A DNA stretch of 64,000 bases from Alphaproteobacteria bacterium (lineage in GTDB: Bacteria > Pseudomonadota > Alphaproteobacteria > Rhodobacterales > Rhodobacteraceae): the NCBI GenBank assembly GCA_030426685.1, contig JAUHYC010000007.1, positions 19,221 to 83,220 on the forward strand, read 5' to 3'. Below are positions 1-64,000 of the stretch, one piece after another. Made by a program: the position numbers and the translations under genes. The notes beneath the pieces were generated by a model. That model was not told where the DNA came from. It worked only from the letters and a program-made list of their open reading frames with translations, and ran no database searches. How positions within the stretch are numbered: the first letter of the stretch is position 1; every line of letters starts with the position of its first letter.

Positions 1-30
1 GGCAGACAGCCCCCCTGACCCGGCCCGTCC

Positions 31-681
31 TTACGACGGCGCCTTGGTCTTGCGCAGATAGGGGAAAATCGTCTCGAACTCGCCAAACTTCTCTTTGGCC
101 TCGTCATTCGATACGGCAGGCGGAATGATCACATCTTCGCCCGGAACCCAGTTGGCCGGGGTTGCGACACCTTTGGCGCTCATCTGCAGACCGTCCAGCG
201 CACGCAGGATCTCGGCGAAGTTTCGGCCCACGGTCATGGGATAGGTCATCGACAACTTCAGCTGCTTGTCCGGCCCGATGATGAAGACCGAGCGCACGGT
301 GGCGCTGTCGGCGGGAGTGCGGCCATCGGGCAGGTAGGCCTCGGCCGGCAGCATGTCGAAGGCTTTGGACACGGCCAGACCGTCGTCGGCAATAATCGGG
401 AAGCCGGGATTGGCATTGCCGTATGCCTCGATGTCTTTCTTCCACTTCTTGTGGTCCTCGACCCCGTCGACCGACACGCCAATTACCTTGGTGTTCCGCG
501 CCGCCCACTCATCGTTGAGCTGTGCGACAGCGGAAAACTCGGTGGTGCAGACCGGGGTAAAATCCTTGGGGTGCGAGAACAGGATCGCCCAGCTATCGCC
601 GATCCAGTCATGAAACTGGACGGTGCCCTGATCCGTTTCTGCGGTGAAATTCGGGACGGTGTCGTTGATACGCAAACCCAT
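31..681 (-). CDS. 1-Cys peroxiredoxin (Prx6 family)
   Basis: FSHPKDFTPVCTTE active-site motif; start moved to MGLRIND (AGGAG upstream). Confidence 0.93.
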   Translation of the reverse strand: MGLRINDTVPNFTAETDQGTVQFHDWIGDSWAILFSHPKDFTPVCTTEFSAVAQLNDEWAARNTKVIGVSVDGVEDHKKWKKDIEAYGNANPGFPIIADDGLAVSKAFDMLPAEAYLPDGRTPADSATVRSVFIIGPDKQLKLSMTYPMTVGRNFAEILRALDGLQMSAKGVATPANWVPGEDVIIPPAVSNDEAKEKFGEFETIFPYLRKTKAPS

Positions 682-790
682 GGGAGATCTCCTTTCCTGA
701 GAAATTGATGAGTCGGTTGCTGTCAACCTAGTCACTTTGCGCAGAGGTTAAACCATTCATCGTGCTCTGCCAGAAGATTCGGCGGTCGGA

Positions 791-806
791 TAATTTGATC
801 AAATTA
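791..806. promoter_or_regulatory. perfect 16-bp palindrome TAATTTGATCAAATTA, probable transcription-factor operator
   Basis: AT-rich perfect inverted repeat in the divergent prx/ALDH intergenic region. Confidence 0.55.
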
Positions 807-899
807 CGATTTCCCCCTTGCCCGACACCGGGTCGGGTGACAGAGTGCCCTCGAAAACCGACCGCTTGGTCGATTGATTCCTATTCGGGAGAATGAGCC

Positions 900-2339
900 A
901 TGCTTGAAAAACGTGATTTCTATATCAACGGCAAATGGGTCGCCCCATCAGCGGCGCATGATTTCGAGGTCATCGACCCCTCGACCGAAGAACCCTGCGC
1001 GGTGATTTCACTAGGCTCCGCGGCGGATACAAACGCCGCCGTTGCTGCAGCGAAGGCCGCTCTGCCCGGTTGGATGGCAACGCCGGTTGAAGAGCGTATC
1101 GCGCTGGTCGAAAAGCTGGTCGACATCTACGCGACGCGGTCCGAGGATCTGGCGCAGGCGATGTCGATGGAGATGGGTGCGCCGATTGATATGGCACGTA
1201 CCCAGCAATCCGGAGCCGGCATCTGGCATCTAAAAAATTTCATCCGCGCCGCCAAGGCTTTTCAGTTCGAACGCCCGCTGGGCGATCATGCGCCCAATGA
1301 CCGGATCATCCATGAGGCGGTTGGGGTGGCTGCCCTGATCACGCCGTGGAATTGGCCGATGAACCAGATCACTCTGAAAGTGGGGGCCGCGGCAATTGCA
1401 GGATGTACGATGGTACTGAAACCATCGGAACAAAGCCCGCTGAACGCGATGATCTTTGCCGAGATGATGGATGAGGCCGGTTTCCCCCCCGGCGTGTTCA
1501 ACCTTGTGAACGGCGATGGCGCGGGCGTCGGCTCTCAGCTGTCGGCGCATCCGGATGTCGACATGATCAGCTTTACCGGCTCCACCCGCGCGGGCACGGC
1601 AATCTCCAAGAATGCCGCCGATACATTGAAGAAGGTGCATCTGGAATTGGGTGGCAAGGGTGCGAATGTGGTCTTTGCCGATGCGGATGAGAAAGCCATC
1701 AAGCGCGGCGTTTTGCACATGATGAACAACACCGGCCAGAGCTGTAACGCCCCCAGCCGGATGCTGGTACAGCGCCCGATATACGAACAGGCTGTCGAGA
1801 CGGCGGCCGAGGTGGCGAACAAGGTCTCGGTCGGGCCCGCCTCGGAAGAAGGCCGCCATATCGGCCCCGTGGTGAATGAGCTGCAGTGGACCAAGATTCA
1901 GGATCTGATCCAGAAAGGCATCGACGAGGGCGCGCGCCTGGTTGCCGGTGGCACCGGGCGGCCCGAGGGGTTGAACAAGGGCTACTATGTCCGCCCCACG
2001 GTGTTTGCCGATGCCAACAACCAGATGACCATCGCGCGCGAGGAAATCTTTGGCCCGGTGCTGACCATGATCCCCTTCGACACCGAGGAAGAGGCCGTCG
2101 AGATCGCCAATGACACGCCGTATGGCCTGACCAACTATGTCCAGACGCAGGACGGTGCCCGCGCCAATCGCATGGCACGGGTGCTGCGCTCGGGTATGGT
2201 CGAGATGAACGGCCAGTCGCGCAGTGCGGGTTCTCCGTTCGGTGGCATGAAGCAGTCCGGCAACGGGCGCGAGGGTGGCGTCTGGGGGCTGGAGGACTTC
2301 CTTGAGGTCAAGGCCGTCGGCGGCTGGGCCGCCGAATAA
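900..2339 (+). CDS. NAD-dependent aldehyde dehydrogenase
   Basis: ITPWNWP, FTGSTRAG, LELGGKG, GQSCNAP (catalytic Cys), EEIFGPV motifs. Confidence 0.95.
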   Translation: MLEKRDFYINGKWVAPSAAHDFEVIDPSTEEPCAVISLGSAADTNAAVAAAKAALPGWMATPVEERIALVEKLVDIYATRSEDLAQAMSMEMGAPIDMARTQQSGAGIWHLKNFIRAAKAFQFERPLGDHAPNDRIIHEAVGVAALITPWNWPMNQITLKVGAAAIAGCTMVLKPSEQSPLNAMIFAEMMDEAGFPPGVFNLVNGDGAGVGSQLSAHPDVDMISFTGSTRAGTAISKNAADTLKKVHLELGGKGANVVFADADEKAIKRGVLHMMNNTGQSCNAPSRMLVQRPIYEQAVETAAEVANKVSVGPASEEGRHIGPVVNELQWTKIQDLIQKGIDEGARLVAGGTGRPEGLNKGYYVRPTVFADANNQMTIAREEIFGPVLTMIPFDTEEEAVEIANDTPYGLTNYVQTQDGARANRMARVLRSGMVEMNGQSRSAGSPFGGMKQSGNGREGGVWGLEDFLEVKAVGGWAAE

Positions 2340-2363
2340 CCCGGCGCCTCTATCAGGTGTTTT

Positions 2364-2397
2364 GGGCGAGGCGCTTAATGTGCCTCGCCCCTTTTTT
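2364..2397 (+). terminator. intrinsic terminator of ALDH
   Basis: GGGCGAGGCGC-TTAAT-GTGCCTCGCCC stem followed by CTTTTTT. Confidence 0.8.
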
Positions 2398-2398
2398 C

Positions 2399-2833
2399 TT
2401 AAGCGGGCCGAACCACCAGCTGCGGTTCCCCGTCCGAGGTCTGGCGCGGAGAACGCCCGTCCCAGCCGATCTCACCGGTCACGCGCTGCCGGAAGGACGA
2501 GAAACTGTCGAATCGCACCACATCCACGGGTTTGTCGAACTGCAGGGTCACGCGGCGATGCGCGCCGTCCCCCATCTTTGTCATACCGCGAATTTCTGCG
2601 GTGAACGGCTGACCCAGATAGAGCCCCTCAACCCGGTCGCCCACACGCAACCGCATCCGGTTGCCCGCCATCGCGTGCAAGGTGTTCCAATCGCGCACGC
2701 CGTGCTGATGGGCCACCATTTCCAGCGCTTCGCTATGGGACAGGCTGATGCCCGTCTGACGCAGTTTCTCACGCAGGCGCTTGGCCTGCGCCTTCAGCTC
2801 CTCAACCGGAGCTATATCTTGGGATAATGTCAT
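2399..2833 (-). CDS. glyoxalase-superfamily protein (N-terminal 'AQAKRLR...HSEALEMVAHQHGVRDWNTL' domain)
   Basis: Characteristic N-terminal motif of this alphaproteobacterial family; recognised by eye. Confidence 0.7.
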   Translation of the reverse strand: MTLSQDIAPVEELKAQAKRLREKLRQTGISLSHSEALEMVAHQHGVRDWNTLHAMAGNRMRLRVGDRVEGLYLGQPFTAEIRGMTKMGDGAHRRVTLQFDKPVDVVRFDSFSSFRQRVTGEIGWDGRSPRQTSDGEPQLVVRPA

Positions 2834-3009
2834 GTTTTGCCTCGTTTCCTCGAACGGCGCGAGATCTGGACGGGGTTCGCATTGCCATCCGCGCGCCGGG
2901 AAAGGGCAGCAGATGTGTCAGTAACCGGGTTTCACCAAAGCCAAAGGCCGCGAACGGCAGGAGACCCGAACCTGCCGCGGCTTCTGGCAGCCTCCGGTCC
3001 TTCTGTCAG

Positions 3010-3852
3010 TCAGGCATCCGCATGCGCCGCCTCATAGGCCAGCATGGCGCGTTTGACGGGCAGGCCCCAGTGATAGCCACCCAAGCCGCCGGATTTGCGC
3101 AGGGCGCGGTGACAGGGGATCAGCCAGCTGACCGGGTTGCGCCCTACGGCGGTACCGACCGCACGCACCGCCTGCGGCGACCCCACCCGCTGGGCGATCT
3201 CGGAATAGGTGGTGACCTGCCCCGAGGGGATATGCATCAGCGCTTCCCAGACCTTGATCTGCAGGGGCGAGCCGATCAGATGCAAAGGTGTTTCCGACCG
3301 ATCCGCACCAAAAGCACTGTGTGCCCACGGGTGCAAGCGCTTGGAATCTTCCAAAAATTCCGCCTTCGGCCAGCGTGACCGCATATCCTCCATCGCGGCT
3401 TGCTCACCCGTCTCAGACGCAAAGGCGATGCCGCAGATGCCTTTGTCGGTACCCATGACCAGCGCCGGGCCAAAGGGGCTGTCGAACCAGCCCCAGTAAA
3501 TCGTCAGCCCCTCACCCTTGCGGGCGTATTCGCCGGGGCTCATGGATTCCCATTTCAGGAACAGATCGTGCAGGCGGCCGCTGCCTGAGAGGCCGACGTT
3601 ATGCGCGGTTTCCAGCGTGGTGAACCGCTCGCGCAGCAGCGCCTTGGCATGGCCCAGCGTCAGGTATTGCTGGTAGCGCTTCGGCGATACTCCGGTCCAG
3701 CGCGAAAACAGGCGCTGAAAATGCGCGGGGCTCATGTCCATCTGACGGGCGAGCTCTTCCAGGCTGAGGGTTTCACCGCCCTGGTCGATCAGCTCGATCG
3801 CACGCCGCATAACATTGAAATGATAGCCAGTTTCGGGATTTTGGACGTTCAT
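3010..3852 (-). CDS. ada: AraC-HTH / methylated-DNA-protein-cysteine methyltransferase (Ada-like)
   Basis: MSPAHFQRLF HTH; C-terminal NPVSWLIPCHR alkyl-acceptor motif. Confidence 0.92.
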   Translation of the reverse strand: MNVQNPETGYHFNVMRRAIELIDQGGETLSLEELARQMDMSPAHFQRLFSRWTGVSPKRYQQYLTLGHAKALLRERFTTLETAHNVGLSGSGRLHDLFLKWESMSPGEYARKGEGLTIYWGWFDSPFGPALVMGTDKGICGIAFASETGEQAAMEDMRSRWPKAEFLEDSKRLHPWAHSAFGADRSETPLHLIGSPLQIKVWEALMHIPSGQVTTYSEIAQRVGSPQAVRAVGTAVGRNPVSWLIPCHRALRKSGGLGGYHWGLPVKRAMLAYEAAHADA

Positions 3853-3926
3853 GACTCACCTCTTCGCTTGCAGGAACAATACCGCGTGCGGTCTGTTGCT
3901 GCGACCCGAAACTTGCGCATCTGCTT

Positions 3927-3941
3927 GTCAACTCAGTTGAC
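3927..3941. promoter_or_regulatory. perfect 7-1-7 palindrome GTCAACT-C-AGTTGAC, probable MarR operator
   Basis: Lies 30 bp upstream of the MarR start. Confidence 0.55.
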
Positions 3942-3971
3942 GAATCATTTCCGAACGGCCTAAGTAAAAGC

Positions 3972-4421
3972 ATGACGCACTCATTGGACCATCTTTATGA
4001 CGCGGTTCAGGCCACGCGGCCGCTGCTGCGCAACATCACCGCAGCAGTCGAGCGGGGCAGCATCCGCAAAGGTGTGACCGTGGGACAGCGCGCAATCCTG
4101 GAAGGGTTATCGCTGTTTCCCGGCGCATCAGCACCGGATTTGTGCGCAAAGCTGCAACTGAAACGGCAATATGTCGCGCGCATCCTGCAGGAGGTCCGGC
4201 AGGCGGAACTGGTCGAAGCCCGTGCCAATCCCAAGCGCGCCCGCTCTTACTGTTACTGGCTGACACCCGGGGGCAAGGATGTGATCACCGCCATCAGAGC
4301 TGAAGAGATGGCGAAACTATCCAGATTCTCGGACGATTTCTCACCCGAAGAACTTGCGACCTATCACAGGGTGCAGCTTGCGCTTACACAGTTCTTCGCC
4401 GACATCGCCAAGGAGGCTTGA
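3972..4421 (+). CDS. MarR-family transcriptional regulator
   Basis: 149 aa; winged-HTH pattern (QYVARILQEV...ELVE..ANP..ARSY.YWLTPGG). Confidence 0.85.
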   Translation: MTHSLDHLYDAVQATRPLLRNITAAVERGSIRKGVTVGQRAILEGLSLFPGASAPDLCAKLQLKRQYVARILQEVRQAELVEARANPKRARSYCYWLTPGGKDVITAIRAEEMAKLSRFSDDFSPEELATYHRVQLALTQFFADIAKEA

Positions 4422-4422
4422 G

Positions 4423-5067
4423 ATGGCTGTATTCTGGATCATTCTCGCCGCGATTGTCCTTTTGGTGCTCTATATCCTCAACGAAATTCGCAGGATTGGC
4501 ACGCCCACCACCGGACAAGCGATCGATCTGACCTCGCGCCCGGGCTGCGCGCTGGTGGTGATCGACATGCAATCGGATTTTACAACAAGGCCTGGATGGA
4601 ACCCGGCCGATGTAGAGAATGCGCTGTCAAATATTCGAAGATCGACGAACAAAGCGCGCCAATCCGACATGCCCGTAATCGCCATCCGGCAGGTATTCAA
4701 AGGCAGGCTGGCGAACCTGTTGAATGGCTGGTTCAATCAGGGTCGCGGCAATGAAGGATCCGCCGGAACGGGATTCGATCCGCGTCTTGATCTGACCCCT
4801 GACGCCGAATTCGTCAAATCCATGGGGGATGCCTTTTCTTCCCTGGCGTTCGAACAATTTCTCAGCGCAAACCGGATCGGAACCCTGATCCTGACCGGCC
4901 TTGATGGCTGCCATTGTGTCAACAAGACTGCGCAAGGGGCATTGAACCGGGGGTATCGCGTGCAGATCGATCCCGCAGCTGTTCTGGCGGCAGATTCAAG
5001 GCATTGGTCAAAAGTCACAAAGAACCTGCTGGCTGCCGGTGCCGAGTTCCGGGGGCTGTCGGCGTAA
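4423..5067 (+). CDS. isochorismatase-family cysteine hydrolase with N-terminal membrane anchor
   Basis: VIDMQSDF (Asp), FVKSMGDAF (Lys), GLDGCHCV (Cys); hydrophobic N-terminus; 1 bp after MarR stop. Confidence 0.85.
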   Translation: MAVFWIILAAIVLLVLYILNEIRRIGTPTTGQAIDLTSRPGCALVVIDMQSDFTTRPGWNPADVENALSNIRRSTNKARQSDMPVIAIRQVFKGRLANLLNGWFNQGRGNEGSAGTGFDPRLDLTPDAEFVKSMGDAFSSLAFEQFLSANRIGTLILTGLDGCHCVNKTAQGALNRGYRVQIDPAAVLAADSRHWSKVTKNLLAAGAEFRGLSA

Positions 5068-5151
5068 AATCATCTGGCACATTGCGACGGTGTTGCCGAA
5101 GGTCTGCATTTTCAATTGCAGCCCGCCGCGCTGCACGGCATTAAGGCGCGG

Positions 5152-5796
5152 ATGGCCAAGCAACTCGATTATCACACGATCCGCGAGATCTTTGCGCGTT
5201 TCCATGACGCTGACCCCGAGCCCAAGGGTGAGCTTGAGCATGTGAACGTCTACACTCTGGTCGTGGCTGTGGCGCTATCGGCGCAGGCGACCGATGCGGG
5301 GGTCAACAAGGCCACGCGCACGCTGTTCCAAATCGCCGATACGCCCGAAAAGATGCTGGATCTGGGCGAAGAGGGACTGATCGAACATATCAAGACCATC
5401 GGTCTGTTCCGGCAGAAGGCCAAGAACGTCATCAAACTCAGCCGCATTCTGGTCGAGGAGTATGGCGGCGAGGTGCCCAATTCCCGTGCCGCGCTGCAAT
5501 CGCTGCCCGGTGTCGGGCGCAAGACGGCCAATGTGGTTCTGAATATGTGGTGGCGATACCCGGCGCAGGCGGTGGACACGCATATCTTCCGCGTCGGTAA
5601 CCGCACTGGCATCTGTCCCGGCAAGCATGTGGATGCGGTCGAGCGCGCCATCGAGGACAATATTCCGGTCGATTTCCAATTGCATGCGCATCACTGGCTG
5701 ATCCTGCATGGCCGCTATCACTGCAAGGCGCGTAAGCCGCAATGCCCAACCTGCATCATCCGCGATCTCTGTCAATTCGAGGACAAAACCCAATGA
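5152..5796 (+). CDS. nth: endonuclease III
   Basis: LPGVGRKTANVVL HhH motif, AVDTH, C-x6-C-x2-C-x5-C 4Fe-4S motif. Confidence 0.96.
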   Translation: MAKQLDYHTIREIFARFHDADPEPKGELEHVNVYTLVVAVALSAQATDAGVNKATRTLFQIADTPEKMLDLGEEGLIEHIKTIGLFRQKAKNVIKLSRILVEEYGGEVPNSRAALQSLPGVGRKTANVVLNMWWRYPAQAVDTHIFRVGNRTGICPGKHVDAVERAIEDNIPVDFQLHAHHWLILHGRYHCKARKPQCPTCIIRDLCQFEDKTQ

Positions 5797-6782
5797 AAAC
5801 CTACCAGCTTGTCGGCATCGGAAATGCCGTCGTGGACGTAATTTCCCAGGCCGATGACAATTTCCTTGAACTGATGGGGATCGAAAAAGGCATCATGCAG
5901 CTGATCGAGCGCGATCGGGGCGAGGTGCTGTATGGCGCGATGGAAGGCCGGGTGCAGACCCCCGGCGGCTCGGTCGCCAACACCATCGCGGGGGCTGGGG
6001 CACTGGGGCTGGAGGCCGCCTTTATCGGCCGCGTGCATGACGACGCGCTGGGGCGGTTCTACGCGGATGCGATGAACGAGGACGGCGTGGATTTCGTCAA
6101 CCCGCCGGTGCCGGGGGGCGAATTGCCGACCTCACGCTCGATGATCTTTGTGTCGCCCGATGGCGAGCGGTCGATGAACACATATCTGGGGATTTCGTCG
6201 GAACTGTCTTCGAAGGACGTGCCCGCCGAGGTCGCCGGAAACAGCCAGATTATGTTCCTTGAAGGGTATCTGTTCGACAAGGAAAAGGGCAAGGCCGCTT
6301 TTCTTGAGGCCGCGCGCGATTGCCACAAAGGCGGCGGCAAGACCGGCATCGCCATCTCCGACCCGTTCTGCGTCGAACGGCACCGCTCGGACTTCCTGCT
6401 GCTGATCGAACATGAGCTGGATTTCGTCATCGGCAACGAGGCCGAGATCAAGTCGCTGTTCGAAACCGACGATCTTGAGGAGGCGCTGGCGAAAACCACC
6501 GAGATCTGCCCGCTGGTCGTCTGCACCCGGTCGGGCGACGGGGTGACGGTGCTGAACGGCGCGGCCCGCATCGATGTGCCGGTGGAAAAGATTGTCCCGG
6601 TGGACGCCACCGGTGCCGGTGACCAGTTCGCCGCCGGCTTCCTGTTCGGCATGGCCACCGGCCGCGACTATGAGACCTGCGCCCGCATGGGTAATGTCTG
6701 CGCCCGCGAAGTGATTTCGCATATTGGGCCGCGCCCGGAAGCGAATATGGTGGAGCTGTTGCGGGAGGCGGGGCTGGTTTGA
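5793..6782 (+). CDS. PfkB-family kinase (adenosine kinase-like)
   Basis: GIGNAVVD, PGGSVANT, DATGAGDQFAAG signature. Confidence 0.92.
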   Translation: MKTYQLVGIGNAVVDVISQADDNFLELMGIEKGIMQLIERDRGEVLYGAMEGRVQTPGGSVANTIAGAGALGLEAAFIGRVHDDALGRFYADAMNEDGVDFVNPPVPGGELPTSRSMIFVSPDGERSMNTYLGISSELSSKDVPAEVAGNSQIMFLEGYLFDKEKGKAAFLEAARDCHKGGGKTGIAISDPFCVERHRSDFLLLIEHELDFVIGNEAEIKSLFETDDLEEALAKTTEICPLVVCTRSGDGVTVLNGAARIDVPVEKIVPVDATGAGDQFAAGFLFGMATGRDYETCARMGNVCAREVISHIGPRPEANMVELLREAGLV

Positions 6783-6792
6783 GGAATACCGT

Positions 6793-6840
6793 TTTGCGGA
6801 CAACGCGGACCTTCGATCTACCGCAAGAAACGTCTGCTTT
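6793..6840. repeat. degenerate palindromic intergenic repeat (AACGCGGACCTT...AACGTCTGCTTT)
   Basis: Imperfect inverted repeat (9/12); related motifs at 7306-7362 and 29362-29379. Confidence 0.45.
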
Positions 6841-6846
6841 CCGACG

Positions 6847-7275
6847 TCAGCAAACGGCTCCTTCCGTCAACGACAACGTGGTAAGGAGGCGAACCAACGC
6901 ATCAGACGGACTTTCAGCCCCCCGCGTCTCATGTACAATTTGCACTTCGGAAAAGATGATCTCCACGGTAACGTCATTGAACGATATCGTCCAAAAGCGC
7001 GGCGAGCGTGCTTTCCATTTTGTTGTACGGTCGCTGTCGCAAACCTCCGTAAAGTCCCATGCTTTCGTAGGATACTTTGCGTCGCGCAACCCTTCCACAC
7101 TGATTGGGTTTTTTTCGAAATGGATCACATCTAAAAATTTGAGAATGGCAATACCACCTCCTGCTACAGGTGCGATGTCGTAGCTAAGCAGCAGATCATA
7201 TCCATCGAAAAAAATTGCCGGGTTTTCAATGGTGCCAATAGTTGGAAAATCCTCTTGTGGGGTTCTACTTTCCAT
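6847..7275 (-). CDS. hypothetical protein, AT-rich accessory gene
   Basis: 142-aa ORF with GAAGGA RBS; visibly lower GC and different codon usage than flanks. Confidence 0.7.
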   Translation of the reverse strand: MESRTPQEDFPTIGTIENPAIFFDGYDLLLSYDIAPVAGGGIAILKFLDVIHFEKNPISVEGLRDAKYPTKAWDFTEVCDSDRTTKWKARSPRFWTISFNDVTVEIIFSEVQIVHETRGAESPSDALVRLLTTLSLTEGAVC

Positions 7276-7305
7276 AATTTCCTTCGAAAATGGGTCTCAA
7301 TCTAT

Positions 7306-7362
7306 AAAGTAGACCTTGGCGCAGTTCGAAGCATTGGTCAAACTAGACTCAAAGCAGACAAG
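7306..7362. repeat. degenerate copy of the same repeat (AAAGTAGACCTT ... AAAGCAGACAAG)
   Basis: Shares the AAAGYRGAC core with 6802-6840. Confidence 0.4.
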
Positions 7363-7368
7363 CAGCTC

Positions 7369-7854
7369 TCACCCCAAATACCCGCCGAAAACCTCAATTA
7401 CCCGCTCATACACATCCCGTTTGAACGGCACGATCTCTTCCACCAGCCGGTCGGGGTCCTGCCATTTCCAGTGGGTGAATTCGGGGTGGTCGGTTTCTAT
7501 TTTGATCTGATCGTCACTCCCGAGAAACCGCATCAGGTACCATTTCTGCTCCTGTCCGCGATACTGGCCCTTCCAGATCTTCGGCACGATGTCATGCGGC
7601 AGGTCATAGGGCAGCCAGCCGTCGGTCTCGGCGATGATTTCGACCAAATCTGCGGTGACGCCGGTTTCTTCCCACAGCTCGCGCAGCGCGGCGTTGCGGG
7701 GGTCTTCGCCTTCGTCGACGCCACCCTGAGGCATTTGCCAGGCGTCCTTGTGGCGATCATTGCGCTGACCGACGAAAATCTTGCCCTTGGCATTCATCAG
7801 CATCAGCCCGACGCAGGGGCGGTAGGGCAGTTTGGCGATTTCTTCGGGGGTCAT
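7369..7854 (-). CDS. rppH: RNA pyrophosphohydrolase (Nudix)
   Basis: [29 protein letters not shown] Nudix box, YRGQEQKW. Confidence 0.93.
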
Positions 7855-7926
7855 GCGCGGCCTCGTGAACATGGTTTGCAGCGTCTCTAGCAAGTGGTGC
7901 GGCAAAGGCAAAGGGAATGACGTTAG

Positions 7927-10020
<2,094 letters not shown>

Positions 10021-10038
10021 GCCACTGGCCCTGCCGGT

Positions 10039-10647
10039 CTAATCTGCCATGGCCAGCTTGACGCCCAGCGCGCCAAATGCGGTTGCAAAGCACCGCTTGA
10101 TCCATGCCATGACTGAGGGGCGTCGGATGACGTAATCGCGCGCCAGTGCCGCGCAGGCGCCATAGGCGATAAAAACCACAAACGTCATCGCCATGAAGGC
10201 AAGGGCGAGCAACACCAGCGCACCTCCGGCATTTGCGGTGCCAGTTGGCAGAAACTGCGGCAGGAAGGCCAGAAAGAACAGCGACAGCTTTGGATTGAGG
10301 ACATTGATCAACGTGCCGGTGACCGCAATTTTCAGGTAGCTACCAGAAGATTTATCCGTATCGACCTCCATCGCGCCACCATCCCGGACGATCCCCCACG
10401 CCATGTAGAACAGGTACAGGACGCCAAAGTATTTGAGCACCTGAAACGCAAGCACGCTGGTATGCAGCAGGGCTGCAAGCCCGATGATGCTGGCCACGGC
10501 TGCCGGTACTATCCCGAAAGTGCAGCCGATCGCGGCGGCTGTGCTGGCGCGAAAACCACGGCCAAGCCCGACGGCCAGCGTGTAGATCACACCGGTGCCG
10601 GGCAACAGGACCACGATCAACGAGGTCAGAATGAATTCCAATGACAT
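10039..10647 (-). CDS. LysE-family translocator
   Basis: LLPGTGVIY, G-C-T-F-G, INVLNPKLSLFFLAFLPQF. Confidence 0.92.
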   Translation of the reverse strand: MSLEFILTSLIVVLLPGTGVIYTLAVGLGRGFRASTAAAIGCTFGIVPAAVASIIGLAALLHTSVLAFQVLKYFGVLYLFYMAWGIVRDGGAMEVDTDKSSGSYLKIAVTGTLINVLNPKLSLFFLAFLPQFLPTGTANAGGALVLLALAFMAMTFVVFIAYGACAALARDYVIRRPSVMAWIKRCFATAFGALGVKLAMAD

Positions 10648-10710
10648 GCGCTTCCCCTTCAACTCCGGCGCATGCTTTCCGAGTTTCGAAGGCAAGTAAA
10701 GAGTGCCTTT

Positions 10711-11054
10711 TCAACGCTCTTTGTCGCGCGTGTCTTCCGGCACCTGATCCCGGTCGGTCAGGCCATAGTCGCGGCACACGGCGGCCACGCGCAGGCGGTA
10801 GCCTCGAAACAGGCCCGCGCGTCCGCGTGATTGTGCCCCGCGATGTTGCGTCATGGCGCGCCATTCAGCCACCGCCGCCTCATCCCGCCAGAAGGACAGC
10901 GACAAGTATTTTCCGGAGTGGTCAGGCTCTGGAAACGCTCGACCGAGATGAAGCCGTCGACCTTGTCCAGCAGCGGGCGCAGGTCGGCGGCGATGTCCAG
11001 ATAGGTCTGGGTTTCGCCTTCGGCAGGCTCAACTTCAAATATGACTGCGATCAT
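10711..11054 (-). pseudogene. antibiotic-biosynthesis monooxygenase (ABM), frameshifted
   Basis: MIAVIFEVEP...FISVERFQSLTTP continues in another frame as KYLSLSFWRDEAAVAEW; one base missing near 10907-10916. Confidence 0.8.
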
Positions 11055-11374
11055 GAGGTCTCTCCGTGCGGTGTGGACACGCATTTAAGCCAGGTCCGGT
11101 CTTCGCGCAGGATAAAGCGTTCCTTTTGGGCAAAGGCATAGTTCTGCTGCCCTATAGGATCGGCGGCCAGGCGGGCGCGATAGGCTTCGTATTCGGTCAG
11201 GCTGGATATGTTGTAGATGCCATAGGCGAGCGTCGATGACCCTTCGTGCGGGGCGTAGTAGCCGATCAGATCGGCGCCACAGCGTGGGATCGCCTGCCCC
11301 CAATTGCGCGCATAGGTCTGAAACTGGTCCTTCTTTGTCGGGTCGATCTGGTAGCGGATGATACAAGTCAGCAT
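11051..11374 (-). CDS. NIPSNAP-family protein
   Basis: CIIRYQIDP...IPRCGADLIGYYAPHEG...YEAYRARL; overlaps the ABM start by 4 bp. Confidence 0.88.
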   Translation of the reverse strand: MLTCIIRYQIDPTKKDQFQTYARNWGQAIPRCGADLIGYYAPHEGSSTLAYGIYNISSLTEYEAYRARLAADPIGQQNYAFAQKERFILREDRTWLKCVSTPHGETS

Positions 11375-11424
11375 GGTGGCCTCCGGTTGGTTGCGAGGCT
11401 CAGAATACACTCTTGGATGATGCT

Positions 11425-11450
11425 CATGTTTCGATTATGATCGAACTATG
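11425..11450. promoter_or_regulatory. palindromic operator (TTCGAT-TATG-ATCGAA) overlapping a -10 box
   Basis: Inverted repeat CAT..TTCGAT/ATCGAA..ATG covers the regulator start codon; TATGAT at 11436-11441. Confidence 0.6.
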
Positions 11451-12128
11451 AAAGACGGACCGGATATCGCCCAGATCGCTGCGTTGATCGGAGACCCTGC
11501 GCGCGCAAACATGCTGACGGCGCTGATGTCCGGCAAGGCGCTGACGGCGGGTGAACTGGCGCGCGAAGCTGGAATCAGCCCGCAAACCGCAAGCTCTCAT
11601 CTGAAAAAGCTGCTGGATGGCAGGTTGGTTCGTGTCCGCGGGCAAGGTCGTCACAAATACTACGGGTTGTCCGGTGAGGATGTTGCTCACACTCTGGAGC
11701 ATCTCATGGGGCTGGCGGCGGGGCGTGGTCATTTGCGGACGCGCACCGGACCCAGTGACGCCGAGATGCGGGAAGCGCGGGTGTGCTACAACCATCTGGC
11801 GGGCAGCCGGGGCGTGCAGATGTTCACTGCGATGCGGGCCCGGGGCTATCTCGATGCTAACGACGATGCGGTGACACTGACCGAGCCGGGTGCTCGGTTC
11901 TGCTCTGGCTTCGGCATCGATCTTGACGCGCTGGCCCGCAGCCGAGCACCGCTCTGTCGCCCCTGCCTGGACTGGAGCGAGCGCGAGACCCATCTGGCCG
12001 GAAAGCTGGGACGCGCCATGCTGACCCGGATGGAAGAGATCGGCTGGCTGGCGCGTAAACCCGATAGCCGGATCATCCGCTTCACCCGGACCGGCGCGGC
12101 AGAGTTCGACGCGCTGTTCGGCGCTTGA
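11448..12128 (+). CDS. ArsR/SmtB-family winged-helix regulator with C-terminal extension
   Basis: IGDPARANML, TAGELA..AGISPQTASSHL, ARVCYNHLAG, CLDWSER. Confidence 0.9.
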   Translation: MKDGPDIAQIAALIGDPARANMLTALMSGKALTAGELAREAGISPQTASSHLKKLLDGRLVRVRGQGRHKYYGLSGEDVAHTLEHLMGLAAGRGHLRTRTGPSDAEMREARVCYNHLAGSRGVQMFTAMRARGYLDANDDAVTLTEPGARFCSGFGIDLDALARSRAPLCRPCLDWSERETHLAGKLGRAMLTRMEEIGWLARKPDSRIIRFTRTGAAEFDALFGA

Positions 12129-12131
12129 GCG

Positions 12132-12572
12132 TTATTCTACCGTGATCGTGATCACCTCTGACACGATGGGTGTCGCGTGAGGGACGTGACCTGCGTCACC
12201 CAACACAAGCTGCAATGTGTGATCCCCCGGAGAAAGGTCCAGTGTGACTTCGGTCTGGCCGCCACCGAAATGCAGGTGATTGTCATCCGCGGGCAGGCCA
12301 TAGGCCAGTTCATCAGCACCATCTTCACCCTGCCCCAGCGGCGGGCGGTCGATCAGCAGGTGGTGATGCCCGGTATTTTCTTTCTCGGTCCCGGCGGGCG
12401 CAACACCCATGCCGCTGAGACCAAAGACGACGGTGACCGGCGATTGCACGGTGTCACCATCGGACAGGTTGGCGAAATAGACCTTGGCTTCGGGGTTCGA
12501 AGGCGTTTCCCCTCCGGCCCAGACGAAGCTGGCGATCAGACTCAGGGCGGCAGCTGTGAAAAGGGCTCTCAT
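12132..12572 (-). CDS. DUF4399-type secreted protein
   Basis: Signal peptide; GHHHLLID, HFGGGQTE, LSPGDHTLQLVLGD. Confidence 0.85.
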   Translation of the reverse strand: MRALFTAAALSLIASFVWAGGETPSNPEAKVYFANLSDGDTVQSPVTVVFGLSGMGVAPAGTEKENTGHHHLLIDRPPLGQGEDGADELAYGLPADDNHLHFGGGQTEVTLDLSPGDHTLQLVLGDAGHVPHATPIVSEVITITVE

Positions 12573-12800
12573 GATCTCCTCCTTGGTCACAAAATTGCCA
12601 TTCTCATCATAGCACGATTGAAAAAAAGTCCATAAATCCGGCTTTTGCGCGAGGTCCGCGGTTCGGGCGTCCTGCATATTCGGCGTTTCCCAGTCGCAAA
12701 CGATCCGATTCAAAACCCTGATATTATCCCATGTCTGCCCCGTTCTTGCCCAGATTGATCGCGATAAAGAGACAACGAACAGAAGACCTGGGGAACGAGA

Positions 12801-13706
12801 ATGGATCGACTGACCGAAATGGAGGCCTTTTCCAACGTGGTGGACCAGGGTGGTTTCACCGACGCGGCCAAAAAGATGGGCATCTCCAAATCAGCCGTGT
12901 CCAAGCATGTCTCGAGTCTCGAGGCACGGCTTGGGGCAAGGTTGCTGAACCGCACCACGCGCCGGGTGTCACCGACCGAAATCGGGCTGGCCTATTATGA
13001 TCGCGCGCGCCGTGTACTGAACGACGCGGGCGAGGCGGATGCGCTGGTGACTTCGATGCAATCCGATCCTTCTGGTCTGCTGCGGATCAGTGTGGCGACG
13101 GATTTCGGCGTCAATCATCTGTCTCCGGTTTTGTCAGAGTTTCTGTCTGCCTATCCCGATATCACCGTGAACATGGTATTGAACAACCGCTATGTTGAGT
13201 TGATCTCGGAAGGTTTTGACGTGGCCGTGCGCATTGGCGAGCTGGAAGACAGCACCCTGCGCGCGCGTAAACTGACCGAGACCGTAAAACGGATGGTCGC
13301 CGCCCCCAGCTATATCGAGCAGTTCGGACGTCCGCAGAAGATTGACGATCTGAACGAACACAAGCTGCTGCATTACTCCAGCCAATCCTCGGGCAGTGTC
13401 TGGAAGCTGACCGCGCCGTCTGGCGAAAAGCGTCAGGTGCGCACTGCCGGTTGGTTGAGTGTGAATGACGGGCAATCGCTGTTGAACGCAGCAATCTCGG
13501 GCCTCGGGATCGCGCATTTGCCCAGCTATCTCTATGCCGACGCGTTGAAATCTGGTCTGGTCGTGGATGCCATGCCTTCTCTGCCGGATGAGGTGCAAGG
13601 CGTCTATGCGGTGTACCCGCCGGGCCGGTTCACCCAGCCCAAGGTGCGGGCCTTCATTGATTTTCTGGTCGAGTCCTTTGCCGAAAAGGGCCCGATGGAT
13701 TGGTAG
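12801..13706 (+). CDS. LysR-family regulator (DmlR/CrgA-like)
   Basis: FTDAAKKMGISKSAVSKHVSSLEARLGARLLNRTTR. Confidence 0.95.
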   Translation: MDRLTEMEAFSNVVDQGGFTDAAKKMGISKSAVSKHVSSLEARLGARLLNRTTRRVSPTEIGLAYYDRARRVLNDAGEADALVTSMQSDPSGLLRISVATDFGVNHLSPVLSEFLSAYPDITVNMVLNNRYVELISEGFDVAVRIGELEDSTLRARKLTETVKRMVAAPSYIEQFGRPQKIDDLNEHKLLHYSSQSSGSVWKLTAPSGEKRQVRTAGWLSVNDGQSLLNAAISGLGIAHLPSYLYADALKSGLVVDAMPSLPDEVQGVYAVYPPGRFTQPKVRAFIDFLVESFAEKGPMDW

Positions 13707-13729
13707 AATTCTCCCTGAGGCACCTCAAC

Positions 13730-13759
13730 GGCCCGTGTTGAAAGACACGGGTCTTTTTT
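13730..13759 (+). terminator. intrinsic terminator
   Basis: GGCCCGTGT-TGAAAG-ACACGGGTC followed by TTTTTT. Confidence 0.8.
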
Positions 13760-14675
13760 AGGAGCCAATGACTGACAGGCCCATGTTGCGGGCCACGGCG
13801 CGCAGGCTGTCGGTCAGAACGGCTTGCCCCGGCAGGGGTCTCTCGGCGTGGCGCGCGAGCAGGGCGATGTCGCGGTTGGCATTGGCGATGGACAGCGGAC
13901 GCAGGCGCACCTCGTCGCGATAGATGCCCTGTCTGCGGGCATAGAGGTCGGGCAGGATGGCGACGCCCACGCCCGAGGCCGCCATCAAGACGATGGAGTC
14001 CAGCGTCGTACCCTCATATTCATCCGACACCACGCCGCCGCATTCCGCGGCAAGCGCATAGACGATGCGCGACAGGCGATGGCTTTGATCCAGTGTCAGG
14101 AACAGGCGGTTCTGCAGGCTATCGGCACTGACGCCCTGCTGGTCCTGTGCCAGCACATCATCGACGGCCACCGCAACCCAGAGGGATTCGTTGAACAGGC
14201 GTTGCTGAACCGTGTTCGGGTGATCCTCGGGCGTTGACAGGATCAGGTCAAAGCGCCCGGTCTTGAGGCCCTGTTCCAGATCGCGGGTGTTTTCCTCGCG
14301 CACGACGATGCGCAGGCCGGGGCGCAGGCGGTGGACCTCTTTGATCACCTGCGGCAGCAGGTAAGGCCCGATCGAGGGCAGCACACCCAGGCGTAACCGT
14401 CCGCCCATTGGCGTGTCGCTGGACATCGCGTGACGCAGATCCTTCACGTCGGCCAGGATCTTCTGCGCGCGCGCGATGAAGTCCTCCCCCTTGGCCGTCA
14501 CCTGCACGCCACCGCGGTTGCGGTCAAAGATGCGGACGCCAAGCTCTTGTTCCACCGTCGCAATTTGAGCCGAGAGGCTAGGCTGGCTGACATTCAGCAC
14601 GTCGGCGGCCAGGCTGAATCGGCCCAGGCGGCTGACAGTGACAATGTATTCCAATTGGCGCAGGGTTGGACGCAT
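13758..14675 (-). CDS. OxyR-like LysR regulator lacking the peroxidatic Cys
   Basis: PTLRQLEYIV..VSQPSLSAQI, LGVLPSIGPYLLP; SHRLS where OxyR has GHCLR. Confidence 0.88.
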   Translation of the reverse strand: MRPTLRQLEYIVTVSRLGRFSLAADVLNVSQPSLSAQIATVEQELGVRIFDRNRGGVQVTAKGEDFIARAQKILADVKDLRHAMSSDTPMGGRLRLGVLPSIGPYLLPQVIKEVHRLRPGLRIVVREENTRDLEQGLKTGRFDLILSTPEDHPNTVQQRLFNESLWVAVAVDDVLAQDQQGVSADSLQNRLFLTLDQSHRLSRIVYALAAECGGVVSDEYEGTTLDSIVLMAASGVGVAILPDLYARRQGIYRDEVRLRPLSIANANRDIALLARHAERPLPGQAVLTDSLRAVARNMGLSVIGS

Positions 14676-14679
14676 TTAC

Positions 14680-14716
14680 ATAGTTTATAACTAACCAAAA
14701 CTTAGAAAGATAGTAT
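14680..14716. promoter_or_regulatory. OxyR-type four-tetramer operator ATAG-N7-CTAA-N7-TTAG-N7-GTAT
   Basis: 13/16 match to ATAG-N7-CTAT-N7-ATAG-N7-CTAT with exact spacing, between divergent genes. Confidence 0.7.
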
Positions 14717-14774
14717 TTGGCGAATTCAATTTTGCAAGGCACCTAGCCCGAAACCGAGGGAACAGGAGCCAAAA

Positions 14775-15737
14775 ATGTCAGAAGTGATCGAGACGCTGTC
14801 CAACAACCTGCTGGTGCCGACCATATTGTTTTTTGCCCTCGGGCTATTGGCGGCCTTTGTGCGCAGTGATCTGTCGATCCCGGCGGGGGCGGCAAAGTTC
14901 ATGTCATTGTACCTGCTGTTGGCCATCGGGTTCAAAGGCGGGGCCAGCCTGGCCGAGCACGGCATTCACCTGCAATTGTTCCTGACCTTGATGGGTGGGG
15001 TTGCCCTGTCCTTTGCCATACCGTTCGTTGGGTTTGGGCTGTTGCGGGTCATGACCCGGCTTGACCCGCTGAACGCCGCGGCGGTGGCCGGGCATTACGG
15101 GTCAATCTCGATTGTCACCTTCGTCACCGCCACCAGCCTGCTGGATCTGGTGGGGCTGCGCCATGACGGTTTCATGGTGGCCGTCGCCGCCGCAATGGAG
15201 GTTCCGGCCATCCTGTCGGCGCTCTGGCTGGCACATACGGCTGGCAGCAATGGCGTCAGGGATGACAAGCTGTGGCGTGACCTGCTGGCCAATGGCTCGA
15301 TCGTCCTGCTCACCGGGGCGTTCCTGATCGGGGCCATCACCGGCGGCGAAGGCATGCAGATGATTGCGCCTTTCATCGTGACGCCTTTCACCGGCATTCT
15401 GTGCCTGTTCCTGCTGGACATGGGCCTGTCTGCAGGGCGCAGCCTGATCGGCAATCGCGATAAGCTGTCGGTCGGCCTGTTTGCCTTTGGTGTGCTGATG
15501 CCGCTGATCGGAGCAATGATGGCCTGGAGCGTCGGGGCGCTGATCGGATTGCCACATGGCAGCCTGTTCCTGTTCATGGTGCTGGCGGCCTCGGCCTCAT
15601 ATATTGCGGTGCCCGCCGCGATGAAGATCGCATTGCCCAAGGCCGAGTCGGGGATATACCTGACGCTGTCTCTGGGGGTCTCGTTCCCTTTCAACATCAC
15701 GGTCGGGCTGCCGCTCTATCTGTGGTGGGTCAGTTGA
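14775..15737 (+). CDS. SbtA-family (sodium-dependent bicarbonate transport) permease
   Basis: SLYLLLAIGFKGG, AAAVAGHYGSISIVTF, FLLDMG, AASASYIAVPAA, FPFNITVGLPLY. Confidence 0.9.
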   Translation: MSEVIETLSNNLLVPTILFFALGLLAAFVRSDLSIPAGAAKFMSLYLLLAIGFKGGASLAEHGIHLQLFLTLMGGVALSFAIPFVGFGLLRVMTRLDPLNAAAVAGHYGSISIVTFVTATSLLDLVGLRHDGFMVAVAAAMEVPAILSALWLAHTAGSNGVRDDKLWRDLLANGSIVLLTGAFLIGAITGGEGMQMIAPFIVTPFTGILCLFLLDMGLSAGRSLIGNRDKLSVGLFAFGVLMPLIGAMMAWSVGALIGLPHGSLFLFMVLAASASYIAVPAAMKIALPKAESGIYLTLSLGVSFPFNITVGLPLYLWWVS

Positions 15738-16632
15738 TCAGCAGCACGGCCTCGACCCGGCGATTGATGTCGCGCCCTTCGGCCGTAGCGTTCGAGGTAA
15801 TCGGGGCGAGATAGCCTGCACCCTGTGCCTCGACCCGGTCGGGGGCGATACCGTGGGCCTCGATCAAACGGGTGCGCACGGCCTCGGCCCGCTTGGTGCT
15901 GACCGCGACATTGGCCTGCAGATCACCGGTATCGTCCGTGTGACCCACCAGCGCCAGACGGGTGTCGGGGTGGTCGGACAGATAACCGGCCAGCAGCGCC
16001 AAGGACGCAAAAGGCCCCTCGCCCAGCGCCACCTCACCAGTGCGGAAATGCAGATCGTCGAGGATGACGTGACCGTTGCGGCTGAGGTCGCTCAGCAACC
16101 CGGTTGCGCCATCCACGGCGTCTTCGATCACCAGCGGCGGCGGAGGTTGCGAGCCTACGGGCGTGACCCGGATCATCTGCACATAACCGTCGGGCGGGTT
16201 GCGGCTGACCAGCAGGCTCAGCACATCGTCGCCGCGGATAGCGGACAGAAAGCGATAATCATGAATCGCCACATACATATCGGGGGTTGGCACAACCTCG
16301 GTACCAAAGCGGAAATCGAAGCCGCCGCAATCACGGGCCTCACAATCAAACAGGATCTCATAGCCCTGCGCCAGCACCTGGTCGCGCAGCGGCGCCAGGA
16401 TTTGCAAAGTGGTACTGGATCCGGCCTGAAGCTGCCATGTCAAGCGTTCCACCCGCCCCTCGACCGTACGGGCGGGCACCACACCGTCAGCGAACACACC
16501 GGTCGGCACGTCATAGCTGTCGAGCGCGCTGGTCCGGTCGGAGATCTGCCGCGCACTCTGGGGCAAAACCAATTCCTGGGCCAGCGCCGGGGCCGCCATC
16601 AGCACCAAACAGAGGGGAAGAGATCGGATCAT
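15730..16632 (-). CDS. OmpA-family protein
   Basis: Signal peptide; LVGHTDDTG..N..VS.KRAEAV, NRRVEAV. Confidence 0.9.
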   Translation of the reverse strand: MIRSLPLCLVLMAAPALAQELVLPQSARQISDRTSALDSYDVPTGVFADGVVPARTVEGRVERLTWQLQAGSSTTLQILAPLRDQVLAQGYEILFDCEARDCGGFDFRFGTEVVPTPDMYVAIHDYRFLSAIRGDDVLSLLVSRNPPDGYVQMIRVTPVGSQPPPPLVIEDAVDGATGLLSDLSRNGHVILDDLHFRTGEVALGEGPFASLALLAGYLSDHPDTRLALVGHTDDTGDLQANVAVSTKRAEAVRTRLIEAHGIAPDRVEAQGAGYLAPITSNATAEGRDINRRVEAVLLIN

Positions 16633-17201
16633 CGAAACTGGGCGTGATACTCGGGGTTGGGAACCATGGCGGTGGCGCTGGCCACCCGGTTGGTCATGTT
16701 GAAAAACCCGGCGACATTGGCAATGTCCCAGATATCGCGGTCGCTGAACCCCGCATCGCGCAGCTTCTGACGGTCGGGTTCTTCGATCGTGGTGCTGGCG
16801 GTTGTCATCTTGGCGGCGAAATCCAGCATCGTGCGCTGACGTCCGTCCAAAGGTGCAACACGGTAGTTCATCACCAGCATCTCTCCCAATTGCGGATCAC
16901 CGGACAGTTGCCGTACCGCCGCGCCATGGGCCACGAGGCAGTAGAAGCATTTGTTGATCGATGAGACCACGACAGCAATCATCTCGCGTTCCAGCTTGGA
17001 CAATCCGCTATCGGCCAGCATCAGGTCATTATACATCGCCGTGAACGCATTCAGCTTGTCGATGTCGAACGCATAGGCCCGCAGCACGTTTGGCACCATG
17101 CCCAGTTTTTCGACACAGATATCAAAATATTTCTGTGTTTCCGGTGGCAGCGGATCCATCTGGGGCAAGTTCAGGGCGGTGGGCATATCCTGTTTGGTCA
17201 A
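16629..17201 (-). CDS. peroxidase-related enzyme (AhpD/CMD family)
   Basis: EREMIAVVVSSINKCFYCLVAHG (CxxC); TTG start behind GAGGAG. Confidence 0.88.
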   Translation of the reverse strand: MTKQDMPTALNLPQMDPLPPETQKYFDICVEKLGMVPNVLRAYAFDIDKLNAFTAMYNDLMLADSGLSKLEREMIAVVVSSINKCFYCLVAHGAAVRQLSGDPQLGEMLVMNYRVAPLDGRQRTMLDFAAKMTTASTTIEEPDRQKLRDAGFSDRDIWDIANVAGFFNMTNRVASATAMVPNPEYHAQFR

Positions 17202-17211
17202 TTCGCTCTCC

Positions 17212-17922
17212 TCAGACGCGGTGGCGGTAATGGTATTCTCCGACGCTCTCCATCCCCAGCGACTGATAGAGGCCATTGGCCCCCGCATTCGCCTTGGTAC
17301 AGATCACGCTAAGCGTCTTGGCGCCATTGTCCAGCGCCCAAAAAGCCGCGGCGCGCATGGCCCACTGGCCCATGCCCTGACGGCGATGATCGGGCAGGAT
17401 TTCCAGCGCGTGCATCATGGCAATCCCGTCATGTACCGCAACGAAACCGGTGCCTGCAGCCTGATCGCTGCGCCGCATCAACTGGCCCGTCTTTGGTCCT
17501 TTCGCGCGCTCCATGATGGCCAGACGCTCAGGTCCGATTCCGCCCTGTGCCCAAATCTCGCGCATGATGGCCAAAGGCTCCCAGACGTTGAAAACGGTCA
17601 CGCGCGGGAGAGGGATATCGGTCAGATGTTCCGCCGGACAGGCATAGATATTAACCGGATCAAGGATGTCATAGCCGCGTTTTGCAAGCCGTGCGTCCAG
17701 CGCCTCGTCCCCCGGCCAGAGGCAGAAGAGGCGCTGTTGCCCCATTGCCTGCATGGCGATCTCGGCCGCGTCGATATCAGCATCCGCCACATCGCCGATC
17801 CGGCTGGCGGCCGACACGCGCGAACCGCCGCCCTGCCCCTGCCGCAACAGGAACGGCCCCAGCGTCTGGTAGTGCGCGGCAGGCCAGGTGCCGTCGACAA
17901 TCGCGGGCCAGTTGACGCTCAA
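17212..17922 (-). CDS. GNAT acetyltransferase
   Basis: EILPDHRRQGMGQ acetyl-CoA motif, N..ANGLYQSLG. Confidence 0.87.
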   Translation of the reverse strand: MSVNWPAIVDGTWPAAHYQTLGPFLLRQGQGGGSRVSAASRIGDVADADIDAAEIAMQAMGQQRLFCLWPGDEALDARLAKRGYDILDPVNIYACPAEHLTDIPLPRVTVFNVWEPLAIMREIWAQGGIGPERLAIMERAKGPKTGQLMRRSDQAAGTGFVAVHDGIAMMHALEILPDHRRQGMGQWAMRAAAFWALDNGAKTLSVICTKANAGANGLYQSLGMESVGEYHYRHRV

Positions 17923-18641
17923 ATCTCGAATTCTTTCGCAAGGCGGGTGATGGCGGCATCGATGCGCGCACCCTCAGTGCCGCGCACAACGACATTCGCT
18001 CCGAATACACCGTTGGTCTGAAACGGGTAGCAGCCAATGGTCAGATCATCAAATTCCGCAGCCAGTTCCGACAGGGTTGCGGCGATATCGCCCTCGCCCC
18101 GGTTCAGGCGCAGGGTTTGCGACAATAGCGGGCGGCCACCGGTCAGGGCGGGCAGGACGCTGGCGACCATGGCCTGAAACACCAGCGGCACCCCGGCCAT
18201 CACATGGACATTCCCGATGGTGAACCCCGGCGCGGTGGACACCGGATTGTCGATCAGTGCCGCCCCGTCCGGGATACGCGCCATACGCAGCCGCGCCGCG
18301 TTCAACTCCTGACCGGACTTGTCGTAATGCGCCTCAAGCAGCGCGCGGGCATCGTCGCGCACATCAATATGCGCCCCAAAGGCACGGGCGATGCAATCGG
18401 CAGTGATATCGTCATGAGTCGGACCAATGCCGCCGCTGGTAAAGACGTGATCATGGGTCTCGGACAGAGCCCGAACCGCTGTCTCAATGGCCGGGGCGTG
18501 GTCGCGGACGATCCGCACCTCAATCAGGTCGATGCCGTGTTTCGTCAATTCCCCTGCCAGAAAATGCATGTTGGCATCGCGGGTCCGTCCCGACAGGATC
18601 TCATCCCCGATCACCAGCATCGCGGCGGTTGGATTGGCCAT
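17919..18641 (-). CDS. CinA-like molybdopterin-binding domain protein
   Basis: IGDEILSGRTRDAN, TSGGIGPTHDDIT, MAGVP. Confidence 0.9.
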   Translation of the reverse strand: MANPTAAMLVIGDEILSGRTRDANMHFLAGELTKHGIDLIEVRIVRDHAPAIETAVRALSETHDHVFTSGGIGPTHDDITADCIARAFGAHIDVRDDARALLEAHYDKSGQELNAARLRMARIPDGAALIDNPVSTAPGFTIGNVHVMAGVPLVFQAMVASVLPALTGGRPLLSQTLRLNRGEGDIAATLSELAAEFDDLTIGCYPFQTNGVFGANVVVRGTEGARIDAAITRLAKEFEI

Positions 18642-18692
18642 GGCATGCCCTCCCTCTTGATCGGCCCTGATGGCAGGTATAGGCCGGAGGCC

Positions 18693-19394
18693 ATGCGATT
18701 TGAAACCCCCCTTGTCCCCGCCCGCCTGATCCGCCGCTACAAACGCTTTCTGGCCGATTGCCAATTGGAGGACGGGCGCGAGGTCATCGCTCATTGCGCC
18801 AACCCCGGCTCGATGATGGGGCTGGCCGAGCCGGGTGAGAAAATCTGGCTGGAGCCCAATGACGATCCGAAGAAAAAGCTGAAATACGGCTGGCGGCTGG
18901 TCGATCATGAGAACGGGCATTTCACCGGGGTCGATACGTCCGTCCCGAACAAAGCCCTGCGGGCGGCGCTGCAGGCGCGCGAGATCCCTGAATTGGCGGC
19001 CTATGAAACGGTGCGGCCCGAGGTCAAATACGGTGAAAACAGCCGCATCGATTTCCTGCTGAGTGGGCCCGGCCTGCCCGATGCCTATGTCGAGGTCAAA
19101 AGCGTCACGCTGTCGCGCCAGCCCGGTCTGGCCGAGTTTCCCGACAGCGTCACCGCCCGCGGCACCAAACATCTGGGTGAACTGGCGGCAATGGTGGCAC
19201 AGGGGCACCGGGCGGTGATGCTGTATCTGGTGCAGCGCACCGATTGTGACCGGTTTATACTGGCTGCGGATATTGATCCAGCTTATGCGGCGGCCTTTGA
19301 GACGGCGACAGGTGTTGAACGCCTTGTCGTTGGCACTCGGATATCGCCCGAGGGCGTCTGGGTCGAGCCCGCCCGGCGATGGCACATGGGCTAG
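18693..19394 (+). CDS. sfsA: DNA/RNA nuclease SfsA
   Basis: RRYKRFLAD, AHCANPGSM, SRIDFLL, YVEVKSVTL, FPDSVTARGTKHL. Confidence 0.94.
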   Translation: MRFETPLVPARLIRRYKRFLADCQLEDGREVIAHCANPGSMMGLAEPGEKIWLEPNDDPKKKLKYGWRLVDHENGHFTGVDTSVPNKALRAALQAREIPELAAYETVRPEVKYGENSRIDFLLSGPGLPDAYVEVKSVTLSRQPGLAEFPDSVTARGTKHLGELAAMVAQGHRAVMLYLVQRTDCDRFILAADIDPAYAAAFETATGVERLVVGTRISPEGVWVEPARRWHMG

Positions 19395-19504
19395 AAACTT
19401 TTTTTAACCGACCCCAATTACAGGTTGAAAACTGCACCCTCTGGTACTTTCTGCACAAGCAGCGTAAAAGGAATGCTGCGCGAAATATTTGGAGTCCCGC
19501 ATCG

Positions 19505-20317
19505 ATGAAAGAACATCGTGGCCGTCTGACCAAGGACGGTATCCGCATCTATGAACAGGGTGACTTTGCCGGGATGCACGCGGCGGGGGCCTTGGCTGCG
19601 CGGATATTGGACGATATTGCCGATCATGTATTTGTCGGTCAGACCACGGGTGTGATTGACGGCCTGATCACTCAGATGGTCGAGGACGCGGGCGCGACCT
19701 CGGCGACCATCGGATACAAAGGCTATCAGCATGCAAGCTGTATCAGCGTGAATCACGTGGTCTGCCATGGCATTCCCGGCGACAAGCGGCTGAAGGATGG
19801 GGACATCCTGAATATCGACGTGACTGTCATCGTCGACGGCTGGTTCGGCGATACTTCGCGCATGTATGTGGCCGGTAAACTGCCCCGCAAGGCGGAACGG
19901 CTGATTCAGGTCACCCATGACGCGCTGTTCAAAGGGATCGAGATGGTCAAGCCGGGCAATACGTTCGGCGATATCGGCCATGCCATTCAGGCCTATGTCG
20001 AGGCGCACCGGATGAGCGTTGTCCGCGATTTCTGCGGCCACGGTCTGGGCCGTGTATTCCACGCGCCACCGAATGTGCTGCACTATGGCCGTCCGGGCAC
20101 CGGCGCGGTTCTGGAAGAGGGCATGTTCTTTACCATCGAGCCGATGGTCAATCTGGGCCGTCCCGAGACCAAAACGCTGGCCGATGACTGGACCGCAGTG
20201 ACCCGAGACAAATCGCTGTCGGCGCAGTTCGAGCACTCGGTAGGTGTGACGGCGGATGGGGTAGAGATTTTCACCCTGTCACCGGGCGGAAAGTATCACC
20301 CGACCTATTCCTCCTGA
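19505..20317 (+). CDS. map: type I methionyl aminopeptidase
   Basis: CISVNHVVCHGIP, DILNIDV, GHGLG, FTIEPMVN, SAQFEHSV. Confidence 0.96.
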   Translation: MKEHRGRLTKDGIRIYEQGDFAGMHAAGALAARILDDIADHVFVGQTTGVIDGLITQMVEDAGATSATIGYKGYQHASCISVNHVVCHGIPGDKRLKDGDILNIDVTVIVDGWFGDTSRMYVAGKLPRKAERLIQVTHDALFKGIEMVKPGNTFGDIGHAIQAYVEAHRMSVVRDFCGHGLGRVFHAPPNVLHYGRPGTGAVLEEGMFFTIEPMVNLGRPETKTLADDWTAVTRDKSLSAQFEHSVGVTADGVEIFTLSPGGKYHPTYSS

Positions 20318-20484
20318 TCGGCGGCTTGATCGCGCAGCAGCTTCAGCAGCAAGGTCTCATCCCGCCAGGGAATGACCGCGTCGTGGATGAAAACCGGCGC
20401 GCGCATCGGCTTGGGCGGTGGCCCGGTGGCGGTGTCGGTGTCCTTTGAGAAGTTCCAGAGCGGTGGGGTGATGGCGCGGTCCAT
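20305..20484 (-). CDS. small hypothetical protein (59 aa)
   Basis: MDRAITPPLWNF...; codons mostly end in G/C; follows the HAD gene on the same strand. Confidence 0.45.
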   Translation of the reverse strand: MDRAITPPLWNFSKDTDTATGPPPKPMRAPVFIHDAVIPWRDETLLLKLLRDQAADQEE

Positions 20485-20509
20485 GGCTGCATCATAGCAG
20501 ATAATCGGG

Positions 20510-21145
20510 TCAGAGTCCCAAAAGCCCGGGCACTTGTGGCATCGCGGTAAATACCTCGGCCCCCAGCCCGGAAAGGCGTGCGCCATCATCATGGGCCGCA
20601 TATGCCAGGCAGCGCATATTGGCGCGCCGGGCGGCGGTGACCCCGTTTTCACTGTCTTCGATGACCACTGGATTGCTCGCTCCGAAATGTTGCGCGGCGG
20701 TCAGGAACAGCGTCGGGTCGGGTTTGCCGCTGCCCAGAATATGGGCCGAGAACATGACGTCTTTGAACCGGTCCCACAGACCGTTTTGGCCCAGCGTGAT
20801 CTGCATCTTCTCAGGACGACCATTCGAGGCGACACAGTACGGAATGCCCTGCGCGTCAAGCCCTGCGAGCAGCTCGGGGATGCCTTCGATCAGCGGAGTG
20901 CCTGCGCGCAACGTGTCATAGATCTCCGCATAGATCTGTTCGGTCCAGTCATCCGGCAAGTCCGCCCCCAGGTGACGCGCTTTGTCACGGACACCGGTCA
21001 TGGTGCCACCGACAAATAGCGCCATGCACTCGGTCAGGGACAGGTGCAGCCCGTAGCCCGCCAGGTTATCCACCATGACCTGATTGGACAGAACCTCGCT
21101 GTCGACCAGAACGCCGTCACAATCGAAAATGACCAGATCGTGCAT
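20510..21145 (-). CDS. HAD-family phosphatase
   Basis: FDCDGVLVDSE, VASN, KPDP, VIEDS. Confidence 0.93.
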   Translation of the reverse strand: MHDLVIFDCDGVLVDSEVLSNQVMVDNLAGYGLHLSLTECMALFVGGTMTGVRDKARHLGADLPDDWTEQIYAEIYDTLRAGTPLIEGIPELLAGLDAQGIPYCVASNGRPEKMQITLGQNGLWDRFKDVMFSAHILGSGKPDPTLFLTAAQHFGASNPVVIEDSENGVTAARRANMRCLAYAAHDDGARLSGLGAEVFTAMPQVPGLLGL

Positions 21146-21703
21146 CTATCCTCCGGTGCGCCACATCAATGCGATATACGTGTCGCCATATTTGCGTGTG
21201 TCGTGCAGTTCGAACCCCTTGGGCGCCGACATCGGGGCGTTTTCCTCCCACACGATCAGCGCATCCTCGGCCAGCCATCCGCCCCGGAGTGCGGCGGCCA
21301 GAGCTGTTTGACCCAGAGCCTTGCCATAAGGCGGGTCGAGGAAGATCAGATCATAGGGCGCGCCTGTGTTATCACCCAGCCGGGTGGCATCGCGGCGGAT
21401 CAGAATGGTGCTGTCAGCGCTGCGTGTCAGGTCGATATTCTTGCGGATCAGACCCTGCGCCACACGCCCGTCATCGACAAAAGTGACATGCGCGGCACCG
21501 CGCGACAGCGCCTCGAGCCCCAGTGCACCGGTGCCCGCAAACAGGTCGAGCACGCGCAGGCCGTCAAGATCGATCTGGTGGTCGAGCACGTTGAACAGGC
21601 TTTCGCGCACCCGGTCCGTGGTGGGCCGCAGATGCGCGCCGGCATCGCCTTTACCAACTGAGGCCAGCGCCCGGCCTCGGAACTCTCCGGCGATGATCCT
21701 CAC
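21146..21703 (-). CDS. rsmD: 16S rRNA (G966-N2) methyltransferase
   Basis: MRIIAG, RPTTDRVRESLF, LDLFAGTGALG.EALSRGA, FLDPPY. Confidence 0.95.
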   Translation of the reverse strand: MRIIAGEFRGRALASVGKGDAGAHLRPTTDRVRESLFNVLDHQIDLDGLRVLDLFAGTGALGLEALSRGAAHVTFVDDGRVAQGLIRKNIDLTRSADSTILIRRDATRLGDNTGAPYDLIFLDPPYGKALGQTALAAALRGGWLAEDALIVWEENAPMSAPKGFELHDTRKYGDTYIALMWRTGG

Positions 21704-22911
21704 GTTTTGAGCAGCGGTTTCAGGTCCGCGTCCGGGTCAGCAACAACCGCGGGATCGGCGGTTTTTCCCATTTCGATCAGACGTTTGCCAACCATGTAGG
21801 CGCGCGGGTCGTTCATCGCGTCAACTGCGATCAACCGATCGCCCTTGTAGTACCAGTAAGAGACGGTCTGCCCTTCGCCCTGCCGGGTCACGACGCGGTC
21901 ATATCCGGTGTTCAGCCCCGCGATCTGCAGCTTGACATCGAACTGATCCGACCAGAACCACGGCGTTGCCACGTAGTCCTTGGCCGCGCCCAGCATGTTC
22001 TGCGCCACGACCTCGGCCTGATCGATGGCGTTGGGCACGCTTTCCAATCGAATACGCTTCCCCTGATGCGGAAACGAGGCGCAATCACCCGCGGCCCAGA
22101 TCGACGGCTCCGAGGTGCGGCCATGGGCATCGGTCTTGATGCCGTTGTCCAGTTCAAGTCCGGCCATCTCGGCCAGTAGCGTTGATGGGGCAATGCCGAC
22201 GCCGACAACGACGAAATCAACTTGCAGTTCGGTCCCGTCACTCAGCACCGCGCCTGTCACCTTGCCGTTTTCACCCTTGAGGTGATCCAGCCCGACACCT
22301 TCACGGATATCGGCGCCGTATGCGCTGTGCAGGGTGCGGAAATAATCGCTGGTCTCAGGCGCGGCGACGCGCTGCAGGATGCGGTCGGCCATCTCGACCA
22401 GAGTCACCTTGACCCCGCGCTTGGCACAGACCGCCGCAGCCTCAAGCCCGATATAACCGCCACCCACGATCAGCGCGCGCGCGCCTTCGGTGACCGAGGG
22501 GCTCATTTCGTCGATATGAGCCAGATCGCGCACCACATGGACGCCATCCAGATCGCCACCGATTGCGGCAGGCAAGCGGCGCGGATCCGATCCGGTGGTC
22601 AGCGCCAGCTGGTCATAGTGGATCACATCGCCACCCACCGTCACCGTTTTGGCCTGCGGATCGATACCGGTGACGCGCTGGCCGAGGCGCAGGGTGATGT
22701 TGTTCTCGACATAGAAGCTTTCGGGCCGCAGGAACAGGCGCTCGAGCTCCATCTCGCCCAGCAGATAGGCCTTGGACAAGGGTGGGCGCTGATAGGGCAG
22801 ATGCGGCTCGGCCCCGATCAGGGTGATGTCCCCGACAAACCCGTCCTTGCGCAGCCGCGCCACCAGGGACGCACCCGCCTGCCCTGCTCCGATCACGACA
22901 AAATGGCTCAT
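21700..22911 (-). CDS. FAD/NAD(P)-dependent ferredoxin reductase-like oxidoreductase
   Basis: GAGQAG, YQRPPLSK, GGGYIGLE, AAGDC, PWFWSDQ. Confidence 0.92.
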   Translation of the reverse strand: MSHFVVIGAGQAGASLVARLRKDGFVGDITLIGAEPHLPYQRPPLSKAYLLGEMELERLFLRPESFYVENNITLRLGQRVTGIDPQAKTVTVGGDVIHYDQLALTTGSDPRRLPAAIGGDLDGVHVVRDLAHIDEMSPSVTEGARALIVGGGYIGLEAAAVCAKRGVKVTLVEMADRILQRVAAPETSDYFRTLHSAYGADIREGVGLDHLKGENGKVTGAVLSDGTELQVDFVVVGVGIAPSTLLAEMAGLELDNGIKTDAHGRTSEPSIWAAGDCASFPHQGKRIRLESVPNAIDQAEVVAQNMLGAAKDYVATPWFWSDQFDVKLQIAGLNTGYDRVVTRQGEGQTVSYWYYKGDRLIAVDAMNDPRAYMVGKRLIEMGKTADPAVVADPDADLKPLLKT

Positions 22912-23010
22912 GTTTCCCTCGTCTCGACGAATTACCGTAGCTTCGTTCACCTGCCCACCTATATTGCGGTAGAGCCCGACTCTGCAAATCCAATCGACAG
23001 GAGCACAAAG

Positions 23011-23496
23011 ATGATTTCAACAGGTGACAAGCTGCCCGATGCCACGCTGATTCAGATGGGCGCGGAGGGCCCGGAAGAGGTTCGGGTTTCAGACAAGACC
23101 AAAGGCCGCAAGGTCGTTATTTTTGCGGTTCCCGGCGCCTATACCGGTACCTGTACAACCGCGCATGTTCCCAGTTTCATGCGCACCAAGGATCAGTTTG
23201 ATGCCAAGGGCGTGGACGAGATCATCTGTATTTCGGTCAACGACCCCTTTGTCATGGGTGCCTGGGGTGAAAGCACCGGCGCCAGTGCGGCCGGGCTGAC
23301 CATGCTGGCCGATCCCGCATCCGAATTCACCAAGGCGGTAGGCATGGAATTCGATGCCCCTCCGGTCGGGCTGCTTGCTCGGTCCAAGCGCTATGCGATG
23401 CTGGTTGAGGATGGCAAGGTGCTCGCCTTGAATCTGGAAGAGAACCCCGGCGTCTGCGAGACCTCAGCGGGTGAGGGGCTGTTGGACGTGATCTGA
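23011..23496 (+). CDS. peroxiredoxin (Prx5 family)
   Basis: FAVPGAYTGTCTTAHVP, SVNDPFVM, RSKRYAM. Confidence 0.94.
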   Translation: MISTGDKLPDATLIQMGAEGPEEVRVSDKTKGRKVVIFAVPGAYTGTCTTAHVPSFMRTKDQFDAKGVDEIICISVNDPFVMGAWGESTGASAAGLTMLADPASEFTKAVGMEFDAPPVGLLARSKRYAMLVEDGKVLALNLEENPGVCETSAGEGLLDVI

Positions 23497-23502
23497 CCCC
23501 GA

Positions 23503-23525
23503 TGGCCCCGGCCTGGCCGGGGCCA
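23503..23525 (+). terminator. GC-rich hairpin after prx
   Basis: TGGCCCCGGC-CTG-GCCGGGGCCA; no U-tract. Confidence 0.4.
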
Positions 23526-23598
23526 GCTGATGCGCAATTAACTTGATGCAACGCCGGGATGCGCCAATACTCGACCCATATTATGCGGGAGTTCATTG

Positions 23599-23844
23599 AT
23601 GCGACTGAAATTGCTCACATTGGTTCTTGGCGGAGCGGGCGCGCTGGCGGCCTGTGGACCGGCCCCGACGCCGCAGCAGCAGGCGGCACGTCAGCACGAG
23701 ATCGCCTGCCTCAGCGGCACATTGGGCGGAGCGCTGATCGGCGGCGCAATCGGCAACCAGTTCGGCGGCGGATCGGGCAAGGCGATCCTGACGGCTGCAG
23801 GTGCTGCCGCGGGCGGCGTGTCCGGCCAACGCTACGCGTGCTGA
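23599..23844 (+). CDS. glycine-zipper lipoprotein
   Basis: Lipobox LAAC; GGALIGGAIGNQFGGGSG...GAAAGG. Confidence 0.8.
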   Translation: MRLKLLTLVLGGAGALAACGPAPTPQQQAARQHEIACLSGTLGGALIGGAIGNQFGGGSGKAILTAAGAAAGGVSGQRYAC

Positions 23845-23855
23845 GGAGAGTTGAG

Positions 23856-24203
23856 ATGAAACACGCATTCGTTGTGATCGCAACCCTGGCCCTGACCAGC
23901 GCCGTCCATGCCGAGACTGTCTCGGAACTGAACGAAGCCGAGTTGAACGCCATCGATTCAAACAATGACGGCTTCCTGTCACTGGATGAGTTCAATGCCT
24001 TTTCCGACTACGCTTTCCAGGAAATGGATGATGACAAGAACGGCACTCTGGGCCTGAACGAGGCCAAGCCGTTTTTGGACATCAAGCGGTTTCAGGCGGT
24101 TGACCGGGATGGCGACAGCCTTATCTCCAAAGAGGAATATGACACGCAGATGCAGAAGGATTTCGAGGCTGCGGATCAGGATGGCAATGGCCGGCTAGAT
24201 TAA
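23856..24203 (+). CDS. secreted EF-hand protein
   Basis: Signal peptide; loops DSNNDGFLSLDE, DDDKNGTLGLNE, DRDGDSLISKEE, DQDGNGRLD. Confidence 0.85.
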   Translation: MKHAFVVIATLALTSAVHAETVSELNEAELNAIDSNNDGFLSLDEFNAFSDYAFQEMDDDKNGTLGLNEAKPFLDIKRFQAVDRDGDSLISKEEYDTQMQKDFEAADQDGNGRLD

Positions 24204-24231
24204 CGCCCGGCCGCAATGAGCGGGACTCGTC

Positions 24232-24540
24232 ATGAGGGTATGGATCGGTTTGAATGTACTGGCAGTGCTGGCGGCCTGCGATGTGCCGCAATCCCCGGTG
24301 ATCACGGGCCCGGATGGGCAGACCCGCATTCAGATCAATACCAGTGGGCTGACCTGCTATCAGACACGTTGTCTGGACATTAACCCGGCCGCGCGCAGCG
24401 TGCGGTCCATCGGCAATCGCACGATTCGCGTTCCGGGCAATATCGATGTCAGCAGCGGCACCGTCACCGTCGACGAATTCAAGCAGCTCGGCACTGCTGC
24501 GATGCTGGCAGGTGGCGCCGGATCGCAAGGCGACCGTTAG
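24232..24540 (+). CDS. hypothetical lipoprotein
   Basis: Lipobox LAAC; two further Cys. Confidence 0.65.
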
Positions 24541-24830
24541 ATCAGACTGTCCATCTTGCGCGCAAGCTTGGCATCCAGCGCTGAAAGGCCGCCCACGTCA
24601 TGGGTGGACAGGGTCACCTCAACCGTGCGGTAGACGTTGGACCATTCCGGGTGGTGATTCCATTTTTCTGCAAAGATTGCGACCTGGGTCATCCAACCAA
24701 ACGCATGAACAAAATCTTCGAAAATGAAGGTCTTGGTGATCGCATCGCGGTCCTCAACCATGGTCCAGCCATTTCTGAACAGCGGGTCCAGCAGCGGGCC
24801 GCGGGTCTCGGTCGACAGAAGTTCGGTCAT
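24537..24830 (-). CDS. phhB: pterin-4-alpha-carbinolamine dehydratase
   Basis: [26 protein letters not shown]. Confidence 0.93.
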
Positions 24831-26014
24831 TGCTGTTCCTCCGGGTTCGATTTCCTGAACGGGCCGTAATCCGTCAGGATTTCGATCTCTTCTCCCACTG
24901 CGTGGGCTTCGGCGTCCAGAAATTTCTGTACGGCATCAGCAAAACCCGGATCGCCGACCCAATGCAAGCTATGCGTGCGCGTCGGCAGATAGCCGCGCGC
25001 CAGCTTGTGTTCGCCCTGCGCACCGGCCTCAACCCGGGTCAGACCTTCGGCAATGGCAAAATCGATCGCCCTATAATAGCACAACTCAAAATGCAGGCAG
25101 GGGTGATGTTCGACACAGCCCCAATAGCGGCCATAGAGCGTTTCGCGCCCGATGAAGTTCAAAGCGCCCGCAATCGGGTATCCGTTGCGCTCGGCCAGCA
25201 CCAGAACGATGTCGTCGGTCATGGTTTCCTGAGCGATATCAAAGAATTGCCGCGTCAGATACGGCGCACCCCATTTGCGCGATCCGGTGTCCTGATAGAA
25301 CCGCCAGAACGCATCCCAGTGCTCGGGGCGCAAATCGTCACCAGTCAGGATGCGAATCTGGCCGCCAAAGTCACACGCCTGTGCGCGTTCCTTGCGGATG
25401 TTCTTGCGTTTGCGCGACGACAGCGCGGTTAGAAACCCCTCAAAATTGGCGTAATCGTCATTCAGCCAATGAAACTGTTGCGAGTGCCGCACCATAAGGC
25501 CCATCTGCTCACCGGCCAGCGCCTCGGCCTCGGTGCAGAAAGTGGCATGCAGCGACGAGATGCGGTTCTCGGCGGCCAGTTGCACCGCGCCCTGCACCAG
25601 CGCCGACATACCCAGGGCGTCATATCCCGGCCGGACCAGAAAACGCCGGCCCGTTGCGGGCGTAAAAGGTGCGGCGATCTGCAGCTTCGGGTAATATCGC
25701 CCGCCCGCGCTTTCATAGGCATGGGCCCAGCTGTGATCGAAGATGTATTCGCCCTGAGAATGCGATTTTGCATACATCGGAGCCGCACCGATCAGCATCC
25801 CATCCAGATAGGCCGTCAGATATTGCGGCTGCCAGCCTGTGCCCCGCCCGACCGAGCCGCTTTCCTCAAGCGCCAGCAGAAACCGGTGCGTGGTGAACGG
25901 ATCAAGAGGTCGCCCGCCCTCAGCCGTTTCGGGGCAAGCGCAACTGTCCCAGTCGCTCGCGGAAATCTGCGAGAGCGATGTCAGAACCCGAACTTCGATC
26001 TGTGACTGATCCAT
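24827..26014 (-). CDS. FemAB-like GNAT protein (DUF482 type)
   Basis: [48 protein letters not shown]. Confidence 0.9.
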
Positions 26015-26059
26015 GTGCCCTCCGCGCCAGACCTTTATCTGTGATCAAGCGCGCCGGGA

Positions 26060-26830
26060 TCAAGCGGGATGTGCGGCCAGATACCCCTCAAAGGTCACAT
26101 TGTCGGCAACCTTGCGCGCCTCTGCCTCCTGTTCGGGCGAGCGTATCGTCCAGCACAGCACCGGAACGCCCTGCGCCTTCAACTCGGCCACTCGGGGACG
26201 GGACAGATCAGCTGCCTCGTGGCTGATGAAACTGGCTTTGACACGGTCAAAATCGGGAATGGCGCGCAGGTGGTCGCACACCTCGGCAGGCAGCAATTCA
26301 ACTGCGGGGTTATACGAGCATGTAACGATCCCGCGCGGTATGCCCGGGGCGATCTGCGCCAGTTCGGCGACTGAGTTGGGGTTGAATGACATCAGCGCCA
26401 CCGGACCGTCATAACCCTGTAATGCGCGCACGGCATCCGCCTCAAGTGCACCCACATCCGGCCCCATTGCACCGTCCTGATCCTTGAGTTCAATCAGCAA
26501 GGGCGCACGGCCCGCAACCAGATCAAGCACCTCATCAAGTGTGGGAATGCCTTCGTCCTGAGACCGCAGCAACAGCAGATCCTGCGCCTGCGCGGCGGTG
26601 ATCTTCCGGATCGGGCCAGTCTGACCGGTCAGGCGCTTCAGATCGTAATCGTGAAACACCATAGCGCGGCCATCCGAGCTAAGCTGCAGATCGATCTCGA
26701 TTCCATACCCCTCGTCGATCGCCGCGCGGATCGCAGCCCCGCTGTTTTCCGGGCGCCCACCGGCAACATCGTGCAACGCCCGATGCGCGATCGGGCGGTG
26801 CAGTAATTCATCTGGCAGAGGTGGTGTCAT
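26060..26830 (-). CDS. glycerophosphodiester phosphodiesterase
   Basis: IAHRALH, PENS, IEIDLQ, VFHD, LIELK. Confidence 0.92.
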   Translation of the reverse strand: MTPPLPDELLHRPIAHRALHDVAGGRPENSGAAIRAAIDEGYGIEIDLQLSSDGRAMVFHDYDLKRLTGQTGPIRKITAAQAQDLLLLRSQDEGIPTLDEVLDLVAGRAPLLIELKDQDGAMGPDVGALEADAVRALQGYDGPVALMSFNPNSVAELAQIAPGIPRGIVTCSYNPAVELLPAEVCDHLRAIPDFDRVKASFISHEAADLSRPRVAELKAQGVPVLCWTIRSPEQEAEARKVADNVTFEGYLAAHPA

Positions 26831-27282
26831 TGAACCTCAAAGATACCTTCGATTTCGACCGCGACGCCCAGCGGCAGCGACGCCGCACTGACGGCCGAGC
26901 GAGAATGGCGGCCTGCATCACCCAGCGCCTCGACCAGGAAATCGGACGCACCGTTGATCACCTGCGGCTGTGCGGTGAAATCCGGGGTCGAGTTCACAAA
27001 ACCGGTCAGCTTGATCACGCGCACCAGCTTGTCGATATCCCCGCCGCAGGCCGCCTTGACCTGTGCCAGCAGGTTGATGGCGCAGACCTTGGCAGCGGCA
27101 GCGCCCGCCTCGACATCCATGTCATCGCCCAGTCTGCCGATGATCAGCTCGTCATCCTTGGAGATCTGGCCCGAGACATAGACAATGTTGCCGATCCGCA
27201 CGAACGGTACGTAATTCGCCGCCGGCGCGGGCGCGTCCGGCAGATTGACGCCGAGGCTGTCCAGTTTTGCTGCGATGCTCAT
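26827..27282 (-). CDS. RidA-family protein
   Basis: PAPAANYVP, YVSGQ, HSRSAV, LP.GVAVEIE. Confidence 0.92.
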   Translation of the reverse strand: MSIAAKLDSLGVNLPDAPAPAANYVPFVRIGNIVYVSGQISKDDELIIGRLGDDMDVEAGAAAAKVCAINLLAQVKAACGGDIDKLVRVIKLTGFVNSTPDFTAQPQVINGASDFLVEALGDAGRHSRSAVSAASLPLGVAVEIEGIFEVQ

Positions 27283-27580
27283 GAATTCGGTCTCCCACGT
27301 ATTGAGTCGGGGCGGACGCTAACCGGGAAAACCCGTTTCGGAAAGCGCGAAATCGGCAATCTGCCGATCCCGTGCGAACTGGGCGCGTCTCCTCTTATTC
27401 AGGAAGTGTTGATATTGTATCACTTTACCCCAACCCATCGGCTAGGGTAAACGCGAGTTGTTGTTTCAAATCCGGCGCGAAGCGTCTATGTGAGACCAAT
27501 TGCACGACCGAGAACGCAATGGCCGTAATGATTGAAGACCCGACAACACCACCGGGTGAATTTTTGGAGTAGCAAAGACT

Positions 27581-28396
27581 GTGCCACGTCCCATCCGCCT
27601 GAAGCACCTGATTATTATGGCCCTCATGACGGCTCTGTCGGCCTGCGCCTCGCAGCCGCAGGACGCCGCTGCCCGGGGTGAGATTTTCGATCCATACGAA
27701 AATGCCAATCGCGGCATTCACAAGTTCAATCTGGGCGTGGACCGGTTCCTGTTCCGTCCGGCCTCGAAAGGTTACGTGAAAATCGTACCAGATCCGATGG
27801 TCACGAGCTTCAGCACTTTTGCCGAGAATATCTCGCTGCCCGGACAGGCGGTGGACTATCTGTTACAGGGCAACCCCAAGCAAATGGGCAATGCCCTGCT
27901 GCGCTTTGTGATCAACATGACAGTGGGCGGCTTTGGCCTGTCCGCCCCTGCGGATGAGCTGCCCCTGCCCCCTGTCGATACCGATTTCGGCGAAACCCTG
28001 CATGTCTGGGGCTTTGGCGAGGGCGCGTATGTCGAGCTGCCCTTCTATGGCCCCTCGACCACCCGAGATGCGGTCGGCGTGATCGTGAACCTGTTCTCGA
28101 ACCCGATCAATTTCAGCCCCACCCGGCCCGCCGACAATCTGGGCGTCTATGCCGAGGTGGTACGGCGTATGGGTGATCGGGGGCGGTTTTCCGATACGGT
28201 CGATTCGATTCTCTATGAAAGCGCGGACAGTTACGCGCAGGCACGCACGATCTACCTGCAAAACCGCCGATTTGAACTGGCGCGGGATGATGAGGATGCC
28301 TATCTGGGGCTGTATGACGACCCGTATGCCAATGTCGGGACCGACCCTGTCAGGGACCCCTACCTAGACCCCTACGAGGACCCCTATGCCGAATAA
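27581..28396 (+). CDS. mlaA: MlaA/VacJ lipoprotein
   Basis: Lipobox LSAC; DPYE..NR...FN, DFGETL..WG, YVELPFYGPSTTRD. Confidence 0.92.
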   Translation: MPRPIRLKHLIIMALMTALSACASQPQDAAARGEIFDPYENANRGIHKFNLGVDRFLFRPASKGYVKIVPDPMVTSFSTFAENISLPGQAVDYLLQGNPKQMGNALLRFVINMTVGGFGLSAPADELPLPPVDTDFGETLHVWGFGEGAYVELPFYGPSTTRDAVGVIVNLFSNPINFSPTRPADNLGVYAEVVRRMGDRGRFSDTVDSILYESADSYAQARTIYLQNRRFELARDDEDAYLGLYDDPYANVGTDPVRDPYLDPYEDPYAE

Positions 28397-28994
28397 TCTG
28401 ATGAACCGACGTCACTTTGCGGCCACCGCCCTGACCGGGCTGATGGTTGCTGCCTTGCCTTTGCCCGCGTTTGCACTGACCGAAGCCGGAGCCAAACAGC
28501 TGGTCGACAGCGTGGTGGCCGATATCACCCGCGTCATCGAATCCGGCAAATCCGAAAACGCCATGCTGCGCGATTTTCAGAAGATCTTTGTGCAATATGG
28601 CGATGTGCCGATCATGGCCCGCTATGCGCTGGGTGCAGATGCGCGTACGGCGAGCGCCTCGCAGATGCGCCAGTTCACACAGGCGTTTCAGGGCTATATC
28701 TCGCGCAAATATGGCCGCCGCTTCCGCGAATTCATCGGTGGCGAGGTTACCGTGCGCAACGCCCGCAAAATCAAGACAGGCTATGAGGTCAGAACAACCG
28801 TCAAGCTGCGCGGCTCATCCCCGTTCGAAGTGACCTTTCTGGTGTCAGACAAATCCGGCAGCGGTAAATTCTACAACATGTTCATCGAAGGTGTGAACCT
28901 GCTGCTGACAGAGCGCACCGAGATCGGCGCCATGCTGGATGCACGCAAGGGCAATCTGAACCAGTTGATCAAGGATCTGAACACCACAGGCTGA
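28386..28994 (+). CDS. mlaC: phospholipid-binding protein MlaC/Ttg2D
   Basis: Tat-like NRRHF leader; ARYALG, YNMFIEGVNLL. Confidence 0.85.
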   Translation: MPNNLMNRRHFAATALTGLMVAALPLPAFALTEAGAKQLVDSVVADITRVIESGKSENAMLRDFQKIFVQYGDVPIMARYALGADARTASASQMRQFTQAFQGYISRKYGRRFREFIGGEVTVRNARKIKTGYEVRTTVKLRGSSPFEVTFLVSDKSGSGKFYNMFIEGVNLLLTERTEIGAMLDARKGNLNQLIKDLNTTG

Positions 28995-28996
28995 AT

Positions 28997-29230
28997 TCAA
29001 AGAGCTTTATTGCCGTCAAAACCTTCGAATCCAGGTTTTGGTTCGACCGGTTCAGCTTCGTAAAGCGCGATCATCGGCATCACCGATGGCTCTATCTGCT
29101 CAAGCCAGTCCGGCCCGTCATAGAATGTGTCCAATAACCTGTCGCGTTCCTCCATCGAGGGGAACGCGCGCATCCCATGGACCTTGTCGGCCGCAAGACG
29201 GTTTGAAACAGGCTAAAGCAAGGGAACACC
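28997..29230 (-). pseudogene. decayed NIPSNAP-like gene remnant
   Basis: Frame reads ...MRAFPSMEERDRLLDTFYDGPDWLEQIEPSVMPMIALYE...; upstream part broken by an in-frame TAG and probable frameshifts; family assignment by eye. Confidence 0.4.
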
Positions 29231-29473
29231 ATCCGCGGGTGGAGTCCGACAACCCGGTGCAGCGGCGCGTTCTGACCACAGATCGGCAACACCGAAATCT
29301 GTGTCGGATCGACCAAACCGATGGATTGGCACCTGCCCGCTGTCGATAGCACGCTATTGCATTTGCGGCTCAGCAGACCGGGTCAGGAAACACCGATGAC
29401 AGTTTCTCGCGCTTTGCCAATGCTCTGGGAACCATATGCAACCCGCGTCCACCCACGCAGCACCGGCAAAAGC

Positions 29474-30202
29474 TCAGGGTGCATAGCTGCGCACCAGGGC
29501 ACTGGCGATCAGGGCCCAGCCATCTGCAATCACAAAGAACGCGAGCTTGAAAGGCAGTGAGACCGTGGCCGGGGGCACCATCATCATGCCCATCGACATC
29601 AGCACCGCCGCAACCACCAGGTCAATGATCAGGAAGGGCAGGAAAATCAGAAACCCGATCTGAAACGCCCGTGCGATCTCGGACAGCATGAAGGAGGGCA
29701 TCAGCACCGACAATGGCGCCTCTGGCGACAATTGCATTTTGGCGCCATCCGGACGCAGCGCAGCCATGGCGTGAAAGGTATCGGTATCCAGCCGAGCCGC
29801 CATAAAATCCCGGAACGGCTCCAACGCGCGTTCCAGCGCTGGTTCCACATCCAGCGTTTCGTCGATCATGGGCTGGATACCGGTTTGCCAGGCTTCGGTA
29901 AAAACGGGCTCCATTATGAAATAGGTCAAGAACAGGGCCAGGCTGACAATCAGCATGTTGGGTGGCGATTGCTGCAACCCGATTCCCTGTCGCAGGATCG
30001 CCAACACGGTGATCAGAAATGGAAAGCAGGTGATCATGATCGCCAACCCCGGCGCAAGGCTCAGCACGGTAATCAGCACGATCAGCTGAATGGTTCGCGC
30101 CGAGATCGAACCGCCCTCACCCAAAGACAGCGACAGCTCCTGCGCGGTGGCGAGCGAGGGAACCAGCAACAGGATCGCCAACCAGAGGAGCAGACGCATC
30201 AT
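29474..30202 (-). CDS. fliP: flagellar export pore protein FliP
   Basis: LRQGIGLQQSPPNMLIVSLALFLT, PSFMLSEI..AFQIGF, VSLPFKL.FF. Confidence 0.96.
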   Translation of the reverse strand: MMRLLLWLAILLLVPSLATAQELSLSLGEGGSISARTIQLIVLITVLSLAPGLAIMITCFPFLITVLAILRQGIGLQQSPPNMLIVSLALFLTYFIMEPVFTEAWQTGIQPMIDETLDVEPALERALEPFRDFMAARLDTDTFHAMAALRPDGAKMQLSPEAPLSVLMPSFMLSEIARAFQIGFLIFLPFLIIDLVVAAVLMSMGMMMVPPATVSLPFKLAFFVIADGWALIASALVRSYAP

Positions 30203-30486
30203 CCGATCCCGTTCTGCAGGTCCGAGATTTCAGTCAGCCGCACCGCCAGTTGACCCGCCTGATCACCCTCCATCTCCTCCAACAGACCGCGGGCTACCAG
30301 TTGATCCCCGACATAGAGATCCACCGGATCCTCGATCCGCTTGTCCAACGTCAGCACAGCGTTTTCGCCCATGTTCAGCAGATCGCGGATCAGCGGGCGC
30401 GCACGCCCGACCGAAACTGTGACTTCGATTGGCACCGTCTCGAACGGGTTTGGTTTTTCCGGTTGCCGGGATTGGGGGTCATTCAT
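30199..30486 (-). CDS. fliN: flagellar switch protein FliN
   Basis: VPIEVTVSVG, VDLYVGDQLVARG (SpoA domain). Confidence 0.88.
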   Translation of the reverse strand: MNDPQSRQPEKPNPFETVPIEVTVSVGRARPLIRDLLNMGENAVLTLDKRIEDPVDLYVGDQLVARGLLEEMEGDQAGQLAVRLTEISDLQNGIG

Positions 30487-31075
30487 TTGACACTGCCTCT
30501 TTTGCTTCAAACAGATATGCGTCGAAGGCCCCTGCAATGGAGGCCAGTAACGCGGTGCAATCCACTTCACGCCGGGAGGTGCCCACCTGCAGTCGCGCCT
30601 GACCCGGCTCTAACGCAGGGTCTTCGATGACTTGTGGCGCCGTTGCCGGATCCTGCGGCAACAGCGCCTCGATCTGCGAGGACGCTCCGACAGGCACCGT
30701 TAGTTGCATTGGCTGCCCGACCTGCTCTCGTGCCATCTCGGACAATTGTTCCGTAAGACGGGTTGCAAATCCACGCTCAAGAGTTTCCGGCAGAACGGTC
30801 TCAATCAGGCTCTGGAACATTGGTTCCAACGAGAACGTCATGCGCGTCAGCGCCTCCTGATAGGTAAAGGACAGGTCGGATAAGGTGGCGGTCAGATCGG
30901 CCTCCAGCTGATTGCGCCCCTGTTCCTGCGTCTGAAGCGCATCCTCCCAGCCCGCGCCATAACCCTGTTCGAACGCGGCGAGACGCTGTTCCTCCAGCGC
31001 TTCCTCATCCAGCAGATGCACCGCACCGCAAGACGTGTGAACCGAGAAATCCTCAAGCAGATGGGCAATCGACAT
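30479..31075 (-). CDS. fliH: FliH-like flagellar assembly protein
   Basis: AFEQGYGAGWEDA AxxxG repeats; position between fliF and fliN. Confidence 0.75.
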   Translation of the reverse strand: MSIAHLLEDFSVHTSCGAVHLLDEEALEEQRLAAFEQGYGAGWEDALQTQEQGRNQLEADLTATLSDLSFTYQEALTRMTFSLEPMFQSLIETVLPETLERGFATRLTEQLSEMAREQVGQPMQLTVPVGASSQIEALLPQDPATAPQVIEDPALEPGQARLQVGTSRREVDCTALLASIAGAFDAYLFEAKEAVSNE

Positions 31076-32670
31076 CACACCTTCTCCTCGCTTTCCTCGA
31101 GCCAACTGCGCAGTATCTCAACCGTCTCTTCCTGCTTGTCGCCTATCATCGAGCGGAGACGATCAACGGCGTCCACGCCCGGCGCGCCGGTTATCGCCGG
31201 CACCGCCGGATGTCCCGGATCGGGCAGCGGCGTGAAGCCCTGAGACTCACCGGTTGCGATCTCGCCCACCAGATATGGGGCATCGTCTGCAGGTGTGGCA
31301 CTTGCGGGCAGCAGCGCGGGGGCAGAGGCCGGGTTGGTGAGGATCGGCCGGATGACAAACAGACCCAAAACAAGTGAAACCAGCGCCAAAACAGCCATCT
31401 GGATCAGAGACATTGCATCGAAATGAACCTTCTGCCAGATCGAAGCCGCCGCAAGCGTGCCTTGGGGTTCGACCACTGGCAGATCGAGAGATTTCAGTGT
31501 AATCACATCGCCGCGCTCGGGATCGAAGCCCACGGCCGAGGCAACCAGTTCCTCGAGCGCGTCCAGCTCGGATTGCGGCATCGGAACAAACATCTCTGTA
31601 CCGTCCGCGCCCACCTCTCGCGCACCATTGACCAGAACCGCAACCGTCAGGCGCTTGATCGCGCCGGGGCCGCGGTGCACCTGCAATTCCGTCTCGGACA
31701 CCTCGTAGTTCACTCGCTCGCGGGTCTGGGTCGCATTCGAGTTCGATTCGTCCCCGCCCCCGCCATCTCCGTCGGGCAGGTTCGATGCAACGGTCACATC
31801 CGCGGACTGGTTGCGGGCGCTGTCCGAGCGTTCCTCGACATCCGTACTGATCGCGACGCGACCCTTGGGGTCAAAGCGGCGCTCGCGGATGGATTCGGTT
31901 TCTGTCACCGTATCCACGCTGACCTCTACCACCGCATTGCCGGTTCCCGCCCGCGCCTCGACCAGCCGCAGCACGCGTTCCCGTAACTGACGCGCCTTGT
32001 CATCCGCCGTGTCTGCGGCAACAGCCGTTTCCTGCACCCCGATCACGGCTCCGTTTGAATCGATCACCGCGACATTATCAGGAGCCAGACCGCTGACGGC
32101 CGAGGCCACGAGAAACCGGATCGCCTTGGCCTGATCGCTCGTGATCTGCGCACCCGAGGGCACCAGATAGACCGAAGCGGTTGGTTCAACACTGCGCTGA
32201 AACGGGTTGGCGGACCCGTTGGCAATGTGCACGCGCGCCTGGCTGACATGCGGGCTGCCGACGATCGTGCGGGCCAGCTCACCCTCTTTCGCGCGCCAGT
32301 ATGCGGCGTCGAACATCTGCGAGGTGGTGCCGAACCCGCTGAGCGAATCCAGCAGTTCATACCCGCGATTGCCATTGGCAGGCAGCCCTTCGCTGGCCAG
32401 CGTCATGCGTAGCTCATCGCGCTGCGAACCCGGCACGTAGATCGAGCCACCGCGAATCTCATAGGCAACGCCACGCTGATCCAGCGCACGCACGATATCC
32501 CCGGCCGCCCCGCTTTCAAGCCCCGCATACAGCAGGGTCATCGAGGGTGCGCTCACGATCCGCGACATTGCCAGTACGCCGAGAAACACCAGCGCCACCG
32601 CACCGGCCACGATGATTTGTTTGCGCTTGTCCAAACTTGCCCAGACAGTTCCGATCTGCTGCACGCTCAC
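31075..32670 (-). CDS. fliF: flagellar MS-ring protein
   Basis: GYELLD..SGFGTT, RAKEGELARTI, ARVHIA, RLTVAVLVNG, AVGFDPERGD. Confidence 0.95.
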   Translation of the reverse strand: MSVQQIGTVWASLDKRKQIIVAGAVALVFLGVLAMSRIVSAPSMTLLYAGLESGAAGDIVRALDQRGVAYEIRGGSIYVPGSQRDELRMTLASEGLPANGNRGYELLDSLSGFGTTSQMFDAAYWRAKEGELARTIVGSPHVSQARVHIANGSANPFQRSVEPTASVYLVPSGAQITSDQAKAIRFLVASAVSGLAPDNVAVIDSNGAVIGVQETAVAADTADDKARQLRERVLRLVEARAGTGNAVVEVSVDTVTETESIRERRFDPKGRVAISTDVEERSDSARNQSADVTVASNLPDGDGGGGDESNSNATQTRERVNYEVSETELQVHRGPGAIKRLTVAVLVNGAREVGADGTEMFVPMPQSELDALEELVASAVGFDPERGDVITLKSLDLPVVEPQGTLAAASIWQKVHFDAMSLIQMAVLALVSLVLGLFVIRPILTNPASAPALLPASATPADDAPYLVGEIATGESQGFTPLPDPGHPAVPAITGAPGVDAVDRLRSMIGDKQEETVEILRSWLEESEEKV

Positions 32671-32722
32671 CTCCGACTCACCGACATTCTGCTCGGTTCA
32701 ACCTCTGTTTGGACGATTGCCC

Positions 32723-32737
32723 TTAACAATCGGTTAG
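32723..32737. promoter_or_regulatory. CtrA-like box TTAA-N7-TTAG
   Basis: One mismatch to TTAA-N7-TTAA, in the divergent fliF/fliL intergenic region. Confidence 0.6.
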
Positions 32738-32783
32738 TCCCTGCGGGGTTATGACAATTGCGGAACGGATCGACGAGGACACC

Positions 32784-33281
32784 ATGACCGACGCAACTGC
32801 GGAAGAGGCGGAAGCCCCCGTTAAATCAGGGAAAAAAGGGTTGATCATCGGGCTGATTCTGGCCATCGCCGGAGGTGTTGGCGGGTACTTCTCAACCGCG
32901 ACGGGCCTACTGCCCATTGGCAGGGCTGACGTGACGAAAGAGGCTGAAAAGACAGGCGAAAGTGCTGCGGACGAAGCGTTGCCCGATGTTGCCTTTGTCG
33001 ACCTGCCACCGGTGATTGTTTCGGTCAACATGAACGATTCGCGGCATCTCAAATTCCACGCACAGCTTGAGGTGAATGCAGACTACGCCGCCGATGTTGA
33101 AAAACTGCGGCCCCGAATCATGGACGTGCTGAACAGCTATCTGCGGGCGGTCGAACTGTCCGATCTTGAGGATTCGATGGCCTTGATGCGGATTCGCGGC
33201 CACCTGCTGCGGCGCATCGGGATCGTCACGGGCGAAGGTCGTGTGCGTGATGTTCTGGTGATGGAATTCGTATTGAACTAG
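32784..33281 (+). CDS. fliL: flagellar basal-body protein FliL
   Basis: N-terminal TM; FVDLPPVIV, PRIMDVLNSYLR, VRDVLVMEFVLN. Confidence 0.9.
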   Translation: MTDATAEEAEAPVKSGKKGLIIGLILAIAGGVGGYFSTATGLLPIGRADVTKEAEKTGESAADEALPDVAFVDLPPVIVSVNMNDSRHLKFHAQLEVNADYAADVEKLRPRIMDVLNSYLRAVELSDLEDSMALMRIRGHLLRRIGIVTGEGRVRDVLVMEFVLN

Positions 33282-33290
33282 GAGGCGAAG

Positions 33291-33788
33291 TTGGAGCTGA
33301 TTGCGGATATGCTGCTGGTCGCGGGCGCACTTGGGGCAGGGTTGTACTGCTTTGTCCTCGCACGAAGGTTGAGGCGTTTTACCGATCTTGAAAAGGGCGT
33401 GGGTGGTGCCGTTTCCGTTCTGTCCGCCCAGGCGGATGAGCTAAAGAAGTCCCTGGATAGCGCGCGTGAGGCGTCAGACGGCTCTGGTAAGGTGCTGCGT
33501 GAGTTGACCGAGCGGGCCGAAACCGTCGCACAGCGGCTGGAGTTGATGATGGCCTCAATGCATGACGTCGTGCCCGAGGCTCCTGCCGGTAAACAAGACG
33601 CGACTGATGCAGTTGAGGAATCCGAGATATCCGTGGAGCCCGAGGCGCCGGAGGAACCCGAGGATATGGCTGCGGCCATCGAATCAACCAGCCCGCCCGC
33701 CTCGGAAGCGCCTGAAGATCCTGTCAAAAAGCCCGAAGGACTGATGTTTTTCCGCCATGCCCGCGCTCCGGGTGGAGCCGGATCATGA
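33291..33788 (+). CDS. flagellar-cluster hypothetical protein (TM, coiled coil, acidic tail)
   Basis: TTG start after GGAGG; N-terminal TM. Confidence 0.75.
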   Translation: MELIADMLLVAGALGAGLYCFVLARRLRRFTDLEKGVGGAVSVLSAQADELKKSLDSAREASDGSGKVLRELTERAETVAQRLELMMASMHDVVPEAPAGKQDATDAVEESEISVEPEAPEEPEDMAAAIESTSPPASEAPEDPVKKPEGLMFFRHARAPGGAGS

Positions 33789-34375
33789 CGCGACGAGCCG
33801 CAAGCCCGGAACCACGTGGCCGCAGCGGGGTATTGACCGTGATCTCAATGCTGATGATCGGGTCTGCCGTCATTCGCATCGGACTGGAAGCCGGGCCTGC
33901 GCTGGCTAAGAGTGCGGAACCTGAAGACATACCGCAGGAAAAATCCGAGAAGACCAGCGTTGAAGCGGCGGATTTGCAGCTGCTGCTGACCGAATTGTTG
34001 CGCCGTGAAGAAGATCTGAACCGGCGCGAAGCTGTTATCGCAGATCGTGAACACGCCTTGGATATCGCGGATCAGGCCATCGAAACCCGGCTGACCCTGT
34101 TACAGGAAGCCGAAGAAAGCCTGCGCGAAACCGTAGCGATTGCGGAAAAGGCCGCGGAAAACGATCTGACTCAGCTGACGGATGTCTATCAGAACATGAA
34201 ACCCAAGGATGCTGCGGCCCTGTTCGAGACGATGGATGCCGTTTTCGCAGCCGGTTTCCTGTCGCGGATGCCGCCGGATGCGGCGGCAAATGTGATGGCC
34301 GGGCTCAGCCCCGAGGCCGCCTATACGATCAGCGTGGTCATGGCCGGGCGCAATGCCAACGCCCCGCAGGAGTAG
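33785..34375 (+). CDS. MotE-family protein
   Basis: LTDVYQNMKPKDAAALF, M.P..AA.VM. Confidence 0.85.
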   Translation: MTRRAASPEPRGRSGVLTVISMLMIGSAVIRIGLEAGPALAKSAEPEDIPQEKSEKTSVEAADLQLLLTELLRREEDLNRREAVIADREHALDIADQAIETRLTLLQEAEESLRETVAIAEKAAENDLTQLTDVYQNMKPKDAAALFETMDAVFAAGFLSRMPPDAAANVMAGLSPEAAYTISVVMAGRNANAPQE

Positions 34376-34415
34376 CCACTATGCGCACACCCCCATTCAA
34401 CCTCGGAGATCACAT

Positions 34416-35285
34416 ATGATCGGGCTCATCGGAATTGCCGTCATCTTTGTCATGGTGTTCGGCGGATATCTGGCTGCCGGTGGCAAGATGGCCATCATTC
34501 TGAAATCACTCCCATTTGAGATGATGATGATCGGCGGCGCTGCCGTTGGCGCGTTCCTGATCAGCAACGACATCGGTGGTGTCAAACATACCGCCAAGGA
34601 CATGGCCAAGGTGTTCAAAGGACCGAAATGGAAACCCGAGGACTATCGCGATCTGCTGTGTCTGCTGTTTTCGCTGATCCGGATCGCACGCGCGAACCCG
34701 GTCGAGGTTGAGCAGCATATCGAAGACCCTGATGATTCATCCCTGTTTTCCGCCTACCCGAAGATTCAGGCCGACAAGGAAGCGGTGGATCTGATCTGCG
34801 ACACGATGCGCTCGGCAGCGATGAATTATGACGACCCGCATCAGGTTGAGGAGGTTCTGGAAAAGCGGATGGAGGCGAATTTCCATCACGCAATGCATTC
34901 CAGCCACGCTTTGCAAACGGTCGCGGACGGGCTGCCGGCGTTGGGGATCGTGGCCGCAGTGCTTGGCGTGATCAAGACGATGGGATCGATCGACCAACCA
35001 CCTGAAGTGCTGGGCAAACTGATCGGCGGTGCCCTGGTGGGGACCTTTTTGGGCGTATTTCTCGCCTATGGTTTGGTCGGGCCATTCGCAGGAAAATTGA
35101 AGGCTGTGGTCGAGGAGGACAATCACTTCTACCAATTGATCAAAGAGGTTCTGGTCGCCAACCTGCACAATCACAACGCCGCCATGTGCATTGAGGTCGG
35201 GCGACAGAACACGCCGACACATAACCGCCCCGGCTTTTCCGAGCTTGAGGACGCACTGAAAGAGCTCAAGCAGGCAGCGGCATGA
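34416..35285 (+). CDS. motA: flagellar motor stator MotA
   Basis: VFGGYLAAGG, LPALGIVAAVLGVIKTM, ALVGTFLGVFLAYG, IEVGRQ. Confidence 0.96.
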   Translation: MIGLIGIAVIFVMVFGGYLAAGGKMAIILKSLPFEMMMIGGAAVGAFLISNDIGGVKHTAKDMAKVFKGPKWKPEDYRDLLCLLFSLIRIARANPVEVEQHIEDPDDSSLFSAYPKIQADKEAVDLICDTMRSAAMNYDDPHQVEEVLEKRMEANFHHAMHSSHALQTVADGLPALGIVAAVLGVIKTMGSIDQPPEVLGKLIGGALVGTFLGVFLAYGLVGPFAGKLKAVVEEDNHFYQLIKEVLVANLHNHNAAMCIEVGRQNTPTHNRPGFSELEDALKELKQAAA

Positions 35286-37441
35286 TCCGGGCGCTGACGC
35301 TGATCCTGTTTATCTGGGCTTCGGGTGCTTCGGCGCAGGCTTTGCGCGTGCGTTCCGGTGAACATGACGGCTATACGCGTCTTGTTGTGCAGGTCCCGGC
35401 CGGTACGGACTGGACCCTGGATCAACGCCAAAACGGCGCGCGTCTGAACATCTCCATCGACGACGTGACTTTTGACACACGCTTTGTTTTTGACCGGCTG
35501 TCGGGGACGCGGTTGCAGGCGTTGACGCAGACCGAACCGGGCGGCGCACTGGACATGAGATTTGGCTGCGACTGCGTAGCGAAAGCTTTTCTGCACCAGA
35601 ATTCGATGGTGGTGATTGACATCAAACCGGGCGTATTCGATCCGCCACCTGCCCCCGTGCCAGAGCTGCCTTTGACGCCCCCAACAAGCAGTCCGATATC
35701 TGACGAAGCTCCGGTCGCCAGCTTGGCGCTTTCGCTTTTGCATCTGAACCGACTGGGATTTGAAGGCCAGTTGATGTCGCGCATATTGCAGGGAGCCGAC
35801 CGCGAGGTGGTGGACCTGAATCTGGCAGAGGTCGGGCCCCGGCTGACAGTCGCTCCTGGTTCGCTGCACGCAAGCGAAAAGCTGGCCTCTAATCTGAAGT
35901 TGCGCTCGGTTTTGGACGACGTCCGGGGGCTTGAGGCTCTGGCGCTCCCCCCCCTCAGCGCGCGCACCGAATGTATCACCGATCGGGAGCTGGGTTTTGA
36001 TAATTGGTCAGACGCAAGGCCGTTCGCAATTCAGGTTGCCGCCTATCGGGTCGGCTTGTTTCAGGAATTCGATCGGGTCGATTACCCGCGGGCGATACAG
36101 TTGGCACAAGTGTATGTTTATCACGGATTTGGAGCAGAAGCAGCGCAGGTTCTTGACTTGTTGGGCAGCCCGGCAGCCGACCAGGAACAGCTGTTGGCCA
36201 TTGCCCATGCGATGGATGGTGCACCCGTCCCGACCTCCAACCCATTTGCCGGGCAGCAACGATGCGATGGATCGGCCGCTTTCTGGGCGGTGATCACCGA
36301 AGGTAAACTGACACCTGATGCAAACCTGAACGCGATCGAGCAGGGTTTTGGCCGCCTGCCCCGACATTTGCGACGGCATTTGGCTGCGACACTGTCGGAG
36401 ATACTGATTTCCGCAGGAAAACTGGAAGCCTCTCGTCGGATTCTGCGTGCCGTTGGCCGGGTGACCGAAGAGGATTCGGTGGATGTGAAACTGGCCAAAG
36501 CAGACATTGCCACCGCCGAAGGGGACGTAGCCGCCGCAGAAACGTTGTTGTCCGACATCGCGGCCTCGGCCAATACAATCACAGAAGCACCGCTGGCGCT
36601 GGCACGTCTGATCGACAGGCGCTGGTCGGATCGCGGCACAATCGCACCGGGTGAACTTGAGCTTGCCGCGGGCTACGCGCAACAGTTGCGCCGGTCAGAG
36701 CTCGGGCCGATGATGGCGCAGACGCATGTGCTTGCGCTGGCCTTGTCTCAGGAGTTTGACGATGCGTTGCGGCGCATTGAAACCGTTCCTGATATGCGCG
36801 AATGGCAACGTACACGGGATCAGGTGCTGCAACTTCTCGCGGAAAGAGCGGATGATATCACTTTTCTGCGCCACGCGCTGGCCATGTCGGACAAAACGCG
36901 CAATTCGGTTTCGGTGGATACGGCCGTTTCCCTCGCTGAACGCCTCGTCGATCTGGGGTTTACCGCCCCGGCACAGGCGCTGGCCTCCAGACCGCAGGAC
37001 CGCACGCGACGCCTGAACAGGGCACAGCTCAGGTCGCAGGTGGCTTTGCTGCAGAATCGTCCGCGTCAGGCCCTATTGGAAATCGCTGGGGACGACTCCG
37101 CACGGGCGGAGCGTTTGCGGGCTCAGGCCATCACGCAAACGCAGGATTATACCGAAGCGGCCCGAGTATTGCGGGAAGCCGGCGAGACTGAGGCGGCTGA
37201 CCGCTATGACTGGCTGGCCGGATCTGCAATCGACGATACAAAACCATCGACCCGGTTCGGAGTCATCAATCAGATCAGTACACACCTGACACAGGTGGCC
37301 ACGCGACAGCCGGACAAGCCTTTGGCCGATGCCGCTGCATTGCTCGAAGACAGCGCAATGGCGCGGGGCCAGATCGCCGATCTGCTTGCACGTATTGCGG
37401 GTGCGGGGGGTGACCAGGGGATCAATGGACATACACAATAG
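35282..37441 (+). CDS. large secreted flagellar-cluster hypothetical protein
   Basis: Signal peptide; RSGEHDGYTRLVV N-terminal domain; helical repeats; coupled to motA by ATGA overlap. Confidence 0.75.
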   Translation: MIRALTLILFIWASGASAQALRVRSGEHDGYTRLVVQVPAGTDWTLDQRQNGARLNISIDDVTFDTRFVFDRLSGTRLQALTQTEPGGALDMRFGCDCVAKAFLHQNSMVVIDIKPGVFDPPPAPVPELPLTPPTSSPISDEAPVASLALSLLHLNRLGFEGQLMSRILQGADREVVDLNLAEVGPRLTVAPGSLHASEKLASNLKLRSVLDDVRGLEALALPPLSARTECITDRELGFDNWSDARPFAIQVAAYRVGLFQEFDRVDYPRAIQLAQVYVYHGFGAEAAQVLDLLGSPAADQEQLLAIAHAMDGAPVPTSNPFAGQQRCDGSAAFWAVITEGKLTPDANLNAIEQGFGRLPRHLRRHLAATLSEILISAGKLEASRRILRAVGRVTEEDSVDVKLAKADIATAEGDVAAAETLLSDIAASANTITEAPLALARLIDRRWSDRGTIAPGELELAAGYAQQLRRSELGPMMAQTHVLALALSQEFDDALRRIETVPDMREWQRTRDQVLQLLAERADDITFLRHALAMSDKTRNSVSVDTAVSLAERLVDLGFTAPAQALASRPQDRTRRLNRAQLRSQVALLQNRPRQALLEIAGDDSARAERLRAQAITQTQDYTEAARVLREAGETEAADRYDWLAGSAIDDTKPSTRFGVINQISTHLTQVATRQPDKPLADAAALLEDSAMARGQIADLLARIAGAGGDQGINGHTQ

Positions 37442-37541
37442 GCACGCTGTGTATCGTGATGTAAAGGCAGGGACTCATCGGTCTGAAGGCACCATTTCAG
37501 GCTCTAACGCGCCGAGTTTGCAGCCACAGGTCAGCCGCGCG

Positions 37542-38894
37542 TCACGGATCAGGCGGATCATAGAGCAGATCAGCAATGTCGGAAAAGCGCGAGTCCGGAC
37601 GCGTGAGACCGAGTATTCCCGCGCTGATCCGGCTGGCCCGCGCCGCACCAATCACCGGTTCGGCGAAGGCAGTGTATTTGTCCATTATCTCTTGCCGGCT
37701 CAGCGGCATGTCCGGCCCGCCGCGCGCATTGAGATCGCCGGACCGCAGCAAATCACCGCCCGTGGTTTCAATCTCGACATCTGCCCAGCGCCCCTCCGGG
37801 AACCTTGCGCAATGGTGTTCGGATTCGGTAACGCGGATACGGGACATCACCTGACTGACAGCTGGGTCCGTCAGACCTGCGCCTGAGATATGCTCGACCC
37901 CGATCCGCCCATGGACGGCCTGCACCGCGACGGCAAAGGGCAGAGAATATTGCGCTTGCGATGTGGTCTGAGGCAGGTCCGAGAACAAGCGGGCCGCCTC
38001 GGTGAAACTGCGGATGCGGATCGCAGCGATCTGCTGGTGCGACAGCCTATGCTGCTGCACAATCAGCCGGACACCATCGATCGCGGCATGGGCCCAGCGG
38101 CAAATCGGGTAGGGTTTGATATATTGCTGTTCAGTCTGCCAGATTTGGCCCAGATCGGCCCAAAACGGTGCGGCATCTTCAGCTTCGATGGTGATGGCGG
38201 GTGCTCCGGTAAACCCGCGTTCGGCCAGAACGGCGGATGACAGCCCGACCAATGCCCCCCAGCCTGACCCGTCATGCAACATTGTCGGATTTGCGATTTC
38301 ACGCATCATCTGGCTGCGGGGTCCATGGTATTCGGCAATCCCCAGCGCTTGTCGGAGTTGCGCAGGTGAATGACCGCGCAAACGCGCCGCCATCGCCGCC
38401 ACGCCCAACGCGTTCCAGGCTCCGGAGGTGTGATAATCGCTCACCGTGGCATGTAGCGTCAGACCGGCGCGGCCCGCAATCTCATACCCGGTGATCAGGG
38501 CCGCCAACGCTTCCGGCCCGGTCAGATCAGGCTTGCGCTCAGCCAATGCAGCCAGCACCGGAACAACCGCGACGCCGATATGGCCCTTGACCGGATTAAA
38601 ACCGTCATGGGCATCAAGGTTGTCTGTCTGTGTGGCGGTGGCATAAGCGGCCCCGGCAACGCTGACACGACGTCCATCGAACAACATACGGGCGCTGAAA
38701 TCAGGCTCTAAACTGGCAAATAACAGTGTAGCGGTATCTCGTGCGATCACTCCGGCCTGCATCGGCCCCGCCGCGATCAATACTCCGATTGTGCCCAGCA
38801 GCAGCAGTGCAGCAGCGGAACGTGCGCTTTCGGGCATGTCCTCTGCGGCAGTGTCCAGCGCAAATGCGGCGACGCGATTGAAAGTATCGGTCAT
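37542..38894 (-). CDS. MmgE/PrpD-family protein
   Basis: DNLDAHDG...GH.G, GYEIAGR, YHTSG, YIKPYPICRWAH, QYSLPF. Confidence 0.9.
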   Translation of the reverse strand: MTDTFNRVAAFALDTAAEDMPESARSAAALLLLGTIGVLIAAGPMQAGVIARDTATLLFASLEPDFSARMLFDGRRVSVAGAAYATATQTDNLDAHDGFNPVKGHIGVAVVPVLAALAERKPDLTGPEALAALITGYEIAGRAGLTLHATVSDYHTSGAWNALGVAAMAARLRGHSPAQLRQALGIAEYHGPRSQMMREIANPTMLHDGSGWGALVGLSSAVLAERGFTGAPAITIEAEDAAPFWADLGQIWQTEQQYIKPYPICRWAHAAIDGVRLIVQQHRLSHQQIAAIRIRSFTEAARLFSDLPQTTSQAQYSLPFAVAVQAVHGRIGVEHISGAGLTDPAVSQVMSRIRVTESEHHCARFPEGRWADVEIETTGGDLLRSGDLNARGGPDMPLSRQEIMDKYTAFAEPVIGAARASRISAGILGLTRPDSRFSDIADLLYDPPDP

Positions 38895-41335
38895 TGCGCC
38901 GGCTCCGCCATGAGGGGGCTGGCATCGCGCAGGCGTGCGCCGGAAGGATCAAAAGGCGGTTCAGTCAGAATCCGGGCCTTGTGCGGGCGGCCCAGAACGT
39001 AGATCTCAACCGCGTCACCGGGCCCGGCAACCTCTGGATCTACAAAGCCCAGCGCCAGGGATTTCCCGACCGAATAACCATATGCGCCGGAGGTGACACG
39101 TCCGACCGGCACCCCAACGGGGGTAAAGATTGGCTCACCCCCGGCTGCATCGGCGATATCGGCTTCAACCTCGAAGACCGAAAGAACCTCGCGCGCGGGG
39201 TGGTCCTTGATGGCCAGATAGGCGTCTTTGTGCAGAAACTCCTTGTCGAGCTTGATCAGACGATCCAGCCCAACTTCATGCGGCCAATACTCCTGTGAAT
39301 ATTCGCGACCCCATGAGCCATAGCCCTTTTCGATGCGTAGCGAGCCCAGTGCGCGCGCCCCGACAGGGCCGCCATCAAGCTGCTCTGCCACCTCAATGAG
39401 TGCGGAATAGAGCCTGATTTGGTCATTTTCGGCGCAATGCAACTCCCACCCGAGATCGCCGGTAAAGCTGACGCGGATGGCAAGACAGGTGACACCGGCC
39501 ACCTCAATGGTGGCAGAGCGCATAAAGCGGAAGGCTTCGTTCGACAAATCGGCGTTGGTCAGCCGTTGCAACAGATCGCGAGCCCGAGGTCCGGCGACGT
39601 TGAACCCGGCGATACGGTTTGTTGCGACCTCGAACTCAACACCTTCAGGCCGCTCAATCATGTTGAAAAAGCGCTGATGATAGCGTTCGGCCATACCCGA
39701 ACCGATCATCATATATTCATCTTCGGCAACCATCGTGATGGTGAAATCGCCCGCCACGCCTCCGCGCACAGAGATCAGCGGTGTCAGGCAGGAGCGGCCG
39801 ACCTGGGTAGGAACATGGTTTGCGACAAGGGAATCCAACCAGCCCCGCGCACCTCGGCCTTTGATGACGTAGTTGGCAAAGTTCGAGATATCGATGACGC
39901 CGACGGTCTCGCGCAGCATCCGGACCTCACATCCCACGGGTTCCCACCAGTTCTGGCGAGTGAAACCGTTGGTCTCAACCGCGCCAGGATTGTCTGCGAA
40001 CCATAGGGGATGTTCCCAGCCACAGTTCAGGCCAAAAACGGCACCCAAGTCCTTTTGCAATTCATAAGCGGGACGTGTCCGGGCCGGACGGCCCGCGCTG
40101 CGTTCTTCGTTCGGGAAATGGATCGCAAACCGGTGGGAATACTGGTCCTGTACGCGCGCCTGTGTGAAGGCCTTGTCGGCCCAATCGCCAAAACGTGCCA
40201 AATCCCAGGCGAACATATCGTATTGCGGCTCACCCTCAATCATCCACTGCGCCGAGAGCAACCCCAAACCACCCGATTGCGAAAAGCCGGGAATGATACC
40301 CGTACAGCAGAAATAGTTCTGCAATTCGGGCACCACCCCCCAAATCGCATTGGCATCCGGTGACCAGATCATCGGTCCGTTGATCACCCGTTTGACCCCT
40401 GCGGTGGCGGCAACAGGCACACGTTCGGTGGCGCGGATGACGTTTTCCATGATCCGGTCCAGATCATCCGGAAACAGGTCATGGGCGAAATCCGGCGGTG
40501 TGCCGTTTTCGGCCCAGAACTGCATATCTTTCTCATAAGCTCCGATCAGCAACCCGTTGCCTTCCTGCCGGAAGTAATACTCGCCGTCGCGATCTGCGAT
40601 CGATGGCAGGCGACGGCCCAGCGCTGCAACTTCTTCGATCGCTTCGGTGACGAAATACTGATGTTCGGTGGGTTGCAGGGGCAGCTTGATCCCGGCCATC
40701 GCGGCAACCTCGCGCCCCCAGAGTCCACCCGCATTCACCACCCACTGGGTATGGATATCACCCTTTTCGGTGCGCACAACCCACGAGCCGTCTGGCTGTG
40801 GATCAGTCCCTATCACGGGACAAAACCGTTCAATCGTAGCACCCAGAGCACGGGCACCTGCGGCATAGGCATGGGTCACACCCGATGGATCGACATTGCC
40901 GCCATCGGGTTCGAACATGATGCAGCGAATGTCATCGAACTGCGCCAGCGGGTGTAGTTCTTTGGCCTGTTCGCGGCTGATCTCATAGAAGTTCAGACCG
41001 TAGAACCGCGCTTTGGCCTCTTGCAGGCGAAGCTGATGTTCCCGGTCTTCGGTCTGCGCCAGATAGAGCGAGCCGGACTGAAACACACCGCAGCCCTGAC
41101 CGGTTTCCTTTTCCAGTTCCTTGTACAGGTTCATCGTATAGTGCTGGATACGGGTGATGTTGTTGTTGTCATGCAGGCCGTGGATGTTGGCCGCCGCATG
41201 CCAGGTTGAGCCGCTGGTCAGCTCGTCTCGCTCCAACAGCACCACGTCGGTCCAGCCGAGTTTGGCCAGGTGATAGAGGATCGAGCATCCGACCAGCCCA
41301 CCTCCGATCACCACAGCTTGTGCATGGGTTTTCAT
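38891..41335 (-). CDS. GcvT-family FAD-dependent oxidoreductase (dimethylglycine/sarcosine dehydrogenase-like)
   Basis: GGGLVG, LTSGSTWHAA, HQYFVT, NGPMIWSPD, SLRIEKGY, VTSGAYG. Confidence 0.92.
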   Translation of the reverse strand: MKTHAQAVVIGGGLVGCSILYHLAKLGWTDVVLLERDELTSGSTWHAAANIHGLHDNNNITRIQHYTMNLYKELEKETGQGCGVFQSGSLYLAQTEDREHQLRLQEAKARFYGLNFYEISREQAKELHPLAQFDDIRCIMFEPDGGNVDPSGVTHAYAAGARALGATIERFCPVIGTDPQPDGSWVVRTEKGDIHTQWVVNAGGLWGREVAAMAGIKLPLQPTEHQYFVTEAIEEVAALGRRLPSIADRDGEYYFRQEGNGLLIGAYEKDMQFWAENGTPPDFAHDLFPDDLDRIMENVIRATERVPVAATAGVKRVINGPMIWSPDANAIWGVVPELQNYFCCTGIIPGFSQSGGLGLLSAQWMIEGEPQYDMFAWDLARFGDWADKAFTQARVQDQYSHRFAIHFPNEERSAGRPARTRPAYELQKDLGAVFGLNCGWEHPLWFADNPGAVETNGFTRQNWWEPVGCEVRMLRETVGVIDISNFANYVIKGRGARGWLDSLVANHVPTQVGRSCLTPLISVRGGVAGDFTITMVAEDEYMMIGSGMAERYHQRFFNMIERPEGVEFEVATNRIAGFNVAGPRARDLLQRLTNADLSNEAFRFMRSATIEVAGVTCLAIRVSFTGDLGWELHCAENDQIRLYSALIEVAEQLDGGPVGARALGSLRIEKGYGSWGREYSQEYWPHEVGLDRLIKLDKEFLHKDAYLAIKDHPAREVLSVFEVEADIADAAGGEPIFTPVGVPVGRVTSGAYGYSVGKSLALGFVDPEVAGPGDAVEIYVLGRPHKARILTEPPFDPSGARLRDASPLMAEPAQ

Positions 41336-41642
41336 GGTTCCGCTCTCCTCGTGCAGATCAACGCCTTGTCCCAAAGTCAGCCACAGGTCCGGGGTGGGGT
41401 ATGCTCTGTTCCCGACGCAAAATGTCGGTATTGCTTATCAAAGCGGCGGAAACAGGCGCGGTGTCGGCAGTTTGCCGCCGCTCTCGGCGTTGCGCACGAT
41501 GTCGTGGGCCTCTGCGCATTGAAATGAGGCACAGCGATTCTTTGTTTAAGCAGGAAGCACGAAAATACGTGCCGAATTGGTCGCAAGCGACGGGACAGGT
41601 TGGTTTGAGAGACGGTGAATTCCACCCGAACCGGCGGAAATG

Positions 41643-41676
41643 TTGAAAAAGTTCTTAATATGTTCTATATTTGTTC
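41643..41676 (+). promoter_or_regulatory. sigma70 promoter (TTGAAA-N17-TATATT) overlapped by a double LexA box GTTC-N7-GTTC-N7-GTTC
   Basis: GTTC at 41651, 41662 and 41673; GTTC-N7-GTTC is the alphaproteobacterial SOS box. Confidence 0.85.
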
Positions 41677-41714
41677 CACAAGGATGTCTGAGGTGGAACG
41701 GAGGTATTCGAGCT

Positions 41715-42044
41715 ATGATCAATGCTACCCGTCAAAGCTGGTACGACGCGCCCAGCAACGATTACCACATGCTGCCTGTCACCGACCGGCAAATGCGCTA
41801 TGCCCGGGCGATTGCCGCGAAATCCGCACTTGAGATCCCGGTTGAGGCGCAACGTGACCGTAAATCGCTGTCAGACTGGATTTCGGCACATAAACCGCAT
41901 GATCCATCACCTTTCGCCAACTATCCCACCGGCAAACAGGTCGCCTTTGCCGAGCGAATCTCACGTGGCAAGCGCCGTCCGATCCCGTCTGAGTGTTTTC
42001 GGGACAAGCAGATGATGTCGCGCTGGATTGATCAAAACAAATAG
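41715..42044 (+). CDS. small two-repeat hypothetical protein, probably SOS-induced
   Basis: GGAGG RBS; two ~41-aa repeats (T.[RK]Q..[YF]A..I...IP.E..RD....S.WI); start could be 41769. Confidence 0.8.
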   Translation: MINATRQSWYDAPSNDYHMLPVTDRQMRYARAIAAKSALEIPVEAQRDRKSLSDWISAHKPHDPSPFANYPTGKQVAFAERISRGKRRPIPSECFRDKQMMSRWIDQNK

Positions 42045-42051
42045 GGCCGCA

Positions 42052-42552
42052 TCATTTGCCGTGGTTGCGCGCATAAAGCGCGACAGCGGCAGCAACGAAC
42101 ATGCCCAGCAGGATATAGCCTGTCACCGCTTCGGCCACGGCCAGTCCGCGGCACAGACCGGTTGGGGACATATCCCCGTATCCGACCGTGGTGAAGGTGA
42201 CATACGAAAAATACAGAATATCCGCCGGACCCTGAGCCCCGATGACGCAATGGTCGTTATAGCCAAACGCGCCGTAAACGGCGGCGAACAGGAATGGTAC
42301 GACCTGAATGAAGGATACCCCCATCAGGAATAGCAACCGGCGCGGGGATTCCACCTGTGTCATGTAGTACCACGATTGCGATACCATCCAGATCACCAGA
42401 CCCACCGAGGCAAATGTACCAATCGTTTCGCCTGCGGTGGTCTCGTTCAATCGTGACAAACCGTACCACGCCAAAAAACTGGCCAAAACCAGCCCAAGCG
42501 CCGCCAACAGAGTGGATTTCCATTCTTCCAGAGTTCTGGGTTCTTTGGACAT
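42052..42552 (-). CDS. potassium-channel family protein (pore domain)
   Basis: LYFSYVTFTTVGYGDMSP selectivity filter; four hydrophobic segments. Confidence 0.85.
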   Translation of the reverse strand: MSKEPRTLEEWKSTLLAALGLVLASFLAWYGLSRLNETTAGETIGTFASVGLVIWMVSQSWYYMTQVESPRRLLFLMGVSFIQVVPFLFAAVYGAFGYNDHCVIGAQGPADILYFSYVTFTTVGYGDMSPTGLCRGLAVAEAVTGYILLGMFVAAAVALYARNHGK

Positions 42553-42616
42553 CTGCGCTCCGTCATGCCTGCCTGATCGCAATCATCCAATTTCCGGCAG
42601 GGCCTGCAAGCGGATT

Positions 42617-43522
42617 TCAGTCCGACCCCAGATGTTCCTCGCCGCGCGCGCGGGCCAATTGAATCTGTTTCTGGCGCTCTCGGAAGCGCTTCTTGTCCGC
42701 GTCCGATGTCTCATGGATGCACTGATGGCACGACACCCCGTGTTCATATTCCGGGCGTTTCACATCCTCGGGCAGGATCGGGCGGCGGCAGCCATGGCAC
42801 AGCTTGTGCGGCCCCTCGACCAGCCCATGACCGACCGAGACGCGGTTGTCGAACACGAAACACTCGCCCTGCCAGGCGCTGTCTTCGCGCGGCATTTCCT
42901 CAAGATAGCGCAGGATGCCGCCTTTCAGGTGATAGACATCCTCGACCCCCTGCCCCAACAGGTAGTTGGTGGATTTCTCACAACGGATGCCGCCGGTGCA
43001 AAACATCGCAACGCGTTTATTGTGGAACCGGTCCTTGTTCTCCTCCCACCAGGCGGGAAAATCGCGGAAACTGGCCGTGTTAGGGTCGATTGCGCCCTCA
43101 AACGTGCCAATCGCAACCTCGTAATCATTGCGCGTGTCGATCACCACCACATCATCCGAGCGGATCAGATCGTTCCAGTCCTCCGGCTCGACATAGTTTC
43201 CAACGCTGGCGCGCGGGTCGACATCGGGCTGGCCCATTGTCACGATCTCTTTCTTCAGGCGCACCTTCATCTTACCGAATGGCGGTTGGTCCGAGACCGC
43301 CTCTTTCCACTCCAGCCCCTCGCAGCCCGGCAGGGAACGGATATGGGTCAGCACCGCATCAATCCCGGCGCGAGGACCGGCGATTGTGCCGTTGATCCCC
43401 TCCTGCGCCAATAGCAGGGTGCCTTTGACGGATTGCGTGCGGCAGAGCTCCAGCAGCGCAGGGCGCAGCGAGTCCGGATCGGGGAACCGTGTGAAGTGGT
43501 AGAGGGCAGCGATTGTGTACAT
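42617..43522 (-). CDS. trhO: rhodanese-domain tRNA uridine hydroxylase (UPF0176)
   Basis: GTLLLAQEGINGT, RLKKEIVT, DTRNDYE, FCTGGIRCEKS, GGILRY. Confidence 0.9.
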   Translation of the reverse strand: MYTIAALYHFTRFPDPDSLRPALLELCRTQSVKGTLLLAQEGINGTIAGPRAGIDAVLTHIRSLPGCEGLEWKEAVSDQPPFGKMKVRLKKEIVTMGQPDVDPRASVGNYVEPEDWNDLIRSDDVVVIDTRNDYEVAIGTFEGAIDPNTASFRDFPAWWEENKDRFHNKRVAMFCTGGIRCEKSTNYLLGQGVEDVYHLKGGILRYLEEMPREDSAWQGECFVFDNRVSVGHGLVEGPHKLCHGCRRPILPEDVKRPEYEHGVSCHQCIHETSDADKKRFRERQKQIQLARARGEEHLGSD

Positions 43523-43618
43523 GGACGCGATCTAATGCCCCGGACAAAAACACGCAAGGGATCGCATTGACGGCCCGTGTCCAACGCCATACCGATATGA
43601 CAGCTGAAGGAGGCCCCC

Positions 43619-44212
43619 ATGTCCCACGCCCTGATCGTGATTGATGTCCAGAACGATTTCTGCCCCGGGGGCGCGTTGGCGGTTCCGGGCGGGGATGAGA
43701 TCGTCGCGCCGATCAATGCCATCATGGACGGGTTCGATGCGGTGATCCTGACACAGGACTGGCATCCGGCGGGGCATTCCTCTTTTGCCAGCGCCCATCC
43801 CGGCAAGGCCCCGTTCGAGTTGACCGAAATGCCTTATGGTTCGCAGGTACTATGGCCTGACCACTGCGTTCAGGGCACCAAAGGCGCGGCGTTTCATCCC
43901 GACCTGCGCACAGATGGCGATCTGATCATCCGCAAGGGTTTTCGCAGCGCCATCGACAGCTATTCCGCCTTTTTCGAGAATGACCAGTCCACTCCGACAG
44001 GCCTCAAGGGCTATCTGGAGACCCGAGAAATCACGCAGCTGACGCTGGTGGGACTGGCCACGGATTTCTGCGTAAATTTCTCGGCCGTTGATGCAGCGCG
44101 GCTTGGCTTTGACGTCACGGTTCGAACCGATCTGTGCCGCGCCATCGATATGGAAGGATCGCTGCGCGCCGCCGAAGAGGCGATGCGCACTGCCGGTGTC
44201 AAACTGAACTGA
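43619..44212 (+). CDS. pncA: nicotinamidase/pyrazinamidase
   Basis: IDVQNDFCPGGAL, TQDWHP, WPDHCVQ, DSYSAF, GLATDFCV. Confidence 0.96.
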   Translation: MSHALIVIDVQNDFCPGGALAVPGGDEIVAPINAIMDGFDAVILTQDWHPAGHSSFASAHPGKAPFELTEMPYGSQVLWPDHCVQGTKGAAFHPDLRTDGDLIIRKGFRSAIDSYSAFFENDQSTPTGLKGYLETREITQLTLVGLATDFCVNFSAVDAARLGFDVTVRTDLCRAIDMEGSLRAAEEAMRTAGVKLN

Positions 44213-44215
44213 CGC

Positions 44216-44743
44216 TCACTGCGCCCCCTTTTCCGCCAGATATTTAAGCACCACGAACAGGATCACGGCCAGGCCCAGCGCAAATCCGATCCGACCCGGA
44301 ACCGTGCGGCGCGGGGGCGGTTGCGGAGTTGGGCGAGGCGGTGGCAACGGGCGCGCGGGTTCGACGTGCGGCGCGTCGCCCGGTTTCGCGGCACGGACGT
44401 GGTTCAGAAACTGATGAAAGTCGAACTCACCACTATATTCGCCCTGTACTCCCATGTTGCGGATATTGGCAAAAAGCCGTTTCAGGATCAGGGTGCGATC
44501 CTCCATATCCTCAAGCGAATAATACCCGGGAGACGTATCGCTGGCCCGCGTATCCAGACTGAAGCCGGATTCAAGAAATATTCTACGGATCTTCGGCGAC
44601 GCCGCGCGCAGGGCGTCTGCGGTTTTGACGTCGCGAAACTGCGCCCGAACCGGGGGGCGCCCCGTCACCGCGGAATGCCCGTGCTCAGGGTCAACTTCGT
44701 CCGGGGCAACCGCTACAATGTCAAAGTCGTAAGCGAGACTCAT
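44216..44743 (-). CDS. hypothetical protein with Pro-rich linker and C-terminal TM anchor
   Basis: 175-aa ORF with host-like codon bias. Confidence 0.65.
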   Translation of the reverse strand: MSLAYDFDIVAVAPDEVDPEHGHSAVTGRPPVRAQFRDVKTADALRAASPKIRRIFLESGFSLDTRASDTSPGYYSLEDMEDRTLILKRLFANIRNMGVQGEYSGEFDFHQFLNHVRAAKPGDAPHVEPARPLPPPRPTPQPPPRRTVPGRIGFALGLAVILFVVLKYLAEKGAQ

Positions 44744-44908
44744 TCACCAAATTCAACCTTCATTACCATCCCCACCCCCTCACTAAAACGCGAAGGGCAC
44801 TCATAATATGCCCGCAATGTGTCGTGTCGGGGGCATTGTTACCAAATCCGCGACTCTTGCCATTCGGCGCCCCGATTGATCTAACAACGGAAATCGCAGG
44901 AGGTCCCC

Positions 44909-46201
44909 ATGGTCGACATCGCGACGCGGGTCTACAATCATAAATGGAAGATCGACCCAATTGTGCGGTCATTGATCGACACAGATTTCTACAAACTTCT
45001 GATGTGTCAGTCAGTGTTTCGGAATAAGCCCCAAACCGACGTGGTGTTTTCGCTGATCAACCGGTCGAATCACGTACCCCTGGCGCAATTGATCGACGAG
45101 GGCGAGTTGCGCGAGCAGTTGGATCACATCCGGTCGTTAAGCCTGAGCCGCGGCGAAAGCACCTGGCTGCGGGGGAATACATTCTACGGTAAGCGCCAGA
45201 TGTTCCGCCCCGATTTCATGGAGTGGTTCGAGAACCTGCGCCTGCCCCCCTATCATCTGGAGCGCAAGGGCGACCAGTACGAGCTGACTTTTGAGGGCAA
45301 GTGGCATGAGGTTATGTTGTGGGAGATTCCGGCGCTGGCGGTGCTGATGGAGCTTCGCTCGCGTGCGGTCCTGAATAGCATGCGCCGGTTCGAGCTTCAG
45401 GTGCTCTATGCCCGCGCGATGACGCGGGTTTGGGAAAAGATCGACCAGCTGCGCGGCATTGACGGGTTGGGCATCGCGGATTTCGGCACGCGGCGGCGAC
45501 ATTCCTTCCTGTGGCAGGACTGGTGTGTGCAGGCGATGATCGAAGGGCTGGGCCCGGCCTTCACCGGGACTTCAAATTGCCTGATAGCGATGCGACGCGA
45601 GGTTGAGGCCATTGGCACCAACGCGCATGAACTGCCGATGGTCTATTCCGCTCTGGCTGAAACTGACGAGGCGCTGGCGCAGGCCCCCTATGACGTCCTC
45701 AGCGACTGGCACGAGGAGCATGACGGCAATCTGCGTATCATCCTGCCCGACACCTATGGGACAAAAGGGTTTCTCGACAATGCGCCAGACTGGCTGGCGG
45801 GTTGGACAGGCATTCGGGTCGACAGCGGCGACCCCGCCGCCGGGGCCGAGATTGCTATCAACTGGTGGAAATCGCGCGGCGAAGACCCGATGAAGAAACG
45901 TGTCATTTTCTCGGATGGGCTGGATGTGGACAAAATCCGCGAGTTACACGCACAGTTTGCAAATCGCACCAATGTATCCTTTGGTTGGGGCACGCTGCTG
46001 ACCAATGATTTCCGCGGGTTGGTCCCCGATGACGCGCTGGCACCGTTCTCGCTGGTGTGCAAAGCGGTCTCTGCCAATGGGCGGCCTACGGTGAAACTGT
46101 CGGACAACCCGGAGAAGGCGATGGGCCCGCCGGATCAGATCGAGCGTTACAAGCGCGTGTTCGGTGTCGGCGCACAGGAGGCGATCGAAGTGATCGTCTA
46201 G
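44909..46201 (+). CDS. pncB: nicotinate phosphoribosyltransferase
   Basis: SLIDTDFYKLLM, DFGTRRR, GTNAHE, LPDTYGT, DSGDP, KLSDNPEK. Confidence 0.96.
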   Translation: MVDIATRVYNHKWKIDPIVRSLIDTDFYKLLMCQSVFRNKPQTDVVFSLINRSNHVPLAQLIDEGELREQLDHIRSLSLSRGESTWLRGNTFYGKRQMFRPDFMEWFENLRLPPYHLERKGDQYELTFEGKWHEVMLWEIPALAVLMELRSRAVLNSMRRFELQVLYARAMTRVWEKIDQLRGIDGLGIADFGTRRRHSFLWQDWCVQAMIEGLGPAFTGTSNCLIAMRREVEAIGTNAHELPMVYSALAETDEALAQAPYDVLSDWHEEHDGNLRIILPDTYGTKGFLDNAPDWLAGWTGIRVDSGDPAAGAEIAINWWKSRGEDPMKKRVIFSDGLDVDKIRELHAQFANRTNVSFGWGTLLTNDFRGLVPDDALAPFSLVCKAVSANGRPTVKLSDNPEKAMGPPDQIERYKRVFGVGAQEAIEVIV

Positions 46202-47649
46202 CCGTGATAGGCGGCGACCGTTTTCAACTGTGAAAAGCCATAGAGCGCTTCGAACCCTTTCTCGCGGCCGTGGCCGGATTTCCCGACGCCGCCAAACGGC
46301 AGCTCAACCCCACCGCCAGCACCATAATTGTTGATAAACACCTGACCCGAACGCAACCCCTTTGCCAACCGCATCTGCCGCGCGCCATCGCGCGACCAGA
46401 CGCTGGCGACCAGACCGTAATCGGTGCTGTTGGCCATGATTAGAGCCTGTTTTTCAGTCTCAAACGGAATCAGGACCTGGACCGGGCCAAAAATCTCGTC
46501 GCGCGCCAGAGCGTGATCCGGGGGCACGTCTGCGAACAATGTGGGTTGCACATAGGCCCCGCCATCGGGCGCGCCTTCGACGATCTTGCCTTGGGCGGCG
46601 ATGGTCAAATCAGCACCCTGCGTAAGAAACCCGCTGACGATCTGCTTTTGCCGGTTCGATATCAGGGGGCCAACGCGCAGGTCCTGCATCGCAGGGCCAA
46701 CACTGAGTTGCTCATACGCCTCAGCCATTCGGGATTTGACCTGATCGTATACGCCGCGCTGCACCAGAATCCGGGAAGAGGCGGAACAGGTCTGCCCCGC
46801 ATTTTGAATGCCAGCGTTGACCAGAAACGGCAGCGCCGCGTCCAGATCGGCATCATCAAAGACCAATTGCGGGGATTTGCCGCCCAGTTCCAGCGTCACC
46901 GGCACCACATTCCGCCCTGCCGCCTGCTGCACCAGCGCCCCTGTGGCGACTGAACCGGTGAACGAGATATGGTTGACCCCCGGATGCCCGGACAGGGTCG
47001 CACCCGCCTCGGCCCCGAGGCCAGGCACAACGTTCAGCGCCCCGTCTGGCAGGCCGGCCTCAACCGCGAGATGGGCAAAGGCCAGTGCGGTCAGGCACGC
47101 CTCTTCCGCCGGTTTCAGCACGCAGGCATTGCCCATCGCCAACGCCGCGCCGACCGAGCGTCCGATGATCTGCATCGGATAGTTCCACGGCACGATATGA
47201 CCGGTCACCCCATGCGGTTCGCGCAGCGTATAGACCGTATAGCCGTCGAGATAGGGAATGGTTTCGCCCATCACCTTATCCGCCGCACCTCCGTAGAATT
47301 CGCAATACCGCGCCAGCGCCACCGCATCTGCCCGCGCCTGGGTCAGAGGCTTGCCCACATCTGTCGCTTCAAGCGCGGCCAAGTCGTCGACATGCTCCAG
47401 CACCAGTTGCCCCAGACGGGTCAGGATGCGGCCCCGCTCCAGCGCGGTCATTCGACCCCAATCTCCGTTCAAAGCCGTTTGCGCAGCAGCAACCGCCGCA
47501 TCGATATCCGGTTCAGCGCCACGCGCGATGCGGCAGATTTCGCCACCGTCCGACGGGTTGATCAGGGGCAGGGTTTCGCCCGTGCATGCAGGCACCCACT
47601 TCCCCCCAATCAGGCACTGGGTCGGGTCAAACCATGGCTGTTGGGACAT
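46198..47649 (-). CDS. aldehyde dehydrogenase
   Basis: IVPWNYP, FTGSVATG, LELGGKSP, GQTCSA, EIFGPV. Confidence 0.94.
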   Translation of the reverse strand: MSQQPWFDPTQCLIGGKWVPACTGETLPLINPSDGGEICRIARGAEPDIDAAVAAAQTALNGDWGRMTALERGRILTRLGQLVLEHVDDLAALEATDVGKPLTQARADAVALARYCEFYGGAADKVMGETIPYLDGYTVYTLREPHGVTGHIVPWNYPMQIIGRSVGAALAMGNACVLKPAEEACLTALAFAHLAVEAGLPDGALNVVPGLGAEAGATLSGHPGVNHISFTGSVATGALVQQAAGRNVVPVTLELGGKSPQLVFDDADLDAALPFLVNAGIQNAGQTCSASSRILVQRGVYDQVKSRMAEAYEQLSVGPAMQDLRVGPLISNRQKQIVSGFLTQGADLTIAAQGKIVEGAPDGGAYVQPTLFADVPPDHALARDEIFGPVQVLIPFETEKQALIMANSTDYGLVASVWSRDGARQMRLAKGLRSGQVFINNYGAGGGVELPFGGVGKSGHGREKGFEALYGFSQLKTVAAYHG

Positions 47650-47683
47650 ATTCGGTCTCCGTATAGGCTCTAACAAAGGTCAA

Positions 47684-49282
47684 TTACGCGGCGCCCTGCC
47701 CGATTTCAGGTAATTGGGGCGCTGCGGCAATCAAGGATTGAGTGTAGCGATGCTGCGGGTCCGAAAACACCTGCTCGGTTTCACCCTGCTCAACGATCCG
47801 ACCGGACTGCATGACCAGCACACGGTCGGTGATGGTGCGGACAACGCTCAGATCGTGGCTGATGAACAGATAGGTCAGGTCATAAGTGGCGCACAGGTCA
47901 ACCAACAGATCGAGAATCTGCGCCCGGACCGAAACATCGAGGGCGGAGACCGCTTCGTCAAACAGGATCAGCTGAGGCCGAATGATCAAGGCGCGGGCGA
48001 TGGCAATCCGCTGCCGTTGCCCGCCCGAAAACTCGTGAATGTATTTGTTTGAATCATCCGGGCTGAGGCCAACCGCCGTCAGCATCTCGGCGATGCGGTC
48101 CTGCCGTTCTGTCCCGGTGGGTGGGCGTTCCAGCAGGTGAAACGGTTCGGTGACAAGGCGCGCAACCCGGTGGCGGGGATTGAAGCTGCCATAGGGGTCC
48201 TGAAACACCACCTGCATCTTGCGACGAACCGCGAGGTTTGGCCGGTGCCCTGTGAAAACCGGTTGTCCATCCAGACGAATCTCACCGGACTGTACCTCTT
48301 CCAACCCCAGAATTGCCCGCGTTAGAGTCGATTTTCCACAACCAGACTCGCCCACCAACCCCAGTCGCTCACCCTTGTTGAGGGTAAAGCTGACCCCATC
48401 CACCGCGCGGTGATGGCGTTGTGGACCCAACAGACCCGTGCGGGGCAGACGATAGTCGCGGACCACCTGCGCGACCTGCAGCAACGGGCGCGGCTCAACT
48501 GTATCGGGCAGAATGACCTGATGACCCGAGGCTTCGAACAACATGCGGGTATAAGGGTGCCGCATGTGGCGCAGCAGATGTTGGGTCGCACCGCTTTCGA
48601 CCACTTCACCGTGGCGCATGACGGTGATCCGGTCGGCCATATCTGCCACCACCGCCAGATCATGGGTAATTATCAACAGCCCCATACCATATTCGCTGAC
48701 CAGCCCCTTGAGCAGATCGAGGATTTGCGCCTGCGTCGTCACGTCCAAAGCGGTCGTCGGTTCGTCCGCGATCAGCAGCTTGGGGCGCAGCGCGATGGCC
48801 ATGGCGATGACCACACGCTGGCGCTGGCCGCCCGACAGTTCATGCGGATAGCGCGACAGCGGGAAACGATCAGGCGGCAGGCCGACACGAGTCAGCACTT
48901 CCTCGGCGCGGGTGCGCGCTTGGGCTGGCGGCATGGCCTTGTGGATCAGGATCGTTTCCATCACCTGATCCCCGATAGTCTTGACCGGGTTCAGCGCGGT
49001 CATCGGCTCCTGAAACACCATGCCGATCGAGGCACCGCGCAGGGCGCACATTTCGGCCTCGGGGCGGTTTAAAACATCGACATCGTGCAACCGGATCGCA
49101 CCGCTGGCCTCAGCCCCGTTTGGCAGCAATTGCATCACGGCCAGCGCTGTCATTGACTTGCCCGAGCCGCTTTCGCCGGTCACCGCCACGATCTGACCGG
49201 GGGCGATGGACAGGTCGACCTGTTTCAGGATCGGCACCCCATGAATTGACAGGGACAGGTTTTTGATCTGCAGCAAACTCAT
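47684..49282 (-). CDS. peptide/nickel ABC transporter, fused double ATPase
   Basis: Two Walker A (GESGSGKS, GESGCGKS); LSGGQRQR and FSGGQRQR. Confidence 0.95.
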   Translation of the reverse strand: MSLLQIKNLSLSIHGVPILKQVDLSIAPGQIVAVTGESGSGKSMTALAVMQLLPNGAEASGAIRLHDVDVLNRPEAEMCALRGASIGMVFQEPMTALNPVKTIGDQVMETILIHKAMPPAQARTRAEEVLTRVGLPPDRFPLSRYPHELSGGQRQRVVIAMAIALRPKLLIADEPTTALDVTTQAQILDLLKGLVSEYGMGLLIITHDLAVVADMADRITVMRHGEVVESGATQHLLRHMRHPYTRMLFEASGHQVILPDTVEPRPLLQVAQVVRDYRLPRTGLLGPQRHHRAVDGVSFTLNKGERLGLVGESGCGKSTLTRAILGLEEVQSGEIRLDGQPVFTGHRPNLAVRRKMQVVFQDPYGSFNPRHRVARLVTEPFHLLERPPTGTERQDRIAEMLTAVGLSPDDSNKYIHEFSGGQRQRIAIARALIIRPQLILFDEAVSALDVSVRAQILDLLVDLCATYDLTYLFISHDLSVVRTITDRVLVMQSGRIVEQGETEQVFSDPQHRYTQSLIAAAPQLPEIGQGAA

Positions 49283-50094
49283 GTCCGCGCCACCCGGATA
49301 CGGGGATCGAGCCAGTCGCGCAACCCATCACCCAGAAGGTTCAGACCCAGCACCGTAACGATGATGGCAAGACCCGGAATCAGAGCCAAATGCGGGGCAA
49401 AGCTGACCATCGTTTGCGCATCTGCCAACATCCGGCCCCAACTGGGCGTTGGCGGCTGCGCACCCAATCCCACATAGGACAACCCGGCCTCGGCAAGGAT
49501 GCCCAAGCTGAACTGGATGGTCCCCTGGACGATCAGAAGGTTGGCAACGTTGGGCAGGATATGTTCGGTTGAAATCCGTGCTGCACCCTTGCCTGAAACG
49601 CGGGCGGCGAGGATGAACTCTCGCTCCCAAAGCGAGAGAGCGGCACCGCGGGTGATGCGGGCGAAGACGGGGATGTTGAAGATGCCGATGGCGATGATGG
49701 CGTTGATGGCTCCGGCCCCGAACACGGCGGTGATCAGGATGGCGATGACCAGCGAGGGGAAGGCAAAAACCAGATCATTGCCGCGCATGATCACTTCATC
49801 CCACCACGATCCCTTGCGGGCTGCTGCCGTCAGGCCGAGGGGCACGCCAAAGCCCACGCCGATACCCACCGCCACCAGTGCCACCGCGATTGAGGTGCGC
49901 GCGCCCACCATGATCATTGAAAACATATCGCGCCCGAAATGATCTGTGCCAAACCAGTGCTGCGCGTTCGGGGGCCGCAGTTTGTCGGGTATGTTCAGCG
50001 CGGCATAATCATAAGGCGTCCAAACAAACGAGAGCAGGGCCGCCAGAAGGACCAGCGATGACAGAAATGTACCAAGGATTAGGTTGCGGCTCAT
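49279..50094 (-). CDS. ABC permease (DppC-like)
   Basis: HWFGTDHFGRD, EFILAARVSG, HILPN, PSWGRML. Confidence 0.93.
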   Translation of the reverse strand: MSRNLILGTFLSSLVLLAALLSFVWTPYDYAALNIPDKLRPPNAQHWFGTDHFGRDMFSMIMVGARTSIAVALVAVGIGVGFGVPLGLTAAARKGSWWDEVIMRGNDLVFAFPSLVIAILITAVFGAGAINAIIAIGIFNIPVFARITRGAALSLWEREFILAARVSGKGAARISTEHILPNVANLLIVQGTIQFSLGILAEAGLSYVGLGAQPPTPSWGRMLADAQTMVSFAPHLALIPGLAIIVTVLGLNLLGDGLRDWLDPRIRVART

Positions 50095-51038
50095 GTTCTG
50101 CTCCTCAACCGGGGATCGACGGCGGCATAGGCCAGATCGACCAGAAAGTTGACGGTGATCACGGCGAAGACAAGCAGCATGACCACCGATTCCACAACAA
50201 TCAGATCGCGGGCCGAGATCGCCTGAAACACCAGCCGCCCCAGTCCGGGCAGGTAAAACACCTGTTCGATGATGATCGACCCGGCCAGCAGGAAGGAAAA
50301 TTGCAGCCCGATGATCGTCAGCACCGGGATCAGCGCATTGCGCACACCGTGGCGCCACAAGGCTTGTCGTCGGCTGAGGCCTTTGGCGCGGGCGGTGCGC
50401 ATGAAATCCTCACCCAGAATGTCCAGCAGTGATGAACGCATGACGCGCGCCAGAATGGCCGCCTGTGGCAGGGCCAGTGCAATGGCGGGCAGAGTCAGCG
50501 AATGCAGGCCGGTCCACAGGCCATTTTCCCAACCTGCAAATCCACCGGCATTGAACCAGCGCAGGTTGATGGCAAAGATCAGCACTAGCATCATCGCAAA
50601 CCAGAAGTTCGGCACCGCGATGCCCAGTTGCGTGGCGCCCATTACCGTCAGGTCTCCGGGTTTGCCCCGACGTGCAGCGGCGTAGATCCCGGAGGGAAAG
50701 GCAATCAGGGTGGACAAGGTCAGCGCAAACAGCGCCAGCGGTAACGACACCCACAACCGATCCGCGATCATTTGCGAAACCGGGGTGCGGTAGGTGTAGG
50801 AGGTGCCGAAATCCCCGGTCAGCATTCCGCCGACCCAATTGAAATACCGCTGCACCCTGGACACATCCAACCCAAGCTCGGCCCGCAGCGCCGCCAGCGT
50901 GTCAGGTTGTGCGTTCACGCCCAGCATGAACGAGGCTGGATCACCCGGCACGACCTCGATAACCGCGAATATGACGACCGAGGCGACCGCGAGGCTGATG
51001 ATCAGTGAGAGCAGGCGTTTGAGCGTATAACGAAGCAT
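50091..51038 (-). CDS. ABC permease (DppB-like)
   Basis: VVPGDPA, GDFGTSY, EDFMRTARAKGL, IEQVFYLPGLG. Confidence 0.93.
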   Translation of the reverse strand: MLRYTLKRLLSLIISLAVASVVIFAVIEVVPGDPASFMLGVNAQPDTLAALRAELGLDVSRVQRYFNWVGGMLTGDFGTSYTYRTPVSQMIADRLWVSLPLALFALTLSTLIAFPSGIYAAARRGKPGDLTVMGATQLGIAVPNFWFAMMLVLIFAINLRWFNAGGFAGWENGLWTGLHSLTLPAIALALPQAAILARVMRSSLLDILGEDFMRTARAKGLSRRQALWRHGVRNALIPVLTIIGLQFSFLLAGSIIIEQVFYLPGLGRLVFQAISARDLIVVESVVMLLVFAVITVNFLVDLAYAAVDPRLRSRT

Positions 51039-51078
51039 TGGAGCCACGTTAGGGTCACAACCGGATTGGGTCCAGCAC

Positions 51079-52149
51079 CTAAGGCACCAGCAGGTAGGCA
51101 AACATCGCGTAGCCAACAATTGCCGCATAGCCCAGCGGATAGATCCACTTGATCGCGTAATTATCCAGCTTTCTGGCCGCCTCTTCCCGACCCGCAACTT
51201 TCAACCGGCGCAGGGCGACGTTAAACACGATCAGCGCACCGGTCATCAGGAACATGCATTGCAGAATGAAATCCAGAAAGGTCAGATATCCCAGCTTGGG
51301 CAGATCCTCCGAAATCGCCCAGTTGAACGCCACAAAGACCAGCAGGTTCGCCCCCGCGATTTCGATCCGTTTGCGATATTCGTCGAGGAAGAACAGCGCC
51401 CAGCCAACCGTGATCAGCACCAGCATCGGGAGAAACACGCGGATGGTGTAATAGGTCAGGTGCCGCTTGCCTTCGAAAATCAGCGCCACCTGATCGCTGT
51501 CCCGGCCCGACAATCCGGTGACTTTGGAAACCTCAAGCCGGTCATTGCCCAGAATCCACTCCTCCTCACCCAGCAAATTGCCGAGGCCCGAAAACTCATC
51601 CAGCGGGTAATAGGACACGTATTCAGACGGAAAGATCGAGACGACGTCGAAATGGAACTCCTGCGTGTCGAACGGGTATTTTCGGAAGTTGAAATGCGGC
51701 GCCTGAAGGGTCAGCGATGATTTCTCGACATAGACAACTCGCCCGTCATAGCGCAGAGAGGCCGCAGATTCGTGTATCCATTTGTTGGATTGCTGGTTGT
51801 GTATGACAAAGGCCGGCAGAACCGCACCGATCTGCGCGGCATGGTCCGCCAGCGTTGGCGGGTTGAATACCCGAATGTCCCGGCCCGCAACGTCACGGTC
51901 GAAGGCCAGCGCGGGATCGATCCATTCGACCCGCAGAACCACAACCGCACCGTAGTTTTCGGCCTTTTGGTCGACACCTGTGATCTGGTCGATCTTGATT
52001 CCGACCCCAACCTCCAGCGGGTTCTCAGGTGTTCCGGCCAGGGCGTCAAGACGACCACCCAATGCATTCTGCGCCGCAGCTTTTCCAACCGGAGCGGTGG
52101 TCAGGAAAACGGTCAAAGCAAAAAGGCAAACGATACGGAAAAATGTCAT
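51079..52149 (-). CDS. prokaryotic pentameric ligand-gated ion channel (ELIC/GLIC-like)
   Basis: Signal peptide; beta-sandwich start VGVGIKIDQITGVD; Pro-loop FRKYPFDTQ; four C-terminal TM helices; LPKLGYLT M2-M3 loop. Confidence 0.85.
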   Translation of the reverse strand: MTFFRIVCLFALTVFLTTAPVGKAAAQNALGGRLDALAGTPENPLEVGVGIKIDQITGVDQKAENYGAVVVLRVEWIDPALAFDRDVAGRDIRVFNPPTLADHAAQIGAVLPAFVIHNQQSNKWIHESAASLRYDGRVVYVEKSSLTLQAPHFNFRKYPFDTQEFHFDVVSIFPSEYVSYYPLDEFSGLGNLLGEEEWILGNDRLEVSKVTGLSGRDSDQVALIFEGKRHLTYYTIRVFLPMLVLITVGWALFFLDEYRKRIEIAGANLLVFVAFNWAISEDLPKLGYLTFLDFILQCMFLMTGALIVFNVALRRLKVAGREEAARKLDNYAIKWIYPLGYAAIVGYAMFAYLLVP

Positions 52150-52178
52150 CACGGCGTCTACTCGGAAACGGCAATATT

Positions 52179-52203
52179 CCGGGGCCGCAGAATCAGGCCC
52201 CGG
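52179..52203 (-). other. intercistronic stem-loop after the SBP gene
   Basis: CCGGGGCC-N9-GGCCCCGG with no U-tract; probable mRNA stabiliser. Confidence 0.5.
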
Positions 52204-52210
52204 GCTTGCT

Positions 52211-53698
52211 TCACTCGGACCAGCTGATCGCAGTCAGATCGATGGCAGCAGTGGGGGCGTTTTCCCACAGCCCCTGCACGCCCGCTTTGGCCACGCCGAG
52301 TTTGGCCAGCTGGAACAGGTATCCATTGACATAATCGTTCGAGATCAGGCGCTGCGCCTCACCCAACAACCGGGTCCGTTCCCCCGGGTCGGTGGTGGCG
52401 TTCAGAGTGCCCATCAGCGCCTGAAAGTCGGTGCTGTCATATTGGAAATAATATTCGGGCCGCGCATAGATGCCGATATCCATCGGCTCGGTATGGCTGA
52501 CGATGGTCAGGCCGAACTCCTTGCCCTTGAACACCGATTCCAGCCATTGCGCCCATTCCACATTGATGATCTCGGCAGTGATGCCGACATCGGCCAGCTG
52601 GGCCGCGATGATCTCACCACCGCGCCGCGCGTAGGAGGGAGGCGGCAGGTGCAGGGTGGTCTCGAACCCGTCGGCAAACCCGGCCTCGGCCAGCAGTGCC
52701 CTGGCCTTTTCGGGGTCATGAGCCGAGTTGCCGGTCAAATCGACATAGGCCGGATGATGCGGCGCGAAATGCGTGCCGATGGGCGTGCCGTAGCCAAACA
52801 TCGCCCCATCGACAATGGCCTGCCTGTCGATGGCATGGGCCAGTGCCTGCCGCACGCGGATATCATCAAAAGGGGGCTGCTTGTTGTTGGTGGACAGAAT
52901 CGTTTCGCCTTCGGTCGAGCCCACCAACACCTGAAACCTCGGGTCGGCTTCGAACTGAGGCAGGTTCTCCGGTGCGGGGAAGTTGTCGAACACATCGATA
53001 TCCTCGGCCATCATGGCGGCAAAGGCGGCGGTGGGGTCCGAGATGAACTTGAACGTTGCAGTCTCTAATGCGGGCTGATCGCCCCAGTAGTCGGGGTTTC
53101 GGTTCAGCGTGATGCTGTCGCCCTGCACCCAGTTGCCAAAGGTGAAGGCACCGGTTCCGACGGGGTTGGTCTTGATGTTTTCTATGCTTTCAGGCGCGAC
53201 GATCACCGCATCGCCCCAGGCCAGGTTAAACAGGAAATTGCCGTTGGGTTCGGACAGAGTCACTTTGACGGTCAGAGGATCGACGACCTCAACGCTCTCG
53301 ATTCCGGCAAACAGCGCCTTCTGCGCGTTGGCGCTGTCTTCGGCGGTGGCACGATCGAGGCTGAATTTGACATCCTCGGCATCCATGGTGCTGCCATCGT
53401 GGAAGGTCACACCGTCGCGCAGCTTGAAAGTGTATTCGGTGCCGTCATCCGAGATCTCCCAGCTTTCAGCCAGGCCCGGCACCACCGATCCGTCGCCCAT
53501 GAACCGGGTCAGCCCCTCGAAGATATTGGTATAGACCACCGAATCAATCGCCTGCGCCGCGGCGCTGGTCGGGTCCAGATGCGGCGGTTCAAGCTGCATC
53601 GCGATGGTGATATCCGATTTCGCCAACGCCTGCGACGCCAACAATGACGCGCCCAGCGCAAGGGCCGAGGCTAAAGACCGAACCGATTGCATTCCCAT
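52211..53698 (-). CDS. ABC substrate-binding protein (family 5, peptide/nickel)
   Basis: LDPT, IFEGL, PGLAESW, GVTFHDG, PVGTGAF, VRQALAHAIDR. Confidence 0.94.
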   Translation of the reverse strand: MGMQSVRSLASALALGASLLASQALAKSDITIAMQLEPPHLDPTSAAAQAIDSVVYTNIFEGLTRFMGDGSVVPGLAESWEISDDGTEYTFKLRDGVTFHDGSTMDAEDVKFSLDRATAEDSANAQKALFAGIESVEVVDPLTVKVTLSEPNGNFLFNLAWGDAVIVAPESIENIKTNPVGTGAFTFGNWVQGDSITLNRNPDYWGDQPALETATFKFISDPTAAFAAMMAEDIDVFDNFPAPENLPQFEADPRFQVLVGSTEGETILSTNNKQPPFDDIRVRQALAHAIDRQAIVDGAMFGYGTPIGTHFAPHHPAYVDLTGNSAHDPEKARALLAEAGFADGFETTLHLPPPSYARRGGEIIAAQLADVGITAEIINVEWAQWLESVFKGKEFGLTIVSHTEPMDIGIYARPEYYFQYDSTDFQALMGTLNATTDPGERTRLLGEAQRLISNDYVNGYLFQLAKLGVAKAGVQGLWENAPTAAIDLTAISWSE

Positions 53699-53867
53699 GA
53701 CATTCACTCCCCACTGAAGAAGGCTCGTCCGCTGTTTGCGGATCGTTCTGAGACCAATCTCCCTTTAAAATTTGGGTCAATCAAGGATTTGTTCGCGCAA
53801 CCGGGGTTTCTTAGCCACTGCCCGATCTGCTATGCCGCACCGCAACATGAACCCGCGAGGAGCGAGC

Positions 53868-54707
53868 ATGAGCGCCACCGCCCGTAAGACAGCCCCGAAT
53901 GCCGAGGATATTCGCACCCGCAAGGCCGGCGAACCGCTGGTCAGCCTGACAGCGTATACAACGCCAATGGCGCGGCTGATGGATGCCCATTGTGACTTTG
54001 TTCTGGTCGGCGACAGCGTCGGCATGGTTCTGCACGGCCTGACGTCGACCCTTGGGGTGACGATGGAGATGATGATTATGCACGGCCAGGCTGTCGCGCG
54101 CGGGCTTGAGCAGGCCATGATGGTCATCGACATGCCCTTTGCCAGTTACGAACATGACCCGGCGCAGGCCTTTCGCAACGCCGCACGGCTGATGGCCGAG
54201 ACCGGTGCGGGCGCGGTGAAGCTCGAAGGCGGGGTTGAAATGGCCGACACCATCCGCTTTCTGGTCAAGCGTGGCATTCCGGTGATGGCGCATATCGGGC
54301 TGACGCCGCAATCGATCAACACCCTTGGTGGCTATAAGGTGCAGGGCCGTGATGACCAGGCGCAGGCGGTGCTGGCCGATGCCCGCGCCGTGGCCGAGGC
54401 AGGCGCGTTTTCCGTCGTGTTAGAGAAGGTTCCGCAAAGTCTGGCGGATCGGATCACCCGGGACGTCGCGATCCCGACCATAGGCATCGGTGCCTCGGCC
54501 GGGTGCGACGGGCAGATTTTGGTGGTGGACGACATGCTTGGTTTTTTCACCGCTTTCAAACCAAAATTCGTCAAGCGCTATGCCGATCTGGGACCACAGG
54601 CCGAAGCCGCAATCGCGGAATATGCCGCCGATGTCCGCGCGCGCAATTTCCCCGCGGACGAACATGTCTTTTCCGACAAGGCCCCTGTCAAAGGGGGGAA
54701 ATCATGA
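53868..54707 (+). CDS. panB: 3-methyl-2-oxobutanoate hydroxymethyltransferase
   Basis: [38 protein letters not shown]. Confidence 0.97.
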
Positions 54708-55546
54708 GCGCTCCGATCTTGCGAAAGCTAGCCGATCTGCGCACCCTGACCACTGACTGGCATCGCAAGGACGAGGTCATTGCTGTTGTCCCCACAATGG
54801 GGGCGCTGCATCAGGGGCATCTGTCGCTGGTTGAGGCCGCGAAGGCGGGGTGCGACCGGGTCATCGTGACGATTTTTGTGAACCCCAAGCAGTTCAACAA
54901 CGCCGAAGATCTGGCGAACTACCCCCGGACCGAACTCAAGGATGCCGAAAAACTGGCGGCCTATGGGATCGATGCGATCTACGTTCCTGACCCCGATGAG
55001 ATCTACCCGAAAGGGTTTGCCACCACGGTTTCCGTCGCAGGGCTGACCAATGTGATGGAGGGTGAATTCCGCCCCGGTCACTTTGACGGGGTGGCCACGG
55101 TTGTCGCCAAACTGTTCCTTCAGACACAGGCAGATCGAGCCTATTTCGGGGAAAAGGACTACCAGCAACTGATGGTCGTGCGCCGCATGGCCCGCGATCT
55201 GGATATCCCGATTGAAGTGATCGGCTGCCCGACAGTGCGTGAGCCTTCGGGGCTCGCGATGTCGTCGCGCAATCAGAGGCTCTCGGCCGATGGGTTGCAG
55301 GTTGCGGCTGAAAAGCACCGCATCATGCGCGCTCTGGCCGACGCACTGAAAGACGGAGCACCTTTTGACGCGCTGGCGGTGCAGGCCCAAACCGACCTGT
55401 TGACTGCCGGATTCGCTCAGGTGGAATATGTGCAACTGCGCTGCGCCGACACGCTGGAGCCGTTGACCCATGCGGATCGGCCTGCGCGGCTGTTCGCTGC
55501 GGCCTGGGCCGATGGTGTGCGGCTGATCGACAATATTCCCGTCTGA
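54704..55546 (+). CDS. panC: pantoate--beta-alanine ligase
   Basis: [46 protein letters not shown]. Confidence 0.97.
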
Positions 55547-55613
55547 ACACTCTGGCACGTGCGTCATTGTTTGCGCTAAAGTCCGGCAAAACCAGACCGG
55601 AGGGGGCGCAGGC

Positions 55614-57092
55614 GTGACCTATATTCTTGCCATTGATCAGGGCACCACATCATCGCGAGCCATATTGTTCGACGCGGACATGCAGCGCGCAGGCACTGCA
55701 CAACGCGAATTCACCCAGCATTTCCCGCAGGAGGGATGGGTTGAGCATGATGCCGACGAAGTCTGGGACAGTGTTCTGACCGTCTGCCGCGAGGTCATGG
55801 ACACTGCGGGGATCACTGCAGCCCAGATTGCCGGGATCGGGATTACCAACCAACGCGAAACCACCGTTGTTTGGGACCGCAACACCGGAACCCCCATCCA
55901 CAACGCCATCGTCTGGCAGGATCGACGCACCGCCGAAATATGCGCGCGCTATAAGCAGGCCGGGTGCGAGGATGACGTGACCGCCCAGACCGGTCTGCTG
56001 CTGGATCCCTATTTCTCGGGCACCAAGGTCAAATGGCTGCTGGATACGGTTCCCGGCGCGCGCGACCGCGCTGCCGCCGGAGAGCTGTTGTTCGGCACCA
56101 TCGACACCTTCCTGATCTGGCGCTTGACCGAGGGGCGTGTGCACGCCACTGATGCCACCAATGCCGCACGCACATTACTGTTCGACATCCATAAAGGAGA
56201 CTGGAGCTCCGAAATTTGTGAGTTGCTGGACGTTCCCCAACAGATGTTACCCAATGTGCGCGATTGCGCAGCAGATTTCGGATCGACCTCGCTGCTCGGC
56301 GGCAACATCCCAATTCTGGGTGTGGCCGGTGACCAGCAGGCGGCTACCATCGGGCAGGCCTGTTTCGAACCGGGTATGATGAAATCAACCTATGGCACAG
56401 GCTGTTTCGCCTTGCTCAACACCGGCACGCAGCCGGTGGAATCGAAAAACCGGCTGCTGACAACGATTGCCTATCAGTTGGACGGCCAGAAGACCTATGC
56501 GCTGGAGGGCTCAATCTTCATCGCAGGCGCGGCGGTGCAATGGCTGCGCGATGCGCTAAAGATCATTGACGCGGCACCTCAAAGTGGCGATCTGGCCGTG
56601 CAGGCCGATCCAACCCAGCATGTGGTGCTGGTGCCGGCCTTTACCGGCCTCGGCGCGCCGTATTGGAAGCCCGAATGTCGTGGTGCCATGTTCGGACTGT
56701 CCCGTAATTCGGGCCGGGCCGAGATCGCCCGCGCAACACTGGAGAGCATTGCCTTTCAAACCCGCGACCTGTGGCACGCTATGCAAGGTGACTGGGGGGC
56801 CGAGGCGGATGTGATCCTGCGCGTCGATGGCGGGATGAGCGCGTCTGACTGGACCATGCAGGGGTTGTCGAACATTCTTGGCGCGCCGGTGGATCGCCCG
56901 GTGATGCAGGAAACGACGGCACTGGGGGCCGCCTGGCTGGCCGGGATGAAAGCCGGTGTCTATCCCGATCGGTCCGGCTTTGCCGCGACTTGGGATCTGG
57001 ATCGCCGGTTTGAACCCGCAATGTCGGAAGAAGATCGCGATACGGCCTATGCGCGGTGGCAGCGGGCGGTTCAGGCGACCATGGCGTTCTAG
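55614..57092 (+). CDS. glpK: glycerol kinase
   Basis: [43 protein letters not shown]. Confidence 0.96.
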
Positions 57093-57565
57093 CTGTGGTC
57101 CTTCATCAGACGCTGTTTCTGACGTGACCAGTCCCGCTTGGCCTGGGTCTCACGCTTGTCATGCAGCTTCTTACCTTTGGCGATACCAATTTTGATCTTC
57201 GCCCGGCCCTTGTGGTTGAAATACAAAACCAGCGGCACCAGTGTCATGCCCTTGCGTTGGGTCGCGTTCCACAGGTTTGACAATTCCTTGCGCGACACCA
57301 GCAGCTTGCGGCGGCGGCGCTCGTCATGCTTAAAAACCTTGGCCTGCTCGTATGGCGCGATATAGCTGTTGACCAGCCACAGCTCGCCGTCTTCCACCGA
57401 GGCATAGCTTTCGGCGATGTTCGACCCGCCAGCGCGCAGGGATTTGACCTCGGACCCTTCCAGCACGATGCCGCATTCGAGATCGTCCTCGATCACATAA
57501 TCGAAGCGCGCGCGCCGGTTTTCGGCGATGACTTTGTAATTCGGGTCTGTCTTCTGCTTGGCCAT
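57089..57565 (-). CDS. smpB: SsrA-binding protein
   Basis: [31 protein letters not shown]. Confidence 0.97.
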
Positions 57566-57609
57566 GACGCGTTGATGTATGCCGCTTGCGCGCGCCTTGC
57601 AAGTCGGGG

Positions 57610-58152
57610 TTATGAATTGGCCGAGATAATCAGGTCGGGACCAAAGATCGTGTCAGCGTGATTGTGCAGATAGATTTTGAGCCATGGGGTAAAACGGGCC
57701 GGATATCGCTGCACCTCGGCCAACAGATCATGATAATCGATCCAGCGGATATCCATGACTTCGTCCGGGTTGGGCTCGATATTCAGTGATCCGCGCACAT
57801 GCGCCAGAAAAACATCGACCACCTCATTTTCGACCAACCCGTTGCCCACATCAGCGTGATATTCCAGCCGGTGCCGATATTCGGGATAGAGCCCTGTGAT
57901 GCCCAATTCTTCGCGCAGGCGGCGCACCGCACAGGTCGAGGCGCTTTCGTTCCACTCGGGATGGGTGCAGCAGGTATTCGCCCACAGACCGGGCGTATGA
58001 TATTTGCCCATGGCACGCTGCTGCAGCAGGATTTCGGTGCCGCGCACGACAAATACCGAAACGGCCTTGTGCTTCAGGCCTTTTTCATGCGCCTCCAGCT
58101 TGTCGACGGGGGTCAATTCCCCCTCAACCCAGGCCGGGATCATGATACCCAT
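57610..58152 (-). CDS. idi: isopentenyl-diphosphate delta-isomerase type I
   Basis: [33 protein letters not shown]. Confidence 0.95.
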
Positions 58153-58242
58153 CTGTCGTCTCCTGTTGAAGGGCCGCAATGCGCGCTTGCGCATCGGTTT
58201 TCCCCCAAAGTGACGCCGATCGAAGCCCTGATCAAGCGCACG

Positions 58243-58268
58243 AAAGGCCGCAGGGGCTGCGGCCTTTT
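58243..58268 (-). terminator. hairpin terminator after cytochrome c2
   Basis: AAAGGCCGCAG-GGG-CTGCGGCCTTT; T runs on both strands. Confidence 0.7.
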
Positions 58269-58297
58269 GCACATGGTCCCGGGATTTTCAGGCGGAA

Positions 58298-58711
58298 TTA
58301 CTCGCCAGAAACACTCACGATATAGGCGTAGACGTCTTCGCCGCCCTTCTTAAGCTTGAAGGTCATTTTCGACTTGGCCGCCGTATCATCCAGATAGGTT
58401 TTCAGAAAAGTCTTGGGATCCTGCGCATATTCCACAAAGGTGGCTTCATCCCAAACCAGCCCGTTTTCACCTGCAGCGACAATGCTGTCACCATATTTGA
58501 ACCCTTCGACGGTCCCGGCGGTGCGGCCTGCGATACCATAGAGGTTCGGACCGGTCTTGCCGCCCTTCACGATCACTTCGCCTGCCGGGTCGGCAATCTG
58601 ATGGCAGGACTTGCATTTGTTGAAGGCTTTCTTACCAGCCTCGGCGTCGCCTTCCGCGTAGGCAGGAAGGGCCAGAAGACCGACAATAGCGGTGGCGAGG
58701 ATACGATTCAT
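58298..58711 (-). CDS. cycA: cytochrome c2-like class I cytochrome c
   Basis: Signal peptide; GDAEAGKKAFNKCKSCH; KTGPNLYG; SKMTF axial Met. Confidence 0.9.
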   Translation of the reverse strand: MNRILATAIVGLLALPAYAEGDAEAGKKAFNKCKSCHQIADPAGEVIVKGGKTGPNLYGIAGRTAGTVEGFKYGDSIVAAGENGLVWDEATFVEYAQDPKTFLKTYLDDTAAKSKMTFKLKKGGEDVYAYIVSVSGE

Positions 58712-58826
58712 TGCTTCATTACTCCGATAAGAATTGGCTGCACCGAAAGGACCGTTGGTGCGGGAGAGAGTCAATGCGCAGATTGCCGCGCGACGGCACT
58801 GTGTCACAGCGATAACCCGGTCGTCC

Positions 58827-59840
58827 TTAACTTATGTCATGTACGTCCGCCCAACAGGGCAGAAGATCGCCCATGCTGGGTGACGCCAGATAGATGGCGC
58901 GAGCGATGGCCCGGGCCAGACACAGCGAAGCGGCGTGGCCGATCATCGTAATTGCACCTGTATCGACGCTGCGCGTGCCGGTGCTGACGCCAAACACAAG
59001 ATCTCCGTCCCCCGGCGAATGGGCAGGGACGATCGCGCGCGCAATCCCGTCATGCGCCGCCACGGCCATGCGCTGACATTGCGGTTTGGACAAGGCCGCA
59101 TCCGTTGCAACAATAGCTATTGTGGTATTGGCCTTGTCTTGCGGAACCGATTGCATGGTCTGAGCTTTACGGCTGACTACATTACGCCCGAGACCCGACG
59201 CCGGATCCGGCCCGAGCCCGCCGAATTCGTCCCCGATCTCGAATGGTGCTGCCCAGAAATGCCGGTCTCCCGGTGTGGTGACACTGCCCAGTGGGTTCGC
59301 CGCCACCAGCGCCGCAACCGTTGTGCCATCCTCCAGCACCAATGAGGCTGAACCCAGCCCGCCCTTCTGCATCGCCGCCATTGCGCCGGTTCCGGCCCCG
59401 GCCGTACCCAGTTCAAATTGCTGTGAGGCCGCCTGATAAGCAGCCCACCCCAGCGCGCGATAGGGGTTTTCCGCCCAGTTTTTATCGCCCCCATTGAGCA
59501 GATCGAAGAGAATCGCCCCGGGCACAATGGGCACAATCGCATTCCCCACATGAAACCCGCGCCCTTCGGCCCGCAACGCGTCTGAAACGCCCGAGCAGGC
59601 ATCCAGCCCAAAGGCCGACCCGCCCGACAAAACGATTGCGTCAATCCTGTCCACGGATTTGTCAGGTGCGAGCAGATCGGTCTCGCGCGTGCCGGGCGCG
59701 CCGCCCATGACATGGACCGATGCGGTAAAAGGTTGATCCGCAGTCAGAACGGTTGTGCCGGATTTCAACCCTTCATCCTGGGCATTGCCGACCTTCAGGC
59801 CGGGGATATCGGTAATCAGGTTTCGGGGTCCGGGGATCAT
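58827..59840 (-). CDS. P1-family (DmpA-like, S58) aminopeptidase
   Basis: ITDIPGLKVG, GGAPGTRETD, LSGGSAFGL, NTTIA, DGDLVF. Confidence 0.9.
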   Translation of the reverse strand: MIPGPRNLITDIPGLKVGNAQDEGLKSGTTVLTADQPFTASVHVMGGAPGTRETDLLAPDKSVDRIDAIVLSGGSAFGLDACSGVSDALRAEGRGFHVGNAIVPIVPGAILFDLLNGGDKNWAENPYRALGWAAYQAASQQFELGTAGAGTGAMAAMQKGGLGSASLVLEDGTTVAALVAANPLGSVTTPGDRHFWAAPFEIGDEFGGLGPDPASGLGRNVVSRKAQTMQSVPQDKANTTIAIVATDAALSKPQCQRMAVAAHDGIARAIVPAHSPGDGDLVFGVSTGTRSVDTGAITMIGHAASLCLARAIARAIYLASPSMGDLLPCWADVHDIS

Positions 59841-59864
59841 TTCAGCCTCTGGTTTTGGGCCGAA

Positions 59865-59917
59865 AGCGCGCTGGCGCGCGCTGCCTCCGGCGGAGGTATT
59901 TTTGGCCAGATGAAGAG
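59865..59917. repeat. REP-like double-hairpin intergenic element
   Basis: AGCGCGC-TGGC-GCGCGCT then CCTCCG-G-CGGAGG-TATTTTTGGCC; single copy in this window. Confidence 0.35.
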
Positions 59918-59921
59918 TGGA

Positions 59922-60668
59922 TCAGATGCAACGGCCACCATCGACCTCTAACGCTGTGCCGGTGATCATGCTGGCCTCGTCCGAGCATAGGAAACAGGCG
60001 GCGTTGGCCATATCTTCGGGTGTCGAGAAACGGCCCAGCGGGATGGTTGAGAGGAACTTGGCGCGAATTTCGGGCGTGTCTTCACCCATGAAGGATTTCA
60101 ACAGCGGTGTTTCTCCAGCAACCGGGCAGATCGCATTGACCCGCACGCCCGAGGGGGCCAATTCGACAGCCATGGTTTTGGTCGCGGTGATCATCCATCC
60201 CTTGGAGGCATTGTACCAATTCAGGTTCGGGCGCGGGGACAGGCCAGCCGTTGAGGCGACGTTCAGGATCACACCCGCACCGCGGGCCTTCATTGTTGGC
60301 ACGAAGGCGCGGGCGGTCAGGTAAACGGATTTCATGTTCACCTTGAAGACATGATCGAAATCGTCCTCGCTGACCTCTTCAAGTGGCTTGGGCAGGTGGG
60401 TGATCCCGGCGTTATTCACCAGGATATCGAGCTGTCCTAACGTGCTGAGGGCGGCATCTGCCATCGCCTGTACCGAAGCCAAGTCGCTGACATCCACCTG
60501 TTGTGCCGTCGCGTTTAACCCGAACTGCCTGGCCTTGTCCCGCGCCGCGTCGCCGTTGATATCAGCGATCATCACGCGCGCCCCTTCGGCGAGAAATTTC
60601 TGCGCGATCCCCGCTCCGAACCCGGATGCGCCACCGGTCACGATTGCGGTTTTTCCCTGCAACCTCAT
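59922..60668 (-). CDS. SDR oxidoreductase (FabG-like)
   Basis: TGGASGFG, NNAG, YNASK, VNAICP, LEVDGG. Confidence 0.93.
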   Translation of the reverse strand: MRLQGKTAIVTGGASGFGAGIAQKFLAEGARVMIADINGDAARDKARQFGLNATAQQVDVSDLASVQAMADAALSTLGQLDILVNNAGITHLPKPLEEVSEDDFDHVFKVNMKSVYLTARAFVPTMKARGAGVILNVASTAGLSPRPNLNWYNASKGWMITATKTMAVELAPSGVRVNAICPVAGETPLLKSFMGEDTPEIRAKFLSTIPLGRFSTPEDMANAACFLCSDEASMITGTALEVDGGRCI

Positions 60669-60727
60669 GACTTGCCTCCCTGCTGCCTGTTGAGGTCAGA
60701 GTAGCGACAGACCCGGAAGTTTCCAGA

Positions 60728-61147
60728 TCATTCTTCGGACACCTTGCCGCGCAACACCTTGACGTCACCGCGCGCTTTTTTTGCCGCCAAACGCCGTTTT
60801 ACCGACCCATAGGTTGGTTTCGTTGCAATTCTCCGCTTGGGCTTAACCAAAGCGCGGGCGATCAGTTCCGCGAGTCGTGCGCGCGCGATCTCGCGGTTTC
60901 GGGCCTGGCTGCGGGTTTCTTCGCATTGAATGATGATCGCGCCATCCTTGGTCCAGCGCCGACCTGCCAGCCGTTTCAACCGGCTCTTGACCGGATCCGG
61001 CAGAGAGGGTGAGCGCGCGGCCTCGAACCGTAGCTCAACCGCGGTCGAGACCTTGTTCACATTCTGCCCACCGGGACCGGACGAGCGTACAAAGCTCTCG
61101 GTCAGTTCCCAATCCTGAAGGGCGATATCGTCGGTAATGCGCAACAT
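60728..61147 (-). CDS. arfB: alternative ribosome-rescue peptidyl-tRNA hydrolase ArfB
   Basis: FVRSSGPGGQNVNKVSTAVELRF (GGQ), RSQARNR, basic tail KPKRRIATKP. Confidence 0.95.
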   Translation of the reverse strand: MLRITDDIALQDWELTESFVRSSGPGGQNVNKVSTAVELRFEAARSPSLPDPVKSRLKRLAGRRWTKDGAIIIQCEETRSQARNREIARARLAELIARALVKPKRRIATKPTYGSVKRRLAAKKARGDVKVLRGKVSEE

Positions 61148-61177
61148 GGGGCAGAGCTTACAGGGCGCGAGGAGAAA

Positions 61178-61208
61178 CAAAAAGGGCCGCCCCGGCGGGA
61201 CGGCCCTT
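61178..61208 (-). terminator. intrinsic terminator directly upstream of arfB
   Basis: Minus strand AGGGCCGTCCC-GCC-GGGGCGGCCCT then TTTTGTTTC. Confidence 0.8.
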
Positions 61209-61278
61209 CGAAAGTTCAGGAGGTCGGGTCGGTTAGATCAATCGACCAGCCGGAGCGAACGCTCCGCCAAGGGCTGCC

Positions 61279-61335
61279 TTAACAGGCGATCCCCCCGGTT
61301 GTTCCGACACCTCTCTCCAATCTCTTTCTCGACAC
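61279..61335 (-). CDS. candidate 18-aa leader peptide MSRKRLERGVGTTGGIAC behind an extended Shine-Dalgarno
   Basis: AAAAGGAGGTGATCCA-GTG start; TAA at 61281-61279; below the ORF-track cutoff. Confidence 0.5.
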   Translation of the reverse strand: MSRKRLERGVGTTGGIAC

Positions 61336-61350
61336 TGGATCACCTCCTTT
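61335..61350. other. 16-nt exact match to the 16S rRNA 3' end (CTGGATCACCTCCTTT)
   Basis: Read directly; flanks are not rRNA-like. Confidence 0.85.
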
Positions 61351-61410
61351 TCTATCTGTTGCGGTTGAGACTGAGCGTGACACAAGTTGTGCCAATCTCA
61401 AAGCGTTTTT

Positions 61411-62055
61411 TTACACGGGCTGCGCGGTCAGCCGCGCCACGATCACTTTGAACGGGATCAGCGCGATCAGCGCCAGCGACAGTTTCACCAGCCAGTCCGC
61501 AAATGCCAGCGTCACCCATAGCGGCGCCATCGGGCCGGACAGCATGAAGGGCACAGGCTCCCACGCCCAGCTGATTGCGGCGTTGGCATCAGCACCGAAG
61601 ACGGTAACCGAGGCCGAGAAGGCGATGGTGAAGAACAGCGCGGTGTCCAGCGCCGATCCAACCAGCGTCGAGACAAGCGGTGCACGCCACCAGCGACCAC
61701 CGCGCAGCGAATTGAACACGGTGACGTCAGTGAGTTGCGCGATCAGGAAAGCGGTGCCCGAGGCTACGGCGATCCGCAGCGGCACGGCGGCATAGGTGAA
61801 GCCATCGCCCTGCAGCATGATCTGGCTGCCGATCAGCGAGCAGATGACGCCAGTGATGAAGCCGGCAAACACCACCTTGCGGGCAGTGGCCGCGCCATAA
61901 ACGCGGTTCATGATGTCGGTGACCAGGAAGGCCAGCGGATAGGTGAAAGCACCCCAGGTCAGCAGTCCGTCAAGGATCAGGAACTGGACCAGGATGTTTG
62001 AGGCCACAACAATGGCGGCCATGGCAAGGATGCCGGGAATAAAGCTGCGTTGCAT
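61411..62055 (-). CDS. yhhQ: queuosine-precursor transporter (VUT/YhhQ family)
   Basis: VVASNILVQ, TWGAFTYPLAFLVTD, RIAVAS..AF..AQ..D, VGSALDT..FF. Confidence 0.9.
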   Translation of the reverse strand: MQRSFIPGILAMAAIVVASNILVQFLILDGLLTWGAFTYPLAFLVTDIMNRVYGAATARKVVFAGFITGVICSLIGSQIMLQGDGFTYAAVPLRIAVASGTAFLIAQLTDVTVFNSLRGGRWWRAPLVSTLVGSALDTALFFTIAFSASVTVFGADANAAISWAWEPVPFMLSGPMAPLWVTLAFADWLVKLSLALIALIPFKVIVARLTAQPV

Positions 62056-62146
62056 TTTCAGATGCCCGTTTTGACAAGGTAGCGGCGACTTGGCCAAGGG
62101 ACCGTCCCAAGGCAAGCCGTGCGTTTAGACCTTTGTCTGGTGTCTG

Positions 62147-63031
62147 TCAATCGGGCAGCAGGTATTCGACCAGCTCGGTGCGCTGGATGGCCAGAAAGTT
62201 GTCATCCGAGATCATGGTCGCGCGCAGCCTGCGTTGATCGTCGCGCCAGATCGACAACCCTTCGAGATTGTCATGTGTGCCTGCGCCGGTCTCAAACAGA
62301 ACCTCTTCGGCAAACGGCCTGTCCTCGGTGATTTGCCAACGGCGCAGGCGCGAGCGGAAACCCGTCAGCGATACCGCACGCTCCAGCAGATAGAACCGGC
62401 CATCCGGCCCGAAATCGGCGGCAACCGGAAGAAACCGGCCCCGCGGTGGCAGAACAAAAGGTGTCGACCAGACGCGGCCATTCCAGCGATAGACGGGAAT
62501 TTCGCCCTGTACAGTCCGGTTCTTCTCGGTCAGAACATACAGCCGCTGCTGATCGTCGATGGCCAGGGCTTCGAAAGACCCGTTTGCCTCCAGGTCTCTG
62601 AACGCACCAGGGCGTCCCAGAATGCGCGCCCGGGCTCCGGGTGCCGTATAGTGCGCCACCCGGTGCACCCCTTCAAACGAGATGTAGTGGCTGCCATCCG
62701 CCGCAAAAGCAATTCCTTCGGAATCGCCCACATATCCAGGAAGCTCTTGCCCTGTGCTTGAAAGAACCGGCCAATGGCCCTCAATCCGGACATCCGAGAG
62801 TTTTCCTTGATCTCGACGGACTCGCGCAGAAACCAGTGTCGACCGGTCACTCAGCGCGATAAAGCCCCGCCCGTCCCGGGACATATGGATCGCTGAAAAG
62901 CCGCCGAACCAGTCAGCACCGGACTGCCAGGTATAGCTGCCCAGATGCGTACCGGCCCTGGTCTCAACAGCGGATGCCGATCCCGCGAGCAGCAGCGCCG
63001 CGATCAGTTGGATTGCAGAACGGCGGTACAT
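62147..63031 (-). CDS. esterase-like activity of phytase family protein
   Basis: FGGFSAI, ALSDR, DSEGIA, ISFEG, NGSFEALA, DNLEGL, ISDDNF. Confidence 0.85.
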   Translation of the reverse strand: MYRRSAIQLIAALLLAGSASAVETRAGTHLGSYTWQSGADWFGGFSAIHMSRDGRGFIALSDRSTLVSARVRRDQGKLSDVRIEGHWPVLSSTGQELPGYVGDSEGIAFAADGSHYISFEGVHRVAHYTAPGARARILGRPGAFRDLEANGSFEALAIDDQQRLYVLTEKNRTVQGEIPVYRWNGRVWSTPFVLPPRGRFLPVAADFGPDGRFYLLERAVSLTGFRSRLRRWQITEDRPFAEEVLFETGAGTHDNLEGLSIWRDDQRRLRATMISDDNFLAIQRTELVEYLLPD

Positions 63032-63867
63032 TGCTGAGGTAAATCGGCCAAACGGTATTCGCGGCGTTTCTTGGGCTTGGGCGCATTCGGGTTCGGCGGC
63101 GGCGGATTGAGGATGTTCTTGACCCACTGCTGTGCCTCGGCACAACCGTCGCCCTTGGGAGGCGGATCCTGATTGACACAGCCGCGTGAGCCTTTGGGGC
63201 AATTCAGGCGCACATGGAAATGATAGTGATGCCCCCACCACGGCCGGATCTTGCGCAGGTAGGCCCGGTTACCTTTCTCGTCATTGCACATCTGCACCTT
63301 GGCGCCGGGAAAGACAAAAATTCGCGCCACGCGCTTGTCCTTGGCGGCTTCGCGCAACACGGCATGGTGTTGCTTGGTCCAGTTGCCGTTCACATAAGCG
63401 CCGTTGGCGCGGCGCAGGGAAATGGACGAGATATTCTCGCGCGCCTTGCGGCTGAGGCGCATGTTGTCACCGGGCAGCATCCAGATGTCGATGTCCAGCC
63501 CGAGTTGGTGCGAGCGGTGCCCGGATGTCATCGGTCCGCCGCGCGGCTGACTGATATCCCCGATATAGAGCCCGTTCCAACCGGGCTGTTTCGCAGCAAA
63601 GCGGCTGAGGTCCTGCACATAGTCGATCGCCTGCGGATGTCCCCAGTTGCGATTGCGTGACAAGCGCATCGCCTGCCACGTCGGTCCGGTTTCAGGCAGT
63701 TGCACCGATCCGGCAGCACAGCCGCGCGAATAACTGCCGAACGCCGCCGGCTTTTGTTGTGAACTGACCTTCTGTGCCCCGAACAACTGCTTGGCCAGCG
63801 GCTGTGCCGTCGCCATGCCTGACAGAGACAAAGCCGCGCATATCGCCAAAAAACGTAATAAAATCAT
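63004..63867 (-). CDS. mepA: penicillin-insensitive murein endopeptidase
   Basis: GSYSRGC, RNRNWGHP, GDISQPRGGP..SGHRSHQ.GLD.D, HHYHFHVRL.CP. Confidence 0.95.
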   Translation of the reverse strand: MILLRFLAICAALSLSGMATAQPLAKQLFGAQKVSSQQKPAAFGSYSRGCAAGSVQLPETGPTWQAMRLSRNRNWGHPQAIDYVQDLSRFAAKQPGWNGLYIGDISQPRGGPMTSGHRSHQLGLDIDIWMLPGDNMRLSRKARENISSISLRRANGAYVNGNWTKQHHAVLREAAKDKRVARIFVFPGAKVQMCNDEKGNRAYLRKIRPWWGHHYHFHVRLNCPKGSRGCVNQDPPPKGDGCAEAQQWVKNILNPPPPNPNAPKPKKRREYRLADLPQQCTAVLQSN

Positions 63868-63998
63868 TTGCTCTGATCCCCTTCCGGTTTCACCCAGCGC
63901 ATCAGGAATAGCCCCAGAATAAACAACAGAATGATCGGTGAAACCCCCAGTCGCGCATTACCCGTCACGGTTGTGGCAATTCCGATCAGCAGCGGCGC
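63864..63998 (-). CDS. C-terminal end of a membrane transporter, probably MFS (runs off the window)
   Basis: APLLIGIATTVTGNARLGVSPIILLFILGLFLMRWVKPEGDQSK*; stop overlaps the mepA ATG. Confidence 0.65.
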   Translation of the reverse strand, partial: APLLIGIATTVTGNARLGVSPIILLFILGLFLMRWVKPEGDQSK

Positions 63999-64000
63999 GG

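Follow-up and report, generated by a model that had tools for sequence, protein, structure and literature searches.

A short two-repeat protein gene under a conserved candidate LexA operator in Rhodobacterales, and its relation to the tail repeats of plasmid topoisomerase III

Does a short gene of a rhodobacterial contig, preceded by three regularly spaced GTTC half-sites and encoding a small basic repeat protein, belong to the SOS response, and what could such a protein do there? We addressed these questions using the window, by which we mean the whole stretch of 64 000 nucleotides that was analyzed, together with homologous loci and plasmids. On the evidence of its sequence, the gene is a well-supported new candidate DNA-damage-response gene, for which we infer both occupancy of the promoter by LexA and induction by damage. 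Taken as a whole, the locus is probably best explained, with moderate confidence, as a single-gene SOS unit encoding a nucleic-acid-binding repeat protein. The features upon which the analysis is based are as follows.

41643–41648, forward strand: −35 hexamer TTGAAA (direct reading of the sequence and promoter scan)
41651–41665, forward strand: candidate SOS box 1 (GTTCttaatatGTTC), within the −35/−10 spacer (exact motif match)
41662–41676, forward strand: candidate SOS box 2 (GTTCtatatttGTTC), with the −10 hexamer inside its spacer (exact motif match)
41662–41665, forward strand: half-site common to boxes 1 and 2 (sequence reading)
41666–41671, forward strand: −10 hexamer TATATT (sequence reading and promoter scan)
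41673–41679 and 41693–41699, forward strand: 7-bp inverted repeat GTTCCAC / GTGGAAC (sequence reading)
41678–41714, forward strand: predicted 5′ untranslated leader (transcription start at about 41678–41680, as judged from the −10 hexamer)
41700–41704, forward strand: ribosome-binding site GGAGG (sequence reading)
41715–42044, forward strand: coding sequence, 109 amino acids plus stop, 12.7 kDa, pI 9.9 (open reading frame list and homologue alignment)
41715–41771, forward strand: N-terminal residues 1–19, predicted to be disordered (AlphaFold2 pLDDT 44–58)
41772–41894, forward strand: repeat 1, residues 20–60, with predicted helices 24–37, 43–47 and 49–59 (AlphaFold2 pLDDT about 90)
41922–42041, forward strand: repeat 2, residues 70–109, with predicted helices 73–86, 92–95 and 98–108 (AlphaFold2 pLDDT about 95)

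The mechanical list of open reading frames gave a frame of 134 amino acids, starting from an ATG at 41640 inside the promoter. The real start is the ATG at 41715, with GGAGG located ten nucleotides upstream and the stop codon at 42042–42044, and the N-termini of the homologues all align near the Met encoded at 41715. A preliminary description had assigned a 109-residue basic product to positions 41643–42044; size and charge of the product held (pI 9.92, with 19 Lys and Arg against 12 Asp and Glu residues), while the span is that of promoter plus coding sequence and the latter alone occupies 41715–42044. Differences among 27 Ruegeria orthologues were distributed as 379, 347 and 1414 over codon positions 1, 2 and 3, and this concentration at the third position marks the gene as protein-coding and subject to purifying selection. 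It is flanked by unrelated genes in convergent and divergent orientations.

Direct reading together with a promoter scan bore out the near-consensus sigma-70-type promoter that had been described, TTGAAA-17-TATATT at 41643–41671, which agrees with the consensus at 10 of 12 positions and was the only promoter-like site found between 41000 and 42700. Overlaid on it are GTTC half-sites at 41651–54, 41662–65 and 41673–76, forming two overlapping GTTC-N7-GTTC boxes, also as described before. These were the only two exact boxes within the 64-kb window on either strand, a number that in itself is at chance level (1.87 expected), and boxes with one mismatch were likewise found at about the expected frequency (57 observed, 46 expected). 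The exact triple GTTC-N7-GTTC-N7-GTTC, in contrast to the single boxes, is expected only 0.01 times per window and was seen in 1 of 100 shuffled sequences. The claim that the double box should imply tight repression by LexA was nonetheless an over-reading, because the middle half-site is common to both boxes, so that two LexA dimers cannot sit on both at once in the usual way, and because the triple was found in only 14 of 90 classified loci. As to structured RNA in the 5′ leader, the predicted hairpin had a folding energy no better than that of shuffled sequences (z −0.73).

The evidence for regulation comes from conservation. Of 80 orthologous loci, which come from about 20 genera of Rhodobacterales, 77 had an exact GTTC-N7-GTTC within 180 nucleotides upstream of the gene, where it overlapped the core promoter in every case, and two of the remaining three loci had a box with one mismatch at the equivalent place. 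Upstream of the gene, exact boxes had a density of 6.25 per kb, compared with 0.0105 per kb over the rest of these loci, both strands being counted, an approximately 600-fold difference. Plasmid copies carried the exact box in 9 of 10 cases, all nine reading cTTGMTTTT-GTTC-N7-GTTC-TATNTT, with a decayed Octadecabacter copy as the odd one out. Apart from the loci with the triple, the classified loci had a single box located either in the spacer or in the −10/+1 region; box 1 alone was found in 26 loci, including those of Paracoccus and other plasmid copies, and box 2 alone in most Ruegeria loci. The −35 position was occupied by cTTGAAA/TTGAYW in nearly all orthologous loci, and in nearly every orthologue having box 1 or the triple, GTTC was directly followed by TATNTT. 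Upstream DNA outside the promoter and the box was not conserved, and a comparison of loci showed neighboring genes to be conserved within Ruegeria, with no conserved neighbors found outside that genus; the box thus travels with the gene. Since chromosomes and plasmids of more than 25 genera retain it, with its register shifting relative to the −10 hexamer, it should be recognized by a trans-acting factor universal to the hosts rather than being a promoter element.

In Alphaproteobacteria, LexA has GTTC-N7-GTTC as its published motif (PMC9578287, PMC8565304, PMC12700426). Within locus L055, the only other promoter-associated box precedes an MmcB-like gene (PF06319, E 2.9e-48) having a promoter layout identical to that of the gene studied here, thereby serving as a positive control, as mmcB is a known SOS gene of Caulobacter (PMC9578287). 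We also tried as a positive control an ImpB-family polymerase gene in the vicinity of the plasmid copy of Octadecabacter; having no box upstream, it was rejected. With the motif equal to the published site and the layout of box on promoter conserved beyond chance, the earlier assignment of the GTTC repeats as alphaproteobacterial SOS boxes is upheld, and by this comparison the gene is very probably under LexA/SOS control. Stand-alone homologues of two to three repeats from other lineages (L087–L090 and L096–L099) had no alphaproteobacterial LexA box upstream, and the SOS link can therefore not be extended beyond the Rhodobacterales.

The 109-residue protein is indeed built from two repeats, which had been described as units of about 41 residues. 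Repeats 1 and 2 match each other (E 2e-7) over 38 residues without gaps, 34% of them identical and 55% positive, giving a unit of 39–40 amino acids, and the AlphaFold2 model predicts two three-helix modules (mean pLDDT 83.9). In the family alignment L20, Q26, A30, A34, P42, R49, S53, W55 and I56 of repeat 1 are invariant, and repeat 2, the most conserved region across the family, holds a conserved basic patch, R84-x-K86-R87-R88, in which R-x-K-R-R is invariant. An NDYH-x-LP motif within residues 1–19 is kept in chromosomal copies and is absent from the shorter and plasmid copies.

Searches for known domains gave little. Neither the 109-residue protein, analyzed against Pfam, NCBIfam and PHROGs, nor 25 family members analyzed against Pfam gave any meaningful match, and we rejected TfoX_N, DUF7511 and similar families as noise, matching only at E 0.006 or worse. 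A profile search against PDB sequences found no significant match; its sole hit (E 2), a mitoribosomal S4 protein, was rejected. Foldseek with the whole AlphaFold2 model, the structure search that the preliminary description had named, gave no PDB match at E ≤ 0.001, the best being Myb repeats and tandem homeodomains, with E near 1, as well as a Red-beta C-terminal domain in complex with an SSB tail peptide. Against BFVD there was one significant match, to an uncharacterized Aeromonas phage protein, which is uninformative on function, and tblastn of the protein against phage genomes found no match.

A phmmer search against 1.84 billion representative sequences, on the other hand, placed the repeat pair C-terminally in ten proteins, 660–964 amino acids long, with E values of 4e-14 to 6e-8. 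All ten contain Toprim and Topoisom_bac, these being their only Pfam matches, and the best model was topoisomerase III for nine of them and topA for one. Using BLASTP, the protein matched the tail of one such topoisomerase III, P0174, at 36% identity over 73 amino acids (E 2e-14), with repeat 2 aligning to the final repeat of the enzyme; the P0174 cluster is annotated as DNA topoisomerase 3 in Aliiroseovarius and in Phaeobacter, where the copy lies on plasmid pS26_106. A consensus of the 39-residue unit is common to the small proteins, the topoisomerase tails and a group of multi-repeat proteins, and its pattern Q-xx-FA-xx-IA ... P ... S-x-W-I-D is present in both tandem repeats of the 109-residue protein. 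In the topoisomerase tails, the unit is repeated two to six times, and among the matches examined the only catalytic domain fused to it was the type IA topoisomerase core. The resemblance to topoisomerase C-termini that had been noticed before thus reflects real homology at the E values given here, and judging from these alignments, homology of the repeat to that of the topoisomerase III tail is virtually certain. Neither Toprim nor Topoisom_bac is present in the 109-residue protein, and its repeats are joined to no type IA core; by its domain composition it is not a topoisomerase but a free-standing relative of the tail domain.

The family is large. A single-sequence query found 98 matches and a profile 2268 clusters, every one of them unnamed or annotated as 'hypothetical protein', in agreement with the initial view of the protein as uncharacterized. 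In total the family counts over 2200 clusters of sequences, and it is present at over 566 genome loci and in 155 plasmid records. Two repeat units were found in 190 of 233 small homologues. The boxed gene family is restricted to marine Rhodobacterales, where the gene is also found on plasmids, with several copies per genome. The plasmid copies adjoin genes for ArdC-like ssDNA-binding/zincin proteins, anti-restriction proteins, DUF736, DUF3768 and ParB-like proteins, and with such ArdC, anti-restriction and ParB-type neighbors they lie in gene regions of the establishment type. On conjugative plasmids, the ArdC and anti-restriction neighbors suggest a link between SOS signaling and plasmid establishment. 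In public sequencing runs, the sequence was present in metagenomic DNA contigs only and in no RNA run. For D. shibae, whose LexA/CtrA study gives the LexA sites as locus tags, no orthologue of the gene was traced from those tags.

Combining these observations, we propose that in the unstressed cell LexA would sit on GTTC-N7-GTTC in the −35/−10 spacer and the −10/+1 region, thereby excluding RNA polymerase from what should be a strong sigma-70-type promoter once LexA is absent. Accumulation of ssDNA would lead to RecA-stimulated self-cleavage of LexA and free the promoter, with DNA damage as the trigger and, for the plasmid copies, probably also the single-strand entry of a plasmid into a recipient. 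The product would be a basic protein of 12.7 kDa composed of two 39-residue three-helix modules, each corresponding to the tail unit of topoisomerase III-like enzymes borne by plasmids of Rhodobacterales and by others. Known type IA C-terminal domains bind DNA or RNA (PMC9369019), and by analogy with the characterized tails the module would most likely bind nucleic acid through its conserved basic patch. We hold this activity as tentative, somewhat short of an even chance, and the DNA-binding role of characterized tails may not transfer, as the helical repeat is unrelated to zinc-ribbon and Topo_C_Rpt modules. The free protein might then bind DNA at gaps or sites of damage, acting either by itself, in binding or protecting DNA, or as an occupant of the sites or the partner of the topoisomerase III tail. 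One bolder version of this scheme, which we regard as rather unlikely, has the 39-residue repeat as an undescribed targeting module for ssDNA intermediates, recognizing either the DNA or the SSB tail, that is used by mobile-element topoisomerase III for finding its substrate and was freed in Rhodobacterales and conjugative plasmids as an SOS-triggered factor gating ssDNA gaps or incoming plasmid DNA. If this were true, the factor might shield ssDNA from topoisomerase III and RecA, or pass it to them, and the SOS response would be tied to plasmid establishment.

Other explanations place the function elsewhere. The free module could, with similarly low probability, be a modulator of topoisomerase III, competing with or recruiting the repeat-tailed enzyme at a docking site common to both, whether on a partner protein or on DNA, and so tuning decatenation or the processing of recombination intermediates in SOS or plasmid establishment, a principle comparable to that of SbmC/GyrI in E. 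coli. The fusion of the repeat to no catalytic domain other than a type IA core among the matches examined argues for this, as do the repeat-tailed topoisomerases on plasmids of the same order and the presence of the small gene in plasmid establishment regions. It is weakened by the fact that none of the loci examined had the small gene next to one for a topoisomerase, and that the region upstream of the one repeat-bearing topoisomerase III gene inspected, on pS26_106, had no LexA box; nor did the protein match any Pfam or NCBIfam profile of known SOS division or topoisomerase inhibitors (SulA, SidA, GyrI-like) or contain any other inhibitor domain. Somewhat less probable still is an adaptor of the ssDNA machinery, in which the module binds the C-terminal tail of SSB, or RecA, instead of DNA and modulates SSB/RecA traffic in the manner of PsiB or a member of the SSB interactome. 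Here one may count the ssDNA-handling neighbors on plasmids, such as ArdC, and the weak likeness to the Red-beta domain with the SSB tail peptide (Foldseek probability 0.23, target TM 0.42), the latter being a match that is not significant (E 5.9), with no sequence similarity to known SSB- or RecA-binding domains to accompany it. That E. coli topoisomerase III cooperates with RecQ and SSB, as reportedly described by Suski and Marians in 2008 (a study listed in PMC8565304), was also counted for an adaptor.

A secondary transcription factor or nucleoid protein, with tandem HTH/Myb/homeodomain-like modules reading specific dsDNA and reprogramming late SOS transcription, would agree with the basic nature of the protein and with the top Foldseek PDB matches, which were the DUX4 double homeodomain, tandem engrailed homeodomains and an SNAPc subunit. 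We find it improbable, however, considering that none of these matches had an E value better than about 1 or a TM above 0.26, that no HTH family of Pfam was matched, and that a sequence-specific regulator would be odd as a topoisomerase tail repeated two to six times. There is also a very small chance that the GTTC repeats are not LexA sites at all, being those of another regulator using 11-bp direct repeats or a plain promoter element, with the gene not being damage-inducible. Direct repeats spaced by 11 bp are used also by regulators of the OmpR/PhoB and CtrA types, such geometry being common to response-regulator sites, and two exact boxes per 64 kb is the chance number; against this, experiments have defined the same motif as the LexA site of Alphaproteobacteria, and the identical layout precedes the mmcB homologue. 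Least probable of all, we believe, is an SOS-induced cell-division inhibitor, an analogue of SulA, SidA and YneA so far missing in Rhodobacterales. Such inhibitors are typically encoded by small, lineage-restricted genes with SOS boxes (PMC9578287), a description that the gene fits, but the protein has no membrane segment and no similarity to known inhibitors, and homology to a topoisomerase tail together with presence in multiple copies on plasmids fits poorly with that role. The single-gene SOS unit with a nucleic-acid-binding repeat protein remains our preferred explanation.

SOS regulons are poorly charted outside of E. coli and Caulobacter, the latter having yielded SidA, MmcB and BapE, and the SOS regulon of each lineage has given new repair or checkpoint functions. 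The Rhodobacterales are an ecologically dominant marine order, and here is a large, unannotated family with a very clean, conserved candidate LexA operator. The small protein furthermore gives access to a tail domain of plasmid topoisomerase III that is so far undescribed, since a soluble protein of 109 residues is far easier to purify, crystallize and assay than the full enzyme.

Comparing the gene with known systems, the alphaproteobacterial SOS regulons of Caulobacter crescentus and Rhodobacter sphaeroides include recA, lexA, imuA and mmcB with GTTC-N7-GTTC operators, the LexA of R. sphaeroides reportedly having been studied by Tapias et al. in 2002. The direct-repeat operator over the core promoter is the same in those regulons and in the gene studied here, as is the layout at the mmcB homologue, whereas the three half-sites in two overlapping registers set it apart; the family is not reported among the SOS genes of these two species in the literature consulted or in any source annotation. 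The tails of plasmid topoisomerase III (WP_052463934.1 of Phaeobacter piscinae pS26_106 and WP_055190811.1 of Aliiroseovarius crassostreae) are composed of the homologous 39-residue unit, with the consensus PS-x-KQ-xx-FA-xx-IA...P...S-x-WID-x-NK, and like the small protein they have tandem units at the extreme C-terminus ending in ...WIDxNK. The 109-residue protein differs in lacking the Toprim/Topoisom_bac core, in having a LexA-boxed promoter of its own, and in the stronger basic patch (KRR) and conserved ECF motif of its repeat 2. Tails of the Topo_C_ZnRpt type, as well as Topo_C_Rpt tails, are likewise small tandem modules following the core, and the characterized ones bind ssDNA (PMC9369019), whereas the protein studied here is all-helical by prediction, being neither zinc ribbon nor beta, has no Cys4 or GxxGPY-type motif and, at E values up to 10, matched none of the Pfam families for zinc-ribbon or Topo_C_Rpt repeats.

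The helical repeat itself is undescribed and absent from Pfam. Two multi-repeat relatives, P0122 and P0178, matched about 33 residues of DUF3072 with E 2e-4 to 6e-4, at 20–21 bits and thus below the Pfam gathering score of 27.5 bits, and no such match was found in the 109-residue protein or the 25 aligned family members; DUF3072 is itself uncharacterized, with no mention found in the literature searched. A LexA-controlled gene acting upon topoisomerase function is known from E. coli, where SbmC/GyrI is an SOS-induced inhibitor of gyrase. SOS control of parC and parE has also been mentioned (PMC8565304). The analogy of these systems to the 109-residue protein is conceptual only, with no relation in sequence or fold, and while the target of SbmC/GyrI is a type II enzyme, that of the protein described here would be of type IA.

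The gene for the uncharacterised two-repeat protein stands alone on the plus strand with a minus-strand gene on either side, and reading the region 41300-42400 directly in the sequence gave the following arrangement.

38891-41374, minus strand: upstream neighbour, dimethylglycine/sarcosine-dehydrogenase-type gene (DAO, FAO_M and GCV_T domains)
41643-41648 and 41666-41671, plus strand: TTGAAA and TATATT, separated by 17 nt
41651, 41662 and 41673: GTTC tetramers at 11-bp spacing, overlying the promoter
41700-41704, plus strand: GGAGG
41715-42044, plus strand: two-repeat protein gene, with its stop at 42042-42044
42052-42582, minus strand: downstream neighbour, small ion-channel gene (Ion_trans_2)

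The mechanical ORF begins at ATG 41640, within the promoter; ATG 41715, placed ten nt after the GGAGG, is the true start. The preliminary description had presented the product as a basic, uncharacterised protein of 109 residues with two internal repeats, and each of these points held: the start at ATG 41715 gives 109 residues, the pI is 9.92, the two repeats align with each other without gaps (34% identity, E 2e-7), and neither Pfam nor NCBIfam contained a family matching the protein at E up to 10 (Pfam also being searched with 25 members), every named cluster among the homologues (98 by single-sequence search, 2268 clusters by profile search) being a 'hypothetical protein'. The closest relatives were found in Ruegeria species and in Rhodobacteraceae bacterium KLH11 (93% identity), which assigns the window to a Ruegeria-like roseobacter. 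With 379, 347 and 1414 differences at codon positions 1, 2 and 3 among 27 Ruegeria orthologues, the substitution pattern is that of a real, conserved, protein-coding gene. In an alignment of 25 sequences across genera, repeat 2 was nearly invariant at Q75, V76, A79, E80, R84, K86, R87, P91, C94, F95, M101, W104, I105 and N108, and repeat 1 had the same skeleton (Q26, A30, A34, P42, R49, S53, W55 and I56). The AlphaFold2 model built on this alignment (mean pLDDT 83.9) had residues 1-19 disordered, followed by two alike units, each helix(14)-loop-helix(5)-helix(11); its pTM of 0.50 suggests that the orientation of one unit relative to the other is not fixed. The predicted disordered segment (41715-41771) carries an N-D-Y-H-x-L-P motif, conserved in chromosomal copies across genera and absent from shorter (95-104 aa) and plasmid copies, which could serve as a short linear interaction motif.

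The near-consensus sigma70 promoter overlaid by a triple GTTC, as originally proposed, was confirmed by direct reading together with a motif scan. The promoter matched the consensus at 10 of 12 positions and was the sole sigma-70-type match within 41000-42700, and the three tetramers form two overlapping GTTC-N7-GTTC boxes; neither strand of the 64-kb window holds any other exact box. The number of exact boxes is as chance expects (2 observed, 1.87 expected), whereas the exact triple is expected 0.01 times per window and appeared in 1 of 100 shuffles; one-mismatch boxes were close to background, so that a second credible site is absent from the window. The predicted 5' leader also contains a 7-bp perfect inverted repeat, GTTCCAC...GTGGAAC (41673-41699), the left arm of which is the third GTTC half-site and the right arm of which abuts the ribosome-binding site; it is conserved in loci of the KLH11 and R. 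lacuscaerulensis type, and the predicted hairpin was not more stable than shuffled sequence (z -0.73). At the other end of the gene, 7 nt separate its stop from that of the convergent ion-channel gene. Since no terminator-like site was found between the two stops (42042-42054), an induced transcript would probably read antisense into the channel gene.

A genome scan with one genome per species turned up at least 566 loci; the 80 best were retrieved, and represent Ruegeria, Falsiruegeria, Tropicibacter, Aliiroseovarius, Litoreibacter, Amylibacter, Aliishimia, Oceaniovalibus, Marinibacterium, Loktanella, Harenicola, Sedimentitalea, Roseovarius, Sulfitobacter, Octadecabacter, Pseudorhodobacter and others. 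An exact box was found within 180 nt ahead of the conserved 'LP-T-x-Q' start of repeat 1 in 77 of these best 80 loci, at a density of 6.25 per kb in that interval versus 0.0105 per kb over the remaining sequence of these loci, both strands counted, and two of the three exceptions (L046 and L075) had a one-mismatch box in the same position. When the upstream regions were compared side by side, only the -35 (cTTGAAA/TTGAYW), the GTTC tetramers, the -10 (TATNTT) and the ribosome-binding site were kept, the remainder having diverged. Ninety loci were classified by box layout, which was of three kinds.

Box layouts among 90 classified loci.
Triple, as in the window: 14/90 loci; KLH11, some Ruegeria, Falsiruegeria, Tropicibacter, Sulfitobacter
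Single box in the -35/-10 spacer, -10 directly after: 26/90 loci; including all Paracoccus-type plasmid copies
Single box with the -10 in its spacer: 47/90 loci, most Ruegeria; 10 classified by script and 37 called 'other' by the script and assigned by eye

The half-site immediately upstream of the -10 was common to all three layouts, so the double box of the window can be seen as the union of two alternative single-box solutions. Two overlapping boxes are present, as had been claimed, but the notion that double means tighter repression is over-read: the boxes share a half-site, which makes it unlikely that two LexA dimers would bind at once in the usual manner, and the triple occurs in just the 14 loci. 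Extra registers may nonetheless raise LexA occupancy.

R. sphaeroides is a member of Rhodobacterales, and the GTTC motif was reportedly first defined on its recA and lexA genes. The LexA motif published for Alphaproteobacteria is GTTC-N7-GTTC (PMC9578287, PMC8565304, PMC12700426), and a GTTC-type weight matrix has been applied to the roseobacter D. shibae (PMC6473078). Stray boxes elsewhere in the fetched loci were few and lay within coding sequence with GC-rich spacers, save one with promoter context in an uncultured Rhodobacteraceae genome (L055). That second exact box (1755-1769, minus strand; cTTGCCAttt-GTTCacctattGTTC) lies 12 nt ahead of the ATG of a 146-aa MmcB-like DNA-repair gene (1300-1743, minus strand; PF06319, E 2.9e-48), two genes away from the two-repeat gene; as mmcB is SOS-regulated in Caulobacter (PMC9578287), it serves as an internal positive control for the motif. 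Across many genera the box persists, on chromosomes and plasmids alike, even as its register to the -10 changes, which points to binding by a universal host repressor and not to a promoter element or an element-specific regulator. SOS control by LexA is very probable, and it is most improbable that the boxes serve a regulator other than LexA. No alphaproteobacterial LexA box was found upstream of stand-alone homologues from other lineages (L087-L090 and L096-L099) or of the topoisomerase III gene on Phaeobacter plasmid pS26_106 that bears the same repeat. We regard the gene, which is confined to Rhodobacterales and the plasmids they carry, as a new and well-supported candidate for membership of the alphaproteobacterial SOS regulon; no orthologue was listed as an SOS gene in the literature searched or in source annotations, although curated regulon databases may list one.

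The neighbours in the window (dehydrogenase, channel, rhodanese-like gene and pncA) were kept only in Ruegeria (L001-L037) and in L043, and clustering of the two nearest genes on each side gave no recurrent neighbour outside Ruegeria beyond close relatives. Ten sampled neighbours included transporters, homogentisate dioxygenase, a MiaB-type radical-SAM enzyme, MORN and RTX proteins and one TraG_N protein. With no constant neighbours, the gene appears as an autonomous single-gene unit having the LexA-boxed promoter as its only constant companion. Some genomes hold several copies, as in Sulfitobacter SK012 (two plasmids) and Sedimentitalea todarodis (two contigs).

Using tblastn against PLSDB, we found the gene on 155 plasmid records, 76 of them typed conjugative, with hosts including Pseudosulfitobacter (73), Paracoccus (17, among them PDEN_RS25350 on P. 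denitrificans PD1222 plasmid 1) and Sulfitobacter (11). All nine informative plasmid copies examined had cTTGMTTTT-GTTC-N7-GTTC-TATNTT 40-45 nt upstream of the ATG, and in an Octadecabacter copy beside IS elements the first half-site had decayed. On MOBP/MPF_T plasmids of Pseudosulfitobacter (L082), Actibacterium (L091) and Celeribacter (L093) the gene lies at the edge of a conserved block, with these members:

ArdC-like zincin/ssDNA-binding protein
DUF6330
DUF3768
large ParB-like protein
unnamed 155-aa divergent neighbour

It adjoins an anti-restriction gene and DUF736 on P. aminophilus pAMI8, and on three further plasmids a large strawberry-notch or DEAD-box helicase gene and toxin-antitoxin modules. 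Genes of these kinds help conjugative elements to become established in a new host, and the surroundings look like a conjugative establishment or anti-defence region. Conjugative entry of ssDNA triggers SOS, so the LexA-gated plasmid copies would plausibly provide an entry-induced function. On Octadecabacter arcticus pOA238_160, a gene annotated as 'type VI secretion protein ImpB' (L081, 9447-10799), 3 kb from the two-repeat gene among IS elements, is really a Y-family polymerase of the ImpB/MucB/SamB type, with IMS and IMS_C domains, and the region ahead of it gave no LexA box.

The protein gave no match in a PDB sequence search, and phmmer, run exhaustively against 1.84 billion representatives, gave 287 matches. 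Small proteins aside, ten of these, of 660-964 aa, align through their last 80-100 residues; all ten long matches have Toprim and Topoisom_bac domains, with DNA topoisomerase III as the best model in nine and topA in one. Their tails carry 2-4 tandem PS-x-KQ-xx-FA-xx-IA-xxx-G-xx-hP-x-E...S-x-WID-x-NK copies up to the extreme C-terminus. The two-repeat protein aligns with the tail of P0174 (36% identity over 73 residues, E 2e-14). In Aliiroseovarius crassostreae and Phaeobacter piscinae the P0174 cluster bears the annotation 'DNA topoisomerase-3', the latter copy being on pS26_106; Paracoccus and Thalassospira plasmids also gave full-length topoisomerase matches, tail included. When all fetched proteins were surveyed by regular expression, one 39-residue consensus was common to the small proteins (399 units), the topoisomerase tails (22 units) and the multi-repeat proteins (88 units). 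The likeness to topoisomerase C-terminal repeats, as noted in the preliminary description, was hence correct, and the protein is almost certainly homologous to the topoisomerase III tail repeat. The only Pfam echo was a sub-threshold match, in two multi-repeat relatives, to DUF3072, a family on which none of the literature searched reported. Of the multi-repeat proteins, P0135 (405 aa) and P0122 (289 aa) hold 4-6 copies of the 39-aa unit; the former, with an N-terminal presequence-like segment, derives from a marine eukaryote transcriptome (MMETSP), so the module also occurs in eukaryotic algae or their associated sequences. A 170-aa three-repeat homologue (3001-3513 in L087-L090) was present on at least 24 metagenomic contigs of about 48% GC, constantly flanked on one side by a prolipoprotein diacylglyceryl transferase (LGT) gene, past which lies an SNF2-family helicase, and on the other by an unannotated ~730-aa protein.

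On sequence grounds, the locus is a strong promoter overlapped by conserved LexA-type operators, a single-gene unit and a basic two-module product. LexA would occlude the promoter until released by RecA-dependent LexA cleavage. The protein would bind nucleic acid and then act at gaps of ssDNA, at sites of damage or on plasmid DNA entering the cell. Type IA tails that have been characterised all bind nucleic acid, and the protein has an invariant R-x-K-R-R patch and a pI of 9.9; on these grounds we tentatively propose nucleic-acid binding as a possible activity. The shared tail repeat could also make the protein a competitor or recruiter of topoisomerase III, which we consider unlikely. A Foldseek comparison of the two-repeat model with the PDB gave no significant match, and its rows are leads, no more: the top ones were tandem three-helix DNA binders (DUX4 double homeodomain, tandem engrailed homeodomains and an SNAPc subunit; E about 1-2), and another was the Red-beta C-terminal domain with an SSB tail peptide (probability 0.23). 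An SSB- or RecA-binding adaptor is less likely again, a secondary transcription factor is still more doubtful, and a division inhibitor is hardly to be expected. In BFVD, the sole significant match was A0A5B9N7N5, an uncharacterised 183-aa protein of Aeromonas phage 4L372XY (E 1e-4, 25% identity, 93 columns), and several unnamed phage proteins matched over 40 residues at 1.1 Å rmsd, suggesting that the module also circulates in phages; a sequence search found no family sequence in phage genomes.

The C-terminal domains of type IA enzymes in a 2022 survey were Topo_C_ZnRpt, Topo_C_Rpt, zf-GRF and zf-CCHC only (PMC9369019), and no Pfam tail family matched the repeat-bearing topoisomerases. The helical repeat is none of these and, lying outside both the surveyed tails and the Pfam tail families, is not a described type IA tail. 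The gene would belong to a known class, that of LexA-regulated genes; its product is a free-standing copy of a tail module of topoisomerase III, a protein domain as yet uncharacterised and undescribed.

Follow-up and report, generated by a model that had tools for sequence, protein, structure and literature searches.

[quoted passage not shown] We analysed a 64,000-nucleotide stretch of DNA (the window) in which Pfam recovered all six minus-strand genes of the locus in the families previously assigned. The first encodes a periplasmic, family-5 SBP (52211–53698; SBP_bac_5, PF00496, E 9e-98; 495 aa from the ATG at 53698) and carries a GGGGAG Shine-Dalgarno sequence 8 nt upstream of its start. 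It is followed by the pLGIC (51079–52149; 356 aa; Neur_chan_LBD, PF02931, 41.2 bits with a gathering score of 26), ABC permease 1 or PermB (50091–51038; 315 aa; BPD_transp_1 PF00528 plus PF19300, DppB/GsiC/NikB type), ABC permease 2 or PermC (49279–50094; 271 aa; BPD_transp_1 PF00528, DppC/GsiD/NikC type), a GsiA/YejF-like fused double ATPase (47684–49282; 532 aa; two ABC_tran domains and oligo_HPY) and an NAD(P)-dependent aldehyde dehydrogenase, ALDH (46198–47649; 483 aa from the ATG at 47649; Aldedh PF00171, E 8e-151). The gene order and the gaps described earlier were all correct when the sequence was read: 61 bp from the SBP stop to the pLGIC ATG, 40 bp from the pLGIC stop to the permease ATG and 34 bp from the ATPase stop to the ALDH ATG. 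At the PermB/PermC and PermC/ATPase junctions the start overlaps the preceding stop in a 4-bp ATGA, and the stops of ALDH and the convergent pncB overlap by 4 bp. A relative with a 94% identical channel has the same six gene lengths according to independent NCBI calls.

None of the transporter components reached an NCBIfam equivalog cut-off; the best matches of the SBP (GsiB, NikA and DppA) were all far below it, and those of ABC permease 1 also fell short. Among solved structures, the SBP was closest to AgaA and YliB/GsiB (~176 bits). The ALDH scored under cut-off with the NCBIfam models for BADH and aminobutyraldehyde dehydrogenase, and its best solved relative was 4ywe, an uncharacterised Burkholderia ALDH (657 bits).

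Judged by its sequence, the 51079–52149 product is a genuine and intact pLGIC of the sTeLIC/DeCLIC branch. Its full-length match to sTeLIC (6fl9; E 9e-77, 44% identity over 298 aa) places the identification far above chance, and the protein comprises a signal peptide, a periplasmic beta-sandwich, the Pro-loop YPFD, a loop-F GEEEW and four TM helices. The AF2 model (pLDDT 74.5) showed the strand/helix layout, with sTeLIC and DeCLIC as best Foldseek matches, so that domain search, alignment and fold model together bear out the channel call. A decaying, non-functional remnant or a mis-called ORF might explain why the gene evolves about twice as fast as that of the SBP (p-distance 0.29 vs. 0.15) and why it is frameshifted in one species, Jhaorihella thermophila. 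However, the ORF is full length in ~65 genomes, the gating motifs are invariant, the alignment to solved channels runs end to end, and a dN/dS of 0.165 over 58 loci denotes purifying selection. The selection analysis effectively refutes decay or mis-calling, which we regard as extremely improbable.

The channel recurs in this operon: the SBP-pLGIC-permease order was present in Ruegeria and about ten allied genera, in 66 species-level genomes altogether, which rules out a one-strain insertion. In these genomes the SBP and pLGIC genes are always adjacent and on the same strand, 55–160 bp apart, and the channel is the first gene after the SBP even when a cupin, an HDAC-like gene or a sox operon co-occupies the gap. 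In Leisingera the pair is kept though an opposite-strand gene parts it from the permeases. This pLGIC clade was all but confined to this position, a single exception lying in a MAG. Such constancy would suit a sensory partnership, in which the channel is gated or modulated by the transported solute or by a liganded SBP that docks on its periplasmic domain; substrate availability would then be converted into ion flux, a membrane-potential or cation signal that might, alongside uptake, serve motility or metabolic priming, for example. The unbroken pairing, its persistence in Leisingera and the long retention of the channel under purifying selection in one position all speak for this possibility.

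Evolutionary distances also favor it. The SBP and pLGIC distance matrices gave a partial r of 0.76, comparable to the 0.79 of PermB-PermC, while all other pairs stayed at or below 0.43. Within core Ruegeria the SBP-pLGIC correlation was 0.87 for non-synonymous and 0.82 for synonymous change, an excess in the former, and the non-synonymous value was the highest among all pairs. Constant position after the SBP, near-exclusive location and correlated divergence fit a dedicated SBP-channel module. On the other hand, the channel's ECD and TMD correlate with the SBP to nearly the same degree (0.85 and 0.84), so that the signal is not peculiar to the periplasmic domain. The orthosteric and loop-C sites showed no conserved patch specific to the clade, and most of the few channel residues that are clade-specific lie in the TMD or the beta5-beta6 region. 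Moreover, the nearest characterised relatives, sTeLIC and DeCLIC, are gated by pH/Ca2+ with no SBP involved.

A further argument against sensing comes from the contents of the same gap in related bacteria. Between the SBP and permease genes lies a slot for swappable cargo within a core syntenic locus of the Roseobacter group, glpK-panCB <> SBP-[slot]-permeases-ATPase-ALDH >< pncB, whose glpK-panC-panB and pncB flanks are conserved throughout the orthologous loci. Among 68 SBP-anchored orthologous loci, 25 had the pLGIC in the slot, 20 an HDAC-like amidohydrolase gene on the opposite strand and ~14 a cupin; six slots were empty (51–171 bp), and others contained an unknown secreted protein, SH3_3, MBL + HxlR, tannase, Zn-ADH or PhoX. 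Close Ruegeria relatives are among the loci without the channel in the slot, one Ruegeria carries a whole sarcosine-oxidase operon after the pLGIC, and in the transporter tree the pLGIC-less loci nest within Ruegeria, within Leisingera and within the Sedimentitalea group. Constraint on the transporter and the SBP does not depend on the channel: the pN/pS of the SBP is no different in loci that carry it and loci that lack it (0.108, 0.106 and 0.093), which again disfavors a partnership. Because the slot is swappable in related bacteria, the channel probably ranks as an accessory, co-expressed but optional, and not as transport machinery; because the unrelated glpK, panCB and pncB are equally syntenic, its conserved position is weak evidence here. 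The proposal of solute sensing had been drawn from position, which alone cannot carry it because orthologous gaps hold unrelated genes, opposite-strand genes or nothing; what stands is a true pLGIC, recurrent, under purifying selection, always behind the SBP and co-diverging with it. Taken together, we consider gating by the solute or by the liganded SBP a tentative and somewhat unlikely reading of these sequences.

The heterogeneous slot content, opposite-strand genes included, and the repeated loss of the channel would also accord with a pure positional hitch-hiker, a gene with its own regulation and an unrelated function (e.g., general pH/cation homeostasis) that is here only because a gap between two transcription units is permissive and recombination-prone. 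Outgroup channels lie in housekeeping contexts, such as downstream of typA in Shimia, in line with this explanation. In favor of the accessory reading set out below, ABC neighbours were found at none of 13 outgroup alphaproteobacterial loci or 52 sTeLIC/DeCLIC-type loci, so the family as a whole has no tie to an SBP. The slot is, besides, bounded by a hairpin and a promoter-like motif. The hairpin, already noted as lacking a U-tract, is real: the minus-strand stem-loop at 52179–52203 (extended stem 52171–52209) has 8 G+C pairs and a 9-nt loop, folds at −24.3 kcal/mol, has no T-run after it and was not predicted to be an intrinsic terminator. Of 121 non-redundant orthologous loci, 92% have a counterpart of this hairpin behind the SBP stop (median −22.9 kcal/mol in 55 nt, z −2.8), with a T-run in only 7, and it is kept whatever cargo lies downstream; it probably stabilises the SBP transcript at its 3' end or acts as a partial attenuator.

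At the other end of the slot, a minus-strand element (51045–51075) ending 7 nt before the PermB ATG consists of CTGGACC (51075–51069), a spacer and CCTAACGTG (51053–51045); in 108 unique upstream regions, no other blocks are as conserved as these two. Both pLGIC-bearing (66) and pLGIC-less (42) loci contain the element, and in many loci opposite-strand genes lie immediately upstream. It reads TGGACC-N17-TAACGT, a sigma-70-like arrangement suggestive of a promoter, from which PermB mRNA would start with no leader or almost none; Shine-Dalgarno sequences precede PermC (GAGGAG) and ALDH (GGAG) but not PermB. That the permease genes possess such an element of their own further weakens the case for sensing drawn from position. 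Upstream of the SBP, the divergent panB/SBP control region (53699–53867, as read from the sequence; panB ATG at 53868 on the plus strand) contains CCTTGATTGAC (53786–53776, minus-strand reading), the only strongly conserved stretch in an alignment of 119 non-redundant upstream regions. This region matched no Rfam family, and its block may act as a promoter or operator. As for the channel itself, its start lies only ~25–35 nt beyond the hairpin, which leaves little space for an independent promoter, and no sigma-70-like site was detected in this interval. This argues against separate regulation, as do the invariable place of the channel directly after the SBP gene and its unusually high evolutionary correlation with the SBP; hitch-hiking is an unlikely account.

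The explanation that we prefer, with roughly even confidence, is that of an optional accessory cation channel whose co-expression with the SBP would come from read-through and whose gating would follow that of sTeLIC. The 51079–52149 gene encodes an intact member of the sTeLIC/DeCLIC branch, which would form a homopentameric cation channel. The SBP gene ends in the conserved U-less stem-loop and the permease-ATPase-ALDH genes, lacking a Shine-Dalgarno sequence at their start, begin with their own promoter-like element, the intervening cargo being interchangeable among lineages. The channel gene would have entered the slot in an ancestor of Ruegeria and the allied genera and been inherited there mostly vertically, with several losses or replacements. 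Transcription would proceed by read-through of the SBP hairpin, and therefore a small amount of channel would be made whenever the SBP is induced. The channel is predicted to respond to periplasmic alkalinity, using the vestibular Glu together with the acidic cluster at loop F and beta1-beta2; divalent cations would block it, and small molecules may modulate it. It would add a conditional cation conductance to cells expressing the uptake system, and the importer would not need it. One speculative rationale is the handling of alkalinisation or ion shifts arising from catabolism of a nitrogen-rich substrate.

Among known channels, sTeLIC from the Tevnia jerichonana endosymbiont (PDB 6FL9, 9EX6, 9EWL) has the same minimal architecture, without an extra N-terminal domain, and common motifs that include DQITxVDQKxEN, NQQ, QAPxFxFxxxPFD, GEEEW, RHL and NLLxFxAFN. 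It is gated by alkaline pH, with sensor residues E160/E159, E28, E106, Y104 and H81 (bioRxiv 10.64898/2026.01.07.698087). These align to E196/E195, E64, E142, Y140 and H117 of the window channel, positions that are invariant or nearly so in its clade and family-wide; such conservation predicts sTeLIC-like gating but is not proof of an identical stimulus. The vestibular-network residues W75, Y80 and R92 of sTeLIC are not conserved, being L, I and S in the window channel, and loop C also differs, reading TGLSG, conserved within its own clade. The sTeLIC orthologues are flanked by an OMP beta-barrel gene on one side and asmA/yhdP on the other, and SBP/ABC genes are absent from their vicinity. DeCLIC from Desulfofustis (PDB 6V4A, 7Q3G) belongs to the same branch (E 2e-69; 36–37% identity in the Foldseek alignment) and shares the loop-F/domain-interface acidic cluster, which in DeCLIC is a Ca2+ site, but it has a large extra N-terminal domain (~300 residues) that the window protein lacks. 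GLIC and ELIC show the same fold and topology at only ~20% identity (E ~1e-19 for GLIC). The former is proton-activated and the latter amine-activated, and to our knowledge neither has been described within an ABC operon.

The importer resembles those of the Dpp/Opp/Gsi/Nik type (e.g., E. coli GsiABCD) in its family-5 SBP and two BPD_transp_1 permeases, and GsiA and YejF in its fused double ATPase with an oligo_HPY tail, but differs in its gene order, SBP-[slot]-permeases-ATPase-ALDH. Predicted operons of a pLGIC and a stand-alone PBP-II gene were published by Tasneem, Iyer, Jakobsson and Aravind in 2004 (PMC549065), with the proposal that the binding protein cooperates with the neighbouring pLGIC to sense small solutes; they lend support to a sensory partnership, and we found no experimental test of the proposal in the literature searched. 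Those operons likewise place a pLGIC gene beside a PBP-II-superfamily gene in a conserved neighbourhood, whereas the SBP in the window is a family-5 protein belonging to a complete importer with an ALDH. Beyond the 2004 proposal, the arrangement is here traced through 66 genomes, in a slot that is filled elsewhere by unrelated genes.

The initial annotation described SBP, pLGIC, two permease, double-ATPase and ALDH genes strung together on the minus strand between 46198 and 53698, and the Pfam and NCBIfam searches found the six genes as described. The family-5 SBP (52211-53698, SBP_bac_5; Pfam and NCBIfam) is followed by the 356-aa channel (51079-52149, Neur_chan_LBD domain; Pfam and NCBIfam), the BPD_transp_1 permeases PermB (50091-51038; Pfam) and PermC (49279-50094; Pfam), a fused double ABC ATPase with an oligo_HPY tail (47684-49282; Pfam) and the ALDH (46198-47649; Pfam), all on the minus strand. 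The reported spacers, 61 bp from SBP to channel, 40 bp from channel to PermB and 34 bp from ATPase to ALDH, were read from the sequence with the same values, and 4-bp overlaps join PermB to PermC and PermC to the ATPase. The hairpin without a U-tract was likewise recovered inside the 61-bp spacer as a stem-loop with an 8-bp G+C stem, a 9-nt loop and no T-run. The NCBI annotation of a strain with a 94%-identical channel gives these genes identical lengths. At the distal end of the string, the ALDH gene (-) and the convergent nicotinate phosphoribosyltransferase gene pncB (+) share a 4-bp overlap that takes in their stop codons (46198-46201), so that there is no room for terminators between them.

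[quoted passage not shown] The PF02931 match scored 41.2 bits against a gathering score of 26. The full-length alignment with sTeLIC (PDB 6fl9; E 9e-77, 44% identity, 298 residues) pairs residues 41-230 with the sTeLIC ECD and the TMD with M1-M4, including NLLxFxAFN in M2; the DeCLIC channel core gave an E of 2e-69, and GLIC was much weaker (E about 1e-19). The AlphaFold (AF2) model, with a mean pLDDT of 74.5, has a signal helix at its N-terminus, a sandwich made of ten strands that lie between residues 45 and 229, and four C-terminal helices (231-254, 256-281, 286-318 and 322-354), and a Foldseek search with this model returned sTeLIC and DeCLIC chains as the top matches. The Pro-loop YPFDTQ occupies residues 158-163, where P159, F160 and D161 are invariant across 18 diverse members of the clade of close relatives at the ABC locus; its flanking cysteines are absent, as is usual in prokaryotic pLGICs. 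Invariant motifs of the clade are the Pro-loop YPFD, the loop-F GEEEW, the pre-M1 RH and the M2 NLLxFxAFN. Judged from its sequence, the channel adds a new member to the sTeLIC/DeCLIC branch. DeCLIC-like long forms of ~640-650 aa with an extra N-terminal domain (L179:5005-6930, L172:5023-6966 and L195:5005-6942, three of the homologous loci compared) occur in Xenococcus (cyanobacteria) and Chloroflexia MAGs, besides Desulfofustis.

The alkaline gating of sTeLIC has been attributed chiefly to E160 of loop F, with contributions from E159, E28, the vestibular E106, H81 and Y104 (2026 preprint, 10.64898/2026.01.07.698087). In an ungapped alignment, E160, E159, E28, E106, H81 and Y104 correspond to E196, E195, E64, E142, H117 and Y140 of the window channel. 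E195/E196 (within GEEEW), E64 and E142 vary little or not at all across the clade and its outgroups, and H117 and Y140 are also kept in the window channel and in outgroup family members. W75, Y80 and R92 of sTeLIC are replaced by L111, I116 and S128, and the vestibular modulator pocket, which was mapped by hand, keeps Y104 (Y140) and has Leu (L111) in place of W75. Because the sensor residues are conserved, outgroups included, the channel plausibly retains the gating hardware of sTeLIC; these residues also suggest that it may be activated at alkaline pH and inhibited by divalent cations.

A scan for channel homologues, in which an alignment of homologues was run against one genome per GTDB species, gave 247 relatives, and the best 80 were examined. 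Among these 80, the order SBP-pLGIC-PermB-PermC-ATPase-ALDH is found on a single strand at 67 loci in 66 genomes, which take in all loci with at least 57% identity except for one MAG contig. The channel-bearing taxa of this set belong to Ruegeria, Leisingera, Primorskyibacter, Tropicibacter, Falsiruegeria, Cribrihabitans, Seohaeicola and Lutimaribacter, together with Shimia biformata, Jhaorihella and MAGs. Of the genes in the string, the channel evolves fastest (mean p-distance 0.29 versus 0.15 for the SBP and 0.09 for PermB), and its dN/dS of 0.165, versus 0.06-0.11 in the other genes, shows clear purifying selection. This selection and the recurrence in 66 genomes exclude the one-strain insertion that the initial annotation had considered, and the channel is for the same reasons not a relic.

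Channel distances track those of the transporter (Spearman 0.71). On a neighbour-joining tree of SBP, PermB and PermC, the pLGIC-bearing loci are paraphyletic, with pLGIC-less ones nested within them, and the channel is absent throughout a Phaeobacter/Sulfitobacter/Tateyamaria clade. Most simply, the channel would have been acquired once, then inherited vertically and repeatedly lost or replaced. In Jhaorihella thermophila DSM 23413 (L144:9608-10602) the pLGIC appears as two overlapping tblastn segments in different frames, and is probably a frameshifted pseudogene, or else reflects a sequencing error. The only clade-type pLGIC off the ABC locus among the best 80 of 247 lies in the MAG Rhodobacteraceae UBA10424 (L066:2057-3112, 58% identity) and is followed by NYN, ispH, GST and LysE genes; its placement could be a relocation or a mis-assembly.

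A second scan, anchored on the SBP, gave more than 563 relatives, and the best 80 that were kept included 68 loci with both SBP and PermB. The region has a syntenic core in which glpK-panC-panB diverges from SBP-slot-PermB-PermC-ATPase-(ALDH), which in turn converges on pncB, and only the slot, the interval from the SBP stop to the PermB start, is variable. At these 68 loci from the best 80, the slot holds a pLGIC in 25, an HDAC-family amidohydrolase on the opposite strand in 20, a cupin in about 14, a secreted 338-aa protein without family match in 3, an SH3_3 gene on the opposite strand in 3, an MBL-fold gene with an HxlR regulator in 3-4, and a tannase, a Zn-ADH and a PhoX in one locus each; in 6 it is empty (51-171 bp). 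The counts sum to more than 68 because some loci have more than one cargo gene. Among close Ruegeria relatives, HKCCA6707, whose SBP is 93% identical to that of the window, has a 59-bp empty junction, R. halocynthiae DSM 27839 has the 338-aa secreted protein, and the SH3_3 gene occurs in R. profundi S382 and R. meonggei. When the channel shares the slot with other cargo it is always the first gene after the SBP: in Leisingera it is followed by the HDAC gene on the opposite strand, in Shimia biformata the order is SBP-pLGIC-cupin, and in Ruegeria sp. HKCCSA071 (L030:11289-17504) a complete soxBDAG lies between pLGIC and PermB. The latter insert is a heterotetrameric sarcosine-oxidase-like operon (beta, delta, alpha, gamma) with an opposite-strand AraC/DJ-1-type regulator. 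The slot cupin passes the NCBIfam (R)-mandelonitrile lyase equivalog cut-off. A hidden divergent channel in the ~1.08-kb gaps of three pLGIC-less loci (L083, L090 and L109) was rejected, as these encode the unrelated secreted 338-aa protein, which matched neither a Pfam nor an NCBIfam model.

The SBP-to-permease junction is a gene-exchange hot spot within a conserved Roseobacter-group ABC locus (L081-L158). Our guess is that cargo is swapped when the highly conserved flanks undergo homologous recombination, perhaps with gene transfer agents as the vehicle. The functional inference that the initial annotation drew from operon position is supported insofar as the channel recurs there across the 66 genomes, and is weakened by the unrelated genes, or nothing at all, in the same spot elsewhere.

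Both edges of the slot are conserved. In 92% of 121 non-redundant loci the SBP stop is followed by a strong hairpin, irrespective of the downstream cargo (median -22.9 kcal/mol within 55 nt, z -2.8), with a T-run in only 7 loci. Upstream of PermB, CTGGACC and CCTAACGTG are the most conserved non-coding positions of 108 unique upstream regions, and both blocks are common to pLGIC-bearing and pLGIC-less loci. The CTGGACC-N(~17)-CCTAACGTG element lies at 51045-51075 (-) and recurs in the compared loci L001-L158, ending 7-9 nt before the PermB ATG; the window copy reads TGGACC-N17-TAACGT and ends 7 nt before the ATG. A Shine-Dalgarno sequence is present at PermC and ALDH and none was found at PermB. 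We infer that the pre-PermB element may be a promoter of the sigma-70 type, placed inside what looks like a single operon, from which the permease mRNA would start leaderless or nearly so, a reading consistent with the opposite-strand genes directly upstream of it in many genomes. Consensus sigma-70 promoters and intrinsic terminators within 46000-54000 were not above the shuffled expectation, and none falls within the 61-bp or 40-bp spacer. Sigma-54 and ECF/EcfG identities of the motif were rejected by eye, as neither the spacing nor the second block agrees with them.

Intercistronic hairpins such as those of malE-malF and puf are known from ABC and Rhodobacter operons. By analogy, the U-less hairpin would either stabilise the SBP message or act as its partial terminator, and the channel, which starts 25-35 nt past it, would be made at a low level from read-through transcripts. 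At the other end of the SBP gene, the divergent panB/SBP intergenic region contains a conserved CCTTGATTGAC block (53776-53786), ~80 nt before the SBP start, which could serve as the -35 element or the operator of the SBP promoter.

Pfam matches in all four transporter proteins (SBP_bac_5, two BPD_transp_1 permeases and an oligo_HPY ABC ATPase) identify the predicted importer as a binding-protein-dependent ABC system of the family-5 SBP (Dpp/Opp/Gsi/Nik) type. The SBP and both permeases scored under every NCBIfam equivalog cut-off (for example, GsiB 216 bits versus 594). The double ATPase exceeded the cut-offs of NikD, NikE, CntD and CntF, but solely because the scores of its two ABC domains add up; it was under the fused-ATPase equivalogs (GsiA 512 bits versus 1077, YejF 538 versus 834). 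The SBP and ALDH homologues did not yield a substrate assignment: the closest solved SBP relatives, AgaA (agropinic acid) and YliB/GsiB (glutathione), are about 30% identical (about 176 bits), and the closest solved ALDH relative is an uncharacterised Burkholderia enzyme. An Rfam scan of 50900-54000 gave no family match, hence no riboswitch to name the substrate. The HDAC-like amidohydrolase, the sarcosine oxidase and the cupin of the slot, together with the ALDH, hint at an importer locus for the catabolism of N-substituted amino compounds, which is speculation.

The channel could form a module gated by the SBP or by its solute, as its constant place first after the SBP and in the same orientation would suggest. 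The SBP-pLGIC pair stays intact when it is separated from the permeases, and in a mirror-tree analysis that controlled for the other four genes, its distance matrices showed a partial correlation of 0.76, comparable to 0.79 for PermB-PermC; all other pairs gave at most 0.43, and the equally adjacent pLGIC-PermB pair only 0.21. In 37 core Ruegeria loci, SBP-pLGIC was the pair with the highest non-synonymous correlation (r 0.87), its synonymous correlation (r 0.82) being unremarkable. However, this correlated divergence is not confined to the periplasmic domain, as the ECD (0.85) and the TMD (0.84) correlate with the SBP alike, and the pN/pS of the SBP is the same with or without the channel (0.108, 0.106 and 0.093), which speaks against its relaxation after channel loss. 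Nor does the orthosteric/loop-C region hold a clade-specific conserved patch; the 11 clade-specific positions that the search did find are scattered, most of them within the beta5-beta6 region or the TMD. Moreover, unrelated flanking genes are equally syntenic, and for related channels elsewhere, SBP or ABC neighbours were found neither at 13 alphaproteobacterial outgroup loci nor at 52 sTeLIC/DeCLIC-type loci from tubeworm symbionts, Chloroflexota, cyanobacteria, Desulfobulbales and Chromatiales. Sister pLGICs with 46-51% identity (L069, L071, L072 and L075-L080, from Shimia spp. and Thiosulfatihalobacter) share the conserved context icd - yitT-like - SMR - typA/bipA - pLGIC, in which a binding-protein gene is absent.

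Weighing these points for and against an SBP-channel link, we rank first, with evenly balanced confidence, an optional accessory that is co-expressed and gated in the manner of sTeLIC. A module gated by the SBP or the solute ranks second and is doubtful, and a pure hitch-hiker, kept at the locus by position only, ranks third and is quite unlikely. The observation made by the initial annotation is confirmed, and its interpretation, that the channel senses the transported solute or the liganded SBP, is partly supported: the conserved pair speaks for it and the interchangeable slot against it.

A two-protein receptor, in which the liganded SBP or its solute gates or modulates the sTeLIC-type pentamer, seems to us unlikely. 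If true, the bacterium would obtain a fast ionic signal of the very nutrient imported by the ABC system. Such a receptor would be a bacterial counterpart, split over two proteins, of channels gated by a binding-protein domain, and would give a prokaryotic pLGIC its first physiological ligand pathway. The locus does not demonstrate a new mechanism. It is a genetically tractable natural test bed: marine Ruegeria can be cultured, their channel is closely related to sTeLIC, shares its locus with a defined binding protein and is probably expressed together with it, and sister strains with empty or otherwise occupied slots offer isogenic-like slot variants. The use of the channel to the cell and the communication between binding protein and channel are thereby opened to direct test. 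The hot spot, bounded by a conserved hairpin and a promoter-like element, calls for caution against deducing function from operon position alone.

Prokaryotic pLGICs (GLIC, ELIC, sTeLIC and DeCLIC) are major structural models for neurotransmitter receptors, and to our knowledge their physiological roles are still unknown. In the literature searched, no paper deals with pLGICs at Roseobacter ABC loci. Tasneem et al. 2004 (PMC549065) described predicted operons that pair a pLGIC gene with a stand-alone PBP-II gene, and suggested that the two products cooperate in chemosensing. As in those operons, the window pLGIC adjoins a co-oriented binding-protein gene, an arrangement conserved in 66 genomes, and the short spacer, the U-less hairpin and the correlated divergence are indirect hints that SBP and channel may be co-transcribed and cooperate, to which the unchanged SBP pN/pS and the equal correlation of ECD and TMD are counter-hints. 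Unlike the stand-alone PBP-II genes of 2004, the family-5 SBP of the window belongs to a complete importer, and the locus is a new, well-populated variant of the Tasneem neighbourhood.

Follow-up and report, generated by a model that had tools for sequence, protein, structure and literature searches.

Lying between a yhhQ-family transporter gene and the ribosome-rescue gene arfB on the minus strand of the window (the whole stretch of DNA that was analysed, 64,000 nt in length), a short structured element is very probably rreR, a member of the alphaproteobacterial rre family that encodes a free-standing small mRNA of ~190 nt, for which a mechanism of ribosome engagement can be proposed by analogy with its relative rreB. 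rreR itself is already published, and the copy in the window is its orthologue, not a new gene. The rre (“ribosome-regulated expression”) family of small mRNAs was described by Hahn et al. (2016, RNA Biol 14:1353, PMC5711450), and its genes are defined by a complementarity region of 16–17 nt. In Bradyrhizobium japonicum, rreB is a 165-nt mRNA in which a 14-aa ORF starts with GTG and 17 nt are complementary to the 16S rRNA 3′ end; rreR, the homologue from the Rhodobacter/Roseobacter lineage, has 18 codons, and its GTG includes the last complementary base (PMC5711450). An earlier sequence-only reading of this DNA had independently rediscovered rreR from the raw letters; its statement that the element had no named family is superseded by rre/rreR (PMC5711450) and by a sister class in Rfam, CC2171.

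Identity and family membership of the element

The element carries an extended Shine-Dalgarno (SD) sequence, AAAGGAGGTGATCCAG (61335–61350, minus strand), which is complementary to the 16S rRNA 3′ tail over 16 nt and whose last G is base 1 of a GTG codon; the plus strand over the same positions reads CTGGATCACCTCCTTT. This agrees over all 16 nt with the earlier description of a copy of the 16S 3′ end running on the minus strand into a GTG, the 16S 3′ sequence used being that of PMC5711450 and general knowledge, as the window does not include this genome's own 16S. The GTG (61335–61333) opens the rreR small ORF (61279–61335, minus strand), 18 codons reading (M)SRKRLERGVGTTGGIAC and closed by a TAA (61281–61279), so that the 18-aa ORF previously noted downstream of the super-SD is also present as described, and its peptide matches the conserved RreR N-terminus MSR..LERGVGT. 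With rreR and rreB the window shares a 16–17-nt complement ending in base 1 of the GTG, a tiny ORF, and a structured RNA of ~165–190 nt with its own terminator; with rreR it also shares the Rhodobacter/Roseobacter lineage. It has 16 complementary bases and not 17 (AAAAGG versus GAAAGG), and nothing essential differs. The closest rreR loci are those of Ruegeria spp., in which RreR is identical or near-identical, and the best matches to ArfB and YhhQ likewise come from Ruegeria spp., at 88–95% identity and within the same locus structure.

Chance and a stray rRNA fragment were both ruled out as origins of the complementarity by the lack of an rrn operon in the window, the occurrence in >120 genomes, and the associated ORF and terminator. 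Within the window, the 13-mer core occurs once against 0.09 occurrences expected (allowing up to one mismatch), and complements to the 16S tail fall from 16 nt at this site to 14 nt for the next longest and then to 9 nt or less. A genome search for the motif, which the sequence-only reading had put forward as a check, located the 19-mer AAGGAGGTGATCCAGTGTC in >120 species genomes, nearly all of them Alphaproteobacteria among the matches listed.

No Rfam family matched within the window at the gathering threshold. A permissive scan, reaching below that threshold of 75 bits, aligned RF01867 (Caulobacter sRNA CC2171) to positions 61183–61360 of the minus strand over the full model (1–159), with a score of 36.2 bits for a cut-off of 75 and E = 9.7e-6; the Rfam search also proposed earlier had an end-to-end match as its outcome, but one below the cut-off. 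Membership in RF01867 is thus not obtained by score, while the architecture of the family, i.e., a AAGGAGGUGAUCCAGUGUC 5′ block, a long-range closing helix, and a terminal hairpin, is found in the window, and the RF01867 consensus itself contains AAGGAGGUGAUCCAGUGUC. Both RNAs have the 5′ block cAAcaA..GAAAGGAGGUGAUCCAGUGUC, a closing helix beside a terminal GC-rich hairpin, and a similar length, whereas the core is variable and the ORF reads MSHC... in the CC2171 class and MSR... in the window. When applied to other loci, RF01867 scored 80–97 bits on the MSHC class (Methylobacterium, Brevundimonas, Caulobacteraceae, Bosea, and Xanthobacteraceae), 71 bits in Azospirillum, ~52 bits in Devosia and in a member of the Acetobacteraceae, and 42 and 28 bits on two Bradyrhizobium rreB loci. 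Across classes, the scores thus grade continuously between 97 and 28 bits, which indicates that rre genes and CC2171 sRNA together form one extended family.

Two literatures, one on the rre small mRNAs and one on Rfam's CC2171, describe this same family without cross-reference. PMC5711450 does not mention Rfam, CC2171, arfB, or yhhQ, and the Rfam entry RF01867 is that of a non-coding sRNA, with neither ORF nor SD annotated. The CC2171 sRNA was first found in Caulobacter, and a Northern blot has confirmed that it is expressed in Methylorubrum (bioRxiv 10.1101/2022.01.24.477521); the main text of a Caulobacter ribosome-profiling paper does not mention a CC2171 or rre RNA. Our literature search retrieved no functional follow-up of rreB or rreR, and searching the literature by sequence string returned 16S primer papers and nothing else. 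Once joined, the family extends across Caulobacterales, Hyphomicrobiales, Rhodobacterales, Acetobacterales, Azospirillum, and Dongiaceae. Its rreR and rreB branches are missed by Rfam-based annotation, and rreR is missed by genome pipelines in Rhodobacterales. As the element itself is published, the main value of the present analysis is correct annotation.

Coding and structural constraints

Read from the GTG, the ORFs are of the type MSR..LERGVGT.. (18 aa) in Rhodobacterales, MSHC[HL].PRS..TW.. (21–25 aa) in many Hyphomicrobiales, Caulobacterales, and Acetobacteraceae, and MS..KRCHLAGIAR (14 aa) in Bradyrhizobium-like genomes, and the peptide sequences are unrelated among the rreR, rreB, and MSHC classes. 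Across 42 unique Rhodobacterales rreR homologues, exactly 18 codons were found in 39, the N-terminal MSR..LERGVGT was shared by 39, and the start was GTG in 39 and ATG in 3. The stop site of the 39 18-codon sequences was occupied by TAG (17), TGA (11), or TAA (11), and never by a sense codon. Synonymous variation was seen at Ser2 (all four TCN codons), Leu6 (TTG/CTG), Arg8 (AGA/CGA/AGG), and Gly11 (GGG/GGA), and the last six residues of RreR vary freely. The use of three different stop codons at one site, the restriction of starts to GTG and ATG, the fixed length, and the synonymous changes all indicate that the rreR ORF carries coding signatures; constraint from the RNA structure could, however, account for much of what looks like amino-acid conservation. 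A type I, hok-like toxin was considered and rejected, since the peptide is, from its sequence, hydrophilic and Gly/Arg-rich with no membrane helix. Synthetic RreB and RreR peptides are unstructured (PMC5711450).

Codon choice at the start of the ORF is atypical for this genome, as had been remarked from the three AGA codons among the first eight. These occupy codons 3, 5, and 8 of the window ORF, in a context of 60% GC content where AGA represents 1.5% of Arg codons (8/546 across 19 long, high-GC3 window ORFs), or ~1 per 1000 codons. Despite this rarity, the AGA at codon 3 is retained in 34 of the 39 rreR sequences, which probably reflects an RNA-level constraint since this codon sits in an invariant hairpin loop.

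To what extent the SD complement is itself conserved was assessed on an SD-independent sample of 104 new loci, picked by the closing helix alone (TCTCATTGTC...GACAATGGAAGG). In these loci, GAAAGGAGGTG was at least 97% invariant, the ATCCA extension was 88–92% conserved per position, and the start was GTG in 100 cases and ATG in the other 4. Altered extensions were identified in Rhodobacterales loci found through arfB, including GCTCTAGTG in three genera and GACCAATG and GCCCTTTG elsewhere, and the rreR of Aliiroseovarius has a G-TCCATG extension along with a 13-codon ORF. These shortened or altered extensions suggest that full 16–17-nt pairing is common and not obligatory, and the 5′ half of the SD complement is the hard constraint, in line with rreB truncation experiments. 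Of the earlier interpretation, support is found for a small RNA on the minus strand that is conserved, directed at the ribosome, and equipped with an ORF and an SD of purposely unusual length. The rre RNA is a deeply conserved mRNA that would pair with essentially the whole single-stranded 16S tail.

The window rreR RNA has a minimum free energy (MFE) fold of −90.7 kcal/mol (z = −4.5), in which the SD core AGGAGGU is predicted to pair with an internal anti-SD, ACCUCCU (61218–61224, minus strand), and AUUGGA from codons 5–6 (61316–61321, minus strand) is predicted to form a local hairpin with UCCAGU, i.e., the SD extension followed by the GU of the GUG. The fold continues with two inner helices and then the terminator. 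In the consensus structure of 36 homologues, 95% of cells were paired compared to 34–57% in slid controls, and 16 pairs showed double-sided changes, values reached by none of 500 shuffles. Within the 40 nt preceding the terminator, 34 of 35 homologues carry CTCC or CCTC, as opposed to 7 of 35 in a control segment. The SD/start helix (Alifold columns 26–34/41–49) is 98.6% paired across 36 sequences with no double-sided covariation; because this helix is invariant in rreR, covariation cannot confirm its pairing, and the invariance is consistent with the predicted hairpin.

Partition function calculations gave unpaired probabilities, for GGAGG, the start codon, and the 5 nt upstream of GGAGG, of 0.03 (35 rreR homologues), 0.15, and 0.49 in rreR, 0.12, 0.00, and 0.38 in rreB, and 0.29, 0.44, and 0.53 in the MSHC class. 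The ribosome-binding site (RBS) is accordingly predicted to be sequestered, with a half-open 5′ flank, in all three classes. In MSHC-class RNAs, the SD extension finds its pairing partner within the ORF, in a CUGGAUC..GCCUC segment similar to the 16S tail. Cases of compensatory SD-extension changes include GATCCAATG/TTGGATC at one locus (L234), GATCTCG/CGAGGTC in Azospirillum, and GACCCAG/CYGGGTC in Phenylobacterium, and compensation of SD-extension variants in the MSHC class is seen in some lineages only. An energy test on 31 such variants from this class found their own pairing to be better in 18 and worse in 12, and with this outcome and an invariant rreR helix, covariation was abandoned as a proof of the internal SD-extension pairing.

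A −35-like box, TTGAGA (61396–61401, minus strand), belongs to the predicted rreR promoter, and the A-tract in front of it shares bases with the yhhQ stop codon TAA (61413–61411). An ungapped comparison of 35 Rhodobacterales homologues found the A-tract and a TTGACA-like box at a conserved distance from the SD, and we infer the position of the rreR transcription start on this basis. The CACAA-G-TTGTG palindrome (CACAACTTGTG; 61381–61391, minus strand) that the sequence-only reading had assigned to the probable promoter does lie in the promoter spacer but is not conserved as a palindrome, only a CTGTG[GT]CA-type half being generally conserved. A sigma-54 or Caulobacter-type promoter was also considered upstream of rreR and discarded for its spacing misfit, the TTGACA-like −35 box and the A-tract alone being solid. 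On the 3′ side of rreR, a clear Rho-independent terminator (61172–61209, minus strand), made of a 13-bp GC-rich hairpin (61209–61181) and a U-run, would form the 3′ end of the ~190-nt rreR RNA; the hairpin follows the rreR ORF at ~70 nt, and its helix includes 7 covarying pairs. A terminator scan detected no terminator between yhhQ and rreR, and read-through from yhhQ into rreR is possible because none separates them.

Proposed ribosome engagement and rival readings

The mechanistic steps suggested for rreR are extrapolated from Bradyrhizobium rreB, whose full-length RNA is found in the ribosomal pellet, co-sediments with 30S subunits, and needs the bases located 5′ of the canonical SD for this ribosomal localisation (PMC5711450). 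In the free rreR RNA, the SD core would pair with ACCUCCU and the SD extension and GUG with codons 5–6, leaving only the A-rich stretch immediately 5′ of the SD accessible. The 16S 3′ tail may then use this stretch as its toehold, following the proposal of Hahn et al. that single-stranded 5′ bases seed the 16S pairing and open a conserved hairpin (PMC5711450), and the tail would displace the internal helices to yield a 16-nt duplex holding the 30S subunit, by analogy with the 30S binding and 5′-extension requirement of rreB. Once engaged, the over-long SD and the GUG start would limit translation of the 18-codon ORF, as they hold translation low in rreB, for which rreB-egfp fusions are weakly translated (PMC5711450). 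A ribosome positioned at the start codon could next accelerate decay of the RNA, again as in rreB, where a GUG-to-UAG mutation extends the half-life from 10 to 37 min (PMC5711450). The output might be RreR as a short peptide, a ribosome-linked signal carried by the RNA itself, or the two combined; Hahn et al. call the function of rre “elusive” and speculate on trapped ribosomes, mRNA cleavage, and rescue (PMC5711450).

Several other functions can be envisioned for an RNA with these features. It could be a purely non-coding, trans-acting sRNA that pairs with its targets via CUAACCGG or CCUCC and in which the ORF is incidental, as would fit the RF01867 match, the strong conserved structure, a highly conserved CTAACCGGCCCAnCTCC block, and the resemblance of its 3′ part to alphaproteobacterial CCUCC-seed sRNAs (mmgR/suhB-like, E = 0.32). 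This is nonetheless unlikely given the unbroken series of stop codons in the 39 18-codon sequences, the GTG/ATG-only starts, an ORF length that is fixed within each class, and the experimental demonstration of rreB translation (PMC5711450), although a dual function, both coding and base-pairing, could still apply. The association of rreB with 30S subunits and the ribosomal pellet, and its dependence on the SD extension, could instead point to a sponge titrating free small subunits and damping translation initiation globally. We regard such a sponge as highly improbable: ~20-fold overproduction of the ribosome-binding 17c-rreB leaves growth unaffected, as does overproduction of a better-translated version, ribosomes vastly outnumber the RNA according to the authors (PMC5711450), and an RBS predicted to be largely sequestered is ill-suited to high capacity. 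From the earlier suggestion of a ribosome-trapping or 30S-sequestering RNA, what can be kept is the strong 30S binding, weak translation, and ribosome-dependent turnover known from rreB, but not simple sequestration, overproduction being harmless. The same reading had also raised an anti-SD decoy, i.e., a plus-strand RNA bearing the copy of the 16S 3′ tail, and the plus strand does carry CUGGAUCACCUCCUUU. Yet the window has no promoter-like site or terminator on that strand, the T-run follows the hairpin on the minus strand only, it is the minus strand that holds the conserved −35 box, start, stop, and ORF, and the rreB transcript was mapped to the sense strand (PMC5711450), all of which reduces the decoy to a negligible probability.

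The location of rreR suggests yet another role, that of a cis-acting leader or attenuator of arfB in which ribosome occupancy of the small ORF would set terminator read-through and tune arfB to translational stress. Domain assignments confirm the placement already given to the element, between the yhhQ-family (Vut_1) transporter gene (61411–62055, minus strand) and arfB (RF-1 domain, 139 aa; 60728–61147, minus strand). The order yhhQ-rreR-arfB on one strand was found in ~30 of 35 motif-selected Rhodobacterales loci and, divergent copies included, in 26 of 37 arfB-anchored ones, 23 of these 26 having rreR within ~320 nt upstream of arfB. The terminator U-run is also close to the arfB ATG (~25–35 nt in Ruegeria), arfB is without an SD in the window and across Alphaproteobacteria, and the speculation of Hahn et al. 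on trapped ribosomes and rescue is in the same direction (PMC5711450). However, arfB has a −10-like box of its own, TAAGCT (61160–61155, minus strand), 7 nt before the ATG, and a similar box (GCTAnAnt / TAAGGT) occurs 6–8 nt before the arfB ATG across Alphaproteobacteria, with or without rreR. Together with the missing SD, this conserved box suggests that arfB is probably a leaderless gene transcribed from its own promoter, independently of rreR. In addition, the 13-bp terminator was kept in the MFE fold when either the initiation or the stop-codon footprint was forced to be single-stranded, and no alternative antiterminator appeared in these footprint-constrained folds, so that the mutually exclusive terminator and antiterminator of an attenuator were not found, and neither were a dependence of arfB on the leader promoter and a conserved linkage. 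The rreR-arfB adjacency is absent in Paracoccus, Gemmobacter, Marinibacterium, and Szabonella, the latter retaining rreR beside yhhQ with arfB on another contig; outside the Rhodobacterales block, rre was near arfB in a single locus, from an unclassified alphaproteobacterial MAG (L159), and in none from all other orders sampled; and rreB and CC2171-class copies have other neighbours. We therefore reject attenuation of arfB as the role of rreR, considering it very unlikely, and the earlier idea of a sensor controlling arfB is set aside on the same three grounds, i.e., a linkage limited to Rhodobacterales and one MAG, the −10 box of arfB, and a persistent terminator.

Gene neighbourhoods of rre

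The adjacency of rreR to arfB is best read as an inherited, lineage-specific gene order of the Roseobacter group, and comparative evidence for a functional rreR-arfB link is weak. Leader-peptide attenuators such as trpL have a similar layout, in which a short ORF precedes a terminator and the gene that follows has the same orientation, but rreR differs from them in having no antiterminator found and no regulatory codon logic, and its locus differs in that arfB carries a promoter signal of its own and in that conservation of the linkage is confined to one lineage. The E. coli rescue factor gene arfA is controlled by trans-translation, and is thus an example of a rescue factor regulated by the state of the translation machinery. 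This control acts within the arfA mRNA itself, through RNase III cleavage and a non-stop product. The likeness is one of conceptual precedent only, as nothing comparable is seen at rreR and arfB appears to be a separate unit.

A broader scheme would have rre RNAs act as probes of free, mature, and accessible anti-SD via ribosome-dependent decay, coupled to rescue in the Roseobacter group, where the terminator of rreR extends into the promoter region of the putatively leaderless arfB. Initiation complexes trapped by rreR would then be ArfB substrates or modulators of its expression, and the adjacencies of rre to yaiI and of yaiI to arfB that are scattered over other lineages would represent remnants of this coupling. 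We consider this scheme improbable.

These adjacencies had suggested an rre-YaiI-ArfB gene module, which failed an unbiased, YaiI-anchored test: of 80 loci, a single one, that of the query itself, had rre directly upstream, and none had arfB within 1.5 kb. The association is treated here as lineage-restricted synteny. In the rre-centred view, DUF188/YaiI is the commonest neighbour, at least 17 of 186 non-rreR loci having it immediately downstream, with Pfam-assigned rre-DUF188 loci in several Hyphomicrobiales families and in Dongiaceae, and yaiI and arfB abut in two lineages, at a Caulobacteraceae locus and an Oceanomicrobium locus.

Length of the 16S complementarity and the inner SD-like stretch

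The extent of Shine-Dalgarno (SD) complementarity to the 16S rRNA 3' tail varies among copies of the rre family, the alphaproteobacterial small mRNAs to which rreR of the window belongs. Divergent rreR alleles with shortened or altered SD extensions were found at seven comparison loci (L133, L138, L125, L151, L153, L145, and L155) and represent natural experiments on the amount of 16S complementarity required. The two Aliiroseovarius alleles (L133 and L138) carry G-TCCATG and a 13-codon ORF, while the other altered extensions, among L125, L151 and L153, L145, and L155, read GCTCTAGTG, GCCCTTTG, and GACCAATG. At the other end of the range, complementarity reaches 18 nt (AGAAAGGAGGTGATCCAG) in the rre copies of L026, L038, L070, L204, and 18 other loci, and this stretch spans the entire predicted single-stranded 16S tail up to the last base but one.

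Codons 6–9 of the rreR ORF (61306-61318, minus strand) contain another SD-like stretch, GGAGAGAGGUG, which shows strong conservation. When the true SD was set as ribosome-bound in a constrained fold, the GGAG of GGAGAGAGGUG was predicted to take up the freed anti-SD within the same RNA. The 3' third of this RNA, which includes the CCUCC region and the terminator (61169-61240, minus strand), weakly resembled mmgR/suhB-type alphaproteobacterial sRNAs (19 bits, E = 0.32), probably reflecting a generic "CCUCC seed plus terminator" similarity.

Predicted transcript boundaries and neighboring genes

The stop codon of yhhQ lies at most 10 nt from the start of the predicted rreR promoter, an A-tract followed by TTGAGA (stop codon and promoter both within 61396-61413, minus strand), and there is no terminator between yhhQ and rreR. 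Given this arrangement, yhhQ mRNAs may end at the rreR terminator and thus carry rreR as a 3' UTR. On the other side of rreR, the region directly upstream of the ribosome-rescue gene arfB (61148-61160, minus strand) includes a -10-like box, as seen by comparison with loci L121-L200. Across these alphaproteobacterial loci, the 70 nt upstream of arfB lacked an SD, and a -10-like box (GCGATAg, GCTAAt, or TAAGGT) was conserved 6–8 nt ahead of the ATG, which together suggest that arfB is generally expressed from a leaderless mRNA in Alphaproteobacteria.

Elsewhere, at least 17 loci have a DUF188/YaiI gene directly 3' of rre and in the same orientation (L028, L041, L042, L052, L101, L202, L204, L218, L219, L220, L242, L255, L275, L283, L288, L292, and L304), and yaiI directly adjoins arfB in L190 (Caulobacteraceae) and L145 (Oceanomicrobium). 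Both arrangements were rare overall in a YaiI-anchored control of 80 loci. In Bosea (L031, L034, L209, L214, L216, L231, L238, and L305), the gene 3' of rre looks like an RNase R N-terminus at the sequence level; no Pfam domain was found in a 200-aa fragment of it, and this neighbor weighs little since it is confined to a single genus.

Matches under other taxon labels and elsewhere in the window

The 19-mer or stem pattern also matched seven records with non-alphaproteobacterial labels (L012, L013, L059, L094, L099, L223, and L299; Cytophagales, Planctomycetaceae, Streptomyces, Hydrogenophaga, Parcubacteria, Mycobacteriaceae, and Bordetella). Most of these are MAG contigs bearing an alphaproteobacterial-type rre sequence, and are therefore likely due to mis-binning. 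L059 is a complete Streptomyces genome in which the match, located 5' of an unrelated 51-aa ORF, is probably an independent strong SD.

Within the window, a second stretch, the 14-nt GAGGTGATCCAGCC (22279-22292, plus strand), matches the complementary strand of the 16S 3' region, probably by chance. It is antisense to a 416-aa oxidoreductase-like ORF (21700-22950, minus strand), so that the 16S tail sequence recurs in the mRNA of this gene as GGCUGGAUCACCUC, which encodes ..GLDHL.., and the rreR SD is complementary to 12 nt of this stretch.
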